Shown here: one piece after another, positions 1 to 64,000 of the stretch
How positions within the stretch are numbered: position 1 is the first letter of the stretch
Layout: every line of letters starts with the position of its first letter
Origin: Lactobacillaceae bacterium
GTDB lineage: Bacteria > Bacillota > Bacilli > Lactobacillales > Lactobacillaceae
Direction of reading: 5' to 3'
Length of the DNA stretch: 64,000 bases
NCBI GenBank assembly: GCA_031289015.1
Contig: JAITQG010000072.1
Span: 6,846 to 70,845 of the forward strand
Notes under the pieces: generated by a model
Seen by the model: the letters and a program-made list of their open reading frames with translations, nothing else
What the model was told of the DNA's origin: nothing
The model's database searches: none
Made by a program: the position numbers and the translations under genes

Positions 1-230
1 TCGTAATGCCCCAAATCCAAATCAGTTTCTAACCCATCATCCGTTACGAAGGTCTCTCCGTGTTGGTATGGAGACATTGTCCCGGGATCGATATTGATGT
101 ACGGATCAAATTTTTGAACCGCAATCTTAAACCCGCGATTTTTCAATAACCGGCCCAATGATGCAGCGACAATCCCTTTCCCAAGTGATGAAACCACACC
201 ACCGGTGACAAAGACATACTTAGTTGCCAT
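1..230 (-). CDS. pyrG: CTP synthase, N-terminal part (runs off window start)
   Basis: Manual translation from ATG at 230: [59 protein letters not shown]; GGAGG RBS upstream. Confidence 0.97.
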
Positions 231-277
231 GTTTTGTTCCTCCAAAATTTTGTTAATGGGTTGTTGTTCTAGCTAGT

Positions 278-401
278 AAAATAACAAAGCTCCCACGACC
301 ATCAATATGGTTATGGGAGCTGTTAATCTTAGTTTCAAATGCCCTGTATTTTTTACAGGAGCCCGATACAAAAATATACAGGTTTTTGACTAAATTGTCA
401 A
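278..401 (-). promoter_or_regulatory. pyrG promoter and CTP-sensing reiterative-transcription attenuator leader
   Basis: TTGACA (401-396), 17 bp, TATATT (378-373); transcript starts GGGCTC (364-359); terminator stem AGCTCCCA...TGGGAGCT followed by TTGTTATTTT (321-278). Same architecture as the B. subtilis pyrG leader. Confidence 0.88.
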
Positions 402-417
402 CTCACGCCCGCTAATA

Positions 418-1026
418 TTATTGTTCGATATCACCTGAACCGTAATCATCGTCAACGGCTTTAATACCGGCGATTTCGTCACCAATTCCAGTCGAAACTT
501 CAAATTCATCCGCTTCAGTCGCGTCTTCATCATCTGAATCGTCATCGTCGTCTTCATCATCGTCTGTAGTTGCTGCGACAACGGCCGTCTCTTCAACGAC
601 TTCTTCTTCTTCAAAGTCATCGTCTTCAGGATCATCGTCGTTGTAATCGATTACGTCGTCGTCATCAGCTGCTGCATCAGCAAGGAAGGCATTAACCTTC
701 TTACGCTTCTTCTTAGGCCGCGCCGTCTCTTCTTCTTCGATTCCATCATGAATAGCTTCGTCGATTTGGTCAATTGCATACCAAGAACGCAGCCCCCACA
801 TATTGTCGCCCAATGAGATGAACGAACCATCAATATTTAGGTCGGTATAAAATTGCGCTAATCGATCTTGAATGTCAGTATCAGTCTTGCCAATAAATTG
901 TTGTACTTCTGCAACCAAATCAGTGAAAGACATTTCTTGGTGTTGGCGCTCGTGTAAAATTTCACGGGCAACCTCAATCATTGAAAGTTCCACTTTGTTT
1001 TGGCCGTCAAATTCTGCTAATGCCAA
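418..1026 (-). CDS. rpoE: DNA-directed RNA polymerase subunit delta
   Basis: [33 protein letters not shown] motifs, Lys tract and acidic tail; likely TTG start at 1026 after AAAGGA. Confidence 0.95.
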
Positions 1027-1092
1027 ATCGCACACATCCTTTCGAGTATATCTGATACTCAATATTACCCTATTTTTTAATATGTCGCAACA

Positions 1093-1911
1093 CTAAACTG
1101 AAGGCTGCAAGACATATTTTTCAATCGCCACGCCAACACCATCAGCATTTTGCGATGTTGTAATGGCTTGGGCGGCCGCTTTTACCGCTGGAACGGCATT
1201 TTCCATAGCCACACCCAACCCAGCAGCCTCAATCATCGTCAAATCATTTGCTTGGTCACCAAGGGCCATCGTTTCATCAATTGCAATGCCTAATTTATCA
1301 GCTAGCACCTTTAACCCGTTGCCTTTAGTTGCGTCCTTATGCATAAATTCTAAGTTGTGTGGCGTTGATTTCACCACATAGAAGCGTTCATAAATGTCAG
1401 CTGGTAGTGCCGTACTCCATTTTTGAATTTCCTCGGCCTCACCAATAAACATGAACTTGACGTATTGCTCAGCTGAACTCATAGCTTCAACCGGCACGAC
1501 ACTTAAGTCCATTTGGACAATATAATTTTCAAAACTGGCCCATTTATTAACGACTTGATTAGTGGTAAAGGCGCCATTTAACGTTTCAGTTTGTAAATAC
1601 GCCCCTAAGTCATCAGCAACGGCCCGCAAATCACGATAATCGGCTAACGTGTTGATTGCACCACCCAATGCCACCCCACTCGTCGTTTCAACCACGCCAC
1701 CATTATACGTGATGACATATTGATCGGCTTGATCAGCTAACCCAAGTTCTTGTAAATAGCCCACGACCCCGGTTAATGGGCGCCCGGTGGTTAACACAAT
1801 CTTAACTCCTTGGGCGGTAGCGGCTTGAATCGCTTGTTTAACCCGGGGCGTAATTTCTTTTGCTGAATTCACCAATGTATCATCAATATCAATTGTCACT
1901 AATTTAATCAT
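1093..1911 (-). CDS. Cof-type HAD-IIB family phosphatase
   Basis: MIKLVTIDIDDTL motif I, TTGRP, KGNGL, GDQANDLTM; start moved to MIKL. Confidence 0.93.
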   Translation of the reverse strand: MIKLVTIDIDDTLVNSAKEITPRVKQAIQAATAQGVKIVLTTGRPLTGVVGYLQELGLADQADQYVITYNGGVVETTSGVALGGAINTLADYRDLRAVADDLGAYLQTETLNGAFTTNQVVNKWASFENYIVQMDLSVVPVEAMSSAEQYVKFMFIGEAEEIQKWSTALPADIYERFYVVKSTPHNLEFMHKDATKGNGLKVLADKLGIAIDETMALGDQANDLTMIEAAGLGVAMENAVPAVKAAAQAITTSQNADGVGVAIEKYVLQPSV

Positions 1912-1924
1912 GCTTCTCTCTTTT

Positions 1925-3274
1925 CTATGGCGCTTTTGGTAAAACCAATTTGTCGTTATGCACGTATTGTTGGAAATCCGCATAGACGGGCGCCATCACG
2001 TCATCAACAGCGTGTTGTAACAACATCTCACGGGGAAAGAAATACCGCGCATTCCCAAATTCACGTCCTGTCAAAGCGTTAATCAAGGTACTCTCATCCG
2101 ACAGTTCACGTAACGTGCCATCATCTTGCATCATTTCAATTTGTGTCCGCGGCTTTTTAGCAGTCGGATTATAGGCGTCGTATGGCAAATCAAAGCTATC
2201 ATTTTCAGCCGTATAATAATTCGGATCATAGCCAGCTGCGGCAATTAATTCTGTAATTGTGGGCAATAATTGGCGTACATCATCATCAATTTCAACTGAC
2301 TTCAAGCGCCGGCGATCCAAAAATCGCATGGCTAAGTCAGCCAACACCGGATCATTGGCATGGCGCCACAAACTAATATTAGCCAACATAGTTGAATCAT
2401 CAAGTTCTAAATAATCTTGTAAATTAACCGTGCCATCAAATAAGGGTTTTAAAGTGGGACTAATGAACGAATCGTCTAACATCGTATCAAATTTACTCCG
2501 CTCATACAGTTCGCGAGCGCGTTGCAACATATGCGTTAACAAAACTTCAAAGCCGCGTGAAACTGGATGGAAATAGACTTGCGCATACATTTGATAACGT
2601 GAAACGACATAATCTTCAACTGAAGCCATCCCCTTTTCATGAAAGGCAATCCCCCCTTCATATGGCCGCATCATATGAATAATTCGAAACAAGTCGAACG
2701 TGCCATAGGTCGCACCAGAATAATAGGCATCCCGCAGCAAATAATCCATCCGGTCAGCATCAATTTGACTCGAAATCATTTGCACGACCTGTTGATTCGG
2801 ATAAGTTTTGGCAATCACACTCGCAACTTTTTCAGGAAAATCCCGAGAAACGCGCCGCAACACCTGATTGACTTCGGTTTCTGGCGACAAAATAATTTTT
2901 TGTGTATATAATTCGTGATTCGTCTTGAAAATGTGTTCAAAAGTATGTGAATATGGCCCGTGCCCCAAGTCATGCAACAAAGCAGCCGCTAATAAAACCA
3001 GCCGTTCATTAGGATCCCAACCACCATCATTTGGGGCTTCCGTCGCATAATTCTCAGCTAAATGGACCGCGAATTGACGGGCAATTTCATAAACTCCTAA
3101 TGAATGCGAAAAGCGTGAATGCTCAGCACCATGAAAAACCATCCCAGCCACGCCCAATTGCTTAATCCGGCGCAGGCGTTGAAATTCACGCGTCCCAATC
3201 AAATCTAGAATTGTTTGATCTTGCACCCGAATAAAATTATGCACTGGATCGCGAAAAACTGTTTCTACCATCAC
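1925..3274 (-). CDS. HD-domain phosphohydrolase (YwfO / dNTP triphosphohydrolase-like)
   Basis: FRDPVH, FQRLRRIKQLG, HSRFSHSLG, LLHDLGHGPYSH, DADRMDYLLRD. Confidence 0.92.
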   Translation of the reverse strand: MMVETVFRDPVHNFIRVQDQTILDLIGTREFQRLRRIKQLGVAGMVFHGAEHSRFSHSLGVYEIARQFAVHLAENYATEAPNDGGWDPNERLVLLAAALLHDLGHGPYSHTFEHIFKTNHELYTQKIILSPETEVNQVLRRVSRDFPEKVASVIAKTYPNQQVVQMISSQIDADRMDYLLRDAYYSGATYGTFDLFRIIHMMRPYEGGIAFHEKGMASVEDYVVSRYQMYAQVYFHPVSRGFEVLLTHMLQRARELYERSKFDTMLDDSFISPTLKPLFDGTVNLQDYLELDDSTMLANISLWRHANDPVLADLAMRFLDRRRLKSVEIDDDVRQLLPTITELIAAAGYDPNYYTAENDSFDLPYDAYNPTAKKPRTQIEMMQDDGTLRELSDESTLINALTGREFGNARYFFPREMLLQHAVDDVMAPVYADFQQYVHNDKLVLPKAP

Positions 3275-3372
3275 TGTTCACCCTATCCCATCTCAACAAC
3301 GTTATGAACCTATTATACAATACTCAAGCGTTGTATAATGGTTAAAAGACATGCAATACCAAGGAGAATTTT

Positions 3373-3813
3373 ATGAGCGAGGCAAATGCGCGCATTCCAA
3401 TCAAATTACACGTGCAAACTACCATCACACAAGGTAGCGAACACGAAGATTTCACCTTTGACGTCCCAGGGACAATATTAACCAATGCCGAAACGCACTT
3501 TATTCGTTATGATGAGCTAACTAGTGACGGTGCCTCCATTCCAGTCATGTTAAAAATAAATCCCGATCAAACGGCGCGCTTAACTCGCAACGGGCAAAGT
3601 AATTTACAATTAGTTTTTGATTTGACGGAACCTCAAACTAGTAAGTACCTCACCCCAATGGGCACCCTAAATCTAACTGTGTTGACGGATGCACTCGACA
3701 TTGATTTTGCCAATGGCCTGACGCGTGGCGATATTACCGTCAAATACCAGTTGCTACAAGACCAGCAAAAAGTCGGTGATTATGTGTTTAATTTAAGCTT
3801 CACCACGCTTTAA
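3373..3813 (+). CDS. DUF1934 (YwiB-like) beta-barrel protein
   Basis: Size, YxTPMG motif and conserved position divergent from the HD gene; AAGGAG RBS. Confidence 0.75.
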   Translation: MSEANARIPIKLHVQTTITQGSEHEDFTFDVPGTILTNAETHFIRYDELTSDGASIPVMLKINPDQTARLTRNGQSNLQLVFDLTEPQTSKYLTPMGTLNLTVLTDALDIDFANGLTRGDITVKYQLLQDQQKVGDYVFNLSFTTL

Positions 3814-3827
3814 AAGCCACGCAGACT

Positions 3828-3862
3828 AAAAACCCTCCACGCATATGCCGTGAAGGGTTTTT
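3828..3862. terminator. Bidirectional intrinsic terminator
   Basis: AAAAACCCT...AGGGTTTTT between convergent genes. Confidence 0.75.
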
Positions 3863-3873
3863 CTTTAATTTAA

Positions 3874-4128
3874 TTATTTATTCCACAAGTTAGCTTGATT
3901 CGAAGAGGAAGTGGCACTGTCATTTGGCGTGCCCTCAATAACTTGCTTGGTTAGTTGCTTACTAGCCACCTTGCTTGCTGATGTATGTTTTTGCTGTGTT
4001 GATGTATGCTCAACGACTGCTGTTTGTTGTGCAGTAATTCCATCGCTAGTTTGGAAAAAAAACATCACTACTAACATCCCAATTAGCAAGAATGCTAGTC
4101 CCACCCAAACAATTTTAGAAATTCGCAT
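3874..4128 (-). CDS. Small hypothetical protein with N-terminal hydrophobic signal/anchor and Ser/Thr/Gln-rich tail
   Basis: 84 aa; GAAAGGGG RBS; TTGTAA-17-TAAACT promoter upstream. Confidence 0.7.
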   Translation of the reverse strand: MRISKIVWVGLAFLLIGMLVVMFFFQTSDGITAQQTAVVEHTSTQQKHTSASKVASKQLTKQVIEGTPNDSATSSSNQANLWNK

Positions 4129-4224
4129 GTTCCACTATCCCCCTTTCCCCAATTTATTTCCAAACAACAGTTTACTATTATTTCACCTAGATTACAAGAG
4201 TTTGAGTTTTGTTTGAAGTTTTCG

Positions 4225-4415
4225 TGTCCTGGGTTGCAAATCCGCCCCTAACTACTTACTTCCATACAAAAACCCGGCGTGCAAGAGGGGGAACGCACTG
4301 CCGGGTATCTTGCTGGCTACTATCGCAACCAACAATATATAGCGGTCAAAGTTTGGGGAACTTTGACCATTCATGTACTTTGGGGAGTAATGAAATCCAC
4401 CTATAGAAGTGGATA
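4225..4415. ncRNA. Candidate structured non-coding RNA (family not recognised)
   Basis: Three hairpins: ACCCGGC-GTGC..GCAC-GCCGGGT (4271-4306), perfect GGTCAAAGTT-TGGGG-AACTTTGACC (4344-4368), ATCCAC..GTGGAT (4395-4413); long-range complementarity. Confidence 0.4.
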
Positions 4416-4564
4416 ATATAAATATACCTAAAAATAATGTTTAGTTTGTGAATAATACATTGCAATTAGTTGACAATACCGCCTATTTTTAGGTTTTTTG
4501 CTTTATAATGCTCAATTTCACCTAGATCAGCTGGAATCCCCCCCATCATTCGTGTGAATTATAC

Positions 4565-4593
4565 AAAAAACCACACCGCATGGGCGTGGTTTT
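4565..4593 (-). terminator. Intrinsic terminator after htrA
   Basis: AAAACCAC...GTGGTTTT hairpin with T-run on minus strand. Confidence 0.75.
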
Positions 4594-4600
4594 GCAAAGC

Positions 4601-5863
4601 TTAATCATCTAATTGCGAAGTCTTGGCTGTTAAATTAACAGGTTCAGTTTTTTCTTTTCCATCACGATAATACGTCACTTTAATGGTATCACCAATTTTG
4701 TGTTCATATAGCGCATCACGTAAATCACCAGATCCATCGACAGCTTTGCCATCAATCTTAGTAATGACATCATACTTTTCCAAGCCCAATGTCTTAGCTG
4801 GTGTGTCATCGATGGTGTCCATCACGACAACCCCACCCTTAACGCTACTTGGCAACTTCAAAGTCTTTTCTTGATCCGTCACTGAGATGCTCGTCAAATC
4901 CAACATCTTGATGCCCAGCGCCGGCCGTTCAATCTTACCAGTCTTTTCCAACTGATTAATGATGTTCACGACCGTGTTTGAAGGAATAGCAAAGCCCATT
5001 CCTTCAATTGTCGCACCTGTGCCTGAACTAGATAATTTCATTGAATTAATGCCGACCACTTGTCCAGCCATATTCACCAAGGCACCACCAGAGTTTCCTG
5101 AATTAATTGGTGCATCAGTTTGAATAACGGTCGCTGTCCCTAGCGAGTTGCCTGATTCGTCAGTGGAAGCAACTTCACGCTTCGTGGCAGAAATAATCCC
5201 AGCCGTAACTGAGGTTGCATATTCTGACCCCATGGGTGACCCAATGGCAATAACGCTTTGGCCGGCCTTGATTTCATTTGAGTTGGCAAATTGAGCAATG
5301 TCTTTAATCTTATCGGCCTTAACTTTCAAGACGGCCAAATCAGTAATGTCATCGGTTCCCACCAACGTGGCCGTCAACTTAGTTCCATCACTCAACAAAA
5401 CTTGTAGCGCGTTAGAATCAGCGACAACGTGATTATTGGTCACAATGTAGGCTGTATCGCCTGACTTCTTGTAGATGACCCCCGATCCTTCAGAGGCCGT
5501 TTCTAAATCATTATCTGAAGAGCTGCTATCTTTGCTTTCAGTTTCACCAAACATTGAATAAGCGCCAGTGGCTTGTTGCTTTTGCAAATTAATCACGGAT
5601 ACAACCGCCCCAGAAGCCACGTTGAAGGCCTTGGTAGCTTCAGTGTCGCCTTTAACATTGCTATTTGAGACTTTAACTGGCGTTGTCGTCCCAACACTCA
5701 CGGGATTTAGAAGCTCTGAATTTTCTAGATAAGTGACGCCAGCAGCACCCACACCACCACCAACGAGGCCAACGACCCCGGCCAAAACGGCAACTTTTTT
5801 CATTGGTGTCATGAATTTTTTCTTGTTTGTTGTGTCATTTTCAGGTTGCTTAATTTCTAACAT
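4601..5863 (-). CDS. htrA: HtrA-family serine protease with PDZ domain
   Basis: TNNHVV, DLAVLK, GNSGGAL catalytic triad motifs; N-terminal TM; PDZ. Confidence 0.96.
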   Translation of the reverse strand: MLEIKQPENDTTNKKKFMTPMKKVAVLAGVVGLVGGGVGAAGVTYLENSELLNPVSVGTTTPVKVSNSNVKGDTEATKAFNVASGAVVSVINLQKQQATGAYSMFGETESKDSSSSDNDLETASEGSGVIYKKSGDTAYIVTNNHVVADSNALQVLLSDGTKLTATLVGTDDITDLAVLKVKADKIKDIAQFANSNEIKAGQSVIAIGSPMGSEYATSVTAGIISATKREVASTDESGNSLGTATVIQTDAPINSGNSGGALVNMAGQVVGINSMKLSSSGTGATIEGMGFAIPSNTVVNIINQLEKTGKIERPALGIKMLDLTSISVTDQEKTLKLPSSVKGGVVVMDTIDDTPAKTLGLEKYDVITKIDGKAVDGSGDLRDALYEHKIGDTIKVTYYRDGKEKTEPVNLTAKTSQLDD

Positions 5864-5951
5864 TACGCATGCCTCATTTCATAGTATTTGAATCATTAGT
5901 TTTATTTTAAGTGGCGTGGCTTTAAGTTCCCTTAAAATAAAATGTCTTTTT

Positions 5952-6752
5952 TTAGATTTCATGCAATTGCGTCGGTTGGTCTGGATCAGTATCAAACAAG
6001 GTGAAATCGTGATCAACACCTAAATCGTGCTCCTCTAGAATAGAAGCAACCGTCAAATGCGCCAGCGGTTTTTGGTTATTTTCTTGGCTCAAATGGCCTA
6101 AATAAATTTGTTTGGTCCGATTACCAATCACATCCACTAAGGTCAAAGCGCCATCTTCGTTTGACAAATGCCCCTCATCCCCTAAAATCCTTTGCTTTAA
6201 TGGCCATGAATAACTGCCATAGCGCAACATGGCTTGATCATGGTTAGCTTCCATCAAAATCGCATCCGCATTGGTGATAATTCCACTGACTTGATCGGTC
6301 ACATAGCCCGTATCTGTGAGGAGCGCCACCGTTTTATTGGCATGATGCATTGCATAAAATTGTGGATCGGCAGCATCATGGGAAACCGCAAAACTTTCAA
6401 TATCTAAATCGCCAAGTAATAAAGTCTCACCAGCTTCAAAAAGATGCCTTTGTTCATGTTTGATATCGCCAATTTTGGTACTCATCGCTTCCCACGTTTT
6501 GGCATTAGCATAGACATCAAGCCCAAACTTACGCGCCAAGACCCCCACGCCTTGAATATGATCAGAATGTTCGTGCGTCACAAATAAACTGTCCACATCG
6601 GTCATGTCACGCCCAATTTGTTGCATCAATTCTGTGATTTTTTTACCGCTTAACCCTGCATCAATGAGAATTTTATGATCGGGCGTTTCGATGTAGGTGG
6701 TATTCCCTGAGCTCCCGGAAGCCAAAATCGAAATTTTAAATTCATCGTTCAT
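5952..6752 (-). CDS. yycJ: Metallo-beta-lactamase fold hydrolase YycJ/WalJ
   Basis: SGSSGN, THEHSDH motif; wal operon position. Confidence 0.94.
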   Translation of the reverse strand: MNDEFKISILASGSSGNTTYIETPDHKILIDAGLSGKKITELMQQIGRDMTDVDSLFVTHEHSDHIQGVGVLARKFGLDVYANAKTWEAMSTKIGDIKHEQRHLFEAGETLLLGDLDIESFAVSHDAADPQFYAMHHANKTVALLTDTGYVTDQVSGIITNADAILMEANHDQAMLRYGSYSWPLKQRILGDEGHLSNEDGALTLVDVIGNRTKQIYLGHLSQENNQKPLAHLTVASILEEHDLGVDHDFTLFDTDPDQPTQLHEI

Positions 6753-6849
6753 CGGCTGTCCCCCGCAATCATTTCAAAAATAAAAAGCCAAAGCACAATC
6801 CTTCGACTTTTACTTAACAATATTTTACCACTTTTAAGACTACCCATTA

Positions 6850-7662
6850 CTATTTCATCAAGCTGCCATCAAAGGCGTTGACGCGCAAGACGGAAACCGT
6901 GTTCGCTGAATTCTCAACCGCCACTACCCACGTGGGTACGAAAATGGTGTCTTTTTCCACCGTGGTCAACTGCGTGTACGCGAGTTTAGTCCACAGCACC
7001 TTACCGTTATTGGGCAACTCATTATATTGATATAACCCAATTAACGCATTTTGTTCAGAGATGACTTCCGCGGCATCACGTAGCACTTGGGCATTAACAA
7101 TATAGCTTTGCGTGTACTCATCAACTTCGTAAGTGCTCGTTAATTTGAATTGAATTCGCCCTTCAACCCCCATGATTTCACGATTACCAGCCAATACTTG
7201 CGAATAGATCAAGATATGACCTGAATGTGGCATCGTGTTTGCCACTTTCGTCATGTTGGCGTCATAGACATATTGTTTCCCAGCAATCACTTTTTTCGTG
7301 CTCTTTAATAACTTAGAAATTTGTTTTTGCGCTTGCGTTAAATTTTCACCCAAGACTTCAGGATTACTAACTTTGACCGTCATCGTCCCTTCAGCATCAT
7401 CAAATTTGGCCTTATCAGGGATTGATTTAACTTCATTTTTGAGATACTTAGTGTTAAAGTCACCGGAAATATACACCCCTGTTTGATGCTTAGTACTGGG
7501 TGGGGTAAAGCTAATATTATCATTGTGCAATTCCGTCAACACCGTATCTGGCGTTGTTAAATCACGCGCCGTTTCGTTAAAAAACACAACTTGCACTGCT
7601 AAAAAAATGTCAATCACGATAAAAACGCCCAAAAAGATGACTAAAATTTTTTTAAAATCCAT
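6850..7662 (-). CDS. yycI: Two-component system regulatory protein YycI
   Basis: MDFKKI start with N-terminal TM; operon position; GGAGG RBS. Confidence 0.88.
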   Translation of the reverse strand: MDFKKILVIFLGVFIVIDIFLAVQVVFFNETARDLTTPDTVLTELHNDNISFTPPSTKHQTGVYISGDFNTKYLKNEVKSIPDKAKFDDAEGTMTVKVSNPEVLGENLTQAQKQISKLLKSTKKVIAGKQYVYDANMTKVANTMPHSGHILIYSQVLAGNREIMGVEGRIQFKLTSTYEVDEYTQSYIVNAQVLRDAAEVISEQNALIGLYQYNELPNNGKVLWTKLAYTQLTTVEKDTIFVPTWVVAVENSANTVSVLRVNAFDGSLMK

Positions 7663-7663
7663 T

Positions 7664-8998
7664 TTAGTTACCTCCTTGTTGAACCAATTCATCAACCGCG
7701 TACCATTGATCATCTTTTGCTAATTCGACATACCACTCTGGTCTAAGAGTCACCGCATCGGTATAGTTTTTATCCGATTCCCATGTATAGCAAAACCGCA
7801 AATTTGTGATCGCTTTTTTGCTATAGCCCGCCTGCTTTAATTCGGCAAGAATGACTGCTGTTGGTTGTAGCGTCACCACGCGTTTGTCCGTTGATGGGAG
7901 GGGGACTTGTAAGATATATTGTGAAAATGCAAGTTGGACATGCTTGGTGGCTTTTTGTTGCACTGTAATCGATCCATAGCCTTTATCATTCATGATTGGC
8001 AGTCCATTGGCATAGAGTCTAAAATTGATGGTTTTACCCTCGTCATGACTCTCAAAATAATACAAATTATCCGGCAGTTGGCGAATAACTTTTAACCAAC
8101 TGTAAGCTGATTGCAACCGCGCCCCAAAGGAATTTAACTTCGTATTGGTATTGTACGAATCAAATTTGTACGTACCGTCACTTGGATTAACTTTTAATTG
8201 TTTGTTAGCCCCGTCGTTATAGCCCAATTCATCACCCACATGGAATGCACGGGGCGTCTCTTTACTGTTAGCAAATAACGCCGTCACATACGTATCAATC
8301 TTGTTGACTCCTTGCAAATAAGTGTATGTGTCCAGTTGTATTGGTTGAATAAAATACACCAACAAATGTTCTGCCCCGTACTTGATTTTGATCGCCGCAG
8401 TATCATTTGGTACATTTAATTTGTGCAAACTCTTGTCGGCTTTATTAATCTGACAAGTGTAGACAATCTTTTTCTTGTCATCGATAAAGCGAACTACTTC
8501 CGGTTGAGCAGCTTTAGGGACTTGCACGCTGTAAATTTGCGCATTGTTCGGTATCCCAAAGTGATCTCCAAACAATTTGTTAACGACTGAACCAGCCACC
8601 CCATCTCCAAACCCAATCACAAAGGTATTTTTCGTTTGCACAATTTTGACTAACTTAGCTGCTGAAACTTTTTCTTGTGATATTGAGCCCGTTTTCCAAG
8701 TTTGTAAAGCTTGAATGATCTTGGCATTGATGGGCCTAAAGTCGAGCACAGACGAACTTTGCCCAGCTTCATCGGTGTATAACAATTGTTCGGGTGAATA
8801 AATATTACTCAACGATTTTGCCGTCGTTAAGGTGGCCGCTGACCGATTAGTTTGTGCGGCTTCATCGACGTGCCCCGAGTTAAACCACATAATAACTGAC
8901 AAAACAAGACTTAACAAAATGGCCCAGACTAAAAAAATCACCAACTTATAGTGGGTTAATGTGTACCCAAAGCGCTGAAGACCGTTTTTAAACTTCAT
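7664..8998 (-). CDS. yycH: Two-component system regulatory protein YycH
   Basis: N-terminal TM, large extracellular domain; overlaps walK stop; start set to MKFKNG. Confidence 0.85.
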   Translation of the reverse strand: MKFKNGLQRFGYTLTHYKLVIFLVWAILLSLVLSVIMWFNSGHVDEAAQTNRSAATLTTAKSLSNIYSPEQLLYTDEAGQSSSVLDFRPINAKIIQALQTWKTGSISQEKVSAAKLVKIVQTKNTFVIGFGDGVAGSVVNKLFGDHFGIPNNAQIYSVQVPKAAQPEVVRFIDDKKKIVYTCQINKADKSLHKLNVPNDTAAIKIKYGAEHLLVYFIQPIQLDTYTYLQGVNKIDTYVTALFANSKETPRAFHVGDELGYNDGANKQLKVNPSDGTYKFDSYNTNTKLNSFGARLQSAYSWLKVIRQLPDNLYYFESHDEGKTINFRLYANGLPIMNDKGYGSITVQQKATKHVQLAFSQYILQVPLPSTDKRVVTLQPTAVILAELKQAGYSKKAITNLRFCYTWESDKNYTDAVTLRPEWYVELAKDDQWYAVDELVQQGGN

Positions 8999-10865
8999 CC
9001 CAAGCACCTTCTTCCCAGTCATCATTGTTACCTTCATACGGCGTAAATGGCAATGAAATATAGAAAGTTGAACCTTGGCCTTCAACGGAATCGACCCAAA
9101 TATTACCGTGCACTTGCTCGATGATTTCCTTTGAAATAGCTAGTCCTAAACCAGAGCCACCTTGTGCCCGTGAACGCGCCTTATCAACGCGATAGAAACG
9201 ATCAAAAATGTGGCCCAAATCCTTACGTGGAATTCCCAACCCTTGGTCACTGATACTCAAAATCACATGTGAATCAGTATGTTCCATCATCACATTGATC
9301 ACACTACCATCGGGTGAATACTTGATGGCGTTGTTCATGATATTATCAATCACTTGGGTAAACTTAGACGTATCAAGTTCAACCCAAATTTGATCAGGTG
9401 AAATCTCGCGTTGAATTGTATAGTTCTTTTCCGGTTGTTGATCCGTTGAAATGATCATATCAAAGCGGTTTAAAATATAATTAAATAATTCACCCAAATT
9501 CACAAATTCGAGCTCCATATTCATGGTTCCTTGATCCATGCGTGACAATTCAAGCAAATCGTTAATCATGTGAATCATTCGTGTCGTTTCATTTTGCGCG
9601 ACCGCTAAAAAGCTCGTCGCAATTTCTGGATCTTCAAGCGCGCCTTCTTGCAGCGCGTCAATATAAGATTTAACCGATGTTAATGGTGTCCGTAATTCAT
9701 GGGAAACGTTAGACACGAATTGTCGGCGTTCTTCATCAATGCGTTGTTGTTCCGTGACGTCATGTAAGACAATGACCAACCCTGAAATAAAGCCCGAAGC
9801 ACGTTGAATCGTACTGATGTATGCCCGGATAACCAATTGGCGTTTGTCATTAGTAAAGTCAATTAACAAATCGCCTTGATTGTCTAACAACTCACGCAAC
9901 GTCATGGAATCACCCAAATGCAAAACATCCAAGATTGATTTTTCAATCACTTGATGTGCACTATCAAAGCCGGCCAAATTAACTGCCGCGGGATTAATGA
10001 TATTTATTAATCCACGTCGATCAGTGGCAATAACTCCATCGGTCATGTGTTCGAGGACCGAATCCAGCCGACGTCGCTCAAACTCACTTGAATTAGTGGT
10101 TTCTTCGATGCGTTGGGCCAATAAATTAACATTTTCAGCAAGCTCACCGATTTCGTCACTACTGCGCACCAAAATCTCCCCCGAATAATCCCCTTGGGCA
10201 ATCCGCGTGGTTCGTTGGCTGATTTCTGAGATTGGCTTGGTTAACGCTCGCGAAATAATCACGGCCATAATAATCCCCAGCACAACCGCTAACATGGAAG
10301 CTGAAAAATAAATCATCGCAATGCCATGCAGATTATCATAAACCGACTCTAAATTGGCACTGACTTTGATAACTCCAATGACATTGTTTTCACCATCCAC
10401 GGAACTCACCAGTGGACTAATAATCGTTTGATACCGGTTATTGCCCCGTTTTTCAATGGGATTTTTCAGATATTTACCACCTGAAATAACCGCCTTTAAA
10501 TTTGAATCCGTGGTTTTTTGACCAACTTCATCCTGATTGTTAATATCACTGGTGCCTCGAATGACACCTTCAGCATCCACAACCTTAATATCAGCAATAC
10601 TGGCGTTATTAATCGAGGTCAATAAATTATGGATATTCGAGTTAACTTCGCCGGTTTTTTCACTTTTACTTTCTAATTGTTGTAAAATCGCATCACTTGC
10701 ATAGGCTGGCAAAGCAATTTGTTGCCTAAAATCAGCCAAGCTACGTTGTTCTAATTGCCTGATAAAAAAGGCTCCGATTAATTCCAACGTGACAACTAAT
10801 GTCAAGGTGAACACCAAAGCAATTTTAAAATGTATCGAAGAGAAAAATTTAATCTTTTTTCCCAT
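8988..10865 (-). CDS. walK: Cell wall sensor histidine kinase WalK
   Basis: HAMP, PAS, FVSNVSHELRTPLT, NAIKYSP, DQGLGIP, GGSGLGLAI. Confidence 0.97.
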   Translation of the reverse strand: MGKKIKFFSSIHFKIALVFTLTLVVTLELIGAFFIRQLEQRSLADFRQQIALPAYASDAILQQLESKSEKTGEVNSNIHNLLTSINNASIADIKVVDAEGVIRGTSDINNQDEVGQKTTDSNLKAVISGGKYLKNPIEKRGNNRYQTIISPLVSSVDGENNVIGVIKVSANLESVYDNLHGIAMIYFSASMLAVVLGIIMAVIISRALTKPISEISQRTTRIAQGDYSGEILVRSSDEIGELAENVNLLAQRIEETTNSSEFERRRLDSVLEHMTDGVIATDRRGLINIINPAAVNLAGFDSAHQVIEKSILDVLHLGDSMTLRELLDNQGDLLIDFTNDKRQLVIRAYISTIQRASGFISGLVIVLHDVTEQQRIDEERRQFVSNVSHELRTPLTSVKSYIDALQEGALEDPEIATSFLAVAQNETTRMIHMINDLLELSRMDQGTMNMELEFVNLGELFNYILNRFDMIISTDQQPEKNYTIQREISPDQIWVELDTSKFTQVIDNIMNNAIKYSPDGSVINVMMEHTDSHVILSISDQGLGIPRKDLGHIFDRFYRVDKARSRAQGGSGLGLAISKEIIEQVHGNIWVDSVEGQGSTFYISLPFTPYEGNNDDWEEGAWDEV

Positions 10866-10945
10866 TTACCCTTGTACTCCTAAACTAGCTTACTGTAAGC
10901 AAAAAGGTCAGTGCATACTTAAAACAACACCAACCTTTGCAATAT

Positions 10946-11647
10946 TTATTCTTCAGATGCTTTTAAATAATAACCGACACCACGGCGCGTCATCAAAATT
11001 TGTGGATGGCTTGGTGTATCTTCAATCTTCTCACGAATTCGACGGACCGTCACATCGACTGTACGCACGTCACCAAAGTAATCGTACCCCCAGACAGTTT
11101 GCAACAAATCATCACGCGTCATAACTTGGCCAATATGCTTAGCCAAATGGTGCAACAATTCAAATTCACGATGCGTCAATTCGATATCTTGCCCATTTTT
11201 TGACACCATGTAAGCATCTGGGTGAATCGTCAAAGATCCGATTTTAATGTCGCCATTATCCCCAAGTGTTGCACCGCCCACCACAGTGGTTTGGCGGCGT
11301 AAGTTAGCCTTAATTCGGGCTAACAATTCACGATTTGAAAATGGCTTAGTGACATAATCATCAGCCCCCATTTCAAGCCCCAAAACCTTATCGATTTCTG
11401 AATCCTTGGCCGTAACCATGATTACTGGGGTTTGTGAACTGGTCCGGATTTGACGGAGCACTTCGGTTCCATCAACTTCGGGCAACATTTGATCCAACAA
11501 AACAAGGTCGGGAGCTTCTTCTTCAAACAACTCCAATGCTTCACGTCCGTCCATAGCAACGATTACATCATAACCTTCTTTAGTAAGATTAAATTTGATA
11601 ATATCTGAGATTGGTTTTTCGTCATCAACGACTAAAATTTTATTCAT
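10946..11647 (-). CDS. walR: Response regulator WalR
   Basis: Receiver domain plus OmpR-type DNA-binding domain ([14 protein letters not shown]). Confidence 0.97.
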
Positions 11648-11881
11648 AATGTTGAACTCCTTATGCGGGTGTTTACAAAGTACATTGTATCATATTACAC
11701 GTTTTTCAGTTGCTTACATTACAGAATAAGTGCATTTTCTTTGAAATAGTTGCATTTTATTCACATTTTGCTGTGAATATTTCTAACATTTAGTTAGTAG
11801 CGCTCGTCCAGTTTTATCATTTTTTTTGATTGCTGCACAAAAAAACACCCAGAAATAAATTCCTGAGTGTTTGTGTAAAGC

Positions 11882-12124
11882 TTAGTCTTCTGCAACGAAA
11901 GGCAAAAGTCCCATGATACGAGCGCGCTTAATAGCAGTCGTAACTTTACGTTGGTTCTTAGCTGAAGTACCAGTTACACGACGAGGCAAGATCTTACCAC
12001 GTTCTGAGATGTAACGTTCCAACAATTCTGTGTCCTTGTAGTCAACATATTCAATATGGTTGGCTGCGATAAAGTCAACCTTACGACGGCGACGAGGTCC
12101 GCCACCACGACGTTGTTGTGCCAT
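11882..12124 (-). CDS. rpsR: 30S ribosomal protein S18
   Basis: [16 protein letters not shown] motif. Confidence 0.99.
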
Positions 12125-12173
12125 GATTAATATCCTCCTGATAGAATAAAGTCTTTAGTGACAATGGTTCTAA

Positions 12174-12722
12174 CTAGAATGGCAAATCATCATCAGAAAG
12201 GTTAACTTCCTGACCTTGACCTGCAAATGGATCATTGTTGGTAGGCGTTGCAGCTTGTGCACCACCAAACACATTGCCATTTGATGTAGCATTAGCTTCA
12301 CCGAATGGGTTTTGTGTAGGTGCGGCACTAAAGCTGCCAGTATTCCCACCGAAATTATTGTTATTGTTAGCTCCAGCACTTGAACGACGTGCTTCAGATT
12401 CGGCACGCGTTTCAAGCAAGGTGAAGTTATCAACAACGACTTCTGTGACATACACACGTGTCCCTTGTTGGTTTTCATAGTTACGCGTTTGCAAACGACC
12501 TTCAACAGCCACTAATGAGCCCTTTGAAGTAAAGTTAGCAAAGTTTTCCGCTGACTTGCGCCAAATCACGGCGTTGATGAAGTCAGTTTCGCGTTCACCA
12601 TTTGCGTTTGTAAAGTCACGGTTAACTGCCAATGCGAAAGTACCCACAGCAGCTCCAGATGTCGTGTAACGTAATTCAACGTCACGCGTCAAACGTCCAA
12701 CAAGAACAACACGGTTGATCAT
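12174..12722 (-). CDS. ssb: Single-stranded DNA-binding protein
   Basis: [14 protein letters not shown] start; DDDLPF tail. Confidence 0.99.
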
Positions 12723-12770
12723 AGTAGTCCCCTTATCTAGTTAAAAACTTAGCAATTGTACAACAGTTAA

Positions 12771-13067
12771 TTACTTAGCTGCTGCAATTTCGCGCTTAAC
12801 AACCATATGACGCAAGATATCTTGTGAGATCTTTGCCAAACGATCAAATTCGTTAATGGCAGCGTCATCTGAAGCACTGAAGTTCACGATGTGATAAACA
12901 CCCTCGTGGTATCCAGCGATTTCGTAAGCGAAACGACGAGATGACCAGTCAGCTGACTTGGCAATCTCTGCACCATTGTCCTTCAAGATAGCGTCGAAAC
13001 GCTCTACCAATGCAGTCTTTGCATCAGCTTCCATATCAGGGCGAATAATGTAAGTCAATTCGTACAT
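12771..13067 (-). CDS. rpsF: 30S ribosomal protein S6
   Basis: [24 protein letters not shown]. Confidence 0.98.
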
Positions 13068-13075
13068 TATAATGT

Positions 13076-13119
13076 ACCTCCTTTTGGTCTATGGCCGACA
13101 AATCCTGCCGGCAAGGAGC
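13076..13119 (-). promoter_or_regulatory. S6:S18 autoregulatory leader of rpsF
   Basis: GCTCCTTGCC...CCAAAAGGAGGT pairs over the SD, matching the B. subtilis rpsF leader; promoter TTGCAA-17-TAGAAT at 13185-13157. Confidence 0.8.
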
Positions 13120-13305
13120 AAATTGCACACAAAGCGTGTGTAACTCACAATCAATTATTCTACCAGTAAATGTTGCCCGTTGCAAGCTAAAAATCGAGGT
13201 TTGCACTATGCAAATGTGCATTGTCGACCGGTTTTTGGCCGGCAACGATGCTTTATGGCATATGCTGGGGACGTTTAGCAAATTAACCAATGCATGAATT
13301 TACTT

Positions 13306-13488
13306 TTATTTATGTTTTTTCTGATAATTACGATCAAAAAACATCGTTAAAAGATTAAAGATAATAATACATGCAGCGGTAAACACGATAAACGGATCTG
13401 CGCTATATTTTTGTAATAGAGCTATTCCAAGTAGCATGAATAGGCCTCTTACAAGATAGTCCCCGATTGGAATTACTTTATTCATCAT
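13306..13488 (-). CDS. Small two-TM membrane protein, candidate immunity protein
   Basis: 60 aa from ATG overlapping the upstream stop (ATGA); two hydrophobic helices and basic C-terminus QKKHK. Confidence 0.7.
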   Translation of the reverse strand: MMNKVIPIGDYLVRGLFMLLGIALLQKYSADPFIVFTAACIIIFNLLTMFFDRNYQKKHK

Positions 13489-14156
13489 TGCCACCCCACT
13501 GACCAAATTGTTCCATATGGCGTTCCAGGTATTCCACTATAATTAAAGACGATTCCACCAGGAATTGAATTTGTTCCCCAGCTAACTGCTGCACACGCCA
13601 CACTAATTACCCAGCCAATAGGAATCCATTTATCATACGGAAACGCAGCAGCAAAAGCTAAGGCAGGACTTGCACTACGCAACAACGATCTAGAAAGGCC
13701 AATCCTATACCCCCACCAATAGGCATGAATATAGTTTGAACCATTATGGTAAGTCGTCCCTTTAGAAAGCAGATGTCCTTCCAGTTTTTCAACAGTTATT
13801 CCTGCATCATTTAAACTATCGCTAGTCTGAACAACTGATTTAGTATCTGGATTAATTGTCATTCCATGATCAGTAACATTGTTGTTAGCTTGAGAAATTT
13901 TAGTTGTAATTTCTGTAATTTGTTGATCTGAAAGGCCACTATTGACTGGAGCCTCAAATACATATTGATTATTTTTTACGACAACATACTGATCTGCAAT
14001 ATCAATGGTTTTTTGACTTACAGAAGCCACATCGTTGTTAACTGAGGTTGCAACCTTAGCGTCAGCGTGCACGTTCACATCAACAGTCGCATTAATTACA
14101 ATACTTCCAACGACAATAGCAGTCAACATGCCCGTGAGTAATTTATTTCGCTTCAT
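13485..14156 (-). CDS. Secreted pre-pro-protein with Trp/Gly-rich cationic C-terminal domain (candidate bacteriocin-like toxin)
   Basis: GGGAGGAA RBS; Sec signal ending VNVHA; polar spacer; C-terminal YWWGYRIGLSR...WSVGWQ; AT-rich with ATA/AGA/GGA codons. Confidence 0.6.
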   Translation of the reverse strand: MKRNKLLTGMLTAIVVGSIVINATVDVNVHADAKVATSVNNDVASVSQKTIDIADQYVVVKNNQYVFEAPVNSGLSDQQITEITTKISQANNNVTDHGMTINPDTKSVVQTSDSLNDAGITVEKLEGHLLSKGTTYHNGSNYIHAYWWGYRIGLSRSLLRSASPALAFAAAFPYDKWIPIGWVISVACAAVSWGTNSIPGGIVFNYSGIPGTPYGTIWSVGWQ

Positions 14157-14713
14157 GGAATTCCTCCCATTTATGTATAATGCTGTTGATCAACATTAAC
14201 AATGCTAATATTGACACTCTGCATTGTGCGATAGATTTGCAAATTTATATGAATTTAACACCGGCGTCTAAAACTCACATAAAGAGACAAAAAACGATAT
14301 CGGCCTATTATAAGGCCATCGGGTAACCCTTAAAATGTTCACGCGTGAAAGGGGTAGCTATGTGCATGGTGCTAAACACCACATTGCTGAATGGCAACAA
14401 TTGTCGTGAATTTATTTTCACTGACAACTGCAAAACTATTCATGCACCTAAATGTAGCACTATTCATATGAGAAAACAAGTGCATTTTAATTTTTGTTTT
14501 TAAATCAGGTGTGCATTTTAATGATTAGCATTATTTTTCAATACGTTTAGCCCCTTGGTATATCAAGCTGCAAATCAAAACCGTAGTCGTACTAAATTAC
14601 GAAAATTAAAATCTAATAAAATTAGAATTTGATTTATTTATCATTCATAGGCTTATTCTCAGAACCAAAAAAATGACTGCCCCTTAATAAGTGACAGTCC
14701 TATATATTAATGT

Positions 14714-15700
14714 TTATTTATCTTGTGCGTGGAAACGATTCCTAAACAATGGTGAAACTGCCTTGTTTTCATTGATGCGGACAATCGCCTCACCAATCAA
14801 ATCAGAAACAGTAACTTGCACCAACTTAGGGAACTTCTTTTCTTCAGGTAAATCAATCGAATCAGTTACGATTACTTTCTCAAAGACTGAATTTTGCAAA
14901 TTGTCCTTAGCCTTACCTGAGAAGACCGCATGGGTAGCAACGACATAAACTTCAGCTGCCCCTTCATCCTTTAACTTCTGGGCCCCTTGGGTAATAGTTC
15001 CACCCGTGTCAATCATGTCATCAATCATAATGGCGCGCTTGCCCTTCACATTACCGATGATATTCATGATTTGTGCCACATTAGCCTTTGGACGACGCTT
15101 GTCAATAATGGCAATGGGCTCTTCAGAACCTAACAATTCAGCTAACTGACGAGCACGCGTCACACCACCGTGGTCAGGTGACACGACAATCGTATTTTCA
15201 TCGGCAATGCCACTAGTAATCAAATAATCAGCCAGCTTGGCAGCTCCAGCCATATGATCGACTGGAATGTCAAAGAAGCCTTGGATTTGCGCCGCATGCA
15301 AATCAAGTACCAAGACACGCGTAGCACCAACCATTGTCAACATGTTAGCAACTAACTTAGCTGAAATTGGTTCGCGTGAACGGGCCTTACGATCTTGGCG
15401 GGCATAACCATAGTATGGCAAAACCACGTTGATTGTCGCTGCACTGGCCCGGCGTAAGGCATCAATCAAAATCATCAATTCCATCAAATTATCATTAACG
15501 GGGGCTGATGTTGATTGAATAATGTAAACATTGTCACCACGGACAGATTCTTCAATGTTAATTTGAATTTCACCGTCACTAAAACGTGCGATATTAATCG
15601 CTGAAAGCTCGACCCCAATTGAAGCTGCGATTTTCTCAGCCAGTGGGCGATTGCCGCTTAGTGAAAATATTTTCAAATGCGGATCCGCATAAGTTGCCAT
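14714..15700 (-). CDS. prs: Ribose-phosphate pyrophosphokinase
   Basis: [29 protein letters not shown]. Confidence 0.98.
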
Positions 15701-15832
15701 GTCATCCTCCATCATTTAACACGTCATCGTGCTAACGGTAATTAGTTAGTATTATTGTACTGTTTTTACGCAACAATTTCCATTACAGCGGTGCAACAAA
15801 AAACACGAAGCCCCGCAGGCCCCGTGTTTAGC

Positions 15833-17275
15833 TTAAATAAATTTTTGCATAAAGGCTGCCAAAGCATCACTTGCTGCTTGCTTTGACGAATCAACGTCAT
15901 CAAATTTTTCGTGCAAAGGCGTACGATTCCAAAAATCCAGCTTAGTCACTTGCCGCGCACGCGCGATGCCCATTGCATGCGTTGGTACGTTATCAGTAAT
16001 CGTTGATCCTGCTGCAATAAAGGCTTCATCCCCAATATTAACCGGGCCAACAATTTTTGAATTAGATCCAATAAAGGCGCGGTCACCAACATTGGAATGC
16101 CATTTGTTTTTGCCGTCGTAATTGACAAAAATCGTGCCGGCACCAATGTTAACGTCGTCACCCACGGTCGCATCACCTAGATATGACAAGTGCCCCATTT
16201 TTGAATCTACCCCGAGATACGCTTTCTTCATCTCAGTAAAGTTTCCCGCATGTGCGCGCTCAGCCAAGACTGAAGCTGGGCGCAAATGTGCAAACGGCCC
16301 AACTGTAGCTTCTGCATGGACCTCGGCTTCTTCCAAATGCGATGCGTCAATTTGCACGTCATCACCGACAAATGCATCAACCAAGCGTGAACCAGCCGTG
16401 ATTAAGACCCGTTCACCGATTTGCGTCTTACCTTGCAAATACACATTAGGTTCGATAATCGTATCGGCGCCGATAGTCACATCAACATCGATATAGGTGT
16501 TGGCTGGGTCAATCAAGGTCACCCCATTGCGCATATGGTATTCATTAATCCGTGCCCGCAAAACTTGATTGGCTTGTGCAAGGGCCACCCGATCATTAAC
16601 ACCCATTGATTCAGCAAAATCATTAATCGTATACGCACCAACGGTATGCCCAGCATTGCGTAGAATTTCTAGGGTATCTGGTAAATAATATTCACCTTGG
16701 GCATTGTCATTGTTAACTTGGGCCAAGGCCTCAAATAGCAGGCGGTTGTCAAAAACGTACACGCCCGTATTGATTTCAGTAACAGCGGCTTCTTGTGGCG
16801 TTGCATCCTTTTGTTCAACGATGCGAATCACATTGCCGACTTCATCACGAATAATGCGCCCATACCCAAATGGGTTGGGTGCATCAGCCGTTAAGACCGT
16901 AACTGCATTACCGGCTTGCTCATGAAAATCAAAGACAGCTTGGTACGTCGCCAATTCAAATAATGGCGCATCCCCAGAGGCAATCAAGGTTGCTCCATTG
17001 GCAGCTCCTAAAATCGGTTCCGCCATTTGAATTGCGTGGGCGGTTCCCAATTGTTCGGCTTGTAAAACAACTTCTGATCGATCTGCAACTGCTGCTTGGA
17101 CTTGGTCAGCGCCATGGCCCACCACCGTCACAACTTGGGTAACACCCGCGGCCAATACCGTGTCCAAGACTAAATCAACCATTGGCTTGCCCCCAACTTG
17201 ATGGAGCACCTTTGGTAATGCCGACTTCATGCGCGTCCCTTTACCGGCCGCTAAAATGATGACATATCGTGACAT
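15833..17275 (-). CDS. glmU: Bifunctional UDP-GlcNAc pyrophosphorylase / glucosamine-1-P acetyltransferase
   Basis: LAAGKGTRMKS, QLGTAHA, hexapeptide repeats, VNYDG. Confidence 0.98.
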   Translation of the reverse strand: MSRYVIILAAGKGTRMKSALPKVLHQVGGKPMVDLVLDTVLAAGVTQVVTVVGHGADQVQAAVADRSEVVLQAEQLGTAHAIQMAEPILGAANGATLIASGDAPLFELATYQAVFDFHEQAGNAVTVLTADAPNPFGYGRIIRDEVGNVIRIVEQKDATPQEAAVTEINTGVYVFDNRLLFEALAQVNNDNAQGEYYLPDTLEILRNAGHTVGAYTINDFAESMGVNDRVALAQANQVLRARINEYHMRNGVTLIDPANTYIDVDVTIGADTIIEPNVYLQGKTQIGERVLITAGSRLVDAFVGDDVQIDASHLEEAEVHAEATVGPFAHLRPASVLAERAHAGNFTEMKKAYLGVDSKMGHLSYLGDATVGDDVNIGAGTIFVNYDGKNKWHSNVGDRAFIGSNSKIVGPVNIGDEAFIAAGSTITDNVPTHAMGIARARQVTKLDFWNRTPLHEKFDDVDSSKQAASDALAAFMQKFI

Positions 17276-17303
17276 ATTATTCTCTTTCTAATTATTAATT
17301 GAA

Positions 17304-18152
17304 TTACTTACGTGCTTCTGTCGCATTCCCAGCAATATAAACTTCTTGAGCATAATTACCTGGACGGACATTGATTGAACCATTGTCTTTATTCGTATCA
17401 ACGTGCACTAATGACGTGTACTTGTCGATCACGCGATGCTCAACGCGGCCTTCAGCGACAACAGCCACTCCAACCACTGTACCTTCAAATTCTTTAACCA
17501 ATGAAGCCATCCCACGAATCGTCCCACCAGCTTTCATGAAGTCATCGACAATCAAAACGCGTGAACCCATTGGCAATGAGCGCCGTGACAGTTCCATCTT
17601 TTCGAGGCGTTGTGATTGACCAGTGACATAATTGACTGACATCGTTGGCCCTTCAGTAACTTTGGTATCGTTTCTGACAATCACAAACGGTACATTCAAG
17701 TTTTCAGCGACCGCTTGGGCTACTGGTACACCCTTAGTTGCGGCGGTCATCACAGCATCAATCGGTTCGCGCAAATATTGCGTTGAAATCAAACGTCCAA
17801 CACGTTGGAGGACCCATGGTTGACCCAATAAGTCAGATAAATAAACATACCCACCAGGCAAGACACGGGTTTCATCATTGATTTCATTTACTAATGAAGC
17901 CACAAAGTCTTCAGCGTCACTTTTTACCATATATGGTGTAAAGCGCGCACCACCCGCAGCGCCAGGGATGGTTTCTAACAGCCCAATCCCACGCTCTTGA
18001 AAAGTGCGCTTTAAAATTGTTAAATCTTCTGAAATTGATGATTTTGCTGATTCATACAGTTCAGCAAATTGTGTTAGAGAAACAAGTGTACGGGGACGTT
18101 CTAGCAAATAGCATGTCATGTCCACTAAGCGATCACTACGGCGTGTTTTCAT
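17304..18152 (-). CDS. purR: Pur operon repressor
   Basis: MKTRRSDRL, SSISEDL, PRT fold with VLIVDDFMKAGGT. Confidence 0.97.
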   Translation of the reverse strand: MKTRRSDRLVDMTCYLLERPRTLVSLTQFAELYESAKSSISEDLTILKRTFQERGIGLLETIPGAAGGARFTPYMVKSDAEDFVASLVNEINDETRVLPGGYVYLSDLLGQPWVLQRVGRLISTQYLREPIDAVMTAATKGVPVAQAVAENLNVPFVIVRNDTKVTEGPTMSVNYVTGQSQRLEKMELSRRSLPMGSRVLIVDDFMKAGGTIRGMASLVKEFEGTVVGVAVVAEGRVEHRVIDKYTSLVHVDTNKDNGSINVRPGNYAQEVYIAGNATEARK

Positions 18153-18166
18153 AAGTTTAAACCTCG

Positions 18167-18214
18167 AACGTTCGGTAATGTGTTTTGTAATAGGTTTATT
18201 ATAACACGAACGTT
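18167..18214. promoter_or_regulatory. Pair of PurBox operators upstream of purR
   Basis: ATTACCGAACGTT (minus, 18179-18167) and AACACGAACGTT (plus, 18203-18214) fit the AWWWCCGAACWWT consensus. Confidence 0.75.
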
Positions 18215-18278
18215 CAACATTTAAGGTTAAAAATGCTTTAAAAACGAAAGATAATCTAGTTTAAACAACATTTTTCAC

Positions 18279-19469
18279 TTATTTACGAATCGCTCGCGAC
18301 CGACTGCTTAGTCCTGCCAAGACAATAAACAAGAACATGGCGCCAAAGACAGACAAGAACAAACCGGTGTGAAAGCCTTTATCAATCATAACGCCGCCAT
18401 ATAATGGGCCAACTGCCCGCCCAAAGGAGGTCATCATCGTCACATAGCCCTGCTCTTGCCCCTTGGCATCGGGATTACCAATCCGGTCGATCCACGCTGG
18501 AATTTGTGGCATAGCTAATAATTCACCAACGGTCAAAATCATAAACGTCGCGACAAATTCGGCATACGTGTTAGCAAACATCAAAAAGATAAATGAGACC
18601 GCAAAGAAGAAACTACCGCCAAGCACCGTGAACTTAAACGGCAAGCGCTCGACAAAGCGGTTCAAAATTAGTTGCCCAATAATAATCACCACCCCATTGA
18701 TAGTCCACAACATTGAATACTCTTGAGTTGAAAAGCCTAACGCCGTCATATGGGTTGCAATCACCGTTTCCCATAAAATATAGCCGACATACATTGAAAA
18801 GACTAAGCCCAACAACAGATAAATTAAATGTGGCGTTTTAAAATTCGTGTGAGCCGCCTTTTCTGCAGCTTTCACTGCCTGCCGCGCCATACCTGAGACA
18901 TTAAAACGCAACAACACCATTGTTAAAAAGACAATATACATAATCACGGCCACCCCAAAAATATAGGCGACCCCATGATCAAATATAAACCCAACAAGTA
19001 GCGTCCCCAACACTACTCCCACGTTCATAAACAAGTATTGCAAGTTAAACACTTTCCGCGCATCAATGGATGACACAGTGGCCGTATATGCGTTTAAAAT
19101 CGTGTAAATTGCCCCATCAGCGAACCCGATGATTAGCAAAAAGACCGCAAATGTTGGCCAGCTATGCCAAAATGTCAGTCCCACCAAGGTTGCCAAGGCG
19201 ATTAAGATAAACGTCACCAATGCCTTGAATGGATGCCAACGATCAAATAATTGACCCCCGACCCAACTGCCCAACATCATTAAGAGCGACATTGCCATCA
19301 AAACAATTCCGGCAACAGTCATGCTTTCATGTAATTCATTGTGCATGTAAAGTGTGGTGATTGGCCACAATAAAGACGCGCCTGTACTTTGAAACAACGT
19401 GGCGACATACAAGTAACGCGGCGATACCTCAACATGCTTAAATTTTTTTCTAATTCCTACTCCATCCAT
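18279..19469 (-). CDS. MFS transporter
   Basis: About 12 hydrophobic segments; GGQLFDRW motif A. Confidence 0.9.
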   Translation of the reverse strand: MDGVGIRKKFKHVEVSPRYLYVATLFQSTGASLLWPITTLYMHNELHESMTVAGIVLMAMSLLMMLGSWVGGQLFDRWHPFKALVTFILIALATLVGLTFWHSWPTFAVFLLIIGFADGAIYTILNAYTATVSSIDARKVFNLQYLFMNVGVVLGTLLVGFIFDHGVAYIFGVAVIMYIVFLTMVLLRFNVSGMARQAVKAAEKAAHTNFKTPHLIYLLLGLVFSMYVGYILWETVIATHMTALGFSTQEYSMLWTINGVVIIIGQLILNRFVERLPFKFTVLGGSFFFAVSFIFLMFANTYAEFVATFMILTVGELLAMPQIPAWIDRIGNPDAKGQEQGYVTMMTSFGRAVGPLYGGVMIDKGFHTGLFLSVFGAMFLFIVLAGLSSRSRAIRK

Positions 19470-19581
19470 TATTCACACTCCCTCAATGTTTATACCCCTA
19501 TAATACAAAAAAACGAAAAGACTTTCGATTTATTAGTTTAGCATAGCATCAATCCTTGATATACTATACATAAGTAAAAAA

Positions 19582-19595
19582 TGAAAACGGATACA
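19582..19595 (+). promoter_or_regulatory. CcpA cre site upstream of glpK
   Basis: TGAAAACGGATACA matches WTGNAANCGNWNNCW, 20 bp before the start codon. Confidence 0.7.
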
Positions 19596-19614
19596 ATGAA
19601 AAGAGACTTAAATT

Positions 19615-21141
19615 ATGGCTATCACTCGTCCCGAATACATTCTAGCGGTCGATCAAGGAACTACCAGCACAAGAGTTGCGGTATTTAACCAAAATGCGCG
19701 GCGGGTAACTTCAACATCGGTCCCCATCACCCCAATTTCACCCCACTCTGGTTGGTTTGAACAACAACCCATCGATATTTGGCGCACGGCTCAAACCGCG
19801 ATTGCCGAAACGATGATTAATGCCGGCATTCATGTCGATGATATCAAAGCTTTGGGTATTGCCAACCAACGAGAAACGACGATTATCTGGAACCGCCACA
19901 CTGGCCAACCAATTTATAATGCCGTCGTATGGTCATCGACTCAGTCACAACCCGTCGCTGAGCAAATTCAAAAAGCTGGCCACGCCAATTTAATCAAAAG
20001 TAAAACCGGTTTGCCGATCAGTGCCTATTTTTCCGCTACTAAAATTCGGTGGATTTTAGATCAGGTTGAGGGTGCCCAAGCATTAGCCGAAGCAGGCGAT
20101 TTAATCTTTGGGACGGTTGATTCATGGCTGGTTTGGAATTTAACAGACCGCCAATCCCACATTACTGACGTCTCCAATGCAGCGCGGACCATGTTGTTTA
20201 ACATTCATACATTAGAATGGGACGCAGAATTATTAGCAATCTTCAACATTCCGGCTTCGATGTTACCCACCGTTACTAAATCATCGGGTGAGCTTGCGGT
20301 GACCAATGCCATGCAATTCTTTGGTGGTCAAGTTCCCATCACGGCCATTATTGGTGACCAAAATGCGGGTTTGATTGGGCAACTGGGTTACAAGCCCGGC
20401 ACCGTTAAAACGACCATTGGGGCCGGGACCTTCTTGATGATGAATACTGGTGATACACCAACTGAATCAAATAATAACTTGGTTTCAACGATTGCCTATC
20501 AAATTGATGACAAACCAGTTTATGCCCTAGAAGGTTCGGTCTTTGCGGCAGGTTCGGCCATTCAATGGTTGCATGAGCGACTTGGTGTCATCAAAGATAT
20601 GCCCGACACATGGGAAGCGGCTGAATTATCAACCAATCACGACGAAGTTTATGTCGTGCCCGCCTTTTCTGGTTTAGGTGCCCCCTATTGGGATCCACAT
20701 GCCCGGGGTACGGCGTTTGGCCTCACGCGGGGGACTGACAAAAATGACTTCATTAAAGCCACTGTCCAATCGATCGCTTATCAAACTGCTGATATTTTAC
20801 AAATTATGCGACTTGAAACTAAGCATCCCTTAGAAGTGATTAAGGCTGATGGCACCGTGTCAAGAAATCCATATCTAATGCAATTCCAAGCCGATATTAC
20901 CAATCTTCCCGTTGAACGTTCACTTCATGAGGACACTACGCCCTTAGGTGTCGCGTTCTTAGCTGGCTTAGCAGTTGGTTATTGGCACTCGATTGACGAT
21001 TTGGCGACCCTGACTACCAAAGGGCGGACCTTTGTCCCAGCGATGCCAAATGAAAAACGTGCGAGCTTACTTGCTGGTTGGAAAAACGCCGTCAAAGCAA
21101 CGCGTTTCTTTGCCAATGCGATGCTCAATGAGAATCAATAA
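19615..21141 (+). CDS. glpK: Glycerol kinase (FGGY family), somewhat divergent
   Basis: DQGTTSTR, NQRET, YFSATK, GDQ, YALEGS, PAFSGLGAPYWD. Confidence 0.85.
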   Translation: MAITRPEYILAVDQGTTSTRVAVFNQNARRVTSTSVPITPISPHSGWFEQQPIDIWRTAQTAIAETMINAGIHVDDIKALGIANQRETTIIWNRHTGQPIYNAVVWSSTQSQPVAEQIQKAGHANLIKSKTGLPISAYFSATKIRWILDQVEGAQALAEAGDLIFGTVDSWLVWNLTDRQSHITDVSNAARTMLFNIHTLEWDAELLAIFNIPASMLPTVTKSSGELAVTNAMQFFGGQVPITAIIGDQNAGLIGQLGYKPGTVKTTIGAGTFLMMNTGDTPTESNNNLVSTIAYQIDDKPVYALEGSVFAAGSAIQWLHERLGVIKDMPDTWEAAELSTNHDEVYVVPAFSGLGAPYWDPHARGTAFGLTRGTDKNDFIKATVQSIAYQTADILQIMRLETKHPLEVIKADGTVSRNPYLMQFQADITNLPVERSLHEDTTPLGVAFLAGLAVGYWHSIDDLATLTTKGRTFVPAMPNEKRASLLAGWKNAVKATRFFANAMLNENQ

Positions 21142-21253
21142 AAACTTTTTGAAAACTTTTTACATTTTATAAGCAATTTGATGTAAAAAATGTTATAATC
21201 AATTTATCAATTAGACGGATACTTATTCAACACGTAGGAAGAAGGAGTTTATC

Positions 21254-22714
21254 ATGCCCGCAGAAATCACCACATTGTTGACGTTCTTTGGTGGAACTGG
21301 CGACCTCGCCAAGCGAAAGTTATATCCATCAGTTTACAATTTATACAAAAAGGGATATCTTCAAGAACACTTTGCAGTTGTTGGAACTTCACGTGCCGAT
21401 TTGACACAAGCTGAATTCCACGACATGGTGCGTGAGTCAATCAATCACTCGGTCGAAGATGAAGACAATGCTAAAGCCTTTATCTCTCATTTCCGTTACA
21501 TCAAATTAGATGTTGGCAATGCAGATGGCTATGCTGATATGTTAGCCTTAAACAACGAATTAGAAGCGCAATACGAGCTTAAGGGCAACCGAATTTACTA
21601 CATGTCAGTGGCTCCCCGCTTCTTTGCCACAATTGCTAAATTATTGAAGTCTGAAGGCCTCATCACTGACAACGGTGAATTCAACCGGCTTATGATTGAA
21701 AAGCCATTCGGAACTAGTTATGAAACCGCTGAAGAATTGAACAATGATTTAAATGAAGTATTCGACGAAGATCAAATCTTCCGAATCGACCATTACCTTG
21801 GTAAAGAAATGGTCCAAAACATCGCGGCGATTCGCTTTGGTAATCCATTGTTTGACGCCGCTTGGAATAAGTCATATATCCAAAACATCCAAGTGACGCT
21901 TTCAGAAGTCTTAGGGGTTGAAGAACGAGCTGGTTATTACGATACGGCTGGTGCTTTACGTGACATGGTGCAAAATCACACAATGCAAATTGTTGGTTGG
22001 CTCGCTATGGAAAAGCCCACATCATTTACTGACAAGGATATCCGCGCTGCCAAGAACGTAGCCTTTAATTCATTGGACATCTATAATGCTGACCGCGTGG
22101 ACAAGAACTTTGTCCGCGGTCAATACGGCGAAAATATTGACGGTACACAAATTAAGTATTTGGACGAAGATGGCGTGCCTGAGGGTTCACAAAACGACAC
22201 CTTCGTGGCTGGCCGCTTGAAGTTCCGTTCTGCGCGTTGGGATGGTGTGCCATTCTACATCCGGACCGGAAAGCGTTTGAAGTCAAAGCAAACCCGTGTC
22301 GACGTGGTCTTTAAAAAGGGCTTGAGTATCTTTGGTGATGATATTGCCCTTGAAAACCCCGTGCTATCAATCTTGATTGATCCTAAGGGGGGCATCGAGT
22401 TCCGCATTAACGCTAAGGACACTACGTCTGAATTTAATACTCGCATCGATACGATGAAGTGGGAAGTTTCATACCTTGATATGGAACGTACGCCTGAACC
22501 ATACGAGCGCATGATTCACGACGCTATGAACGGCGATGGTTCTAACTTCGCTGCTTGGAACGACGTAGCGATTGCCTGGAAGTTCGTCGATGCCATTCAA
22601 AAGCAATGGGATTCACAACAAGCTGAATTCCCTAACTACATTTCTGGCACGATGGGACCTAAAGCATCTGATGAATTGTTAGCTGAAGATGGTAACTACT
22701 GGGTTTATCGTTAA
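21254..22714 (+). CDS. zwf: Glucose-6-phosphate 1-dehydrogenase
   Basis: GGTGDLAKRKL, IEKPFG, RIDHYLGKE, RDMVQNH. Confidence 0.98.
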   Translation: MPAEITTLLTFFGGTGDLAKRKLYPSVYNLYKKGYLQEHFAVVGTSRADLTQAEFHDMVRESINHSVEDEDNAKAFISHFRYIKLDVGNADGYADMLALNNELEAQYELKGNRIYYMSVAPRFFATIAKLLKSEGLITDNGEFNRLMIEKPFGTSYETAEELNNDLNEVFDEDQIFRIDHYLGKEMVQNIAAIRFGNPLFDAAWNKSYIQNIQVTLSEVLGVEERAGYYDTAGALRDMVQNHTMQIVGWLAMEKPTSFTDKDIRAAKNVAFNSLDIYNADRVDKNFVRGQYGENIDGTQIKYLDEDGVPEGSQNDTFVAGRLKFRSARWDGVPFYIRTGKRLKSKQTRVDVVFKKGLSIFGDDIALENPVLSILIDPKGGIEFRINAKDTTSEFNTRIDTMKWEVSYLDMERTPEPYERMIHDAMNGDGSNFAAWNDVAIAWKFVDAIQKQWDSQQAEFPNYISGTMGPKASDELLAEDGNYWVYR

Positions 22715-22729
22715 TCAATAATTTTTATT

Positions 22730-22813
22730 AAACCATCACGTGATTTTATGACGTGGTGTTTTTTTTGGCATCAAACTACAAAAAAGTTCACGCCCAAATG
22801 AGCGTGAACTTTT
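22730..22813. terminator. Two back-to-back terminators (zwf on +; adhesin-rhomboid unit on -)
   Basis: ATCACGT..ACGTGGT plus T8 (22730-22766); AAAAGTTCACGC..GCGTGAACTTTT (22781-22813). Confidence 0.75.
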
Positions 22814-22821
22814 GAATTCAA

Positions 22822-23490
22822 TTAATCTATAACTTGCACTGCCGCCACACTGGGTTCAATCCCAGTATGATTAGCAATCCGTTTTTGCAAATCCACATGT
22901 AAGCCGGCCACAAAGCAACCAAATGCATAACCCGTGGCCATCCCAGTGATGTGGCCAACTGCTGAAATACTCGAATCTTTAAATGAAGCATACAACAGGC
23001 CACCAGCGAGTAGCAACACTAGGCCAATCGGGATCAGTAACCAAATTTTCTTATAGATGAGTACTTCCATCGACATGATGGGCAAGACGAGGGTCAGCAT
23101 GCCATATTCAATCCCTGACGCCCCAATCGTGAGGGTAGTCGTGGTTTCGTGCACGGCTACCCCAACTACTAACATACAAACTAAAATAAAAAGTAAGTAC
23201 ATCGAGCGTGCCAAGAAGGATTCAATAACCCCGCCAACAATCAATATCTCACATGAATTAACCACGAGATGTTGAAAGCTAGCATGCTCAAAGGTCTTGA
23301 ACATCGAGGCGACAATCAAATCCGGATCAGCACCTAAAGTTTGATGATTGAATTGCATAATTTGAGCAGCAGATGGCCCTGAAAACGGGTTAACTCCTGA
23401 TGTATGTGACATCCAAAAATATACCACGATATTAAACACAATATAGAGAATGGTAATAATTGGTAAATGTTTCATTTTCGAATCAAACAT
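22822..23490 (-). CDS. Rhomboid-family intramembrane serine protease
   Basis: About 6 TM; HLVVN (L1/TM2 HxxxN), catalytic GASG Ser, catalytic GHITG His; GAGGA RBS. Confidence 0.85.
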   Translation of the reverse strand: MFDSKMKHLPIITILYIVFNIVVYFWMSHTSGVNPFSGPSAAQIMQFNHQTLGADPDLIVASMFKTFEHASFQHLVVNSCEILIVGGVIESFLARSMYLLFILVCMLVVGVAVHETTTTLTIGASGIEYGMLTLVLPIMSMEVLIYKKIWLLIPIGLVLLLAGGLLYASFKDSSISAVGHITGMATGYAFGCFVAGLHVDLQKRIANHTGIEPSVAAVQVID

Positions 23491-23560
23491 GCTAAATCCT
23501 CATTCAATTAATAGTTTGCTACCTAGCCTCACATTGATTGAGCAATTTTATGGAATTTAA

Positions 23561-26500
23561 CTACTTAGCTTCTTCCTCTTGCTTGCGACGCTTCTTTACA
23601 AAGAATAATCCACCAGTGGCAATTCCCAGTGTAGCCAAGACACCCCAGAGCCAACCCGAATCTTGCTCAACGACCTTTTCAGGTTCATCAGTCTCGCTTG
23701 CATCTTGGGCATTGTCGTTAATCTTGACGTCCTTACCATCTGCATTAGCATCCTTGATATCCTTGGCGTCTTTTGCATCAGTGGCTGCTGAATTGTCAGT
23801 TGCTGCCGTGTCACCAGCTGCCGGCGTATTGCCATCATTTACCGGTGTCGTCACCCCAGTCCCATCCCCACCATTATCTGGTGTTGGCGTTGGCGTTGGT
23901 GTTGGTGTTGGTGTTGGCGTTGGCGTTGGCGTTGGTGTTGGTGTTGGCGTTGGCGTTGGTACCGCATCCTTTGCGTAAGTCACAACTTCAACACTGTTGC
24001 CATCCGTAACCTTGATAGTGTAACCAGCCAGCTTAGTCTTGTTGGGTGTGTACCCAGCAATGGTTGGTACAGCGCTAGCAGGTGTAGTCAATTCAGTTTG
24101 TGCCCAGGCAACACTTTGTGCACCCGTCACATCATCAGTCTGGACAGTTCCATTAAAGGTAACTGTTGCGACTTGATCATCAGCAGCTTCATGGCCATTT
24201 TCAAGCAAGAAGCGCACCGTGTGTGAAATTTGCTTTGAGATAGCCTTAGTTGAGATGTGATGCTTCAAATGAACATTGATGTCTTGATTGCTTGTAAATA
24301 CACCTTGATCATAACCAGCATCCCCAGCCACAAATTCATAGCCACTTGCTAACAACTTGTCCAAAGTAATTGAATTAGTTGTATACTTGTCGCCCGTATT
24401 ACCGATCACAACCGCCTTTGAAACTTCACGGTTGCCATTGTCGGCATCTAGGTAATGAATGGTGTTAGTCACCGTAGCCACTGGCGTATTTTCAGCTTGG
24501 TAAGTCACAAAGACGTCTTCGTCCGCATCAGTACCTTGCACCACACGGGTTGCAACAGTCTTCAACGTTGGCACAAAGCCTGCAATGCTTGGTGATTCAA
24601 CAGCCTCAAGCGTTTGTTCGCCAGTTAACCATTCAGCAGTGATGGTTTGTGTGACCTTATCAAACACCTTGTTACCTTGGAAGGTTACGGCTTGCACCTT
24701 GTCTTCAGCAACCTTGGTTCCATTGGTATTTTGATAATGAATTGTCCGCTTGATGGTCTTTGTAGTAGCTTCCTTAGTTACAGCATGCTTCAAGTAAACG
24801 TTGATATCCTTGCTAGTCTCAAAGATTCCAGCTTGGGCACCGGCATCCTCAGCTACCAATTCATAACCTTGTGCCAATAAGGCATTCAAGTTTGCTGTAT
24901 TAGTCGTATAGGCTTCACCCTTACCACCAGCTTCAATTACATTGCCGACTTCAGCATTATGGTTATCCGTGTCGATGTAGTGCACGTTTAATTGCACGAC
25001 TTCATCGGTACTATAATACTTAACCGTCACTTCACTGTTCTTTTGATGTCCAGTAACCGTTCTTGCAGCCACGGTTGCCTTGTTAACCAAATATCCGTCA
25101 ATGGTTGGTGAAGCAACTTCAGCCAACTCTTTTTCTTCTTGATCCCAATCAACCTTGTAAAGTCCAGTTACCTTATCAATGTGCTTCACGCCATTAAATT
25201 CAGCAGCTTGCACGACATCATCAGCGGCAGTTTGCCCATTAGAGAATTGATAATGAATCGTCCGGGTCGTTGTGTGTTCAAAATTCTCATCCACAATCGC
25301 ATGCTTCAAATACACGTGCACGTCTTTGTTTTCAGTAAAGCGACCATCTGCTGAATTTTCATCGGCAGCAAAGACCACATAGCCTTTGTCCTTCAAATCA
25401 TCAAGTGTGCTTGAATCAATCGTATAGTCTGTACCTACTAAGCCCTTGGCAGTTTGGAGACCAACTTCAGCATTGCCGGCATCAGCGTCGATGTAATGCA
25501 CCTTAACCCCGATAATATCGGCATCGCTATGGTATGTCACGTTAACATCAGAGTCCTTAGTATTTGGGGTAACATACAATTCATGGACACTCCCCTTATC
25601 TGGGGTGAAATCATTGACGTATGGTGATACCACTTCTGGCAAAGTTGCGTTTTTAGTATCCCAACTGTACTTTGACAGATTGGTTACTAAATCAGTGTCC
25701 TTTGAACCAGTAAAGGTTTCAGATTGGATGACATCATCAGCAGCCGTACCACCAGTTGCAAAGTTATAATGGATTGTCCGGGACACCGTCCGGGTTACAT
25801 CAGACTTGTCATGCTTGTGTGACAAATGTACATACAGATCCTTATCGCCAGTATAAATACCAGCATCAAAGCCTTCATCACCATCGACAAATTCATAACC
25901 AGTTGCTAACAACCCATTCAAAGTTGCATCGTCAGTTTGGTATTTGTCACCAATATTACCTGCATTGGTGGTCTTGCCAACTTCAGCATTGTTGTCATCA
26001 GCATCCAAGTAGTGCACTTGGATGGTTGTTGGTGCCAAATCAGCTTCATAGACAACCTTTGTATCGATGTCAGCATCCGTGGCTACAACTTGGGCCTTGT
26101 CAATGACTGCCTTGCTTGCGGTATAGCCCTTAATCGTTGGTGTTTCAATGGCATCAAACACTTGTGGTGTCATATCCCAATCAATACTTTGATGCTTAGT
26201 CACCAAATCAGTATCTTTTTGCCCTTCAAACTTCAAGCTTTGCACTTGCTTATCCGCAGCTTCTTCACCATTGGCAAATTGATAATGGATCGTCCGCGTT
26301 ACATAACGGATGGCTTGTTCATCGGTGTGCTTATGCCGCAAATGGACATACAAATTAGCTGGTCCATCAGCTGTGAAGAGGCCTTGATCATAATTATCAT
26401 CAGCGCTAACAAATTCGTAACCAGCCGCCAACAACTTTGGCAAAGCCTTGTCATTCAAACCAGTTTCATAACGATCACCGAGGTTACCATTGTTAACTTC

Positions 26501-29500
26501 AGCGGTGATTTCTTTGTTATCAGCGTCCAAATCCAAATAATGCACGGTGTTGGTAGCAGAAGTGTGCTTATAATAAATTGTCAATTCTGTATCATCATCA
26601 AATGGTGATACAGGCATCGTCACTAAGCCAGCGGTTAAGGCTGTGAAATTCAACACTTCAGGCGCATTAACATTTGTGAACTCTTGTTGTGTTGGATTAT
26701 CCCATTCATTAACAGTTTGGTTAGTCACCTTGTCATAATAACTAGTTCCCGTAAAGGTCACGCTTTGTACGCGATCAGGTGCAGCTGATTCCTCAGGTTT
26801 GTCTTCAAAGCGGAAATGCACAATCCGCGATACCGTCTTAGTCAATGGCGTTGCTTCAATTCCGTGGGCCAAAGTCACATAATAGTCCTTACTTGCTTGA
26901 CTATAAGTTCCAATCACAGCACCCTCATCACTATGTTCAACCACATAACCATGGGCCAACAAGTTCTTTAACGTCATCGTGTCAGTAGTATAGTTTTCAC
27001 CCACACGACCATGATTAGTCACTGCAGCCAATTCCTTGCCATCTTGACTACCATCCAAATAATGAATCGTCGTGGTGGCTGCACTAGCTGACTTAGTATA
27101 CGTCACGGTGATGGTTTGATCTTGATCAGCACCCGTTACCGTAGAAGCTCCAACCTTAGCTTCACTTGCCGTGTATTGGTTGATTTCCGGTGATACAACT
27201 TCACCAAATTCTTTAGTAATGGTGTCCCAATCAAAAGTTTCAGCCTGAGTCACTTGGTCGATATGCTTAGTCCCATTAAAGTCCACCGTTTGTTCAACAG
27301 CAGGATTTGCCGTGGCACCATTTGCATACTTATATTGAATCGTCCGCTTAACATCCTTAGTCACTGCCTCGTCAACAACGGCATGCTTAACATACACGTA
27401 GTAATCAGTATCTTGAGCAAAGGTTTCCGTCACGGTGATTGGCCCAGATTCATGCACATAGCCCATTGGCTTGAGCAAAGTATCCAACACGTTCATCGCC
27501 GTGTAATCCTTTGATGGCTCTCCAGTTGGCATGACACTAACGGCACGCGTGATTTCTTCGTTGTTGTTATCAGCATCGATGAAGTGATATGTCAGGCGAG
27601 CTTGATCCTTATTTACTTCATCTTTTCTAAACTTAATCGTGCGATCAACGCCACCACCGTTAACTGAGATGGTTTGGCTTGGTACGGTTGTAGCATCAGC
27701 TGTGTAACCCTTAATCGTTGGTACCGTAATTTCAGGGAATGTCTTGGTTCCATCTTCATACACTGTGGTGCTCTTTTGCGTTACCAAATCAGTCGTCTTC
27801 ACCCCAGCAAATGTCAACGTTTGAACCGTTGGCTTCACCACAAACGTCGCCAAATCATCTGAATAACGATATTCAATCTTACGTGTCTTAGTTGCTGTAA
27901 CGTCTTCGCTGAGCTTTTTGTGACCCAAATGCACGTACACATCTTGATCGTTATCAGTAAAGGTACCTTGGTTAGCTTCTTTATCACCATCAAGGAATTC
28001 ATACCCAGCAGCATACAATGCTTCGAGTTGCTTAGGATCAGTTACGTAATCATCCCCATCTTGCCCAGCATTGATTACCAGTCCAACTTCAGCATTATCA
28101 GCTTCTGTGTCGATATAATGCACGTTGACATTCATAGCGGGATGATACGTCACCGTTACTTCAGTATCGAGTGGGCCATTATGATCAGCAAAGGCCGTAG
28201 CAACCCTGGCTTGATCGGGTGCAAAGTGGGCAATCACCGGTGAATCCACCGCATCAAATTGCACTGTATCCCAGACCGTAGTCGCGTGCCCAGTTACCAA
28301 GTCAGTGGTCTCAGTTCCTGTTAATTCACTACCTTGGATAGAATCATCAGCCGCCTTATCACCATTTTCAAATTGATAGTGAATAAAGCGTTGCGTACCA
28401 AACAAATAGTGGTGTGTAATTTCTGTTTTGTGACCTAAGCGGACATAAATGTCCTTGGTTTGGTCAAATTCACCCTTCAACCAACCATCATCACCTGAAA
28501 TGAATTCATAGTTTTGCTTGATTAAGTCTTGATAGGCCTTTGAATCATCAGTTTGATAACGCGTACCAATTTGGCCATCCAGTGCCAAACGGCCAACTTC
28601 CTTATCAGCATCATCATGATCAAGGTAATGTACCGTCAATTGCGCTGTGCCTTCAGTAGCAGTTGCACGTGTATAGGTCACGTTTTGTTGTACAGTGCCC
28701 ATATTATATTGCACTGGCAAAACAGCACTCGTTGACTTGTCAGCCACGTAACCGGCAATCACTGGTGATTCAATTGCTTCAGTCTGCTTTGGTGTTGTCG
28801 CAAAATCCGTCCCAATTGACTTATTGATCACTTGGTCGATATGATCAACGCCATCAAAAGGAATCCGTGTCAAATGATCTGGAGCTGCCTTGGCACCGTC
28901 AGCATACTTATAATGCACTACTGAGGCCACATAAACCGTTTGTTGACGATCAATAATCTTATGGCGCAACCGGACAGTTACTTCAGAATCTGCCGCAGCG
29001 TTCGTTCCTTGACTATAATCATTAGCCCCAGGTACCAGTTCATAACCTTGAGCATACAAAGCATTCAATTTTGGTTGGTCAATTTGGTATGCCCCAGCTT
29101 CTGGCAAAGTAAAGGTTGCTGCATCAATCAGCGCATTGTTGCGATCAGTATCGATGTAGCGCACTGTTAAGTTGTTGGTAATTGGTGTCCCTTGCCAAAC
29201 ATATGTATGTGTATCCACTAAATTACGATTATCTAAGTGATCCCCAAGTACTTGAGCTCCTGTCAATTCACTACCAGCAGGGGCATGAACATCTGTGCTC
29301 GTCCCAACTTCACGCCACAAATCAGCGTTAACTGTGTGGTGATCAAAGGTATCCCCAACGACTGGTGTATTTAACCCGAAGTTGGCTGGTTCAGTTGGCT
29401 TAAAATTAGCGCCCATTGAAATCTTCCACAGGCTGTCACATCCAGCAACCATTTCTTCAACTGAAGTCCGGTCAGTTGTCAACGTTGGGTTCGTTAACGC

Positions 29501-30751
29501 CAAAGTCTTCAACTCAGTATCGTTAACAAACATCCGATTCAAGTTAGTAGCTTGTGAGAAGTCAACTTCATTCAAATCAATGCTTGTCAACTTAGGCATT
29601 TGCCCAAAGATCGCTTCAAAGTTGGTCGTCTTACTAGTATCTAAGTTATGCAACCCCCTGATTGCAGTGACATTATCCAAACCATAGAACAAGTACTTCG
29701 CGTCTTGATTTAGTGTTGACCCTTTTTCAAACAAGATCGTTTTAATGTCATCGCGGTGCGCGGCCCATGGTGAAACGGCAGATGTATTGTTAGCTAATGC
29801 CCCACTACGAAGAATTAAAGTACCTTCGTCATTGATGAGCCACTTACTACCAAACGTACCAGCCGCCTTACCAGCTTCACCTTCCCAAACGTAGGTTTCA
29901 GAAACCCCTTGGGCGTTGTGGCGCGTGAGTAGGTTACTTGCCGTCGTGCGACTACCAATTGGCACATAATCATTTAAATTACCGCCTAATTCACGCCAGT
30001 TTTCTGAAATTGCCACGCGTTGCCCATTGTCATAGCTCATGCCTTCCAATGGTGCTGAACGGAAAGCACTGTTCGCCCCGATTTTGCAATCAGCGCCTAA
30101 CGTAATTTTCCACAAATTATCAACTTGGGTAAACAAACCACTAACCGTAACATTTGAATCAATCTTCCAATTATCCAAATTTAACTTTTCAAGGCCATAA
30201 CACTTGCTAAACATTGAACTAATTTCAGTGAAGTTAGAAGTATCCCAGCTAGACAAATCCAAAGTGGTCAATTTAGCATCGTTTTCAAACATGTGATCGG
30301 CCCAAAAACATTTTGAGGCATCAACATACTTAAGCCCTTGAATTTCACGTAATTGTGGCAAATCAGCAAACAAATATCCTGAGTCTGGTGACAAAGCGAC
30401 ATCACCGCTAAAGACGATTTTTTGAATTTGGCTGGCATAGGCTGCAAACGGTGCCGTGCTTGATTGCGCTTCATCGAAAGTCCCTGAACCAAATGTCAAA
30501 ACGCCATCTGCAATTGACCAGTTAACAGTTCCATATTGACCTGTGGCTGATACTCCACCCACCATACTCAAGCCGGCTGCTTGTGTATTGGCAGTTTGTA
30601 GTCCCGGTTGAACTGACTTGTGTAAGAGCGCATCGACATTGGTATCATCGTCGGCTTCTGCCACGTTGTACGCCATACCGGCTGGAACCATAGTCATGGT
30701 CAAAGCAAGTCCACATTTCAATAGTTGTTTGTTAGTTAGTAACTTAGACAT
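23561..30751 (-). CDS. Giant surface protein: signal peptide, two BspA/DUF285-type LRR blocks, 10 MucBP/Muc_B2-type repeats, (PT)n linker, C-terminal TM anchor without LPxTG
   Basis: LRR-like LDLSSWDTSNFTEISSMF; ten ~175-aa units (VHYLD...RTIHY); C-terminus QDSGWLWGVLATLGIATGGLFFVKKRRK; start set to MSKLL after AGGAA. Confidence 0.9.
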   Translation of the reverse strand: MSKLLTNKQLLKCGLALTMTMVPAGMAYNVAEADDDTNVDALLHKSVQPGLQTANTQAAGLSMVGGVSATGQYGTVNWSIADGVLTFGSGTFDEAQSSTAPFAAYASQIQKIVFSGDVALSPDSGYLFADLPQLREIQGLKYVDASKCFWADHMFENDAKLTTLDLSSWDTSNFTEISSMFSKCYGLEKLNLDNWKIDSNVTVSGLFTQVDNLWKITLGADCKIGANSAFRSAPLEGMSYDNGQRVAISENWRELGGNLNDYVPIGSRTTASNLLTRHNAQGVSETYVWEGEAGKAAGTFGSKWLINDEGTLILRSGALANNTSAVSPWAAHRDDIKTILFEKGSTLNQDAKYLFYGLDNVTAIRGLHNLDTSKTTNFEAIFGQMPKLTSIDLNEVDFSQATNLNRMFVNDTELKTLALTNPTLTTDRTSVEEMVAGCDSLWKISMGANFKPTEPANFGLNTPVVGDTFDHHTVNADLWREVGTSTDVHAPAGSELTGAQVLGDHLDNRNLVDTHTYVWQGTPITNNLTVRYIDTDRNNALIDAATFTLPEAGAYQIDQPKLNALYAQGYELVPGANDYSQGTNAAADSEVTVRLRHKIIDRQQTVYVASVVHYKYADGAKAAPDHLTRIPFDGVDHIDQVINKSIGTDFATTPKQTEAIESPVIAGYVADKSTSAVLPVQYNMGTVQQNVTYTRATATEGTAQLTVHYLDHDDADKEVGRLALDGQIGTRYQTDDSKAYQDLIKQNYEFISGDDGWLKGEFDQTKDIYVRLGHKTEITHHYLFGTQRFIHYQFENGDKAADDSIQGSELTGTETTDLVTGHATTVWDTVQFDAVDSPVIAHFAPDQARVATAFADHNGPLDTEVTVTYHPAMNVNVHYIDTEADNAEVGLVINAGQDGDDYVTDPKQLEALYAAGYEFLDGDKEANQGTFTDNDQDVYVHLGHKKLSEDVTATKTRKIEYRYSDDLATFVVKPTVQTLTFAGVKTTDLVTQKSTTVYEDGTKTFPEITVPTIKGYTADATTVPSQTISVNGGGVDRTIKFRKDEVNKDQARLTYHFIDADNNNEEITRAVSVMPTGEPSKDYTAMNVLDTLLKPMGYVHESGPITVTETFAQDTDYYVYVKHAVVDEAVTKDVKRTIQYKYANGATANPAVEQTVDFNGTKHIDQVTQAETFDWDTITKEFGEVVSPEINQYTASEAKVGASTVTGADQDQTITVTYTKSASAATTTIHYLDGSQDGKELAAVTNHGRVGENYTTDTMTLKNLLAHGYVVEHSDEGAVIGTYSQASKDYYVTLAHGIEATPLTKTVSRIVHFRFEDKPEESAAPDRVQSVTFTGTSYYDKVTNQTVNEWDNPTQQEFTNVNAPEVLNFTALTAGLVTMPVSPFDDDTELTIYYKHTSATNTVHYLDLDADNKEITAEVNNGNLGDRYETGLNDKALPKLLAAGYEFVSADDNYDQGLFTADGPANLYVHLRHKHTDEQAIRYVTRTIHYQFANGEEAADKQVQSLKFEGQKDTDLVTKHQSIDWDMTPQVFDAIETPTIKGYTASKAVIDKAQVVATDADIDTKVVYEADLAPTTIQVHYLDADDNNAEVGKTTNAGNIGDKYQTDDATLNGLLATGYEFVDGDEGFDAGIYTGDKDLYVHLSHKHDKSDVTRTVSRTIHYNFATGGTAADDVIQSETFTGSKDTDLVTNLSKYSWDTKNATLPEVVSPYVNDFTPDKGSVHELYVTPNTKDSDVNVTYHSDADIIGVKVHYIDADAGNAEVGLQTAKGLVGTDYTIDSSTLDDLKDKGYVVFAADENSADGRFTENKDVHVYLKHAIVDENFEHTTTRTIHYQFSNGQTAADDVVQAAEFNGVKHIDKVTGLYKVDWDQEEKELAEVASPTIDGYLVNKATVAARTVTGHQKNSEVTVKYYSTDEVVQLNVHYIDTDNHNAEVGNVIEAGGKGEAYTTNTANLNALLAQGYELVAEDAGAQAGIFETSKDINVYLKHAVTKEATTKTIKRTIHYQNTNGTKVAEDKVQAVTFQGNKVFDKVTQTITAEWLTGEQTLEAVESPSIAGFVPTLKTVATRVVQGTDADEDVFVTYQAENTPVATVTNTIHYLDADNGNREVSKAVVIGNTGDKYTTNSITLDKLLASGYEFVAGDAGYDQGVFTSNQDINVHLKHHISTKAISKQISHTVRFLLENGHEAADDQVATVTFNGTVQTDDVTGAQSVAWAQTELTTPASAVPTIAGYTPNKTKLAGYTIKVTDGNSVEVVTYAKDAVPTPTPTPTPTPTPTPTPTPTPTPTPTPDNGGDGTGVTTPVNDGNTPAAGDTAATDNSAATDAKDAKDIKDANADGKDVKINDNAQDASETDEPEKVVEQDSGWLWGVLATLGIATGGLFFVKKRRKQEEEAK
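23883..23960. repeat. Hexanucleotide tandem repeat (GTTGGY)x13 encoding Pro-Thr linker
   Basis: Counted directly: 13 units of GTTGGC/GTTGGT. Confidence 0.95.
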
Positions 30752-30958
30752 AAATAATTTCCTCATAGTTGGTTGTATGGTATTTTTGTAAACTATGATT
30801 AGTATAGAAGCGATAGTGGGGTTTATTTTGGCGTTTGTTCTATGCTAAATAGTTTAAATTATGAATTTATGAGCAGGCTCCGGTTTTGCGTAGCGTTTTG
30901 ACAAAACCACTTACAATTCCGCACCGTTACAGGCTTTATCGCTTACTTTTCCCCATAC

Positions 30959-30992
30959 AAAAATGCAATTCCTGGGATTTTGGAATTGCATT
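30959..30992 (-). terminator. Terminator after addA
   Basis: AATGCAATTCC..GGAATTGCATT with T-run on minus strand. Confidence 0.75.
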
Positions 30993-31012
30993 CTCATAAT
31001 TTTATTTTTAAG

Positions 31013-34000
31013 TTATAGTTCAATAATTTGCCCGGTGTTAAACGCATAAATAAAGCGCCGAACATTTGCGTGACCCATTGCAATCAGAGCCTGCGCATAG
31101 ACGTTAATTTGACTTGCATAGCGGGCTTTCAGATCGGTCGCGGCCGTTTGTGCTTGGACGTGATCGGTCTTGTAATCAAACAACCACGTCTCATCACCGA
31201 CATTAAAGTACCCATCAATAATCCCGTGAATCAACACCCGGTCATCGCCGACAAAGCCTTGATACAAGGTATCTGCTTGCATCAGCATTGAAAAGGGCAC
31301 TTCACGTTGCACACTATCCGCATTTTGTAGCATTTGTCGGCCCAATGGCGTTGCGGTGAAAAACTGTACGATTTTTTTCACGCCGATTAATGGTGCCACG
31401 GCAGCTTCAATTAATTCCTCTTGCACCAGTTCATTAATCAAAGCTAGGATTGCAAGCTCATCCGGCGTCCCTTTAGTCACGTCAACTTTTTGCATCACCA
31501 AGTGGGTAGCCGTTCCAATTACTGACGAGCTAATTTTTGTGGCGGCAGTTTGCATGAATTTTGGTTCGGCTAACTGACTGTTCGTATAGCGCAAACCACT
31601 CGCATCCCCGACCCGTAAACGCGTATCAACGACATCACGGCCAGCTTGCAGATCCGGATCTTCAAATAAACGTTTGATTTCAGAGACGGATTGATACGCA
31701 GTTGCGCGTGTTGCCGTGGCATAATCATAATCAAATTGTAATATGTGTTGCCATGCTTGCTTAGATGGTAGCGGTTCAGTTGGTGCAACGGGTTGGGCTT
31801 GGTGTTCATCTGGTTTTGTCATATTAGCTTGTAATTGTTTAGCATCGACAAATTCAATGGTAAATTCAAAATCACCCGCTAATTGTTCTAGCTCACCAGT
31901 TGCATAATTCTTCTTTTGATAGGTGGCTGGTGAAATTGGTCGCAATTCACCAAAATCAAGAGTGTCATCATATTGCCCTAATGCATTTAAGAACTGCTCA
32001 AATTGGGGGTGTCGAGTCAGCGCCATCCCCACCAAATCCATAAAGGAATGGCCTTGCAACCGAATTGATTCAGGCAACATCCACTCACTACTGGCTTGAT
32101 TGACTAGCCCCCACTTATTGGCAATGGTTTGGGCATCTTTATAGGTACCAACCATAAACAATTGTTGCTCAGCCCGTGTCAAAGCGACATACAAGACCCG
32201 CAATTGTTCAGCAAACATACTGCGATTCATCGCGTCTTTGACCGTGGCGTGTTGGGGCGTCGTTAGTTCCAAGTGGTGGGTAAAATCAGTATATTTCAAC
32301 CCAATCCCGGCTTGCGAGTCTAACAACACCGCGCCATTCATGTCTTGCGTGTTGAATTTACCAGTGGTGTTTAACATAAAGACCACAGGAAATTCCAGCC
32401 CTTTTGAACCATGGATCGTCATCATGTGGACTGTATTGTTGGCCACATTAGCATCGGCTTCACCTAAATCAGCGTCTAATTTTTGAAGTTCTTGCACATA
32501 GTTAATGAATTGATATAGGCCCACAAAACTACTCTTTTGATAACTGGCGGCGCGCTCGTACAAAGCGTGTAAATTAGCTTGGCGTTGTGCACCAGATGGC
32601 AACCCGCCAACATAATCCAACCACCCCGTTTGGTTATAAATTTGCCAAATTAACGTGACAATTTGATTTTGGACGGCTAATTCACGGAATTTAGCCAAAT
32701 CCTGTTCGAGGCGTTGAACCGCCGTAATCGTTTGCGTCACTAAGTCCACTGACACGCCAGGCACACTAACAGTCAACGGTTGCTGGGCCAAAGCTTGCAT
32801 CGCCGTATAAAAGTCACCTTCACTGTGTTGCGCTCGAATTAAAGCCAACCCGTTTTCTTTGACCCCATACATTGGCGAACGCAAAACAGCTGCGAGTGGG
32901 ATGTCTTGATGCGGATTATCAATGATTTGCAACAAGCTCATCATGATTGAGATTTCGGTCGTCTGAAAATAATTCGCCACCCCGCTAACCGTCAGGGGAA
33001 TTTCCATTTGTTTGAAAATATCAACGAGTTCCAAATTCAAAGTACGTGAAGAAACTAAAATCGTAATGTCATCATAACGGATGGGGCGGAGTTCACTTTG
33101 CTTACGATCAAAAATGGGGAATTCAGTTGCAATCAACTCTTTAATTTTTTGCCCCATCAAAGTGATTTGCCCCGCCGATTTGGTTAAGCCTTGCGCATTA
33201 GCTAATTCAAAATCAGTCGCATCGTCATCTTCTGTTGCAACGCCACTTAAATACACCAATAAATCCGCCCGCTTGGGTAATTCAGCGGGATAATAGTTCG
33301 CCCCCGCCACCAACTTGGCATCGCCGGCATATTCAACATCACCCAACCCCTGACTCATTAATTGCATAAATAAATAATTAATAAAATTCGTCACATTCGG
33401 TTGCGAACGGAAATTCTCTGCTAAGATAATGACTTCAGATTTTGGATCATTTGGATATAGATCCGTCAGTTTATTCCCAAACAACTTTGGTTCCGCTTGT
33501 CGGAATTTATAAATCGATTGTTTGATATCACCAACTTGAAAAACATTGTTGTCCTTGGCAATCGCACTTAAAATGGCTTCTTGCAGATAGTTGGTGTCTT
33601 GATATTCATCCACCATGACTTCGCTATACTGCGCTTGCAACTTTTCAGCAATCGTTGGCTGTTGCACGATCGCCAAGGCAAAATGTTCCAAATCGTTAAA
33701 GTCAAAGGCCCGGCGTGAAACTTTTGTCGCCATATATGCGGCATCAAATTTGTGCACTAAAGCCACCAATTGTTCAACCACTACATAAGAGCCTGAAATC
33801 GCTTTGGCCAAGCCCGCATTATCCAAGGTGAAGTATTGATCTTTGAGTTTGCCAAATAAATCGTGATAGGCTTTACGTCGCTCACTGACTGCTTGCCACT
33901 CGATTTTGACTAACTCATCACTCCCCCTGGGCACGCCTAATTTACCGCGCCATGGAGTCGCCACAACCCCGTTAACTAATTGGCGTAAATCATTCCAATT

Positions 34001-34810
34001 AGTTTCAGTTGTTAAAGCTTCTTGAATCGTTTGAAACCTCGCCACATCAGTTTGCATATCATCTAAGCGTTCGGCCATTTCACCTGGTGTGGTGTCCAAC
34101 AATTCATTGGCTTGGTCAATCACACTTTGCAAAGCGGTTTGGATATTAGGTCGCATTTTATTTTGATAATATTCAGTCTGTGAAAAATCGCCGTCCATTT
34201 GATAAATGGCCGCTAAATGATCCAACCATTCATCGGTGTCAGGGCGGGCCATCGCCATTTCAAACAAGCGAAACACCGTGCGTTGGAGCCCCGTATCATT
34301 GCCACCATCTGTGATAAATTGTTGCGCAAATTCGACAAATTGCCCGGCTTGATCAGTATAATAGCTTTGTTCCAAGACATCATCAAAAACTTCGAGCATT
34401 AACAATTGTTTCTCAGCGGCATCCGCAATTAAGCGAAAGACCGGATCTAGATCAATTGCATAGTGATACTGTTCAATTAAGCGCAAAGCAAAGGCGTGCA
34501 AAGTCGAGATGTTAGCAACGTTGATGAGCCGTAATTGCAACAAGAGATGTTGGCGTTGTTGATTTTCGATATCAGGCACATTGAGTTGCCCACGAATTGC
34601 GGTTTCAAGCCGTTCTTTCATTTCTGAGGCAGCGGCTTCGGTAAACGTCACAATTAAAAATTTATCAATATTTTCGCCAGCTAATAAGCGCTGTAAAACA
34701 CGTTCAACCAAAACGCGGGTTTTCCCCGACCCGGCCGAAGCGGAAACGAGGATGTTTTTCCCGTGATTACTAATGGCTTGTTGTTGTGTATCAGTAAATT
34801 GCATCGCCAT
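31013..34810 (-). CDS. addA: ATP-dependent helicase/nuclease subunit A
   Basis: SASAGSGKT, VDEYQDTN, VGDIKQSIYKFRQA, TIHGSKGLEF, GIIDGYF..DYKT. Confidence 0.97.
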   Translation of the reverse strand: MAMQFTDTQQQAISNHGKNILVSASAGSGKTRVLVERVLQRLLAGENIDKFLIVTFTEAAASEMKERLETAIRGQLNVPDIENQQRQHLLLQLRLINVANISTLHAFALRLIEQYHYAIDLDPVFRLIADAAEKQLLMLEVFDDVLEQSYYTDQAGQFVEFAQQFITDGGNDTGLQRTVFRLFEMAMARPDTDEWLDHLAAIYQMDGDFSQTEYYQNKMRPNIQTALQSVIDQANELLDTTPGEMAERLDDMQTDVARFQTIQEALTTETNWNDLRQLVNGVVATPWRGKLGVPRGSDELVKIEWQAVSERRKAYHDLFGKLKDQYFTLDNAGLAKAISGSYVVVEQLVALVHKFDAAYMATKVSRRAFDFNDLEHFALAIVQQPTIAEKLQAQYSEVMVDEYQDTNYLQEAILSAIAKDNNVFQVGDIKQSIYKFRQAEPKLFGNKLTDLYPNDPKSEVIILAENFRSQPNVTNFINYLFMQLMSQGLGDVEYAGDAKLVAGANYYPAELPKRADLLVYLSGVATEDDDATDFELANAQGLTKSAGQITLMGQKIKELIATEFPIFDRKQSELRPIRYDDITILVSSRTLNLELVDIFKQMEIPLTVSGVANYFQTTEISIMMSLLQIIDNPHQDIPLAAVLRSPMYGVKENGLALIRAQHSEGDFYTAMQALAQQPLTVSVPGVSVDLVTQTITAVQRLEQDLAKFRELAVQNQIVTLIWQIYNQTGWLDYVGGLPSGAQRQANLHALYERAASYQKSSFVGLYQFINYVQELQKLDADLGEADANVANNTVHMMTIHGSKGLEFPVVFMLNTTGKFNTQDMNGAVLLDSQAGIGLKYTDFTHHLELTTPQHATVKDAMNRSMFAEQLRVLYVALTRAEQQLFMVGTYKDAQTIANKWGLVNQASSEWMLPESIRLQGHSFMDLVGMALTRHPQFEQFLNALGQYDDTLDFGELRPISPATYQKKNYATGELEQLAGDFEFTIEFVDAKQLQANMTKPDEHQAQPVAPTEPLPSKQAWQHILQFDYDYATATRATAYQSVSEIKRLFEDPDLQAGRDVVDTRLRVGDASGLRYTNSQLAEPKFMQTAATKISSSVIGTATHLVMQKVDVTKGTPDELAILALINELVQEELIEAAVAPLIGVKKIVQFFTATPLGRQMLQNADSVQREVPFSMLMQADTLYQGFVGDDRVLIHGIIDGYFNVGDETWLFDYKTDHVQAQTAATDLKARYASQINVYAQALIAMGHANVRRFIYAFNTGQIIEL

Positions 34811-34811
34811 C

Positions 34812-37800
34812 TTAGGCATCCTCCTTTCCGTTAGTCGCAAAGTCAGCCATGGCAGTTAAAATGGTGGCTTTATCTTGTTTATTAATGTCGTTATAGCGAT
34901 CGCCCATTAAGGCATCAAAGCGCATAATCGGCTTATATTCACTATATTCAAGCGCCGTTTTTTGCCCGTCCCGGTACGGTTGCAACGGGAAGTCACCGGT
35001 CAAAATATTTTGCGCCATCGCTTTGATTTTAGCTTCATTGAAAGCCTGCAAAATAGCCAAATCACTCGCCGAAACCACTTCTGAGGTGGCACCAAACGAA
35101 TCGTCTTTTTTGCGTTTAATCATATATGGTGGCTGGGCATCACCGGCTTCGAGTTGCTCAATAAATTGTTCATCAGCCAACAACAAGCCCCGGTATTTAC
35201 CTTGTTCCATCACCGCTTGATCAGCTTTAGTCGTCATTTCTTGATACGTTGTACCGACGACATCTTGGGCTTTAATCAGCGGATTTTTGAGCGACCAAAA
35301 AGTCGCGGCTGCCATCTGGGCGCCACTTGGTAAGCGATTAGCATTTTTAATCATCGCCGCCCAATACGTCATTAATTGTAATTCTAAGCCCGCATATGCT
35401 TTATGGTATTCGAATTTACGATCACTGGACTTATAATCCACAATCGCTAAATAATCGGTGTTCGTTGTGGCATCATGCACGACATCATAACGGTCGACTT
35501 TTCCGCGAATCGTAATCGAACCGCCGTTGTCTAACGCATAGTTGACCGGCTGGAAGTCACTGTGCATTAGGCCAAAGCCGGCTTCTGTCCCCAGCGTTTT
35601 AATGCCTTGGCCTGGCAATTGCCCGCGTTGCATATTTAGTAACGCCAAATGAACTTGCTGGGCCAAACTATCCGTCAACAATTCCATGCGTTTGGTCGAT
35701 TTGAAAATGTCATAAGTCGGATTATCGGCTAACAAAATTTGTTCGACGACCCGATTTTCTAAATCAGTAATTTGTTTGGCACTCAAGTCTCCCAATGGTT
35801 CACCAGCCAAATTGGTAAAGACGTTTTCAAGCACATCATGCATAAACGTTCCTTTTTCAGCGGGCGTCATTTGCATTTCTTGGCGTTCAACTAATTTCAA
35901 ACCAAAGCGCAAGAAATATTCATACGGATTGCGAGCATAAGTTTCTAGTCGTGAAATTGACGCCTTCAAATCATCACCAAATAACTGCACCACCAATGGA
36001 TGTTGCAATTGTTCGACCAGATTTGAATACTGCAAACTTGCCATGACCTGCTTGTATTGGTCAGGCGCTAAAATCCGCAATTGTTCATCTAAACTTTGCC
36101 ACGCTAGACTCAATGGTTTAGCCGCTTTGAGGGCCGTTTGTTTAGCCAATACTAAATTAGCTAACGAACTCCCAATTGACCCAAGCCGGAGCAAGACTTG
36201 GTCAGCATCATCATCAACACTTGGCAACGCATTAATTTGCATAATCGCTTTATCAAAGCCCTTAGCTAAGCGTGACACATACATTGATGCCTTCAGCCCA
36301 CTCTCGCCATCACTGGTGCTATACGCCCAAACCAAGCGCTCTTGGGCACTCATCATGGCGTTATAAATCAACAAGCTATCTTGAGCCATCGCTTCATCAG
36401 CGGTCTCGCGCAAGTTAATACCAGCTGGCAAAATAGCTTTCAAGGCTAAACGATCATTATCTTGGAGAAGCGCGTGTTGGCGAATGGTAACTGGTAAATT
36501 AGCACTCGTCGCTCCAAAAATAATTACCGTATGCGCCCCAATGTTTTGGACAATCCCGGTTTCAGACACCAAAACTTGATCCATCGTGGCCGGAATTGCA
36601 TTGTATTTAGCACTACCAAAAGCCGCGGTTAACGCCTCACTTAAATCAGTGACCGCCATTGGTGTATCACCAAAGACTGCCACAAAATCATCTAATACAT
36701 TAACAAATTCACGCCAAACTTGTTCGGGCTGGCTAGCCGCAAACAAATCGCCTTGTGCCACAGCAGCATCCCTCCACGCCAACAACCGTTCATCGACATG
36801 CATGGTTACCAAAAACTGATACAACTTAGCCGCCAATTGCCGAGCCGTTTTCGCCGTTGCTAAATCTTGCAAAAATGGCGCGACTTGCTGACTAATTTGA
36901 TCATGAATCAGCGCCAATTGAGCATCTTTACGGGCCACCCGTTCGCGGACAACGGCATCATCATCTTCTGAAATATTGTGATCAAAGTACCACGCTTCAG
37001 TCGACGACCAGCGCCAGCCACTAAAATTCTTAGCCAACACAAAATTCTCAGTAATTGCCAAAGCTTCACGATATTCTGCCAAAGTTACTTCAGCCGGTAA
37101 AAACAGTTCCGACTTCAACAAATTCATCACGTCAGTAAGCTGATAATGTGGGGCTAAAGCCAATAAATTATCTAACATGGCGACCAACGGATGGGCATTC
37201 ATCGGCCGATCCAAGTCCATAAAATACGGCAATTCATAACGATTAAATAATGCCGGCATCACATTGGCGTACTGGCTTAAATCGGGCGTCAACAATAAGA
37301 AATCCCGATACCGCCGCTTGCCAGTTGCGACCTCTTGGCGAATAAAGCGTGCCATCTGCTCAACTTCTTGATAGCGCGAAGTCGTTTGCCACAGCATTAA
37401 ATCTGGCGCGTCCAGCGGCGTTTGTGGCACCCCATGTTGTTCATATTCAATCCAATAATTTGAAATATTGTGCATCGTCTGGCTCAACGAACGCAAATCA
37501 CTCACCGTCTTAATTTCGACTTGTTGCCCAGCCGCGACGGCATAGTCGCGCAATTGTTGACCTAATAATTTCGGCCGTAAAAACAAATCATTATCAGCAA
37601 TCCCTTGCTCCGTAATCGCCCCAGCTCCACCATCAGCTGGCAGGGCAATGGTGACCCCGGCACTCTTTGTAATCAGTGCTTCGACGACCCCACGTTCTTG
37701 GGTCGTCATTTGAGAATAACCATCAATATAAAAATGATGCTGCCTTAAATCTGCTTGATCATTTTGTAAATACAGCTTTAAAATGCCTAATAAATCGCTA

Positions 37801-38357
37801 CTCAAATACTGCTCGCGGTCACCCAAAGCAGATTGAAACGCCTTACCAACTACTGCTAAGTCATGTAATTTACGTTGTAAAACCACGTTAGCTTGGCTCT
37901 GGTCACTCAACTTGGCCACATCATCCCACGTGAGGCCCGACTGCTTTAATTCCATTAATTGCTTGGTAAATTGCTCAATAAAACCAGGCTTATTCAATAA
38001 AGCCCCATATAATTGCAATTCATCGGCATGCTCTTTCAAGACAGCTTGCACGAGCATCGTCATGGCATTTTGCGACAAGTTAGCATGTTGATATAACTTA
38101 GATTCATTCATGTAGTACCAAGCAAGGCGGCTCATCGAAAAAACCTGAATTTGATTTGACGCAATAACTGGCGAAATACGTTGATCAATTTGAGCCAAGC
38201 GTTGCAGCACGCGAATTTCAGTTTCAAATTTAATGTGATTGGGCACCAAATAAAAAACTTTGGCGGTTGGATCTTGCTTAATCACTTGATTGACGCGGTT
38301 TAGTAAGGCTAATTCCCGATCTTGCGTTCCGGTACCAAACAGAATTGATAATGCCAT
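34812..38357 (-). CDS. addB: ATP-dependent helicase/nuclease subunit B (RexB type)
   Basis: VPNHIKFETE, SISRLETY..NPYEYFL, RGKVDRYD..IVDYKS nuclease motif. Confidence 0.95.
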   Translation of the reverse strand: MALSILFGTGTQDRELALLNRVNQVIKQDPTAKVFYLVPNHIKFETEIRVLQRLAQIDQRISPVIASNQIQVFSMSRLAWYYMNESKLYQHANLSQNAMTMLVQAVLKEHADELQLYGALLNKPGFIEQFTKQLMELKQSGLTWDDVAKLSDQSQANVVLQRKLHDLAVVGKAFQSALGDREQYLSSDLLGILKLYLQNDQADLRQHHFYIDGYSQMTTQERGVVEALITKSAGVTIALPADGGAGAITEQGIADNDLFLRPKLLGQQLRDYAVAAGQQVEIKTVSDLRSLSQTMHNISNYWIEYEQHGVPQTPLDAPDLMLWQTTSRYQEVEQMARFIRQEVATGKRRYRDFLLLTPDLSQYANVMPALFNRYELPYFMDLDRPMNAHPLVAMLDNLLALAPHYQLTDVMNLLKSELFLPAEVTLAEYREALAITENFVLAKNFSGWRWSSTEAWYFDHNISEDDDAVVRERVARKDAQLALIHDQISQQVAPFLQDLATAKTARQLAAKLYQFLVTMHVDERLLAWRDAAVAQGDLFAASQPEQVWREFVNVLDDFVAVFGDTPMAVTDLSEALTAAFGSAKYNAIPATMDQVLVSETGIVQNIGAHTVIIFGATSANLPVTIRQHALLQDNDRLALKAILPAGINLRETADEAMAQDSLLIYNAMMSAQERLVWAYSTSDGESGLKASMYVSRLAKGFDKAIMQINALPSVDDDADQVLLRLGSIGSSLANLVLAKQTALKAAKPLSLAWQSLDEQLRILAPDQYKQVMASLQYSNLVEQLQHPLVVQLFGDDLKASISRLETYARNPYEYFLRFGLKLVERQEMQMTPAEKGTFMHDVLENVFTNLAGEPLGDLSAKQITDLENRVVEQILLADNPTYDIFKSTKRMELLTDSLAQQVHLALLNMQRGQLPGQGIKTLGTEAGFGLMHSDFQPVNYALDNGGSITIRGKVDRYDVVHDATTNTDYLAIVDYKSSDRKFEYHKAYAGLELQLMTYWAAMIKNANRLPSGAQMAAATFWSLKNPLIKAQDVVGTTYQEMTTKADQAVMEQGKYRGLLLADEQFIEQLEAGDAQPPYMIKRKKDDSFGATSEVVSASDLAILQAFNEAKIKAMAQNILTGDFPLQPYRDGQKTALEYSEYKPIMRFDALMGDRYNDINKQDKATILTAMADFATNGKEDA

Positions 38358-38595
38358 GTGCGCTCCTTTGCATGTAGTGCTATTGATCTAATTTTAGCAT
38401 TTTTGCCCTAGTACTGGTGAAAATCAAGCAACAAAAAAACCAGCAAACTTGAATGTAAGGCAACAAAGCCCATTCATTCAATTTCACTGGTTTTCATAAC
38501 TCAGGTGTGCACTTCATTTGACAATTCAGGCATGCTGTATTTATCAGATAGTGGAGTTAAAAATTCAAAAAACTGTCCTGCGCACCCGAAGTTTA

Positions 38596-38757
38596 TTAAT
38601 TTTCCAATCCAGCCGTTCTACGTTGCTTTAAATTAGCTTCATTGGCAACATACATCAATACTTCTTTAAACTCTTTACGCGTTGCTCGTTTTTGAAATTC
38701 ACCGTAACTTTTATGATACTTATTTACAATTGCTTCTACTTTTTCTTTTTCAGTCAT
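38596..38757 (-). CDS. Small basic hypothetical protein (53 aa) coupled to the zeta-like gene
   Basis: Manual translation MTEKEKVEAIVNKYHKSYGEFQKRATRKEFKEVLMYVANEANLKQRRTAGLEN; start overlaps upstream stop; GGAGG RBS. Confidence 0.7.
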   Translation of the reverse strand: MTEKEKVEAIVNKYHKSYGEFQKRATRKEFKEVLMYVANEANLKQRRTAGLEN

Positions 38758-39061
38758 GTAAATTAGCCTCCAATTCTGCTTTCGTATACCGCGTTGGTAA
38801 CACCAGTTCTACATCGGTTACATCGGTCATGACATCTTCAATTTGATTTTGATAATCTTTAACCACAATATTGAGTTCTACTTTATCACCAAACTGTTGT
38901 TTTACTGCAACAATGTTATCACGTGACCTAAAATAGGCATTAATGAATCTTTCTTTAGGTACAAACCTACCCTCGTTCTTCTCGCGAATTTGGGTGAAAT
39001 CCCAAGCCACATATGGATCTTGGTAGACGTAATAAATCGTTACTTCATAACCACGATTCTG
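38750..39061 (-). pseudogene. 5'-truncated zeta-toxin-family (P-loop kinase) gene, C-terminal half only
   Basis: In-frame RGYEVTIYYVYQDPYVAWDFTQIREKNEGRFVPKERFINAY preceded by a TAG stop; no Walker A or start codon. Confidence 0.7.
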
Positions 39062-39268
39062 CTAAGATTTAAATACTATTATAACACTACTCAGCTCACT
39101 CTCCCCTGCTAACCAGATATCACCAATAATGAGAAAACACTGAAATCGGGACTTATCTTCAAAAAATGGGCTCTATTGAAACATGCTGAAAACACAAAAA
39201 ACCAGCAAACTTGAATGTCAGGCAATAAATGGCCATTCATTCAATTTCACTGGTTTTCATAATTAAGA

Positions 39269-39352
39269 TGCCGTCGGTGGGGGTCGAACCCACACGCCCT
39301 TGCGGGCACGGGATTTTGAGTCCCGCGCGTCTGCCAATTCCGCCACAACGGC
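39269..39352 (-). tRNA. tRNA-Leu(CAA), copy 1
   Basis: GCCGTTGTGGCGGAATTGGCAGACGCGCGGGACT-CAA-AATCCCG, long variable arm, GTTCGA. Confidence 0.96.
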
Positions 39353-39399
39353 ATGATTACAATATGATAATTAGAAGCTCACAGAGGCTAGCTCTGCGA

Positions 39400-39483
39400 T
39401 GCCGTCGGTGGGGGTCGAACCCACACGCCCTTGCGGGCACGGGATTTTGAGTCCCGCGCGTCTGCCAATTCCGCCACAACGGC
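39400..39483 (-). tRNA. tRNA-Leu(CAA), copy 2 (identical)
   Basis: Same sequence as copy 1. Confidence 0.96.
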
Positions 39484-39530
39484 AAAAATATCATATTGTA
39501 ATCAAAAATATATAATGAGATAAATCTCTA

Positions 39531-39606
39531 GGGCGGACGAAGGGACTCGAACCCTCGCGTGCCGGAACCACAAACCGGTGTGTTAACCAACTTCACCACG
39601 ACCGCC
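39531..39606 (-). tRNA. tRNA-His(GTG)
   Basis: G-1, anticodon arm CCGGT-TT-GTG-GT-TCCGG, C73. Confidence 0.94.
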
Positions 39607-39617
39607 ATTATATAAAG

Positions 39618-39688
39618 CAGGGATAGAGGGAATCGAACCCCCGCTAACGGTTTTGGAGACCGTTGTACTACCGCTATACTATATCCCT
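39618..39688 (-). tRNA. tRNA-Trp(CCA)
   Basis: Anticodon arm ACGGT-CT-CCA-AA-ACCGT. Confidence 0.95.
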
Positions 39689-39727
39689 ATAGATGAAACA
39701 TGTAAGATTTAATTGTAAATATTACAA

Positions 39728-39800
39728 TGGCGCGGGAGGGAATCGAACCCCCGACACTACGAGCTTCAATCGTATGCTCTACCAACTGAGCTACCGAGCC
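39728..39800 (-). tRNA. tRNA-Phe(GAA)
   Basis: GGCTCGGTAGCTCAGTTGGTAGAGC; anticodon GAA. Confidence 0.95.
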
Positions 39801-39805
39801 ATAAA

Positions 39806-39879
39806 CGGTCACAACGGGGCTCGAACCCGTGATCTCCTGCGTGACAGGCAGGCGTCCTAACCAACTAGACCATGCGACC
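39806..39879 (-). tRNA. tRNA-Asp(GTC)
   Basis: Anticodon arm CCTGC-CT-GTC-AC-GCAGG. Confidence 0.95.
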
Positions 39880-39881
39880 AA

Positions 39882-39954
39882 TGGACGTTACAGGGATCGA
39901 ACCTGTGACCCCCTGCTTGTAAGGCAGGTGCTCTCCCAGCTGAGCTAAACGTCC
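39882..39954 (-). tRNA. tRNA-Val(TAC)
   Basis: Anticodon arm CCTGC-CT-TAC-AA-GCAGG. Confidence 0.95.
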
Positions 39955-40003
39955 ATGGGATATTGTGTGTTTCGTTAAATACAACGTCACAACAACAGAA
40001 TTT

Positions 40004-40032
40004 ATTATACAGAATCCTATTCAACAATGCAA
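40004..40032 (-). promoter_or_regulatory. Sigma-A promoter of the Val-Asp-Phe-Trp-His-Leu-Leu tRNA operon
   Basis: TTGCAT-17-TATAAT. Confidence 0.8.
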
Positions 40033-40112
40033 GCCCCTAAATTGACTTAATCACTGTTTAAATATTATACCACGTTCCATATTTCACGCATGTTTCACGT
40101 TGCCTAGAAGTG

Positions 40113-40141
40113 TTGCCTAGCCTACTTGTTTCCCGTATAAT
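40113..40141 (+). promoter_or_regulatory. Sigma-A promoter of tRNA-Cys
   Basis: TTGCCT-17-TATAAT. Confidence 0.7.
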
Positions 40142-40165
40142 AAAATATTGTTGCGATGCAATTCT

Positions 40166-40236
40166 GGTAGTGTAGCCAAGTGGTAAGGCATTGGTCTGCA
40201 AAACCATGATCGCCGGTTCGACTCCGGTCACTACCT
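40166..40236 (+). tRNA. tRNA-Cys(GCA)
   Basis: GGTAGTG/CACTACC acceptor; anticodon GCA. Confidence 0.94.
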
Positions 40237-40248
40237 CTCAAACATCGT

Positions 40249-40287
40249 AAAAACCCGAAACCTCATTATTGAAGTTTCGGGTTTTTT
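40249..40287. terminator. Bidirectional terminator between tRNA-Cys and the glycosyltransferases
   Basis: AAAAACCCGAAAC..GTTTCGGGTTTTTT. Confidence 0.8.
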
Positions 40288-40293
40288 AATTGT

Positions 40294-41820
40294 CTATTTT
40301 AAAGCAGTTTGCCAATTGGCATACATGGCATCCCCACTAAAGCTTTGGGTCCGCGCATAGGCAGCTGTGCTAAAGGCGTTCCATTGTTCGTCATTTTGCA
40401 ACAATTCAACAATGCGTTCGGCAGCTTTATTAGCTGAAGCGGATGGTACAACATACCCATCAACACCCTCAGTCACCAAATCACGTGCACCATAATTGAT
40501 GTCGTAGCTGATGGCTGGCACTCCGTGAGCAAAGCCTTCCACTAAGTTCATACCAAAGCCTTCACCTAATGAGACTTGCAATAAGACTTGGGCGTTGTCG
40601 AGGACTTCACCAACGCGCGCGTAATTACCATATTCATTGAAGATGACTTTGTCTTGCAACCCAGCGTCTTCAGCTTGTTTCTTTAAATTAGGCAAGATTT
40701 CAGTGTTGGCAGCATAACCAATGAATTCAAGCGTTGCATCTGGTACTTGCTTAACAACCTCAGCCAAAACTTTAATGGCATCTTCTGGGCGCTTTTCAGG
40801 GCTTAAACGGCCCACAAAGGCCAATCGGTTCTTGACCCGTTGTTCTAAGCCAACTGGCGCAGCGGCCAACGTAGCGTCATTCACGTACGTATCAGGCGCT
40901 ACCCGAACCGTTGCCTTAGGGAAGCGGACCGTCAAATCCGTGCGTTGCCCTTGCGTTGGCACCAAAATGCCGTCGAAGTTTTGCACCTTTTCAATCAATG
41001 CGACCTTATATGAATCATACAAGGCACCCTTTTGTGGCTTTGACACATCTGGGGTATGAATATCATGCAAATATGCAAACTTAGCCTTGGCACCAATGAT
41101 TTCAGCCACAATCAAATCAACTGAGCGGCGATCTGAAACAAAGGTTGACCCTTGATTGTCGTTAGCTAAGATATTCAAAAAGTACAAGAACAATTCGTTT
41201 TCAGATTGGAAACGCAAATTCACGCCACGGAAATTCAGTAACTTCCACATTGTTGGATAGCGCTTACCCTTCACGTTCATGTGCACGATTTCAATTACTG
41301 GCGCCCCAGCTTGATTCAAAAATTGTTGGACGGCTAATGTGCCATCTGGATTAAAGAAATCAATTGATGACTTAAAGCCCCGCCAATCATAATTTTCCCG
41401 TGAAAGCGTGTTACCGGCACGATCATAGTACAAAATTTCATTAACCAACCCAATTGTGGCGGGCATGACATTGATGCGGGCAATTTCGCGACCGGCATGG
41501 TTAAGCGTTGAATAGTTCGCACCGTGCCCGATGATATGGTATTCGTCCAATGGAATTTGGTCAAGCAAGCGCAATGATTGTTCCTTGCGCTCAACATTGG
41601 TCGTGCCTTGGAAGAAATCGTACATATTCAAGACATCACTAGCCGTCAAATCAAGGCCTTGGCGATCCCGATCTAAGAAACGGTTATAATTGCGCGTGAC
41701 ATAGACCGCTGAATTGGGTTGTTTTTCATTAAATAAGCGCACACGTTTGGCTTGTGAGTGCTCAGTTCCTGAATTAAACGCAAAAATATTTTCACTGACA
41801 AAATAATTCATTTCACTCAC
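40294..41820 (-). CDS. GT4 glycosyltransferase, TagE/GtfA-like
   Basis: SGTEHSQAKR N-terminal motif, FVGRLSPEK, EGFGMNLVE (EX7E). Confidence 0.88.
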   Translation of the reverse strand: MSEMNYFVSENIFAFNSGTEHSQAKRVRLFNEKQPNSAVYVTRNYNRFLDRDRQGLDLTASDVLNMYDFFQGTTNVERKEQSLRLLDQIPLDEYHIIGHGANYSTLNHAGREIARINVMPATIGLVNEILYYDRAGNTLSRENYDWRGFKSSIDFFNPDGTLAVQQFLNQAGAPVIEIVHMNVKGKRYPTMWKLLNFRGVNLRFQSENELFLYFLNILANDNQGSTFVSDRRSVDLIVAEIIGAKAKFAYLHDIHTPDVSKPQKGALYDSYKVALIEKVQNFDGILVPTQGQRTDLTVRFPKATVRVAPDTYVNDATLAAAPVGLEQRVKNRLAFVGRLSPEKRPEDAIKVLAEVVKQVPDATLEFIGYAANTEILPNLKKQAEDAGLQDKVIFNEYGNYARVGEVLDNAQVLLQVSLGEGFGMNLVEGFAHGVPAISYDINYGARDLVTEGVDGYVVPSASANKAAERIVELLQNDEQWNAFSTAAYARTQSFSGDAMYANWQTALK

Positions 41821-41823
41821 CTC

Positions 41824-43428
41824 CTATTTAGTGTGTTCGTTTGCAGGCATGGCCGCCAATTTTTCTGGCCACACTGCCTCGGCATCGGCAAGTAATTCTT
41901 GCCACGCAGCCCACACGTTAGCAGCTGAGTAGCGTTCTGATGACTCATACGCGCCAGTTGAATACCGTTGAGCTAAGGCAGGGTCGCGCAACACCTTGAG
42001 CATTGCGTCGGCTAAGGCTTGGTAATCCTCATAAGCCACAACATTTCCATTGATGTCGTCTTGGACAATTTCATTTGGTCCGTAATTCACGTCATAACTA
42101 AATGAAATCAAACCGTGTGAGATGGCTTCCATGATAGCCAGGTTGAACCCTTCCATGCGTGAAGTCAAACCGTAAAACATGGCTGAATTTTCCACGGCGT
42201 CAATATCCGTCGTGTAACCCTTCATCTGCACGGCATCCCCAAGGTCGTATTCTTTAATCGCCTTTTCAACTTCAGTCCGCGCCTTGTAATTGTCAGTTGG
42301 ATCGGCATAACCATACAAATCCAAGCTAACTTCAGGAAATTCTTGGTGCACGATTCCCACCGCACGTACCAAATCATCCAAGTGCTTTTCCCAAGCGATA
42401 CGGGCAAAGGCAATCACCTTACCGAATTCACGCTTTGCAACTGGAACGCGTGGTGCATCCAACAATTTATCAGGCACAACCCCAACCGGAATGGTAAACG
42501 TCCGTGTCTTAGGTGCAAAGCGGGCGTTCACGTCATCAGTTTGCTTGTGCGTAGCTGACACAATTGCATCGTATTGATCAAAGGCGTTAACCCCGAACTC
42601 ATAGTGATTGTTCAAGATTGAGTGCATTGGATCTTGGGCATCCCCAGTGTGTGAATTGTGCAGATGAAAGACCGTATAAGCCGGCTTCTTCATGTGCACA
42701 AAGCCCCAGTCACCCAAGTGTGAACGATCCAACACAAAGACATTGGGATGTTCATTTGACCAGAAATCATCGTTCAAGCGGTCATAAAAATGCAAGGTCA
42801 ATTCTTCAATCGTGTCAAATTGCATGACCTTGCCATCTGGTTCCGTCAACCGCCAACCCGTCTTGATCAAATCGTCCTTGTGATCCATCGTGTGCTTATT
42901 GTACGTTTCCAAGACCACTTGGCCATCAAGCGTAATCCAAGTTTCCGTCCCGATTTTATTGTCTGGCGTATACCATTGCAACAATGACGCAAACCCACGT
43001 GAATCGTAATGGTCAACCCGGTACAAATTGCCAAAGCCGTCAAACAATTCAGTTGAGCGCACCCGCTTATCATCGCTAGCATCATAATTAACCCGCGCTA
43101 CGATATTACCGTTTTGATCATTGACGATGTAGCGGCTTTGCTTAGCTTCTTCTTCGATTTTAGTATTGAGCACGCCAAAATCGATGTCGGCCGCATGTAA
43201 TTTCTTGGCTGGGACATCGATAGTGCCTTGGAAATAGTCAAACATGTTAATTAATTGGGCATCAGAAATTCCGGCCGCATTCGCGTTGACGTGCGCCATT
43301 GGATCCCATTCACGCAACACAATCCGTGAATCAACATGATTTTGGTTAAACAAATCAAACCGCTTCAATTGCGCATGTTCGATTCCTGACTTGTGATCAG
43401 GCATTGTTGCGTTAACAAAAAAATTCAT
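41824..43428 (-). CDS. GT4 glycosyltransferase, TagE/GtfA-like
   Basis: SGIEHAQLKR, ARIAWEKH, EGFNLAIME (EX7E). Confidence 0.88.
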   Translation of the reverse strand: MNFFVNATMPDHKSGIEHAQLKRFDLFNQNHVDSRIVLREWDPMAHVNANAAGISDAQLINMFDYFQGTIDVPAKKLHAADIDFGVLNTKIEEEAKQSRYIVNDQNGNIVARVNYDASDDKRVRSTELFDGFGNLYRVDHYDSRGFASLLQWYTPDNKIGTETWITLDGQVVLETYNKHTMDHKDDLIKTGWRLTEPDGKVMQFDTIEELTLHFYDRLNDDFWSNEHPNVFVLDRSHLGDWGFVHMKKPAYTVFHLHNSHTGDAQDPMHSILNNHYEFGVNAFDQYDAIVSATHKQTDDVNARFAPKTRTFTIPVGVVPDKLLDAPRVPVAKREFGKVIAFARIAWEKHLDDLVRAVGIVHQEFPEVSLDLYGYADPTDNYKARTEVEKAIKEYDLGDAVQMKGYTTDIDAVENSAMFYGLTSRMEGFNLAIMEAISHGLISFSYDVNYGPNEIVQDDINGNVVAYEDYQALADAMLKVLRDPALAQRYSTGAYESSERYSAANVWAAWQELLADAEAVWPEKLAAMPANEHTK

Positions 43429-43464
43429 TTTGTGTCTCCATTCATCGTCTGTTGGTAAGTTAGC

Positions 43465-44334
43465 CTATTCAAACTGGGCCCAGAGTTTAATCAAAGCTTG
43501 CGTCCCAGCATTATTCATGTCAAATCCATCAGCTAACTTAGTATACAACGCTTCGGCCAAATCGGTCGTTGGTAAGGCCAAATCGAGTTTATTAGCTTCA
43601 TCCAACGCAATGCGCAAATCCTTTAAGAAATGCTTGATATAAAAGCCCGGCGCGTAATCACCCTTTAGAATGCGAGGGCCATAATTGTCCATTGACCAAT
43701 TCTGTGCACCACCAGCTGACAAAGTATGCATCACATCTTCAACATTGAGACCCGCTGCCTTGGCATAAACAAAACTCTCCGACAAGCCTAGCATCGTCGC
43801 AGCAATCATAATTTGATTGGCCATCTTAGTGTGTTGACCTTTACCAGCAGGCCCAAACAGATGGAGAGCCTTACTGATTGATTCAAAAATCGGCGTCAAG
43901 GTGGCAAACGCTTCTGCATCGCCACCAGCCATGATCGTTAGCGTCCCGTTTTTAGCACCAACATCCCCACCAGAAACAGGCGCATCTAAGACTTTAACCC
44001 CTAATTCAGCCCCGTCTTTGGCCAGTTTTTCGGCCAATGTCGGCGTTGAAGTCGTCATATCCACCAAAATTTGCTCGGCGTGAGCACCAGCAAACAAACC
44101 AGTGTCACCATAATAAATTTCTTCGACGTCTTGTGGATAGCCGACCATCGTCAAAACGATCTCAACTTGTTGTGCAATTGCACGTGGTGAGTCAGCCCAT
44201 GTGGCCCCGTTGTCCAACACCGCTTGAGCATGTGCTTTAGTTCGATTGTAAACAACTACTTCATAGTCGGCCTTGAGCAAGTTATTCACAATCCCACGAC
44301 CCATTACACCAGTGCCAATAAACCCAATTTTCAT
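43465..44334 (-). CDS. NAD(P)-dependent beta-hydroxyacid dehydrogenase (3-hydroxyisobutyrate dehydrogenase / YkwC family)
   Basis: GFIGTGVMG, DAPVSGGDVGA, KMANQI. Confidence 0.92.
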   Translation of the reverse strand: MKIGFIGTGVMGRGIVNNLLKADYEVVVYNRTKAHAQAVLDNGATWADSPRAIAQQVEIVLTMVGYPQDVEEIYYGDTGLFAGAHAEQILVDMTTSTPTLAEKLAKDGAELGVKVLDAPVSGGDVGAKNGTLTIMAGGDAEAFATLTPIFESISKALHLFGPAGKGQHTKMANQIMIAATMLGLSESFVYAKAAGLNVEDVMHTLSAGGAQNWSMDNYGPRILKGDYAPGFYIKHFLKDLRIALDEANKLDLALPTTDLAEALYTKLADGFDMNNAGTQALIKLWAQFE

Positions 44335-44447
44335 TTTGCTGCACCTCTTTTATTTTTTGTCATTATTACTAATTATTATATCAATAAACATACTAAAAAA
44401 AACGAGAAAAGCCTCGTCTTTTATTGTTTTATTAGGGTTTTTACGCC

Positions 44448-46052
44448 TTAAGTGAGCCAAGCCAACCATACAAAGCCGGTTATACCCAGTAATACACCAT
44501 AAATTACGGCGGGTAGAATCGTTTTGCGTAAGATCGCGCCTTCATTCCCACCAAGGCCGACAACCGCACTGGCCGCCACAATATTATGCACACAAATCAT
44601 ATTCCCAGCAGCTGCCCCAATCACTTGGGCCGCTAAAATGACATTTACATTCAGATGCGCATGTTTTGCGACGTCAAATTGAATTGGCGAGAAAGTCAAT
44701 GTCGAAACCGTGGCGCTTCCAGTGATAAAGGCGCCTAATTCACCCAAGAATGGTGCGATAAACACCCACACGCCTGCCGTATATTGTGAAATCGTTTCGG
44801 CAATATAGGTCGGCATACTAGCTAGTTGCGCGGTATTGAAGCCGGAATTGCTAAACACTTGGACCATAATCAGCGTCACACATAAAGTGAAGCCGGTCAC
44901 GCCCATGCCACTGCCGACTGATTTGGCAGCTTTAGCAAACGGTTTAATCGAACGCACTTGAATTAATAGCCCCAATAGCGCCGCCACCGTTAAAATTGTG
45001 CCCGGTGAATACAAAAATTGCCAATCTGAGCTAATTGTCTTGAGCCCCAAAATATGCGTCCATGATAAATCGACATAGGTTGTTAAAAACGCTTTAAGTG
45101 GTGCAACTGTCCGTGATAACAACAATAAAATCACGACCAATAAGTATGGTGCCCAAGCCGTCAAAAGTGACATCGACGTTTTTGGTGTTTTGCCGGTTTT
45201 TTCAACCTTCAAGGCCGCTCGCCAAGGGTTTTCACGCACCGTTTTGGGCAACAAAAAGTTAAATTTGATGGTCACCATCGCGACTACCAACATCACTAAG
45301 GGCGTCAAAATCGAAGTGAATTCATAACCAACCAAGTTCACTGATGCAATCGCAACTAGGCTGTACAACACCCCAATAAACAAAGCCCACGGTGCCATTT
45401 CAAGTAAATCGCGCCCTTTGTTTTTACTCTCTGCATCGCCAAAAAAGCGCGTCAACATAAAGATGAGGATTAGGGGCATAAAGGTACCAGCCGTCAAATC
45501 CAAGGCCACCACGGTTTGCCCAATGTGGTTAATAAAGTCCGGCCCAGTTGCCACGTTACTCAAACCAACCGTCAGTGGTGTGCCCACCGCACCAAATGAG
45601 GCAGTCGTTGAGTCTGACACTAAGGCAATCGTGACGGCGGCCATCGGATTAAAGCCCAACGCAATCATCAACGGTGCCGTAACCATCGCAGGCGTCCCAA
45701 AGCCTGAAACGCCTTCAATCAAGCCACCAAACAAATAGGCAATGACGATGATTAAAATTCTAACGTCGGACGTGAGTGCTTGAAAGCCTTCATTAATCCG
45801 TTGAATCGCCCCCGTATAGCGCAAAACTTCCAGCATCATAAGCGCACCAAACAGAATCCACAAGATCGGGATTGTCTTGTGAATCCCTTGTAAAATCGAG
45901 GCACCTAGCACAATCGGTTTAACATGCCAGATGAAATACGCGGCCACTAAGACAACCGCCGAACTAATTGCCATCCCTTTGGCAGCTGGCAGATTCATAA
46001 AGGCCAGTAAAATCAGTGGCAAAATAACCGCCAGCAACGCAATAATTATCAT
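44448..46052 (-). CDS. lctP: L-lactate permease
   Basis: IEGVSGFGTP, FGAVGTP, GSATVS, AGNMIC motifs. Confidence 0.9.
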   Translation of the reverse strand: MIIIALLAVILPLILLAFMNLPAAKGMAISSAVVLVAAYFIWHVKPIVLGASILQGIHKTIPILWILFGALMMLEVLRYTGAIQRINEGFQALTSDVRILIIVIAYLFGGLIEGVSGFGTPAMVTAPLMIALGFNPMAAVTIALVSDSTTASFGAVGTPLTVGLSNVATGPDFINHIGQTVVALDLTAGTFMPLILIFMLTRFFGDAESKNKGRDLLEMAPWALFIGVLYSLVAIASVNLVGYEFTSILTPLVMLVVAMVTIKFNFLLPKTVRENPWRAALKVEKTGKTPKTSMSLLTAWAPYLLVVILLLLSRTVAPLKAFLTTYVDLSWTHILGLKTISSDWQFLYSPGTILTVAALLGLLIQVRSIKPFAKAAKSVGSGMGVTGFTLCVTLIMVQVFSNSGFNTAQLASMPTYIAETISQYTAGVWVFIAPFLGELGAFITGSATVSTLTFSPIQFDVAKHAHLNVNVILAAQVIGAAAGNMICVHNIVAASAVVGLGGNEGAILRKTILPAVIYGVLLGITGFVWLAWLT

Positions 46053-46202
46053 AAATCCCCCTTTAAATTTCGCTTGTTTTAATCATTATAACAGTAAGCT
46101 TGGCATGGATAATGTTTCTAATGAAAATAATTTGTGAATCCCAAATTTGTACGGTAAACTGTGAAGTAACAGGTAACCTCTCGTCAATACAAAGGAGTAA
46201 TC

Positions 46203-47156
46203 ATGGAACAAATTAATTTAGGTGGCACTGGTTTAATGGTTTCAGATATCGCATTGGGCGTAATGCGCATCAATGAAAAATCAGCGTCTGAAGCCCAAGC
46301 AATCGTTGAAAAAGCCGTTGAAAAGCAGATTAATTTCTTTGATACTGCTGATATCTATGCGTCTGGTAAGTCTTCAACTATCTTGGGGCAAGCCTTAAAA
46401 GACGCCAAGATCGACCGTGAAAGCATTTACGTGCAATCAAAGGGCGGCATCATCTTACCAGATGGTCAAATCAATGGTGATGGCTTGCGTGGCCCACGGT
46501 ATGATTTTTCAAAAGACCATCTCATCGCTAGTGTTGATATCGAGTTGCAACGTTTGCAAACTGATTATTTGGACACATTCTTGTTGCACCGACCAGATAC
46601 ATTGCTCGACCCAGAACAAATTGCCCAAGCCTTTAGTGAATTGCACGCTGCTGGGAAAGTTAAACATTTTGGTGTTTCTAATATGAACCCCTGGCAAGTT
46701 GAATTAGTTCAAGCGGCTACCGATCAAAAATTAGTCGCCAACCAATTACAATTTGGCGTTATGCATACTGGCATGATTGATGCTGATTTGCACGTCAATA
46801 TGACTGATGATCGGTCATTTGATCATGATGGTGGTATCTTGGCCTATTCACGTCTGAAGCACATGACCATCCAAGCTTGGTCGCCATTCCAATACGGCTT
46901 CTTTGATGGACCTTTCATTGACAATCCCGACTTCCCAGGGATTAATGCCACTTTGCAGACGTTAGCGGATAAATATGGCGTAACTAAAAACGCTGTGGCA
47001 ACCGCCTTTGTCACTAAGCATCCAGCTAAAATGCAAATTGTCTTGGGCAGCATGAGTTTGCAACGCTTAGATGAAATGACGGAAGCTAGCAAGGTCACTT
47101 TGACTAATCAAGAATGGTATGACATTTACTTGGCAGCCGGTAATGATTTGCCATAA
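46203..47156 (+). CDS. Aldo/keto reductase (YcsN-like)
   Basis: FFDTADIY, QSKGGI, FLLHRPD, GVSN, QAWSPFQ. Confidence 0.92.
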   Translation: MEQINLGGTGLMVSDIALGVMRINEKSASEAQAIVEKAVEKQINFFDTADIYASGKSSTILGQALKDAKIDRESIYVQSKGGIILPDGQINGDGLRGPRYDFSKDHLIASVDIELQRLQTDYLDTFLLHRPDTLLDPEQIAQAFSELHAAGKVKHFGVSNMNPWQVELVQAATDQKLVANQLQFGVMHTGMIDADLHVNMTDDRSFDHDGGILAYSRLKHMTIQAWSPFQYGFFDGPFIDNPDFPGINATLQTLADKYGVTKNAVATAFVTKHPAKMQIVLGSMSLQRLDEMTEASKVTLTNQEWYDIYLAAGNDLP

Positions 47157-47169
47157 ATTTAACCAACTC

Positions 47170-47208
47170 AAAAGAGGTACTCAGCCATTTTAGCTAGGTA
47201 CCTCTTTT
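47170..47208. terminator. Bidirectional terminator
   Basis: AAAAGAGGTAC..GTACCTCTTTT between convergent genes. Confidence 0.8.
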
Positions 47209-47213
47209 AATGT

Positions 47214-48092
47214 TTAACCAAAGATTTCTTGCATCAAGCGCTTACCAGTCGGAGTTGCTGCCAACCCACCTTCTGCGGTTTCGCGGAAGGCACTCGGCAA
47301 AGCTCGGCCAACTTGATACATACAGTTGACGACTTCATCTGGTGGAATAATACTTTTAATCCCGGCCAAAACCATGTCGGCACTCATCAAAGCCTGTGAA
47401 GCTCCCATGGCGTTCCGCTTGACACAGGGTACTTCAACTAACCCAGCGACCGGATCACAAATCAAGCCCAACATGTTTTTCAAGACAATCGCGACGGCTT
47501 GCGTGGCATCTTCAGGCGAACCACCCTTGGCTTGGACCAGGGCAGCTGAAGCCATGGCACTAGCTGAGCCAACTTCGGCTTGACAACCACCTTCTGCTCC
47601 GGCAATCGAAGCGTTGTTGGCAATCACCATGCCGATTGCCCCTGCGACAAACAAAAACTTAACTTGGTCTTCGTGACTCAAATCTAATTGCCCGCGCACA
47701 GCCGTTAAGACCGCCGCTAAACACCCCGCTGAACCAGCAGTTGGGGTCGCACAAATCAAGCCCATCCGTGCATTAACTTCATTGACGGCAATCGCATTTC
47801 GAACCGCGGTCAAAACGGTTTCGCCACAAAAGAAGTCACCTTTTTCAATGTAGGCATTCATCCGTGGTGCATCCCCACCGGTCAAACCAGTCCGTGAATG
47901 TACTCCGGCAACTCCTTCGGCTACCGAATGTTCCATCGTGCGCAAATTTTCTTCCATTTGCGCCCAAATTTCCGTGCGTGACCGATTCGTCGTTTCCATT
48001 TCCGTTGCAATCATCAATTCCGCAATATCCCCACCAAAATTGGCAGTGGCTTGGGCGGCTAATTCTTCCAAATTATAAAACATTCCACTCAC
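47214..48092 (-). CDS. sdaAA: L-serine dehydratase, alpha subunit (Fe-S)
   Basis: ICATPTAGSAG, GGCQAEVG, GLICDPVAGLVEVPCVKRN. Confidence 0.96.
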   Translation of the reverse strand: MSGMFYNLEELAAQATANFGGDIAELMIATEMETTNRSRTEIWAQMEENLRTMEHSVAEGVAGVHSRTGLTGGDAPRMNAYIEKGDFFCGETVLTAVRNAIAVNEVNARMGLICATPTAGSAGCLAAVLTAVRGQLDLSHEDQVKFLFVAGAIGMVIANNASIAGAEGGCQAEVGSASAMASAALVQAKGGSPEDATQAVAIVLKNMLGLICDPVAGLVEVPCVKRNAMGASQALMSADMVLAGIKSIIPPDEVVNCMYQVGRALPSAFRETAEGGLAATPTGKRLMQEIFG

Positions 48093-48097
48093 CTCGT

Positions 48098-48769
48098 TTA
48101 CATGAAGAACTGGACATTATGCAGATTTTCAATCGCTTGAATCTCTGCTAACGTCTCAGTGACATACGGTGTATCAACTTCGATAATCATGATTGCATTG
48201 TCACCCTTAGATTCACGGGTCACATTCATCTGCGCAATGTTAACTTCATGCCTTGAAAGAATGTTAGTGACTTGGGCAATGATGCCCGGCACATCTTGAT
48301 GCACGATGATGAAGGTCGGCACCCCCATTTGCAAGGCAATGCTAAAGCCGTTCAATTCAGTGACTTCAATGGCGCCACCTCCAATCGAAATCCCCGTGAC
48401 GCTCATTTTACGGGTGCCTTTTTGCAACACCAAGCGCGCGGTATTGGGATGATCAGCTTTATCTTCTTTATTGATAATGAAATTAATCGTTAATCCTAAT
48501 TCCTCAGCAATCGTTAATGCGTCTGATAAATGCGCATCGTTGGGTTCCATATCCAAAACCCCACCAACCAAAGCGACATCAGTCCCATGGCCGCGATATG
48601 TCTTGGCGAAACTTTCAAAAAGGTAAATATCGACTTTGTCAGGTAATTCACCAAAAATCGTGCGCGCAATTTTACCAATTCGCGCAGCCCCAGCGGTATG
48701 CGAGCTACTAGGCCCGACCATGATGGGTCCAATAATATCAAATACACTTTTATACTTTACGGCTTCCAT
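48098..48769 (-). CDS. sdaAB: L-serine dehydratase, beta subunit with ACT domain
   Basis: SVFDIIGPIMVGPSSSHTAGA, TYRGHGTD, SIGGG. Confidence 0.96.
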   Translation of the reverse strand: MEAVKYKSVFDIIGPIMVGPSSSHTAGAARIGKIARTIFGELPDKVDIYLFESFAKTYRGHGTDVALVGGVLDMEPNDAHLSDALTIAEELGLTINFIINKEDKADHPNTARLVLQKGTRKMSVTGISIGGGAIEVTELNGFSIALQMGVPTFIIVHQDVPGIIAQVTNILSRHEVNIAQMNVTRESKGDNAIMIIEVDTPYVTETLAEIQAIENLHNVQFFM

Positions 48770-48796
48770 ATGTTGCTCCTTTTTGCGGGGACGGCA

Positions 48797-50218
48797 TTAT
48801 GAGTCTGTTTGCGTGCCTAAGAGAATAAGCGATTCAGCAAAAATCGCCATGGACTTGGTGAGATTTTCCACCGGGGTACTTTCATTAGCTTGATGACTTG
48901 AAACTGGGACATCTGGGAATTGCCCACCAAAAGCCACCCCACGTTTGAGGAGGCGGGCATAAGATCCACCATTGGACGTCCGTGGTTGCCGATAAAACCC
49001 AGTTTGTTTGGCATAGACCAGTGATAAAGTACTGACCAAAATATCATCTTCAGGAACGTAATGTGGCGCTTGCCCAACACTTTCCTTTTCGATAATAACG
49101 GCTTGATTATTAACATTGTCAGTAATTCTTTGCATGATTTCATCAGCCGTAATCCCACGTGGATAGCGAATATTGAGCGTGATGGCCCCTTGCCCGTGAT
49201 TTGAATAACGCATCATGGCCACATTGAGTGTCAAATCACCCATCTCGGCATCGTTAAAGCGTAAGCCAAGTTGTGTGGCATACGGGTCGTCGTGAACCGT
49301 CACCCCAACAAAGTACAAGAACTTTTGCGCCGTGCCACCAAATGGATACTGCTGCAAGAAATTCGCGAGGTACGTACCGGCATTTTCACCGTCCTGAGGA
49401 TAGGCACCGTGCGCTTGCACCCCATACACCGTGAACGTCACGGTATCACCTTGCAACCGAGCATTGCCACGTAAAAATGGATACTGTTGTAAATACCCCG
49501 CAAAGTCGGCAATCACTTGCGCATTATCAATGGTACTAATTCGGGCACGCGCATCCCCAGGCAAGACATTTGGCCGGTTACCAGCGATAAATCGTTGCAA
49601 AACATAATCACCCGCTGATTCAGTCGGCATCCGCAAGCGAATCGTTTGAAAGCCTTTTTCGGCATTAATTACCGGAAAGGCGCCATCTGGTGAAAAGCCC
49701 ATCGTCGGTTCACCTTCTTGGGCGAAATAAGCAGGGATATCACGCCAACCAGTTTCTTCATCGGTCCCGATAATCAAGCGAATCTTGCGTTGCACGGGTA
49801 TATGATTGTCAGCTAGATACTTGAGCGCATAATACGCACTCATCAAATCAGCTTTCATGTCATGCGCACCACGGCCAAAGTAAAGGCCATTGAGGATTTC
49901 CGGTTTAAATGGATCTCGTGTCCAACCATCACCAGCGGCCACCACGTCAATGTGCGTTAAAATTCCAATTGTCTCACTGGCATCGACTGGGCCATATTCA
50001 ATCCACGTAACTTGATTGTCCACCCGCCCAAACAAAAAGCCATCGCGTTTGGCGAATTCTTCCATTTTAGCTAGAGCCCGGACCATATCCGAACCATACG
50101 GCGTTTGGGGACTCACCGTTTTGGGGTTCAGGACTGATGGGATACGAATAATTTGATTCAAATCATTAATTAATGCCGCTTCATACGGCTTAGTACGGTC
50201 AAACCAAGTAACCATCAT
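48797..50218 (-). CDS. pepV: M20 dipeptidase (PepV-like)
   Basis: HIDVV, GRGAHDMK, GTDEE, PDGAFP, HQANE. Confidence 0.85.
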   Translation of the reverse strand: MMVTWFDRTKPYEAALINDLNQIIRIPSVLNPKTVSPQTPYGSDMVRALAKMEEFAKRDGFLFGRVDNQVTWIEYGPVDASETIGILTHIDVVAAGDGWTRDPFKPEILNGLYFGRGAHDMKADLMSAYYALKYLADNHIPVQRKIRLIIGTDEETGWRDIPAYFAQEGEPTMGFSPDGAFPVINAEKGFQTIRLRMPTESAGDYVLQRFIAGNRPNVLPGDARARISTIDNAQVIADFAGYLQQYPFLRGNARLQGDTVTFTVYGVQAHGAYPQDGENAGTYLANFLQQYPFGGTAQKFLYFVGVTVHDDPYATQLGLRFNDAEMGDLTLNVAMMRYSNHGQGAITLNIRYPRGITADEIMQRITDNVNNQAVIIEKESVGQAPHYVPEDDILVSTLSLVYAKQTGFYRQPRTSNGGSYARLLKRGVAFGGQFPDVPVSSHQANESTPVENLTKSMAIFAESLILLGTQTDS

Positions 50219-50306
50219 CAGCCCTCCTCTCATTTTCTTTTAATTGTATCAATCTTTGCCGGCTTGGTAAACGAAAAAACCATTGCTGTTACCAACAACG
50301 GTTAGA

Positions 50307-51632
50307 TTATTTCTTATGGGCGAAATACCAATACACCGGTATCCCTAGTAGTACCCCAAAAATCGAAGCGAGCACTCCTGGTAAGTCACTAATTATCGTC
50401 GAACCCAATACGAACAGCGCACCAGAAATCGCAACAAGCGGCGTTAATGGAAAGAGTGGCGTTTTAAATAACGTTTCGACTTCATCAGGTTGTCTCTTAG
50501 CCTTGTGGCGCAAGATAAAGATACCAAAGAAAGCTGCCGTGTAAAAAATCCAAATGGTAAAAATAGCCATGTTCGACAACCGATCAGCCGAATTAGTGAA
50601 CACAATTAGCGCAATGGTCATCAACGTTAATGTGCTAATCGCATTAATCGGCTCGCGTGTTTTAGGATGTAATTTGCTGAGATAGTGTGGAAACAAGCCA
50701 TCATTGGCCATCGCATAGGCCATGCGCGGAAAGGCCATCATTTTACCATTCAAAGTGCCCCACATCGAAATTATAATGGCAATTGATAACGCCCGACCAC
50801 CAAAGACCCCAAAGGCTTCTTCGGCGACATAAAAAGTGGTATTGTCCCCCAATTTAGCAATTTGTTCAGCTGGCAAGGCGTGATAAACCCCTAACGTCAC
50901 CCCAACATAGGCAATCAATACTAACAGCAAGCCAAAAATAATTGACCGCGGCAAATCACGCTTAGGATTCTTTAATTCACCAGCTAAATTAGCCAACAAA
51001 ATCCACCCATCATAGGCAAATAACGTCGCCAAAATCGCCATTCCAAAGCTACCAGTATGCGTTGATGTCACAGCATTAAGCGTCGTACTAAAGGCGTTGA
51101 CTTGCCCAAAAAACAACCCATAGATGATCAATAATCCGATGGGAATTAATTTAATCGAAGTGGTAATGACTTGAAAGCTCGCGGTAATTCGATTGTCTAA
51201 CATGTTCAAGCCAGCAATCAAGATGACAAAGACTACGGCAATCCAGCGCGCTAAGCCAGTCGACACGCCTAAGAAATTGGCCGTCAAAAAAGCGGCATAT
51301 CCGGCAATTGAGGCAATTACAGCCGGTGCGTAGACAATCACTTGGACCCAGCCAGTTAAAAAGCCCAATAGTGGACCGTACAAAGTTTCAATATAACTGT
51401 ACATGCCACCCGTTTTAGGAATCCGGGCCCCAATTTCAGCAATCGTCAACCCGGCTGTCAACGTGATAATGCCCCCTGCAATCCACGCCAACAATCCCAC
51501 CGTGGGATTCCCGGCCGTTTGCAAGACGTTTGCTTGCTTGAAAAAGATCCCTGAACCAATGACGGTCCCAATTACCAAAGCCAAGCCTGAACTCAAGCCC
51601 ATCGTTCGTTTTAATTCAACCTTATTTTGCAT
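50307..51632 (-). CDS. APC-family amino acid permease (SteT-like)
   Basis: GTVIGSGIFFK, FAYDGW, about 12 TM. Confidence 0.88.
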   Translation of the reverse strand: MQNKVELKRTMGLSSGLALVIGTVIGSGIFFKQANVLQTAGNPTVGLLAWIAGGIITLTAGLTIAEIGARIPKTGGMYSYIETLYGPLLGFLTGWVQVIVYAPAVIASIAGYAAFLTANFLGVSTGLARWIAVVFVILIAGLNMLDNRITASFQVITTSIKLIPIGLLIIYGLFFGQVNAFSTTLNAVTSTHTGSFGMAILATLFAYDGWILLANLAGELKNPKRDLPRSIIFGLLLVLIAYVGVTLGVYHALPAEQIAKLGDNTTFYVAEEAFGVFGGRALSIAIIISMWGTLNGKMMAFPRMAYAMANDGLFPHYLSKLHPKTREPINAISTLTLMTIALIVFTNSADRLSNMAIFTIWIFYTAAFFGIFILRHKAKRQPDEVETLFKTPLFPLTPLVAISGALFVLGSTIISDLPGVLASIFGVLLGIPVYWYFAHKK

Positions 51633-51739
51633 CTTACTCCCCTTGCATCTGTGGTTTATAACAATTTATATTACAGAAAGTTAGTAATTAACTCAACAGA
51701 TACGAGTTACATTGACGCTTACACTTTTTAAATATATTC

Positions 51740-51784
51740 AAAAAAATACGAACCCCCGCCAGATTGCGCGTGGTTCGTATTTTT
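51740..51784 (-). terminator. Terminator after gnd
   Basis: AAAATACGAACC..GGTTCGTATTTT. Confidence 0.75.
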
Positions 51785-51800
51785 GATTTAAACTTTCACC

Positions 51801-53234
51801 TTAGGCTTCGTCATACCATGAGTAGTGGTACATCTCGCCGGCTGGCTTGTCAGTACGTTCGTAAGTGTGGGCACCAAAGTAATCACGTTGGGCTTGCACC
51901 AAGTTAGCAGGCAATACTTCTGAACGATATGAATCGAAGTATGCTACGGCTGCTGACAATGATGGTGCTGGAATTCCAGCTTGTACAGCCAACGCTACGA
52001 CGCGACGGGCTGAAGCTTGGTACTTCTCGGCGATTTCCTTGAAGTAACCGTCCAACAACAAGTTGTGCAAATCAGCATCAGCATCATAGGCGTCAGTGAT
52101 TCGTTGCAAGAAGCGGGCACGGATAATGGCTCCGGCACGCCACAATTGAGCTAATTCACCATATGGCAAATTCCAATCAAAGTTGTCTGAAGCCATCCGC
52201 AATTGGTCGAAACCTTGCGCGTATGACATGATCTTACCAAAGTACAAAGCTTCACGAATGTCTTCGATGGTAGCTTCTACATCACCCTCAAACTTGAAGT
52301 CCGGACCTTGCAATGCCTTTGAAGCGGCAACACGGTCATCCTTCATAGCTGAGATGTAACGAGCATACACTGATTCAGTGATCAATGATTGTGGAGCCCC
52401 GATTTCAAGAGCTGATTGTGATGACCACTTTCCAGTTCCCTTGTTACCAGCACGATCCAAAATCACGTCAACGATTGGCTTACCTGAACCCATATCGTCT
52501 TCACGCGTCAAAATATCAGCCGTGATTTCGATCAAATATGAATCCAATTCGCCTTCATTCCACTTAGCAAAGGTAGCTGACATCGCATCCTTGTCCAAGC
52601 CAATCACACGCTTCAACAAGTCGTATGATTCAGAAATCAATTGCATATCACCGTATTCGATACCATTATGTACCATCTTAACGTAGTGGCCAGCCCCATC
52701 AGGTCCGACGTACGTTACCGTTGGCTTACCATCTTCAGGTGCCTTGGCAGCGATTTCTTTGAGCAATGGATCAACCAAGTCATACGCAGCCTTTTGACCA
52801 CCTGGCATCATTGAAGGCCCTTGCAAGGCACCCAATTCACCACCAGAAACACCCATTCCAATAAAGTTGATGCCTGATTCGGCCAAGTGCTTTGAACGAC
52901 GAATTGTGTCTTCAAAGAATGTGTTTCCACCGTCAATCAAGATGTCACCCTTAGTCAAGAATGGCAACAATTCATCAATCACGGCGTCAGTTCCCTTACC
53001 AGCTTGCACCATCAACAAGATCCGGCGAGGGGTCTTGATTGAGTTTACAAAGTCCTCGATTGTATAACCAGGGACGAACTTCTTGTCAGCGTGAGTCGTA
53101 GCCAAATCTTCCGTTCGTTGTGCTGAACGGTTGTAAATAGCAACAGTATACCCGCGTGATTCAACGTTCAAAGCCAAATTACGACCCATTACGGCCAATC
53201 CGGCAACTCCAAAATCTGCACTTGCTGTAGTCAT
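51801..53234 (-). CDS. gndA: NADP-dependent 6-phosphogluconate dehydrogenase
   Basis: [35 protein letters not shown]; start set to MTTAS after GGAGG. Confidence 0.97.
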
Positions 53235-53280
53235 GTGTAAAGCCTCCATATGTTAATAGTTACTATTATACCGCAATGTA

Positions 53281-53294
53281 AGAAAACGTTTACA
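53281..53294. promoter_or_regulatory. Probable cre site over the gnd -35 region
   Basis: AGAAAACGTTTACA, one mismatch to cre; TATAAT on minus strand nearby. Confidence 0.5.
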
Positions 53295-53385
53295 ATTTTT
53301 CACACAAATCACAGAATGTTCATAATTCGCTACTATTAGTAAGTGGATTTGTTTGGTAGTGCTCTTTAAATGAGTTCGGGTTTGT

Positions 53386-53533
53386 TTAGCCGTTTCACGG
53401 CTAAGAATATCGGTTGGTGGTGAAAGGGGCTCCGCATTGCTGGCGTAGAAGGGGGCGACACGGTCCCTTCAACAGCACCAATGCGGAGCCCTTTCCCAAA
53501 CCAAACCCAAATTCCTAGCCGTGCAACGGCTAA
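53386..53533. repeat. ~150-bp imperfect palindromic element with a short REP-like palindrome at each end
   Basis: Left TTAGCCGTTTCACGGCTAA, right CTAGCCGTGCAACGGCTAA; ~55-bp imperfect terminal inverted repeats; GC-rich core. Confidence 0.75.
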
Positions 53534-53555
53534 GCAATCCAAGCACCAAACTACG

Positions 53556-53601
53556 AAAAAAAGACGGAAATGATGTATATCTACATCATCACCGTCTTTT
53601 T
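53556..53601 (-). terminator. Terminator after the 46-aa gene
   Basis: AAAAAGACGG-ATGATGTA..TACATCAT-CCGTCTTTTT. Confidence 0.8.
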
Positions 53602-53624
53602 AATGACAAGGTCCAAGTAAAAAA

Positions 53625-53765
53625 TTACTTAGCGGCGTCTAATTCAGCCTTACCCTTTGCCCATTGTTGGATGTTAACAGTCAATGCTTGACGCGCTGCC
53701 TTATTAGCATCATGGTTAACTGGACGTGCGCCAGCCCATGAGTTGTGTGGCTTTGTCTTTGCCAT
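53625..53765 (-). CDS. Unannotated 46-aa basic small protein
   Basis: MAKTKPHNSWAGARPVNHDANKAARQALTVNIQQWAKGKAELDAAK; GGAGGA RBS; TTGACT-17-TATACT promoter (53832-53804); own terminator. Confidence 0.8.
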   Translation of the reverse strand: MAKTKPHNSWAGARPVNHDANKAARQALTVNIQQWAKGKAELDAAK

Positions 53766-53833
53766 GGTTATTTCCTCCATCATTTGTTATCGATAACCAT
53801 ACTAGTATAACGACTTGTCAGCAGTAAGTCAAT

Positions 53834-54760
53834 CTACTTTCGCAAAAAGCCGACCCGCCAAAGCACCCAAAGCACCAAGCCCATCAACCAAACGCTCACT
53901 GCAAAGGTCAAAAGCCACCCAAGCGATGAGTGGCCCCAAGGCAAAGGCACATTTTGACCAAAGTAACCGTACACAATATTTGGCATCGTCAAAACAATTG
54001 ATGAAACCGTTAATACTTTCATCGTCCAGTTCAAATCGTTATTTGATAGGTTCGCATAACTTTCTGACACACTAGCCGTGACCTTTTGCGACAAATTACC
54101 CATATCCAAAGCCTGCGACAATTCAACCAACGCATCATCAACCCGTTCTTGTTGCAGCTGGGTTAATGGCATCGCTTTATTTTGTTTAAAATTGTTGAGC
54201 AAATCAATATCAGTTTCCAATGAATTCAATATGTAAATCAAGTCCGTTTGTAAATCCATTAATTCATCGATTTTACTTTGGACTTTGCGCACACGCCGAA
54301 TATCACGTTGAATCGGTGTTCGCCGGCGATTAATTTCTAACACGGCAGACAAATATTTGGCTGCTAACACCACGATGCTCTCAACAATCAGATTTACCGG
54401 ATCAGGCTTTGCAGCATCATGGCTACGTAACTCTTCGACGATTTGCTTTATGTACTCAGTGCCATACTGATTTTCTTGCCGCGTGAACGTCAACAAGTGG
54501 CTCTGATCATTATTAAACATAATTCCAAATGGTTCCGTTGTAGCAATTTGCGATGTTGGCGCAACAATATCAAAAATCATCAACGATAATTGATTGTCGG
54601 CATCATATTCCATCCGGGCGCTCTCATACGGGTCAATTGCATAATCAATCATTTCATTTGGAACATGAAATTCTTCATTCAAGCGCTTGCGATCAGCAGG
54701 TGTCATGTCATGCACCTGTGTCCACTCAAAACTATCAAAGGGGGTAATTGTTTTTAGCAT
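53834..54760 (-). CDS. corA: CorA-family Mg2+ transporter
   Basis: Cytoplasmic funnel plus two C-terminal TMs; GYFGQNV (variant of GMN motif). Confidence 0.85.
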   Translation of the reverse strand: MLKTITPFDSFEWTQVHDMTPADRKRLNEEFHVPNEMIDYAIDPYESARMEYDADNQLSLMIFDIVAPTSQIATTEPFGIMFNNDQSHLLTFTRQENQYGTEYIKQIVEELRSHDAAKPDPVNLIVESIVVLAAKYLSAVLEINRRRTPIQRDIRRVRKVQSKIDELMDLQTDLIYILNSLETDIDLLNNFKQNKAMPLTQLQQERVDDALVELSQALDMGNLSQKVTASVSESYANLSNNDLNWTMKVLTVSSIVLTMPNIVYGYFGQNVPLPWGHSSLGWLLTFAVSVWLMGLVLWVLWRVGFLRK

Positions 54761-54807
54761 GTTTATTCCCTCAACCTCATTTATTTACATGGTATAATTA
54801 AACCACT

Positions 54808-55122
54808 ATGGCAGATAAATATCCAACCGCAGAATTAATTGGCGTGGTGATGACCCAAACTAACAGTGGCCAGTTCATCCCGCAAAATCAACCCTTGACT
54901 CCCGCCGACTTTCATAGTTGGCGCATTGGCAAGCACACCAAAGGCAAGCCTGGGCAACCGGGGCAACTTTTTTTGACTGAAAACAATTTAACCGTCATGC
55001 TAGTTGCCACCAAAGCACTCCGGTTTCAAGACCGGCACGCTATCACTGTAATGGGCCGCTTTTTATCAACCCAAGCGGCCCCAGAAATTATCCAACAAGT
55101 CTTAGCCAAATATCAAAATTAA
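54808..55122 (+). CDS. Hypothetical protein
   Basis: 104-aa ORF with TATAAT promoter, divergent from corA. Confidence 0.7.
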   Translation: MADKYPTAELIGVVMTQTNSGQFIPQNQPLTPADFHSWRIGKHTKGKPGQPGQLFLTENNLTVMLVATKALRFQDRHAITVMGRFLSTQAAPEIIQQVLAKYQN

Positions 55123-55141
55123 GTGCTCTCGAGCGCTTTTT

Positions 55142-55666
55142 TTATTGCTCTACAAAATGTGTGAAGGCCAACCGATCCGTATTATCAATGACCATTTTGA
55201 CGATGCCATTATACGTAAAGCCGGTCTTTTCAACCACCCGTTGCATTGCATAATTATTAGCATGCGTATCAATCCGCACTTCACGATAGCCGGCTTGCAA
55301 AGCAACTTCAATCGCGGCTTGGACAAATTGGGTGCCGATGCCGCGCGTTTGCACATTAACGTCAGTGGCAATCCGGTGAATCGCGATATATTCACCAGTC
55401 GATTGGGGCAACCATGCGCCATCAATTTTGGCATAGTTCAAATCCGGGCCTGGCACCAAGGCCGCTAAACCAACCACTACGCCTTCTAATTCACCAACCC
55501 ATAAGTGTTCATTCTTAATGTCTACAGTAAAATCGGCCTCACTTGGGTAAGCACCCGTCCATTGTGGGTTCCCATTGGCATGCATTTTCTCTTTGGCTCC
55601 AGCGATAATCGCCGTAATGACGGGTATATCACTAGTTGTCGCCTTACGTAATTGTAAATCCATCAT
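55142..55666 (-). CDS. GNAT N-acetyltransferase
   Basis: IHRIAT..RGIGT, IDTHANNYAMQRVVEKTGF. Confidence 0.9.
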   Translation of the reverse strand: MMDLQLRKATTSDIPVITAIIAGAKEKMHANGNPQWTGAYPSEADFTVDIKNEHLWVGELEGVVVGLAALVPGPDLNYAKIDGAWLPQSTGEYIAIHRIATDVNVQTRGIGTQFVQAAIEVALQAGYREVRIDTHANNYAMQRVVEKTGFTYNGIVKMVIDNTDRLAFTHFVEQ

Positions 55667-55724
55667 AAATCTCCTGTAAAAGCAAAATAAACCCCGGCAG
55701 CCCGAAGTTTATCTATTAAATTCA

Positions 55725-57761
55725 TTAAAACGGTAATTTATTAGCGATTCGGGTGATCCGATCACCTAAAATTTCACCACCCAGATGCGTCTTTAAGGTC
55801 GCGACGCCATAAACCAGACCACCAATTATCACGCCCAAGAATAACAAGACGAGTTGGGTGACCCGGTTATCATTGACGAACAAGCCAGTCGTATAGACAA
55901 CGGGTGCCACCACGGCATACATGACGATGCTCCAAATCAAAATGGTCGTAAACGAGAACATAAAGCGACTCCAATTAGCTGGATAGCGCTTGACCAACCG
56001 ATAGACCGCAAAGCCCAAAGCAACCACAAAGCCTAGCATCGTCGAAACCAAGGGTCCCATTCCACTTAACCAGAGTGTTAATGGCACTTGTAGCACGGCT
56101 TTAACCACCAAAACGATGGCTAAAATATACAGGGTGAATTTCAGTTGACCAAGGCCTTGATAAATCGCTAAAACGACCATGTACAAACCAAATGCAATCC
56201 CGACATAACTTGCAAATTGCAAAATCAGCGTACCATTCACGACGTCTGTGTTGCCATAAAACAAGATGTAAAGTGGACGGGCCACGGCTGCCATCCCCAA
56301 GGTCGCTGGTACCATGACAAAGGCCAGCAAGCGGAAAGCATACGAAATTTGGGCACCGATGTTTTGCCGATTACCAACTGCATTAGCCTTCGCTAGCATT
56401 GGCAAAGCGGTTTCAGCCATCCCCACCGCCAGTGACACGGTAAGCATCACCAACTTGTTGGAATTAAAGGCAAATTGAGCAAACATATCTTGGACCGCAG
56501 TGGCAGAGACGTTCGTAAACGCCTTCATAATGTGAAAGAACGTGTATTGGTCAAAGACTTGCACCAATGAAATCGCTGACCCGGCCAAAATAATTGGCAA
56601 TGACTGCTTAGCCATTCGCAATAAGACGCTATCACCCTTTGAAAAATCATTGCCAGTTAAGACGTATTGACTCTCAAAGTAACCACGCCGCAGCCAGATT
56701 CCCACGAGCAACACAATAATCCCTGCTAGGGCACCCCAGAAGGCCGCAAAGGTTGATTCAACTACTGCGTCAACCCAATCACCATTGTGGCCCAACATGA
56801 TCCAGGCGGTCATTGAAAGCATATAGCCAACCCGCACGACTTGCTCGATAAATTGCGAGATAGCTGACAGGTCCATGAATTCAAAGCCTTGAACATAGCC
56901 CCGCAACATCGACAGAATCGGAATAATCAACACCGCGGCCGCTAGTGACTGTAAGACTGGCACTACATTGGGGTCGCCTTGTGATAAGACCCCGGCGCAC
57001 ATATACAAAACACCGGCAGCGGCAATTCCCATCGCGCCACCCAACAACATTGATTGTTGGAAAACACGTTTGACGCGGCCAAATTGTTGTTTGGCACTAT
57101 ATTCAGCAACCAAACGGGCCAACACATTGGGTAAGCCAGCTGTGGCAATCAACAAGAATACCGCATAAATTTGATAACCTTGCGCATACAGACTATTGGC
57201 TGAGGTCGTGTACATCAAGCCAATCATCATCGTCCACGGAATGATGTATAACGCCCCTAAGAACCGTGATGCCAGCGACCCAAGCGTCATCCACATCGAA
57301 CCACGCAACATCCGTGAATGGGCGTTGGCTTCTTCGAGTTTTCCTTGAATTGCTTGGCGTTCAGCTTGGTTAGTTAAGGCTTCTTCTGATACAACAAAAG
57401 TTTTCTTTTCTTCTGGCTTAACGCGATGATTAGCATAGTCATATGTATCATTTACTTCAGTGACCGTGATGCCATTAGTTTCTTCGTCGATTTCTTGTTC
57501 CACGATTTGGTCTAATTTAGCATCCAGTTCGCTATCTTTGACTTGTTCAGCTGCAATTTCTTGTTGAACTTCAGTCGGTTGTGGTTGTGGCTTTTCTACT
57601 GGCAGTTTTGGTGTCGGTACAACTGAATGGGTGGGCCGCACTGGACGTGGTTCATCACTTGGCGTCACATTGAGATCATTTAGGGCCGTGCCATTCAACA
57701 ACGCTTGTAAATCATCCATTGATAATTCGCCACGATATACACTTGATTCGTCGTTTTTCAT
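55725..57761 (-). CDS. murJ: MurJ/YtgP-type flippase (MOP family) with ~145-aa acidic N-terminal extension
   Basis: SRFLGALYIIPW, ATAGLP, LRGYVQG, SQFIEQVVRV. Confidence 0.8.
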   Translation of the reverse strand: MKNDESSVYRGELSMDDLQALLNGTALNDLNVTPSDEPRPVRPTHSVVPTPKLPVEKPQPQPTEVQQEIAAEQVKDSELDAKLDQIVEQEIDEETNGITVTEVNDTYDYANHRVKPEEKKTFVVSEEALTNQAERQAIQGKLEEANAHSRMLRGSMWMTLGSLASRFLGALYIIPWTMMIGLMYTTSANSLYAQGYQIYAVFLLIATAGLPNVLARLVAEYSAKQQFGRVKRVFQQSMLLGGAMGIAAAGVLYMCAGVLSQGDPNVVPVLQSLAAAVLIIPILSMLRGYVQGFEFMDLSAISQFIEQVVRVGYMLSMTAWIMLGHNGDWVDAVVESTFAAFWGALAGIIVLLVGIWLRRGYFESQYVLTGNDFSKGDSVLLRMAKQSLPIILAGSAISLVQVFDQYTFFHIMKAFTNVSATAVQDMFAQFAFNSNKLVMLTVSLAVGMAETALPMLAKANAVGNRQNIGAQISYAFRLLAFVMVPATLGMAAVARPLYILFYGNTDVVNGTLILQFASYVGIAFGLYMVVLAIYQGLGQLKFTLYILAIVLVVKAVLQVPLTLWLSGMGPLVSTMLGFVVALGFAVYRLVKRYPANWSRFMFSFTTILIWSIVMYAVVAPVVYTTGLFVNDNRVTQLVLLFLGVIIGGLVYGVATLKTHLGGEILGDRITRIANKLPF

Positions 57762-57789
57762 GTCATGCCCCTTTCTGGTTAATTTATTA

Positions 57790-57862
57790 TGACGCTACAC
57801 AGACTCGAACTGTGATCTAAGACTTAGGAGGTCCTTGTTTTATCCCGTTAAACTATGGCGCC
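57790..57862 (-). tRNA. tRNA-Arg(CCT)
   Basis: GGCGCCATAGTTTAACGGGATAAAAC; anticodon arm AGGAC-CT-CCT-AA-GTCTT; GTTCGA. Confidence 0.9.
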
Positions 57863-57971
57863 AGACGCTTTGCACATATTATTTATTATACACAACTTAC
57901 CTAACTTTTTGGCTACAACAACATATCAAAAAACGACCAAGTCAATTACTTGGTCGTTTTGGCTAATTCGC

Positions 57972-64000: not shown

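Follow-up and report, generated by a model that had tools for sequence, protein, structure and literature searches.

A giant LPXTG-less adhesin and an adjacent orphan rhomboid protease in a Weissella genome: a possible enzyme-substrate pair

The window analysed here is a 64,000-nucleotide stretch of contig JAITQG010000072.1 (assembly GCA_031289015.1) from a Weissella genome. Within it, a gene for a giant surface adhesin and a gene for a rhomboid protease lie in tandem on the minus strand, flanked by zwf (TIGR00871, 518 bits) and addA/addB (Table 1). The arrangement described in the original prediction, with the rhomboid 70 nt downstream of the adhesin on the same strand, no hairpin between them, a terminator after the second gene and the pair set between zwf and addA, was reproduced in full. 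On the minus strand, no terminator-like or promoter-like match was found in the intergenic spacer and its folding was not significant (z -0.36), and GAGGA stands as a Shine-Dalgarno sequence 7 nt ahead of the rhomboid ATG. The reading frames of the two genes do not match. As a terminator-like hairpin follows addA, the adhesin gene has its own upstream region of about 200 nt. Judged from the sequence, the layout fits one transcript, on which both genes would be carried.

Table 1. Features of the adhesin-rhomboid locus (positions are those of the window)
Feature	Position	Strand	Remarks
Zwf's own separate hairpin and T-run	about 22725-22768	+	just upstream of the terminator of the adhesin-rhomboid unit
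Genome-specific insertion between zwf and addA	22770..31000		approximate extent, 8.3 kb
Intrinsic terminator, 14-15-bp hairpin and T-run	22782..22813	-	ends the adhesin-rhomboid unit
Orphan rhomboid intramembrane serine protease, 222 aa, six TM helices	22822..23490	-	from Pfam, signatures and model
G-H180-ITGMATG (TM6, HxxGxxxG)	22930-22956	-	rhomboid catalytic His180
G-A-S125-G (GASG, G123, TM4)	23113-23124	-	rhomboid catalytic Ser125
H74-x3-N78 (HLVVN, TM2)	23257-23271	-	rhomboid signature
Intergenic spacer, 70 nt	23491..23560	-	gap from adhesin to rhomboid
Giant surface adhesin gene	23561..30766	-	2401 aa from the first ATG at 30766
Cytoplasmic stop-transfer KKRRK, then acidic QEEEAK end	23564..23596	-	adhesin sequence
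Predicted TM helix GWLWGVLATLGIATGGLFFV, residues 2371-2390	23597..23656	-	contains the Gly invariant across five tails (W-L-W-G|V-L)
Juxtamembrane motif K-V-V-E-Q-D-S, residues 2364-2370	23657..23677	-	adhesin version of the genome-specific AQKQV[DE]QD[SA]
(PT)13 linker, residues 2270-2296	23879..23959	-	adhesin sequence
Terminator-like hairpin AATGCAATTCC/GGAATTGCATT and TTTTT after addA	30962..30992	-	from sequence

The four most closely related Weissella genomes have zwf and addA as direct neighbours, with only about 50-130 bp between them. As both genes of the pair are missing from this junction in all four, the pair can be regarded as one accessory unit. No foreign composition or flanking repeats were found for the insertion, and its GC content is that of the rest of the genome. 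A rhomboid conserved beside zwf had been named beforehand as an observation that would speak against a dedicated pair, and this is not what was found, the pair being a genome-specific insertion.

For the adhesin, the second ATG, at 30751, is the likelier start, with a Shine-Dalgarno sequence (AGGAA, 8 nt upstream) better than the one at 30766. Starting there, the protein has 2396 aa, the length originally predicted, and it is, as also predicted, a secreted protein with leucine-rich and mucin-binding repeats. From the N-terminus it consists of a signal peptide, two DUF285/PARCEL (BspA-like LRR) modules, about 10 Muc_B2/MucBP units, a PT linker and a TM tail. The Pfam scan gave two DUF285 stretches, 10 Muc_B2, 8 MucBP_2 and 6 MucBP, and NCBIfam names the N-terminal part PARCEL repeat (599 bits for Muc_B2 over its 10 stretches, 159 for MucBP_2, 106 for MucBP, 52 for DUF285 and 34.5 for the PARCEL repeat). 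These repeated domains place it among the MucBP/Muc_B2 adhesins with a DUF285 head. The (PT)13 linker is followed by a low-complexity acidic spacer of about 65 residues, and the linker presumably spans the cell wall. No true ortholog of the adhesin was found; the best matches are 26-38% identical and are aligned through the repeats.

The adhesin C-terminus reads ...EPEKVVEQDSGWLWGVLATLGIATGGLFFVKKRRKQEEEAK*, in the order KVVEQDS, Gly-rich TM helix, KKRRK and QEEEAK. The tail quoted in the original prediction was therefore right as to the Gly-rich TM helix, the basic cluster and the missing LPXTG, but the protein runs on past KKRRK by an acidic end of six residues. An LPXTG-like motif was found neither in the C-terminal 160 aa nor in the two alternative frames, so that a frameshift masking such a motif was ruled out. 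This bears out the claim of an adhesin without a sortase signal; the giant MucBP proteins of other genera end in LPQTG or LPSTG. Of the two profiles with which it had been proposed to scan the tail, Gram_pos_anchor (PF00746) was not matched by the adhesin in the Pfam scan, in agreement with the missing LPXTG, and the GlyGly-CTERM profile (TIGR03501) did not list any of the five tails of this type in the genome (see below) at E up to 10. The Gly/Ser-rich Gly-Gly signature is replaced in these tails by QV[DE]QDS, although all five proteins have the tripartite C-terminal architecture of GlyGly-CTERM, i.e. motif, TM helix and basic cluster. TIGR01167 covers only profile positions 8-33 of 34 in the adhesin tail, which are the TM and basic part (18.1 bits), whereas an LPETG tail from the same genome, used as a control, was matched from profile position 2 with 30.5 bits. 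The GVDTG sorting domain (NCBIfam NF058571) was rejected as a catalogued relative of the tail, as it gave 16-17 bits over the TM part only, against a cut-off of 29; it had no match above this cut-off in any of the 31 Weissella genomes, and no literature on GVDTG_CTERM was found.

Five tails in the genome, and two looser cases, share AQKQV[DE]QDS..PW followed by a TM helix and RRKK. Besides the adhesin, the five tail proteins are encoded at C2:19262-21862, C13:10324-11076, C17:8341-10989 and C17:10999-13716 of the genome contigs. The consensus is AQKQV[DE]QD[SA]-x2-PW, then a helix whose outer part contains an invariant Gly, and finally RRKK; in the two looser proteins the motif and TM helix are followed by a cytoplasmic domain of about 90 aa, so the motif is not strictly C-terminal there. 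The motif has been retained through synonymous changes while the TM residues diverged, which indicates purifying selection on the motif. A motif conserved in at least five paralogous tails is, as far as sequence comparison can suggest, the pattern expected of a sorting signal, and the invariant Gly, within W-L-W-G|V-L in the adhesin, is a candidate P1 site for a rhomboid.

Among 31 genomes of the genus and 400 of the family, tail matches above 75 bits were found only in this genome. Nothing was found with the tail in an index of 5.8 billion proteins, and a search for the exact DNA pattern of QVDQDSxxPW in 185,579 species gave no true match, the only two being chance-level ones in Pseudoduganella and Cyanobium. 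Related tails do occur in the genus. The closest relative, G012, carries end-to-end homologs, 31-33% identical, of the motif-tail proteins, with the TM tails DKDVEAADTQ..WWP..RRRRK and SAADRQVGDSNVFPMW, and tails of the SAAQKQVTGxNQSW type are present in G001, G005, G006 and G022. None of these five genomes has an orphan rhomboid, so the type of anchor does not depend on the rhomboid. Adhesin orthologs in genomes without the rhomboid had been listed beforehand as a finding that would count against the pair; true orthologs are absent, but related TM-tailed surface proteins in rhomboid-less Weissella are not.

The rhomboid is matched by the Pfam Rhomboid family (PF01694) with 55 bits against a cut-off of 22.6. 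The intact Ser of GASG and His of GHITG that had been predicted are both present, together with HLVVN in TM2, and H74, N78, G123, S125, H180, G183 and G187 are invariant across 40 aligned rhomboids. An AF2 model (pLDDT 87, pTM 0.85) has a confident GlpG-like six-TM fold, for which the top Foldseek matches were GlpG structures (target-normalised TM-score 0.74-0.77, probability 1.00). The WR motif of loop L1, which is common in rhomboids but not catalytic, is missing, with ASMFKTFEH where the housekeeping paralog has QWWRLITAGFLH. From residues and model together, the protein looks catalytically competent. The active site is expected to be oriented towards the outer leaflet. It is only 23% identical to the GluP-like rhomboid of the same genome, has no extra domains and does not lie in the conserved gluP-glcK context. 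Its best NCBIfam match is the rhombosortase family (TIGR03902), with 28.5 bits against a cut-off of 84; as the housekeeping rhomboid scores higher (51 bits; the paralog 20.6), this is a generic match and an assignment as rhombosortase was rejected. The likeness to a rhombosortase with its GlyGly-CTERM target, drawn in the original prediction, is therefore not upheld on either side.

In an exhaustive HMMER search of 1.84 billion representative proteins, the only relative of the rhomboid below 1e-10 was a 45%-identical paralog in the same genome, and outside this genome none was better than E = 1e-7. A word-indexed protein search returned the query alone, and no relatives of the clade were found in the 400 family genomes or in the genome contigs searched. 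Both paralogs have kept the signature residues at 45% identity, which argues that both are under selection as enzymes. A third, housekeeping rhomboid is present in the genome, as in 27 of the 31 Weissella, making the two extra ones surplus to the general function. The paralog, at C27:22977-23597, sits in a second genome-specific insertion beside an RpiR regulator, a secreted lipase-like protein and a secreted 282-aa protein, and as none of these has a TM tail it was rejected as a second adhesin-rhomboid pair. The extra rhomboid of G226, which is somewhat the closest in the family (27% identity), lies among metabolic genes and not beside an adhesin.

Based on these features, the locus could be an accessory operon of two genes in a Weissella species. 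Its first gene would supply a mucus-binding-type adhesin, which a signal peptide directs out of the cell and which remains attached to it as a type I membrane protein. The PT-rich stalk would cross the wall, and the C-terminal TM helix with the KKRRK stop-transfer would hold the protein in the membrane. The co-transcribed second gene would provide a catalytically intact, highly divergent rhomboid, which, probably along with its paralog, could cut the helix of the tail near the outer face of the membrane, e.g. at W-x-x-G|x-L. This would release the adhesin, and perhaps other motif-bearing proteins, for shedding or turnover. We consider release of the adhesin by such a cut to be plausible, if tentative; co-transcription, cleavage, its site and any action in trans on the other tails are what we infer. 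A wider version, in which AQKQV[DE]QDS-xxPW with TM helix and RRKK is a species-specific sorting or shedding signal, read by two dedicated, fast-evolving orphan rhomboids in a scheme of many targets to two enzymes, appears doubtful.

Cleavage by the rhomboid is favoured by the confinement of both the extra rhomboids and the QVDQDS tail family to the same single genome. To our knowledge, N-out single-pass TM proteins are the only kind of substrate known for rhomboids, and the adhesin, being one, is the kind of protein that they cut (substrates are tabulated in PMC12615303). Pairing of a tripartite-tail family and a rhomboid also has precedents, and in dedicated cases the genes are adjacent (PMC3237569, PMC6219818). 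Against cleavage, the co-occurrence is that of one genome (n = 1) and the pair was picked for its adjacency, which brings in a look-elsewhere effect. With two orphan rhomboids of two neighbours each, 5-7 motif-tail genes and roughly 2,000 genes, adjacency by chance is estimated at about 0.01 per genome, before any correction for the many windows screened. The conserved QVDQDS residues do not suit the known P4/P1/P2' rule of rhomboids, and a fit such as W-x-x-G|x-L is offered by almost any TM helix. Of the proposal that the rhomboid is a dedicated processor of the adhesin tail, therefore, the layout, the joint insertion, the intact catalytic residues and the tail family stand in support, and the related TM tails without a rhomboid, the four other tail genes, none of which lies beside a rhomboid, and the non-adjacent paralog speak against it.

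Alternatively, the tail could be a plain membrane anchor common in the Weissella clade without dedicated processing, and the rhomboid could be an unrelated passenger of the island or be engaged elsewhere, e.g. in the quality control of membrane proteins or with a different substrate. This reading is about as plausible as cleavage by the rhomboid. The TM-tailed, LPXTG-less homologs that G012 and other Weissella have in the absence of these rhomboids point this way, as do the single rhomboid neighbour among the 5-7 tail genes and the paralog's island without a tail protein, and the characterised E. coli/Shigella and B. subtilis rhomboids act in quality control (PMC7231995, PMC12615303). However, a passenger or quality-control role accounts less readily for the tight operon-like layout with both genes inserted together, for a housekeeping rhomboid already being present, and for two divergent, catalytically intact extra rhomboids being kept in the sole genome with the special tail motif. 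QVDQDS could also be a real sorting signal for an enzyme other than the rhomboid, for instance a membrane protease (of the CPBP family or another) or a sortase of unusual specificity, in which case the rhomboid would be irrelevant to it. The purifying selection on the motif in unrelated proteins would suit such a signal, as would the four sortases that the genome has for few canonical LPXTG proteins, and enzymes other than rhomboids are known to read C-terminal signals of other kinds (bioRxiv 10.1101/2023.06.07.544157; PMC11980579). We judge this improbable, as no candidate enzyme lies beside any tail gene and the motif is not strictly C-terminal in the two proteins with a cytoplasmic domain. 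It also has no Pro and Thr, which all sortase motifs known to us contain.

Re-anchoring in the manner suggested for GlyGly-CTERM proteins, in which the rhomboid would cut the tail and attach the adhesin to a lipid or wall acceptor, is very unlikely. The tripartite tail and the TIGR03902 match would be in keeping with such re-anchoring, but that match is far below the cut-off and non-specific, the GlyGly-CTERM profile did not match, and the host is Gram-positive with no T2SS context. Just as little weight can be given to the tail being a decayed LPXTG signal, i.e. a degenerate sortase tail left with residual membrane retention after loss of the motif. The partial TIGR01167 match to the TM and basic part, the resemblance of KQVTGE in the relatives to LPxTGE and the LPQTG of MucBP homologs elsewhere would agree with decay; in at least five proteins of the genome, however, one and the same non-LPXTG motif is maintained by purifying selection, and such tails are used across the whole clade.

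The proposed cleavage of the adhesin by its neighbouring rhomboid can be compared with several known systems. The rhombosortase (RrtA/RssP, TIGR03902) and GlyGly-CTERM system, e.g. VesB of Vibrio cholerae (PMC3237569, PMC6219818), is alike in having a paralogous tripartite-tail family per genome, a specialised rhomboid besides the housekeeping one and the protease gene beside one target gene. It differs in that the present host is Gram-positive without a T2SS, the motif is acidic and Gln-rich rather than Gly/Ser-rich, and the rhomboid falls short of the family cut-off and resembles rhombosortases no more than the housekeeping rhomboid does; here there are also two paralogous proteases, one of them beside a target, and both clade and motif are confined to one genome. 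Toxoplasma ROM4/5 with MIC2, Plasmodium ROM4 with EBA-175 and Trichomonas TvROM1 (PMC4684317, PMC12615303) follow the logic proposed here, with a type I TM adhesin shed by intramembrane cleavage near the outer face, but these are eukaryotic, with unlinked enzyme and substrate genes, and their cleavage was shown experimentally, whereas cleavage of the present adhesin is proposed from the locus. GlpG, AarA with TatA, and B. subtilis YqgP/GluP with MgtE (PMC7231995, PMC12615303) have the fold, Ser-His dyad, HxxxN and HxxGxxxG of the rhomboid described here, which differs in having no L1 WR motif, extra domains or gluP-glcK context.

Sortase A-anchored MucBP adhesins of Lactobacillaceae with LPXTG (TIGR01167, PF00746) have the same body (MucBP/Muc_B2, some with DUF285 heads), TM helix and basic end. 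In Limosilactobacillus and Lactobacillus the homologs terminate in LPQTG, whereas the adhesin described here has no such pentapeptide, and its tail should remain membrane-embedded as long as no protease cleaves it. Gram-positive surface proteins with a hydrophobic tail, such as ActA of Listeria, also combine a signal peptide, an extracellular body and a C-terminal TM helix with basic residues, without a sortase motif. In contrast to this type, the juxtamembrane motif here is common to unrelated proteins, and one of the tails is paired with a rhomboid in an operon-like layout.

Very few bacterial rhomboids have a known natural substrate. The substrates described are TatA, MgtE, orphan respiratory-complex subunits and VesB, none of which is a Gram-positive surface adhesin (PMC12615303). 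Were the tail motif a signal read by the two orphan rhomboids, it would define the first rhomboid-based system of surface-protein processing known from Gram-positives, and a bacterial rhomboid would have a natural substrate to which it is genetically linked. A rhomboid in one operon with a type I TM adhesin would be a ready-made pair of enzyme and substrate, with four to six more candidates for cleavage that share a conserved motif in the same cell. It would also mean that lactic acid bacteria can control adhesin display through intramembrane shedding rather than through sortase anchoring. Should the link not hold, the retention in one genome of two orphan rhomboids, for which essentially no relatives exist among the representative proteins, is still new, as is the anchoring of DUF285/MucBP proteins in a Weissella clade by TM tails with conserved juxtamembrane motifs, not LPXTG.

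The window rhomboid gene and the gene for the giant MucBP adhesin upstream of it are the two ORFs on the minus strand of window 22782-30766, and they are separated by 70 nt. No terminator-like or promoter-like sites were found on the minus strand of this gap, folding revealed no significant structure (z = -0.36), and GAGGA precedes the ATG of the rhomboid. A 70-bp gap free of hairpins between genes on the same strand, with a terminator after the rhomboid, had been noted and was reproduced in full, and we infer that the two genes are co-transcribed.

Coordinates of the features discussed. Plain numbers refer to the window; G000 is the Weissella genome under study (C, its other contigs), G012 its closest relative, the remaining G numbers are other Weissella genomes, and L numbers are loci taken from these genomes.
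Feature	Position	Strand	Details
zwf terminator hairpin	22725-22768	plus	CCATCACGT..ACGTGGTG + T8
Terminator after rhomboid	22813-22782	minus	strong; hairpin + T-run
Rhomboid ORF	22822..23490	minus	222 aa; Pfam Rhomboid 55 bits, cut-off 22.6
Adhesin ORF	23561..30766	minus	2401 aa from first ATG
addA hairpin	30962-30992		upstream of adhesin
Second insertion region	G000 C27:17000-23600 (L009 5423-10137)		RpiR-type regulator, lipase-like, 282-aa protein, paralog rhomboid
Paralog rhomboid	C27:22977-23597
Cas9 gene	G000 C27:29695-33400 (L009 16196-19900)		ORF continues past stretch examined
C2 tail gene	C2:19262-21862	minus	867 aa, Gly-rich; ..AADKQVDQDSFNPMILVG..RNKRKV
C13 tail gene			..AQQQLDQDAMSPWLISG..RRRKDEEEEEA; contig end cuts gene
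C17 tail gene, 906 aa			..AAQKQVDQDSFLPWVAG..RRKKDQTEDNQ; DUF285+MucBP, tandem pair
C17 tail gene, 883 aa			..SAQKQVDQDSIAPWVVG..RRKKKQTEEE; DUF285+MucBP, tandem pair
C47 gene	G000 C47:3717-5036	plus
C41 gene	G000 C41:6668-7429	minus
G012 counterparts of C47/C41 type	L070 978-1763; L071 2486-5137, 11299-13914; L073 2448-5381
DDxLFxE-motif loci	L017 1501-1641, L020 1501-1635, L024, L030/L031/L041, L035/L043		G022, G001, G005, G413, G013, G010

The genome belongs to the genus Weissella, and its zwf protein falls in the same 90%-identity cluster as that of W. diestrammenae. In each of the four most closely related genomes (zwf identity 85-89%), zwf and addA are convergent neighbours approximately 50-130 bp apart; the adhesin and rhomboid genes are therefore an insertion of ~8.3 kb that has a promoter region and a terminator to itself. 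The zwf hairpin is distinct from the terminator of the rhomboid gene, which lies 15 nt beyond it, so the inserted unit either arrived with a terminator or evolved one. The insertion does not stand out in base composition, and flanking repeats are absent. In the Logan assembly of run SRR14710897, a 9508-bp contig (L076) has an identical rhomboid, zwf and glpK arrangement; the run comes either from the source strain itself or from a sample in which that strain is present.

The second ATG of the adhesin ORF, at 30751, which has AGGAA in front of it and gives 2396 aa, is the likelier start. Pfam matches comprise two N-terminal DUF285 stretches followed by 10 Muc_B2, 8 MucBP_2 and 6 MucBP, and NCBIfam classifies the head as PARCEL repeat surface protein. 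The repeats give way to (PT)13 and a low-complexity acidic spacer, behind which KVVEQDS, the helix GWLWGVLATLGIATGGLFFV, KKRRK and QEEEAK complete the protein. An LPXTG-like pentapeptide was absent from the last 160 residues and the other reading frames, and Pfam Gram_pos_anchor had no match in the protein. The NCBIfam LPXTG_anchor model gave 18.1 bits over model positions 8-33 only (the helix and basic part), compared with 30.5 bits from position 2 for a genuine LPETG tail of the same genome. ORF, Pfam and frame checks confirmed the previously noted 2396-aa adhesin with a Gly-rich helix, a basic end and no LPXTG; its C-terminus is six residues longer than first described, and the alternative start gives 2401 aa. 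MucBP giants of other Lactobacillaceae, unlike this one, end in LPQTG or LPSTG. The genome encodes four sortases, whereas classical substrates are scarce, namely one protein with LPETG, one with LPDTG, and pilins carrying FPxTG or LPITG.

In an alignment of the window rhomboid with 39 other rhomboids, H74, N78, G123, S125, H180 and G183 were invariant and G187 nearly so, giving the HxxxN, GxSG and HxxGxxxG signatures; the catalytic Ser (S125) and His (H180) are intact, as had been noted. The AlphaFold2 model is confident (pLDDT 87, pTM 0.85) and its closest PDB structures are those of E. coli GlpG (TM-score 0.74-0.77 on the target). The protein has no WR motif in L1. This rhomboid is an orphan: a word-indexed search across 5.8 billion clusters retrieved the query alone, and exhaustive HMMER against 1.84 billion representatives returned one match below 1e-10 (219 aa, 45% identity), all others having E of 1e-7 or worse. 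No relatives were found in 24 congeneric species, 400 species of the family or the genome contig set, and the sole close relative is the paralog in the same genome. A housekeeping rhomboid, beside glucokinase and 23% identical to the window rhomboid, is also present, as it is in 27 of the 31 genomes of the genus.

The paralog lies in a second genome-specific insertion (4.8 kb) between the genes for RNase Y and glycerate kinase, which are directly adjacent in G012 and G019. This insertion carries a secreted 521-aa class-3-lipase-like protein and a secreted 282-aa protein without family, and neither these nor the RpiR regulator has a TM tail. About 6 kb downstream of the paralog is a type II Cas9 gene, with REC, RuvC, HNH and PI domains.

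Scanning all ORFs of the genome identified five proteins with the same tail type, including the window adhesin. A Q and a D are invariant among them, as is one Gly near the start of the helix. Because their codons differ synonymously and their helices differ in sequence, the five tails are not recent copies; the motif is under purifying selection. A five-tail profile gave 77-105 bits on its own members, whereas nothing in 30 further Weissella genomes or in 400 family genomes exceeded 33 bits. The exact QVDQDSxxPW coding pattern had two matches, chance level, in 185,579 species, and no catalogued sorting domain matched the tails over its cut-off. The secreted C2 protein combines a long N-terminal region rich in Gly (GGxGG repeats), two copies of a ~130-aa module and a Pro/Thr linker; save for its QVDQDS tail, it is unrelated to the MucBP adhesins. 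The C47 and C41 proteins have AAQKQEQQDSTWPW or AAQMQEDQDAVWPW and a helix, then a ~90-aa cytoplasmic domain. They and their G012 counterparts belong to small-secreted-protein clusters (WxL/Csc-like neighbourhoods), some proteins of which have an AAQ.Q..QD..WPW motif and a TM helix, then a conserved cytoplasmic domain (...DDNxV.HY....TPLGYFDKYF...FE.HKH...).

TM tails without LPXTG are a habit of the clade. G012 has many DUF285 proteins; its 807- and 891-aa proteins, end-to-end homologs (31-33%) of the two C17 proteins, end in DKDVEAADTQ..WWP, a helix and RRRRKD, and a 692-aa protein ends in SAADRQVGDSNVFPMW and a helix. Tails in G001, G006 and G022 consist of SAAQKQVTG[ED]NQSW, a helix, RRRK and a 35-aa cytoplasmic tail, and that in G005 is SAAQRQIADTNDTTW. 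These five genomes have the housekeeping rhomboid only and lack the orphans, so the AAxKQV motif core predates the orphan rhomboids.

Conceptually, the pairing of GlyGly-CTERM with rhombosortase comes closest: lineage-specific tripartite tails go there with a special rhomboid, the genes being adjacent in dedicated cases (PMC3237569). Membership of that system was rejected, as the window rhomboid and the adhesin tail fail the respective models. The enzyme scored 28.5 bits on the NCBIfam rhombosortase model (cut-off 84), a match that is generic because the housekeeping rhomboid scores 51 bits. The substrates known for bacterial rhomboids comprise TatA, MgtE, orphan respiratory subunits and VesB, with no Gram-positive adhesin among them (PMC12615303; PMC7231995; PMC6219818). 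Rhomboid shedding of adhesins is established in eukaryotic parasites only (PMC4684317; PMC12615303). No paper in the literature links Weissella with rhomboids in any meaningful way.

Cleavage of the adhesin tail by the window rhomboid is a possibility that we place somewhat below even. Alternatively, the rhomboid could be unrelated to the tail, which would be a plain membrane anchor; this, too, falls a little short of an even chance, and other readings take up the remaining probability. The operon-like spacing and joint insertion of the two genes argue against an unrelated rhomboid, but only one of five to seven tail genes adjoins a rhomboid and the paralog is not linked to a tail gene. By our estimate, the chance of such adjacency is ~0.01 per genome, for a locus that was picked for that adjacency. 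Two extra divergent, intact rhomboids are kept in the one genome with the special tail family, which again speaks for a connection, whereas relatives have TM tails and no orphan enzyme, and n = 1 genome.

The biochemistry can likewise be read both ways. The upstream gene encodes an N-out single-pass helix, and such helices are, to our knowledge, the only known substrates of rhomboids, which fits cleavage. The known preference of GlpG and AarA concerns P4, P1 and P2', however, and the conserved acidic tail residues do not fit it, while the invariant Gly sits in a W-x-x-G|x-L match such as most TM helices could provide. Should the tail be cut, re-anchoring is less likely than release by shedding or turnover. 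Nothing ties the window rhomboid to rhombosortase. The original prediction of a dedicated tail processor agrees with the layout and joint insertion, and is weakened by the relatives without the enzyme and by the unlinked paralog. The locus is real and unusual, and its TM-tailed MucBP adhesin and orphan rhomboid are an unproven candidate enzyme-substrate pair.

Large surface proteins of other Weissella species terminate in a TM helix and RRRK, followed by a cytoplasmic tail of 30-40 aa that bears the conserved motif DDxLFxE[VI][DE]K[LM]K[DS]xW, and look like a genus-wide bitopic surface class with a conserved cytoplasmic signal. In G011, two tandem large surface proteins (L075 858-4439 and 4494-7001) end in LPNTAVQK or LPNTSISK, a TM helix and KKRK, and these ends are an LPNT[AS] variant of the sortase signal in place of LPXTG.
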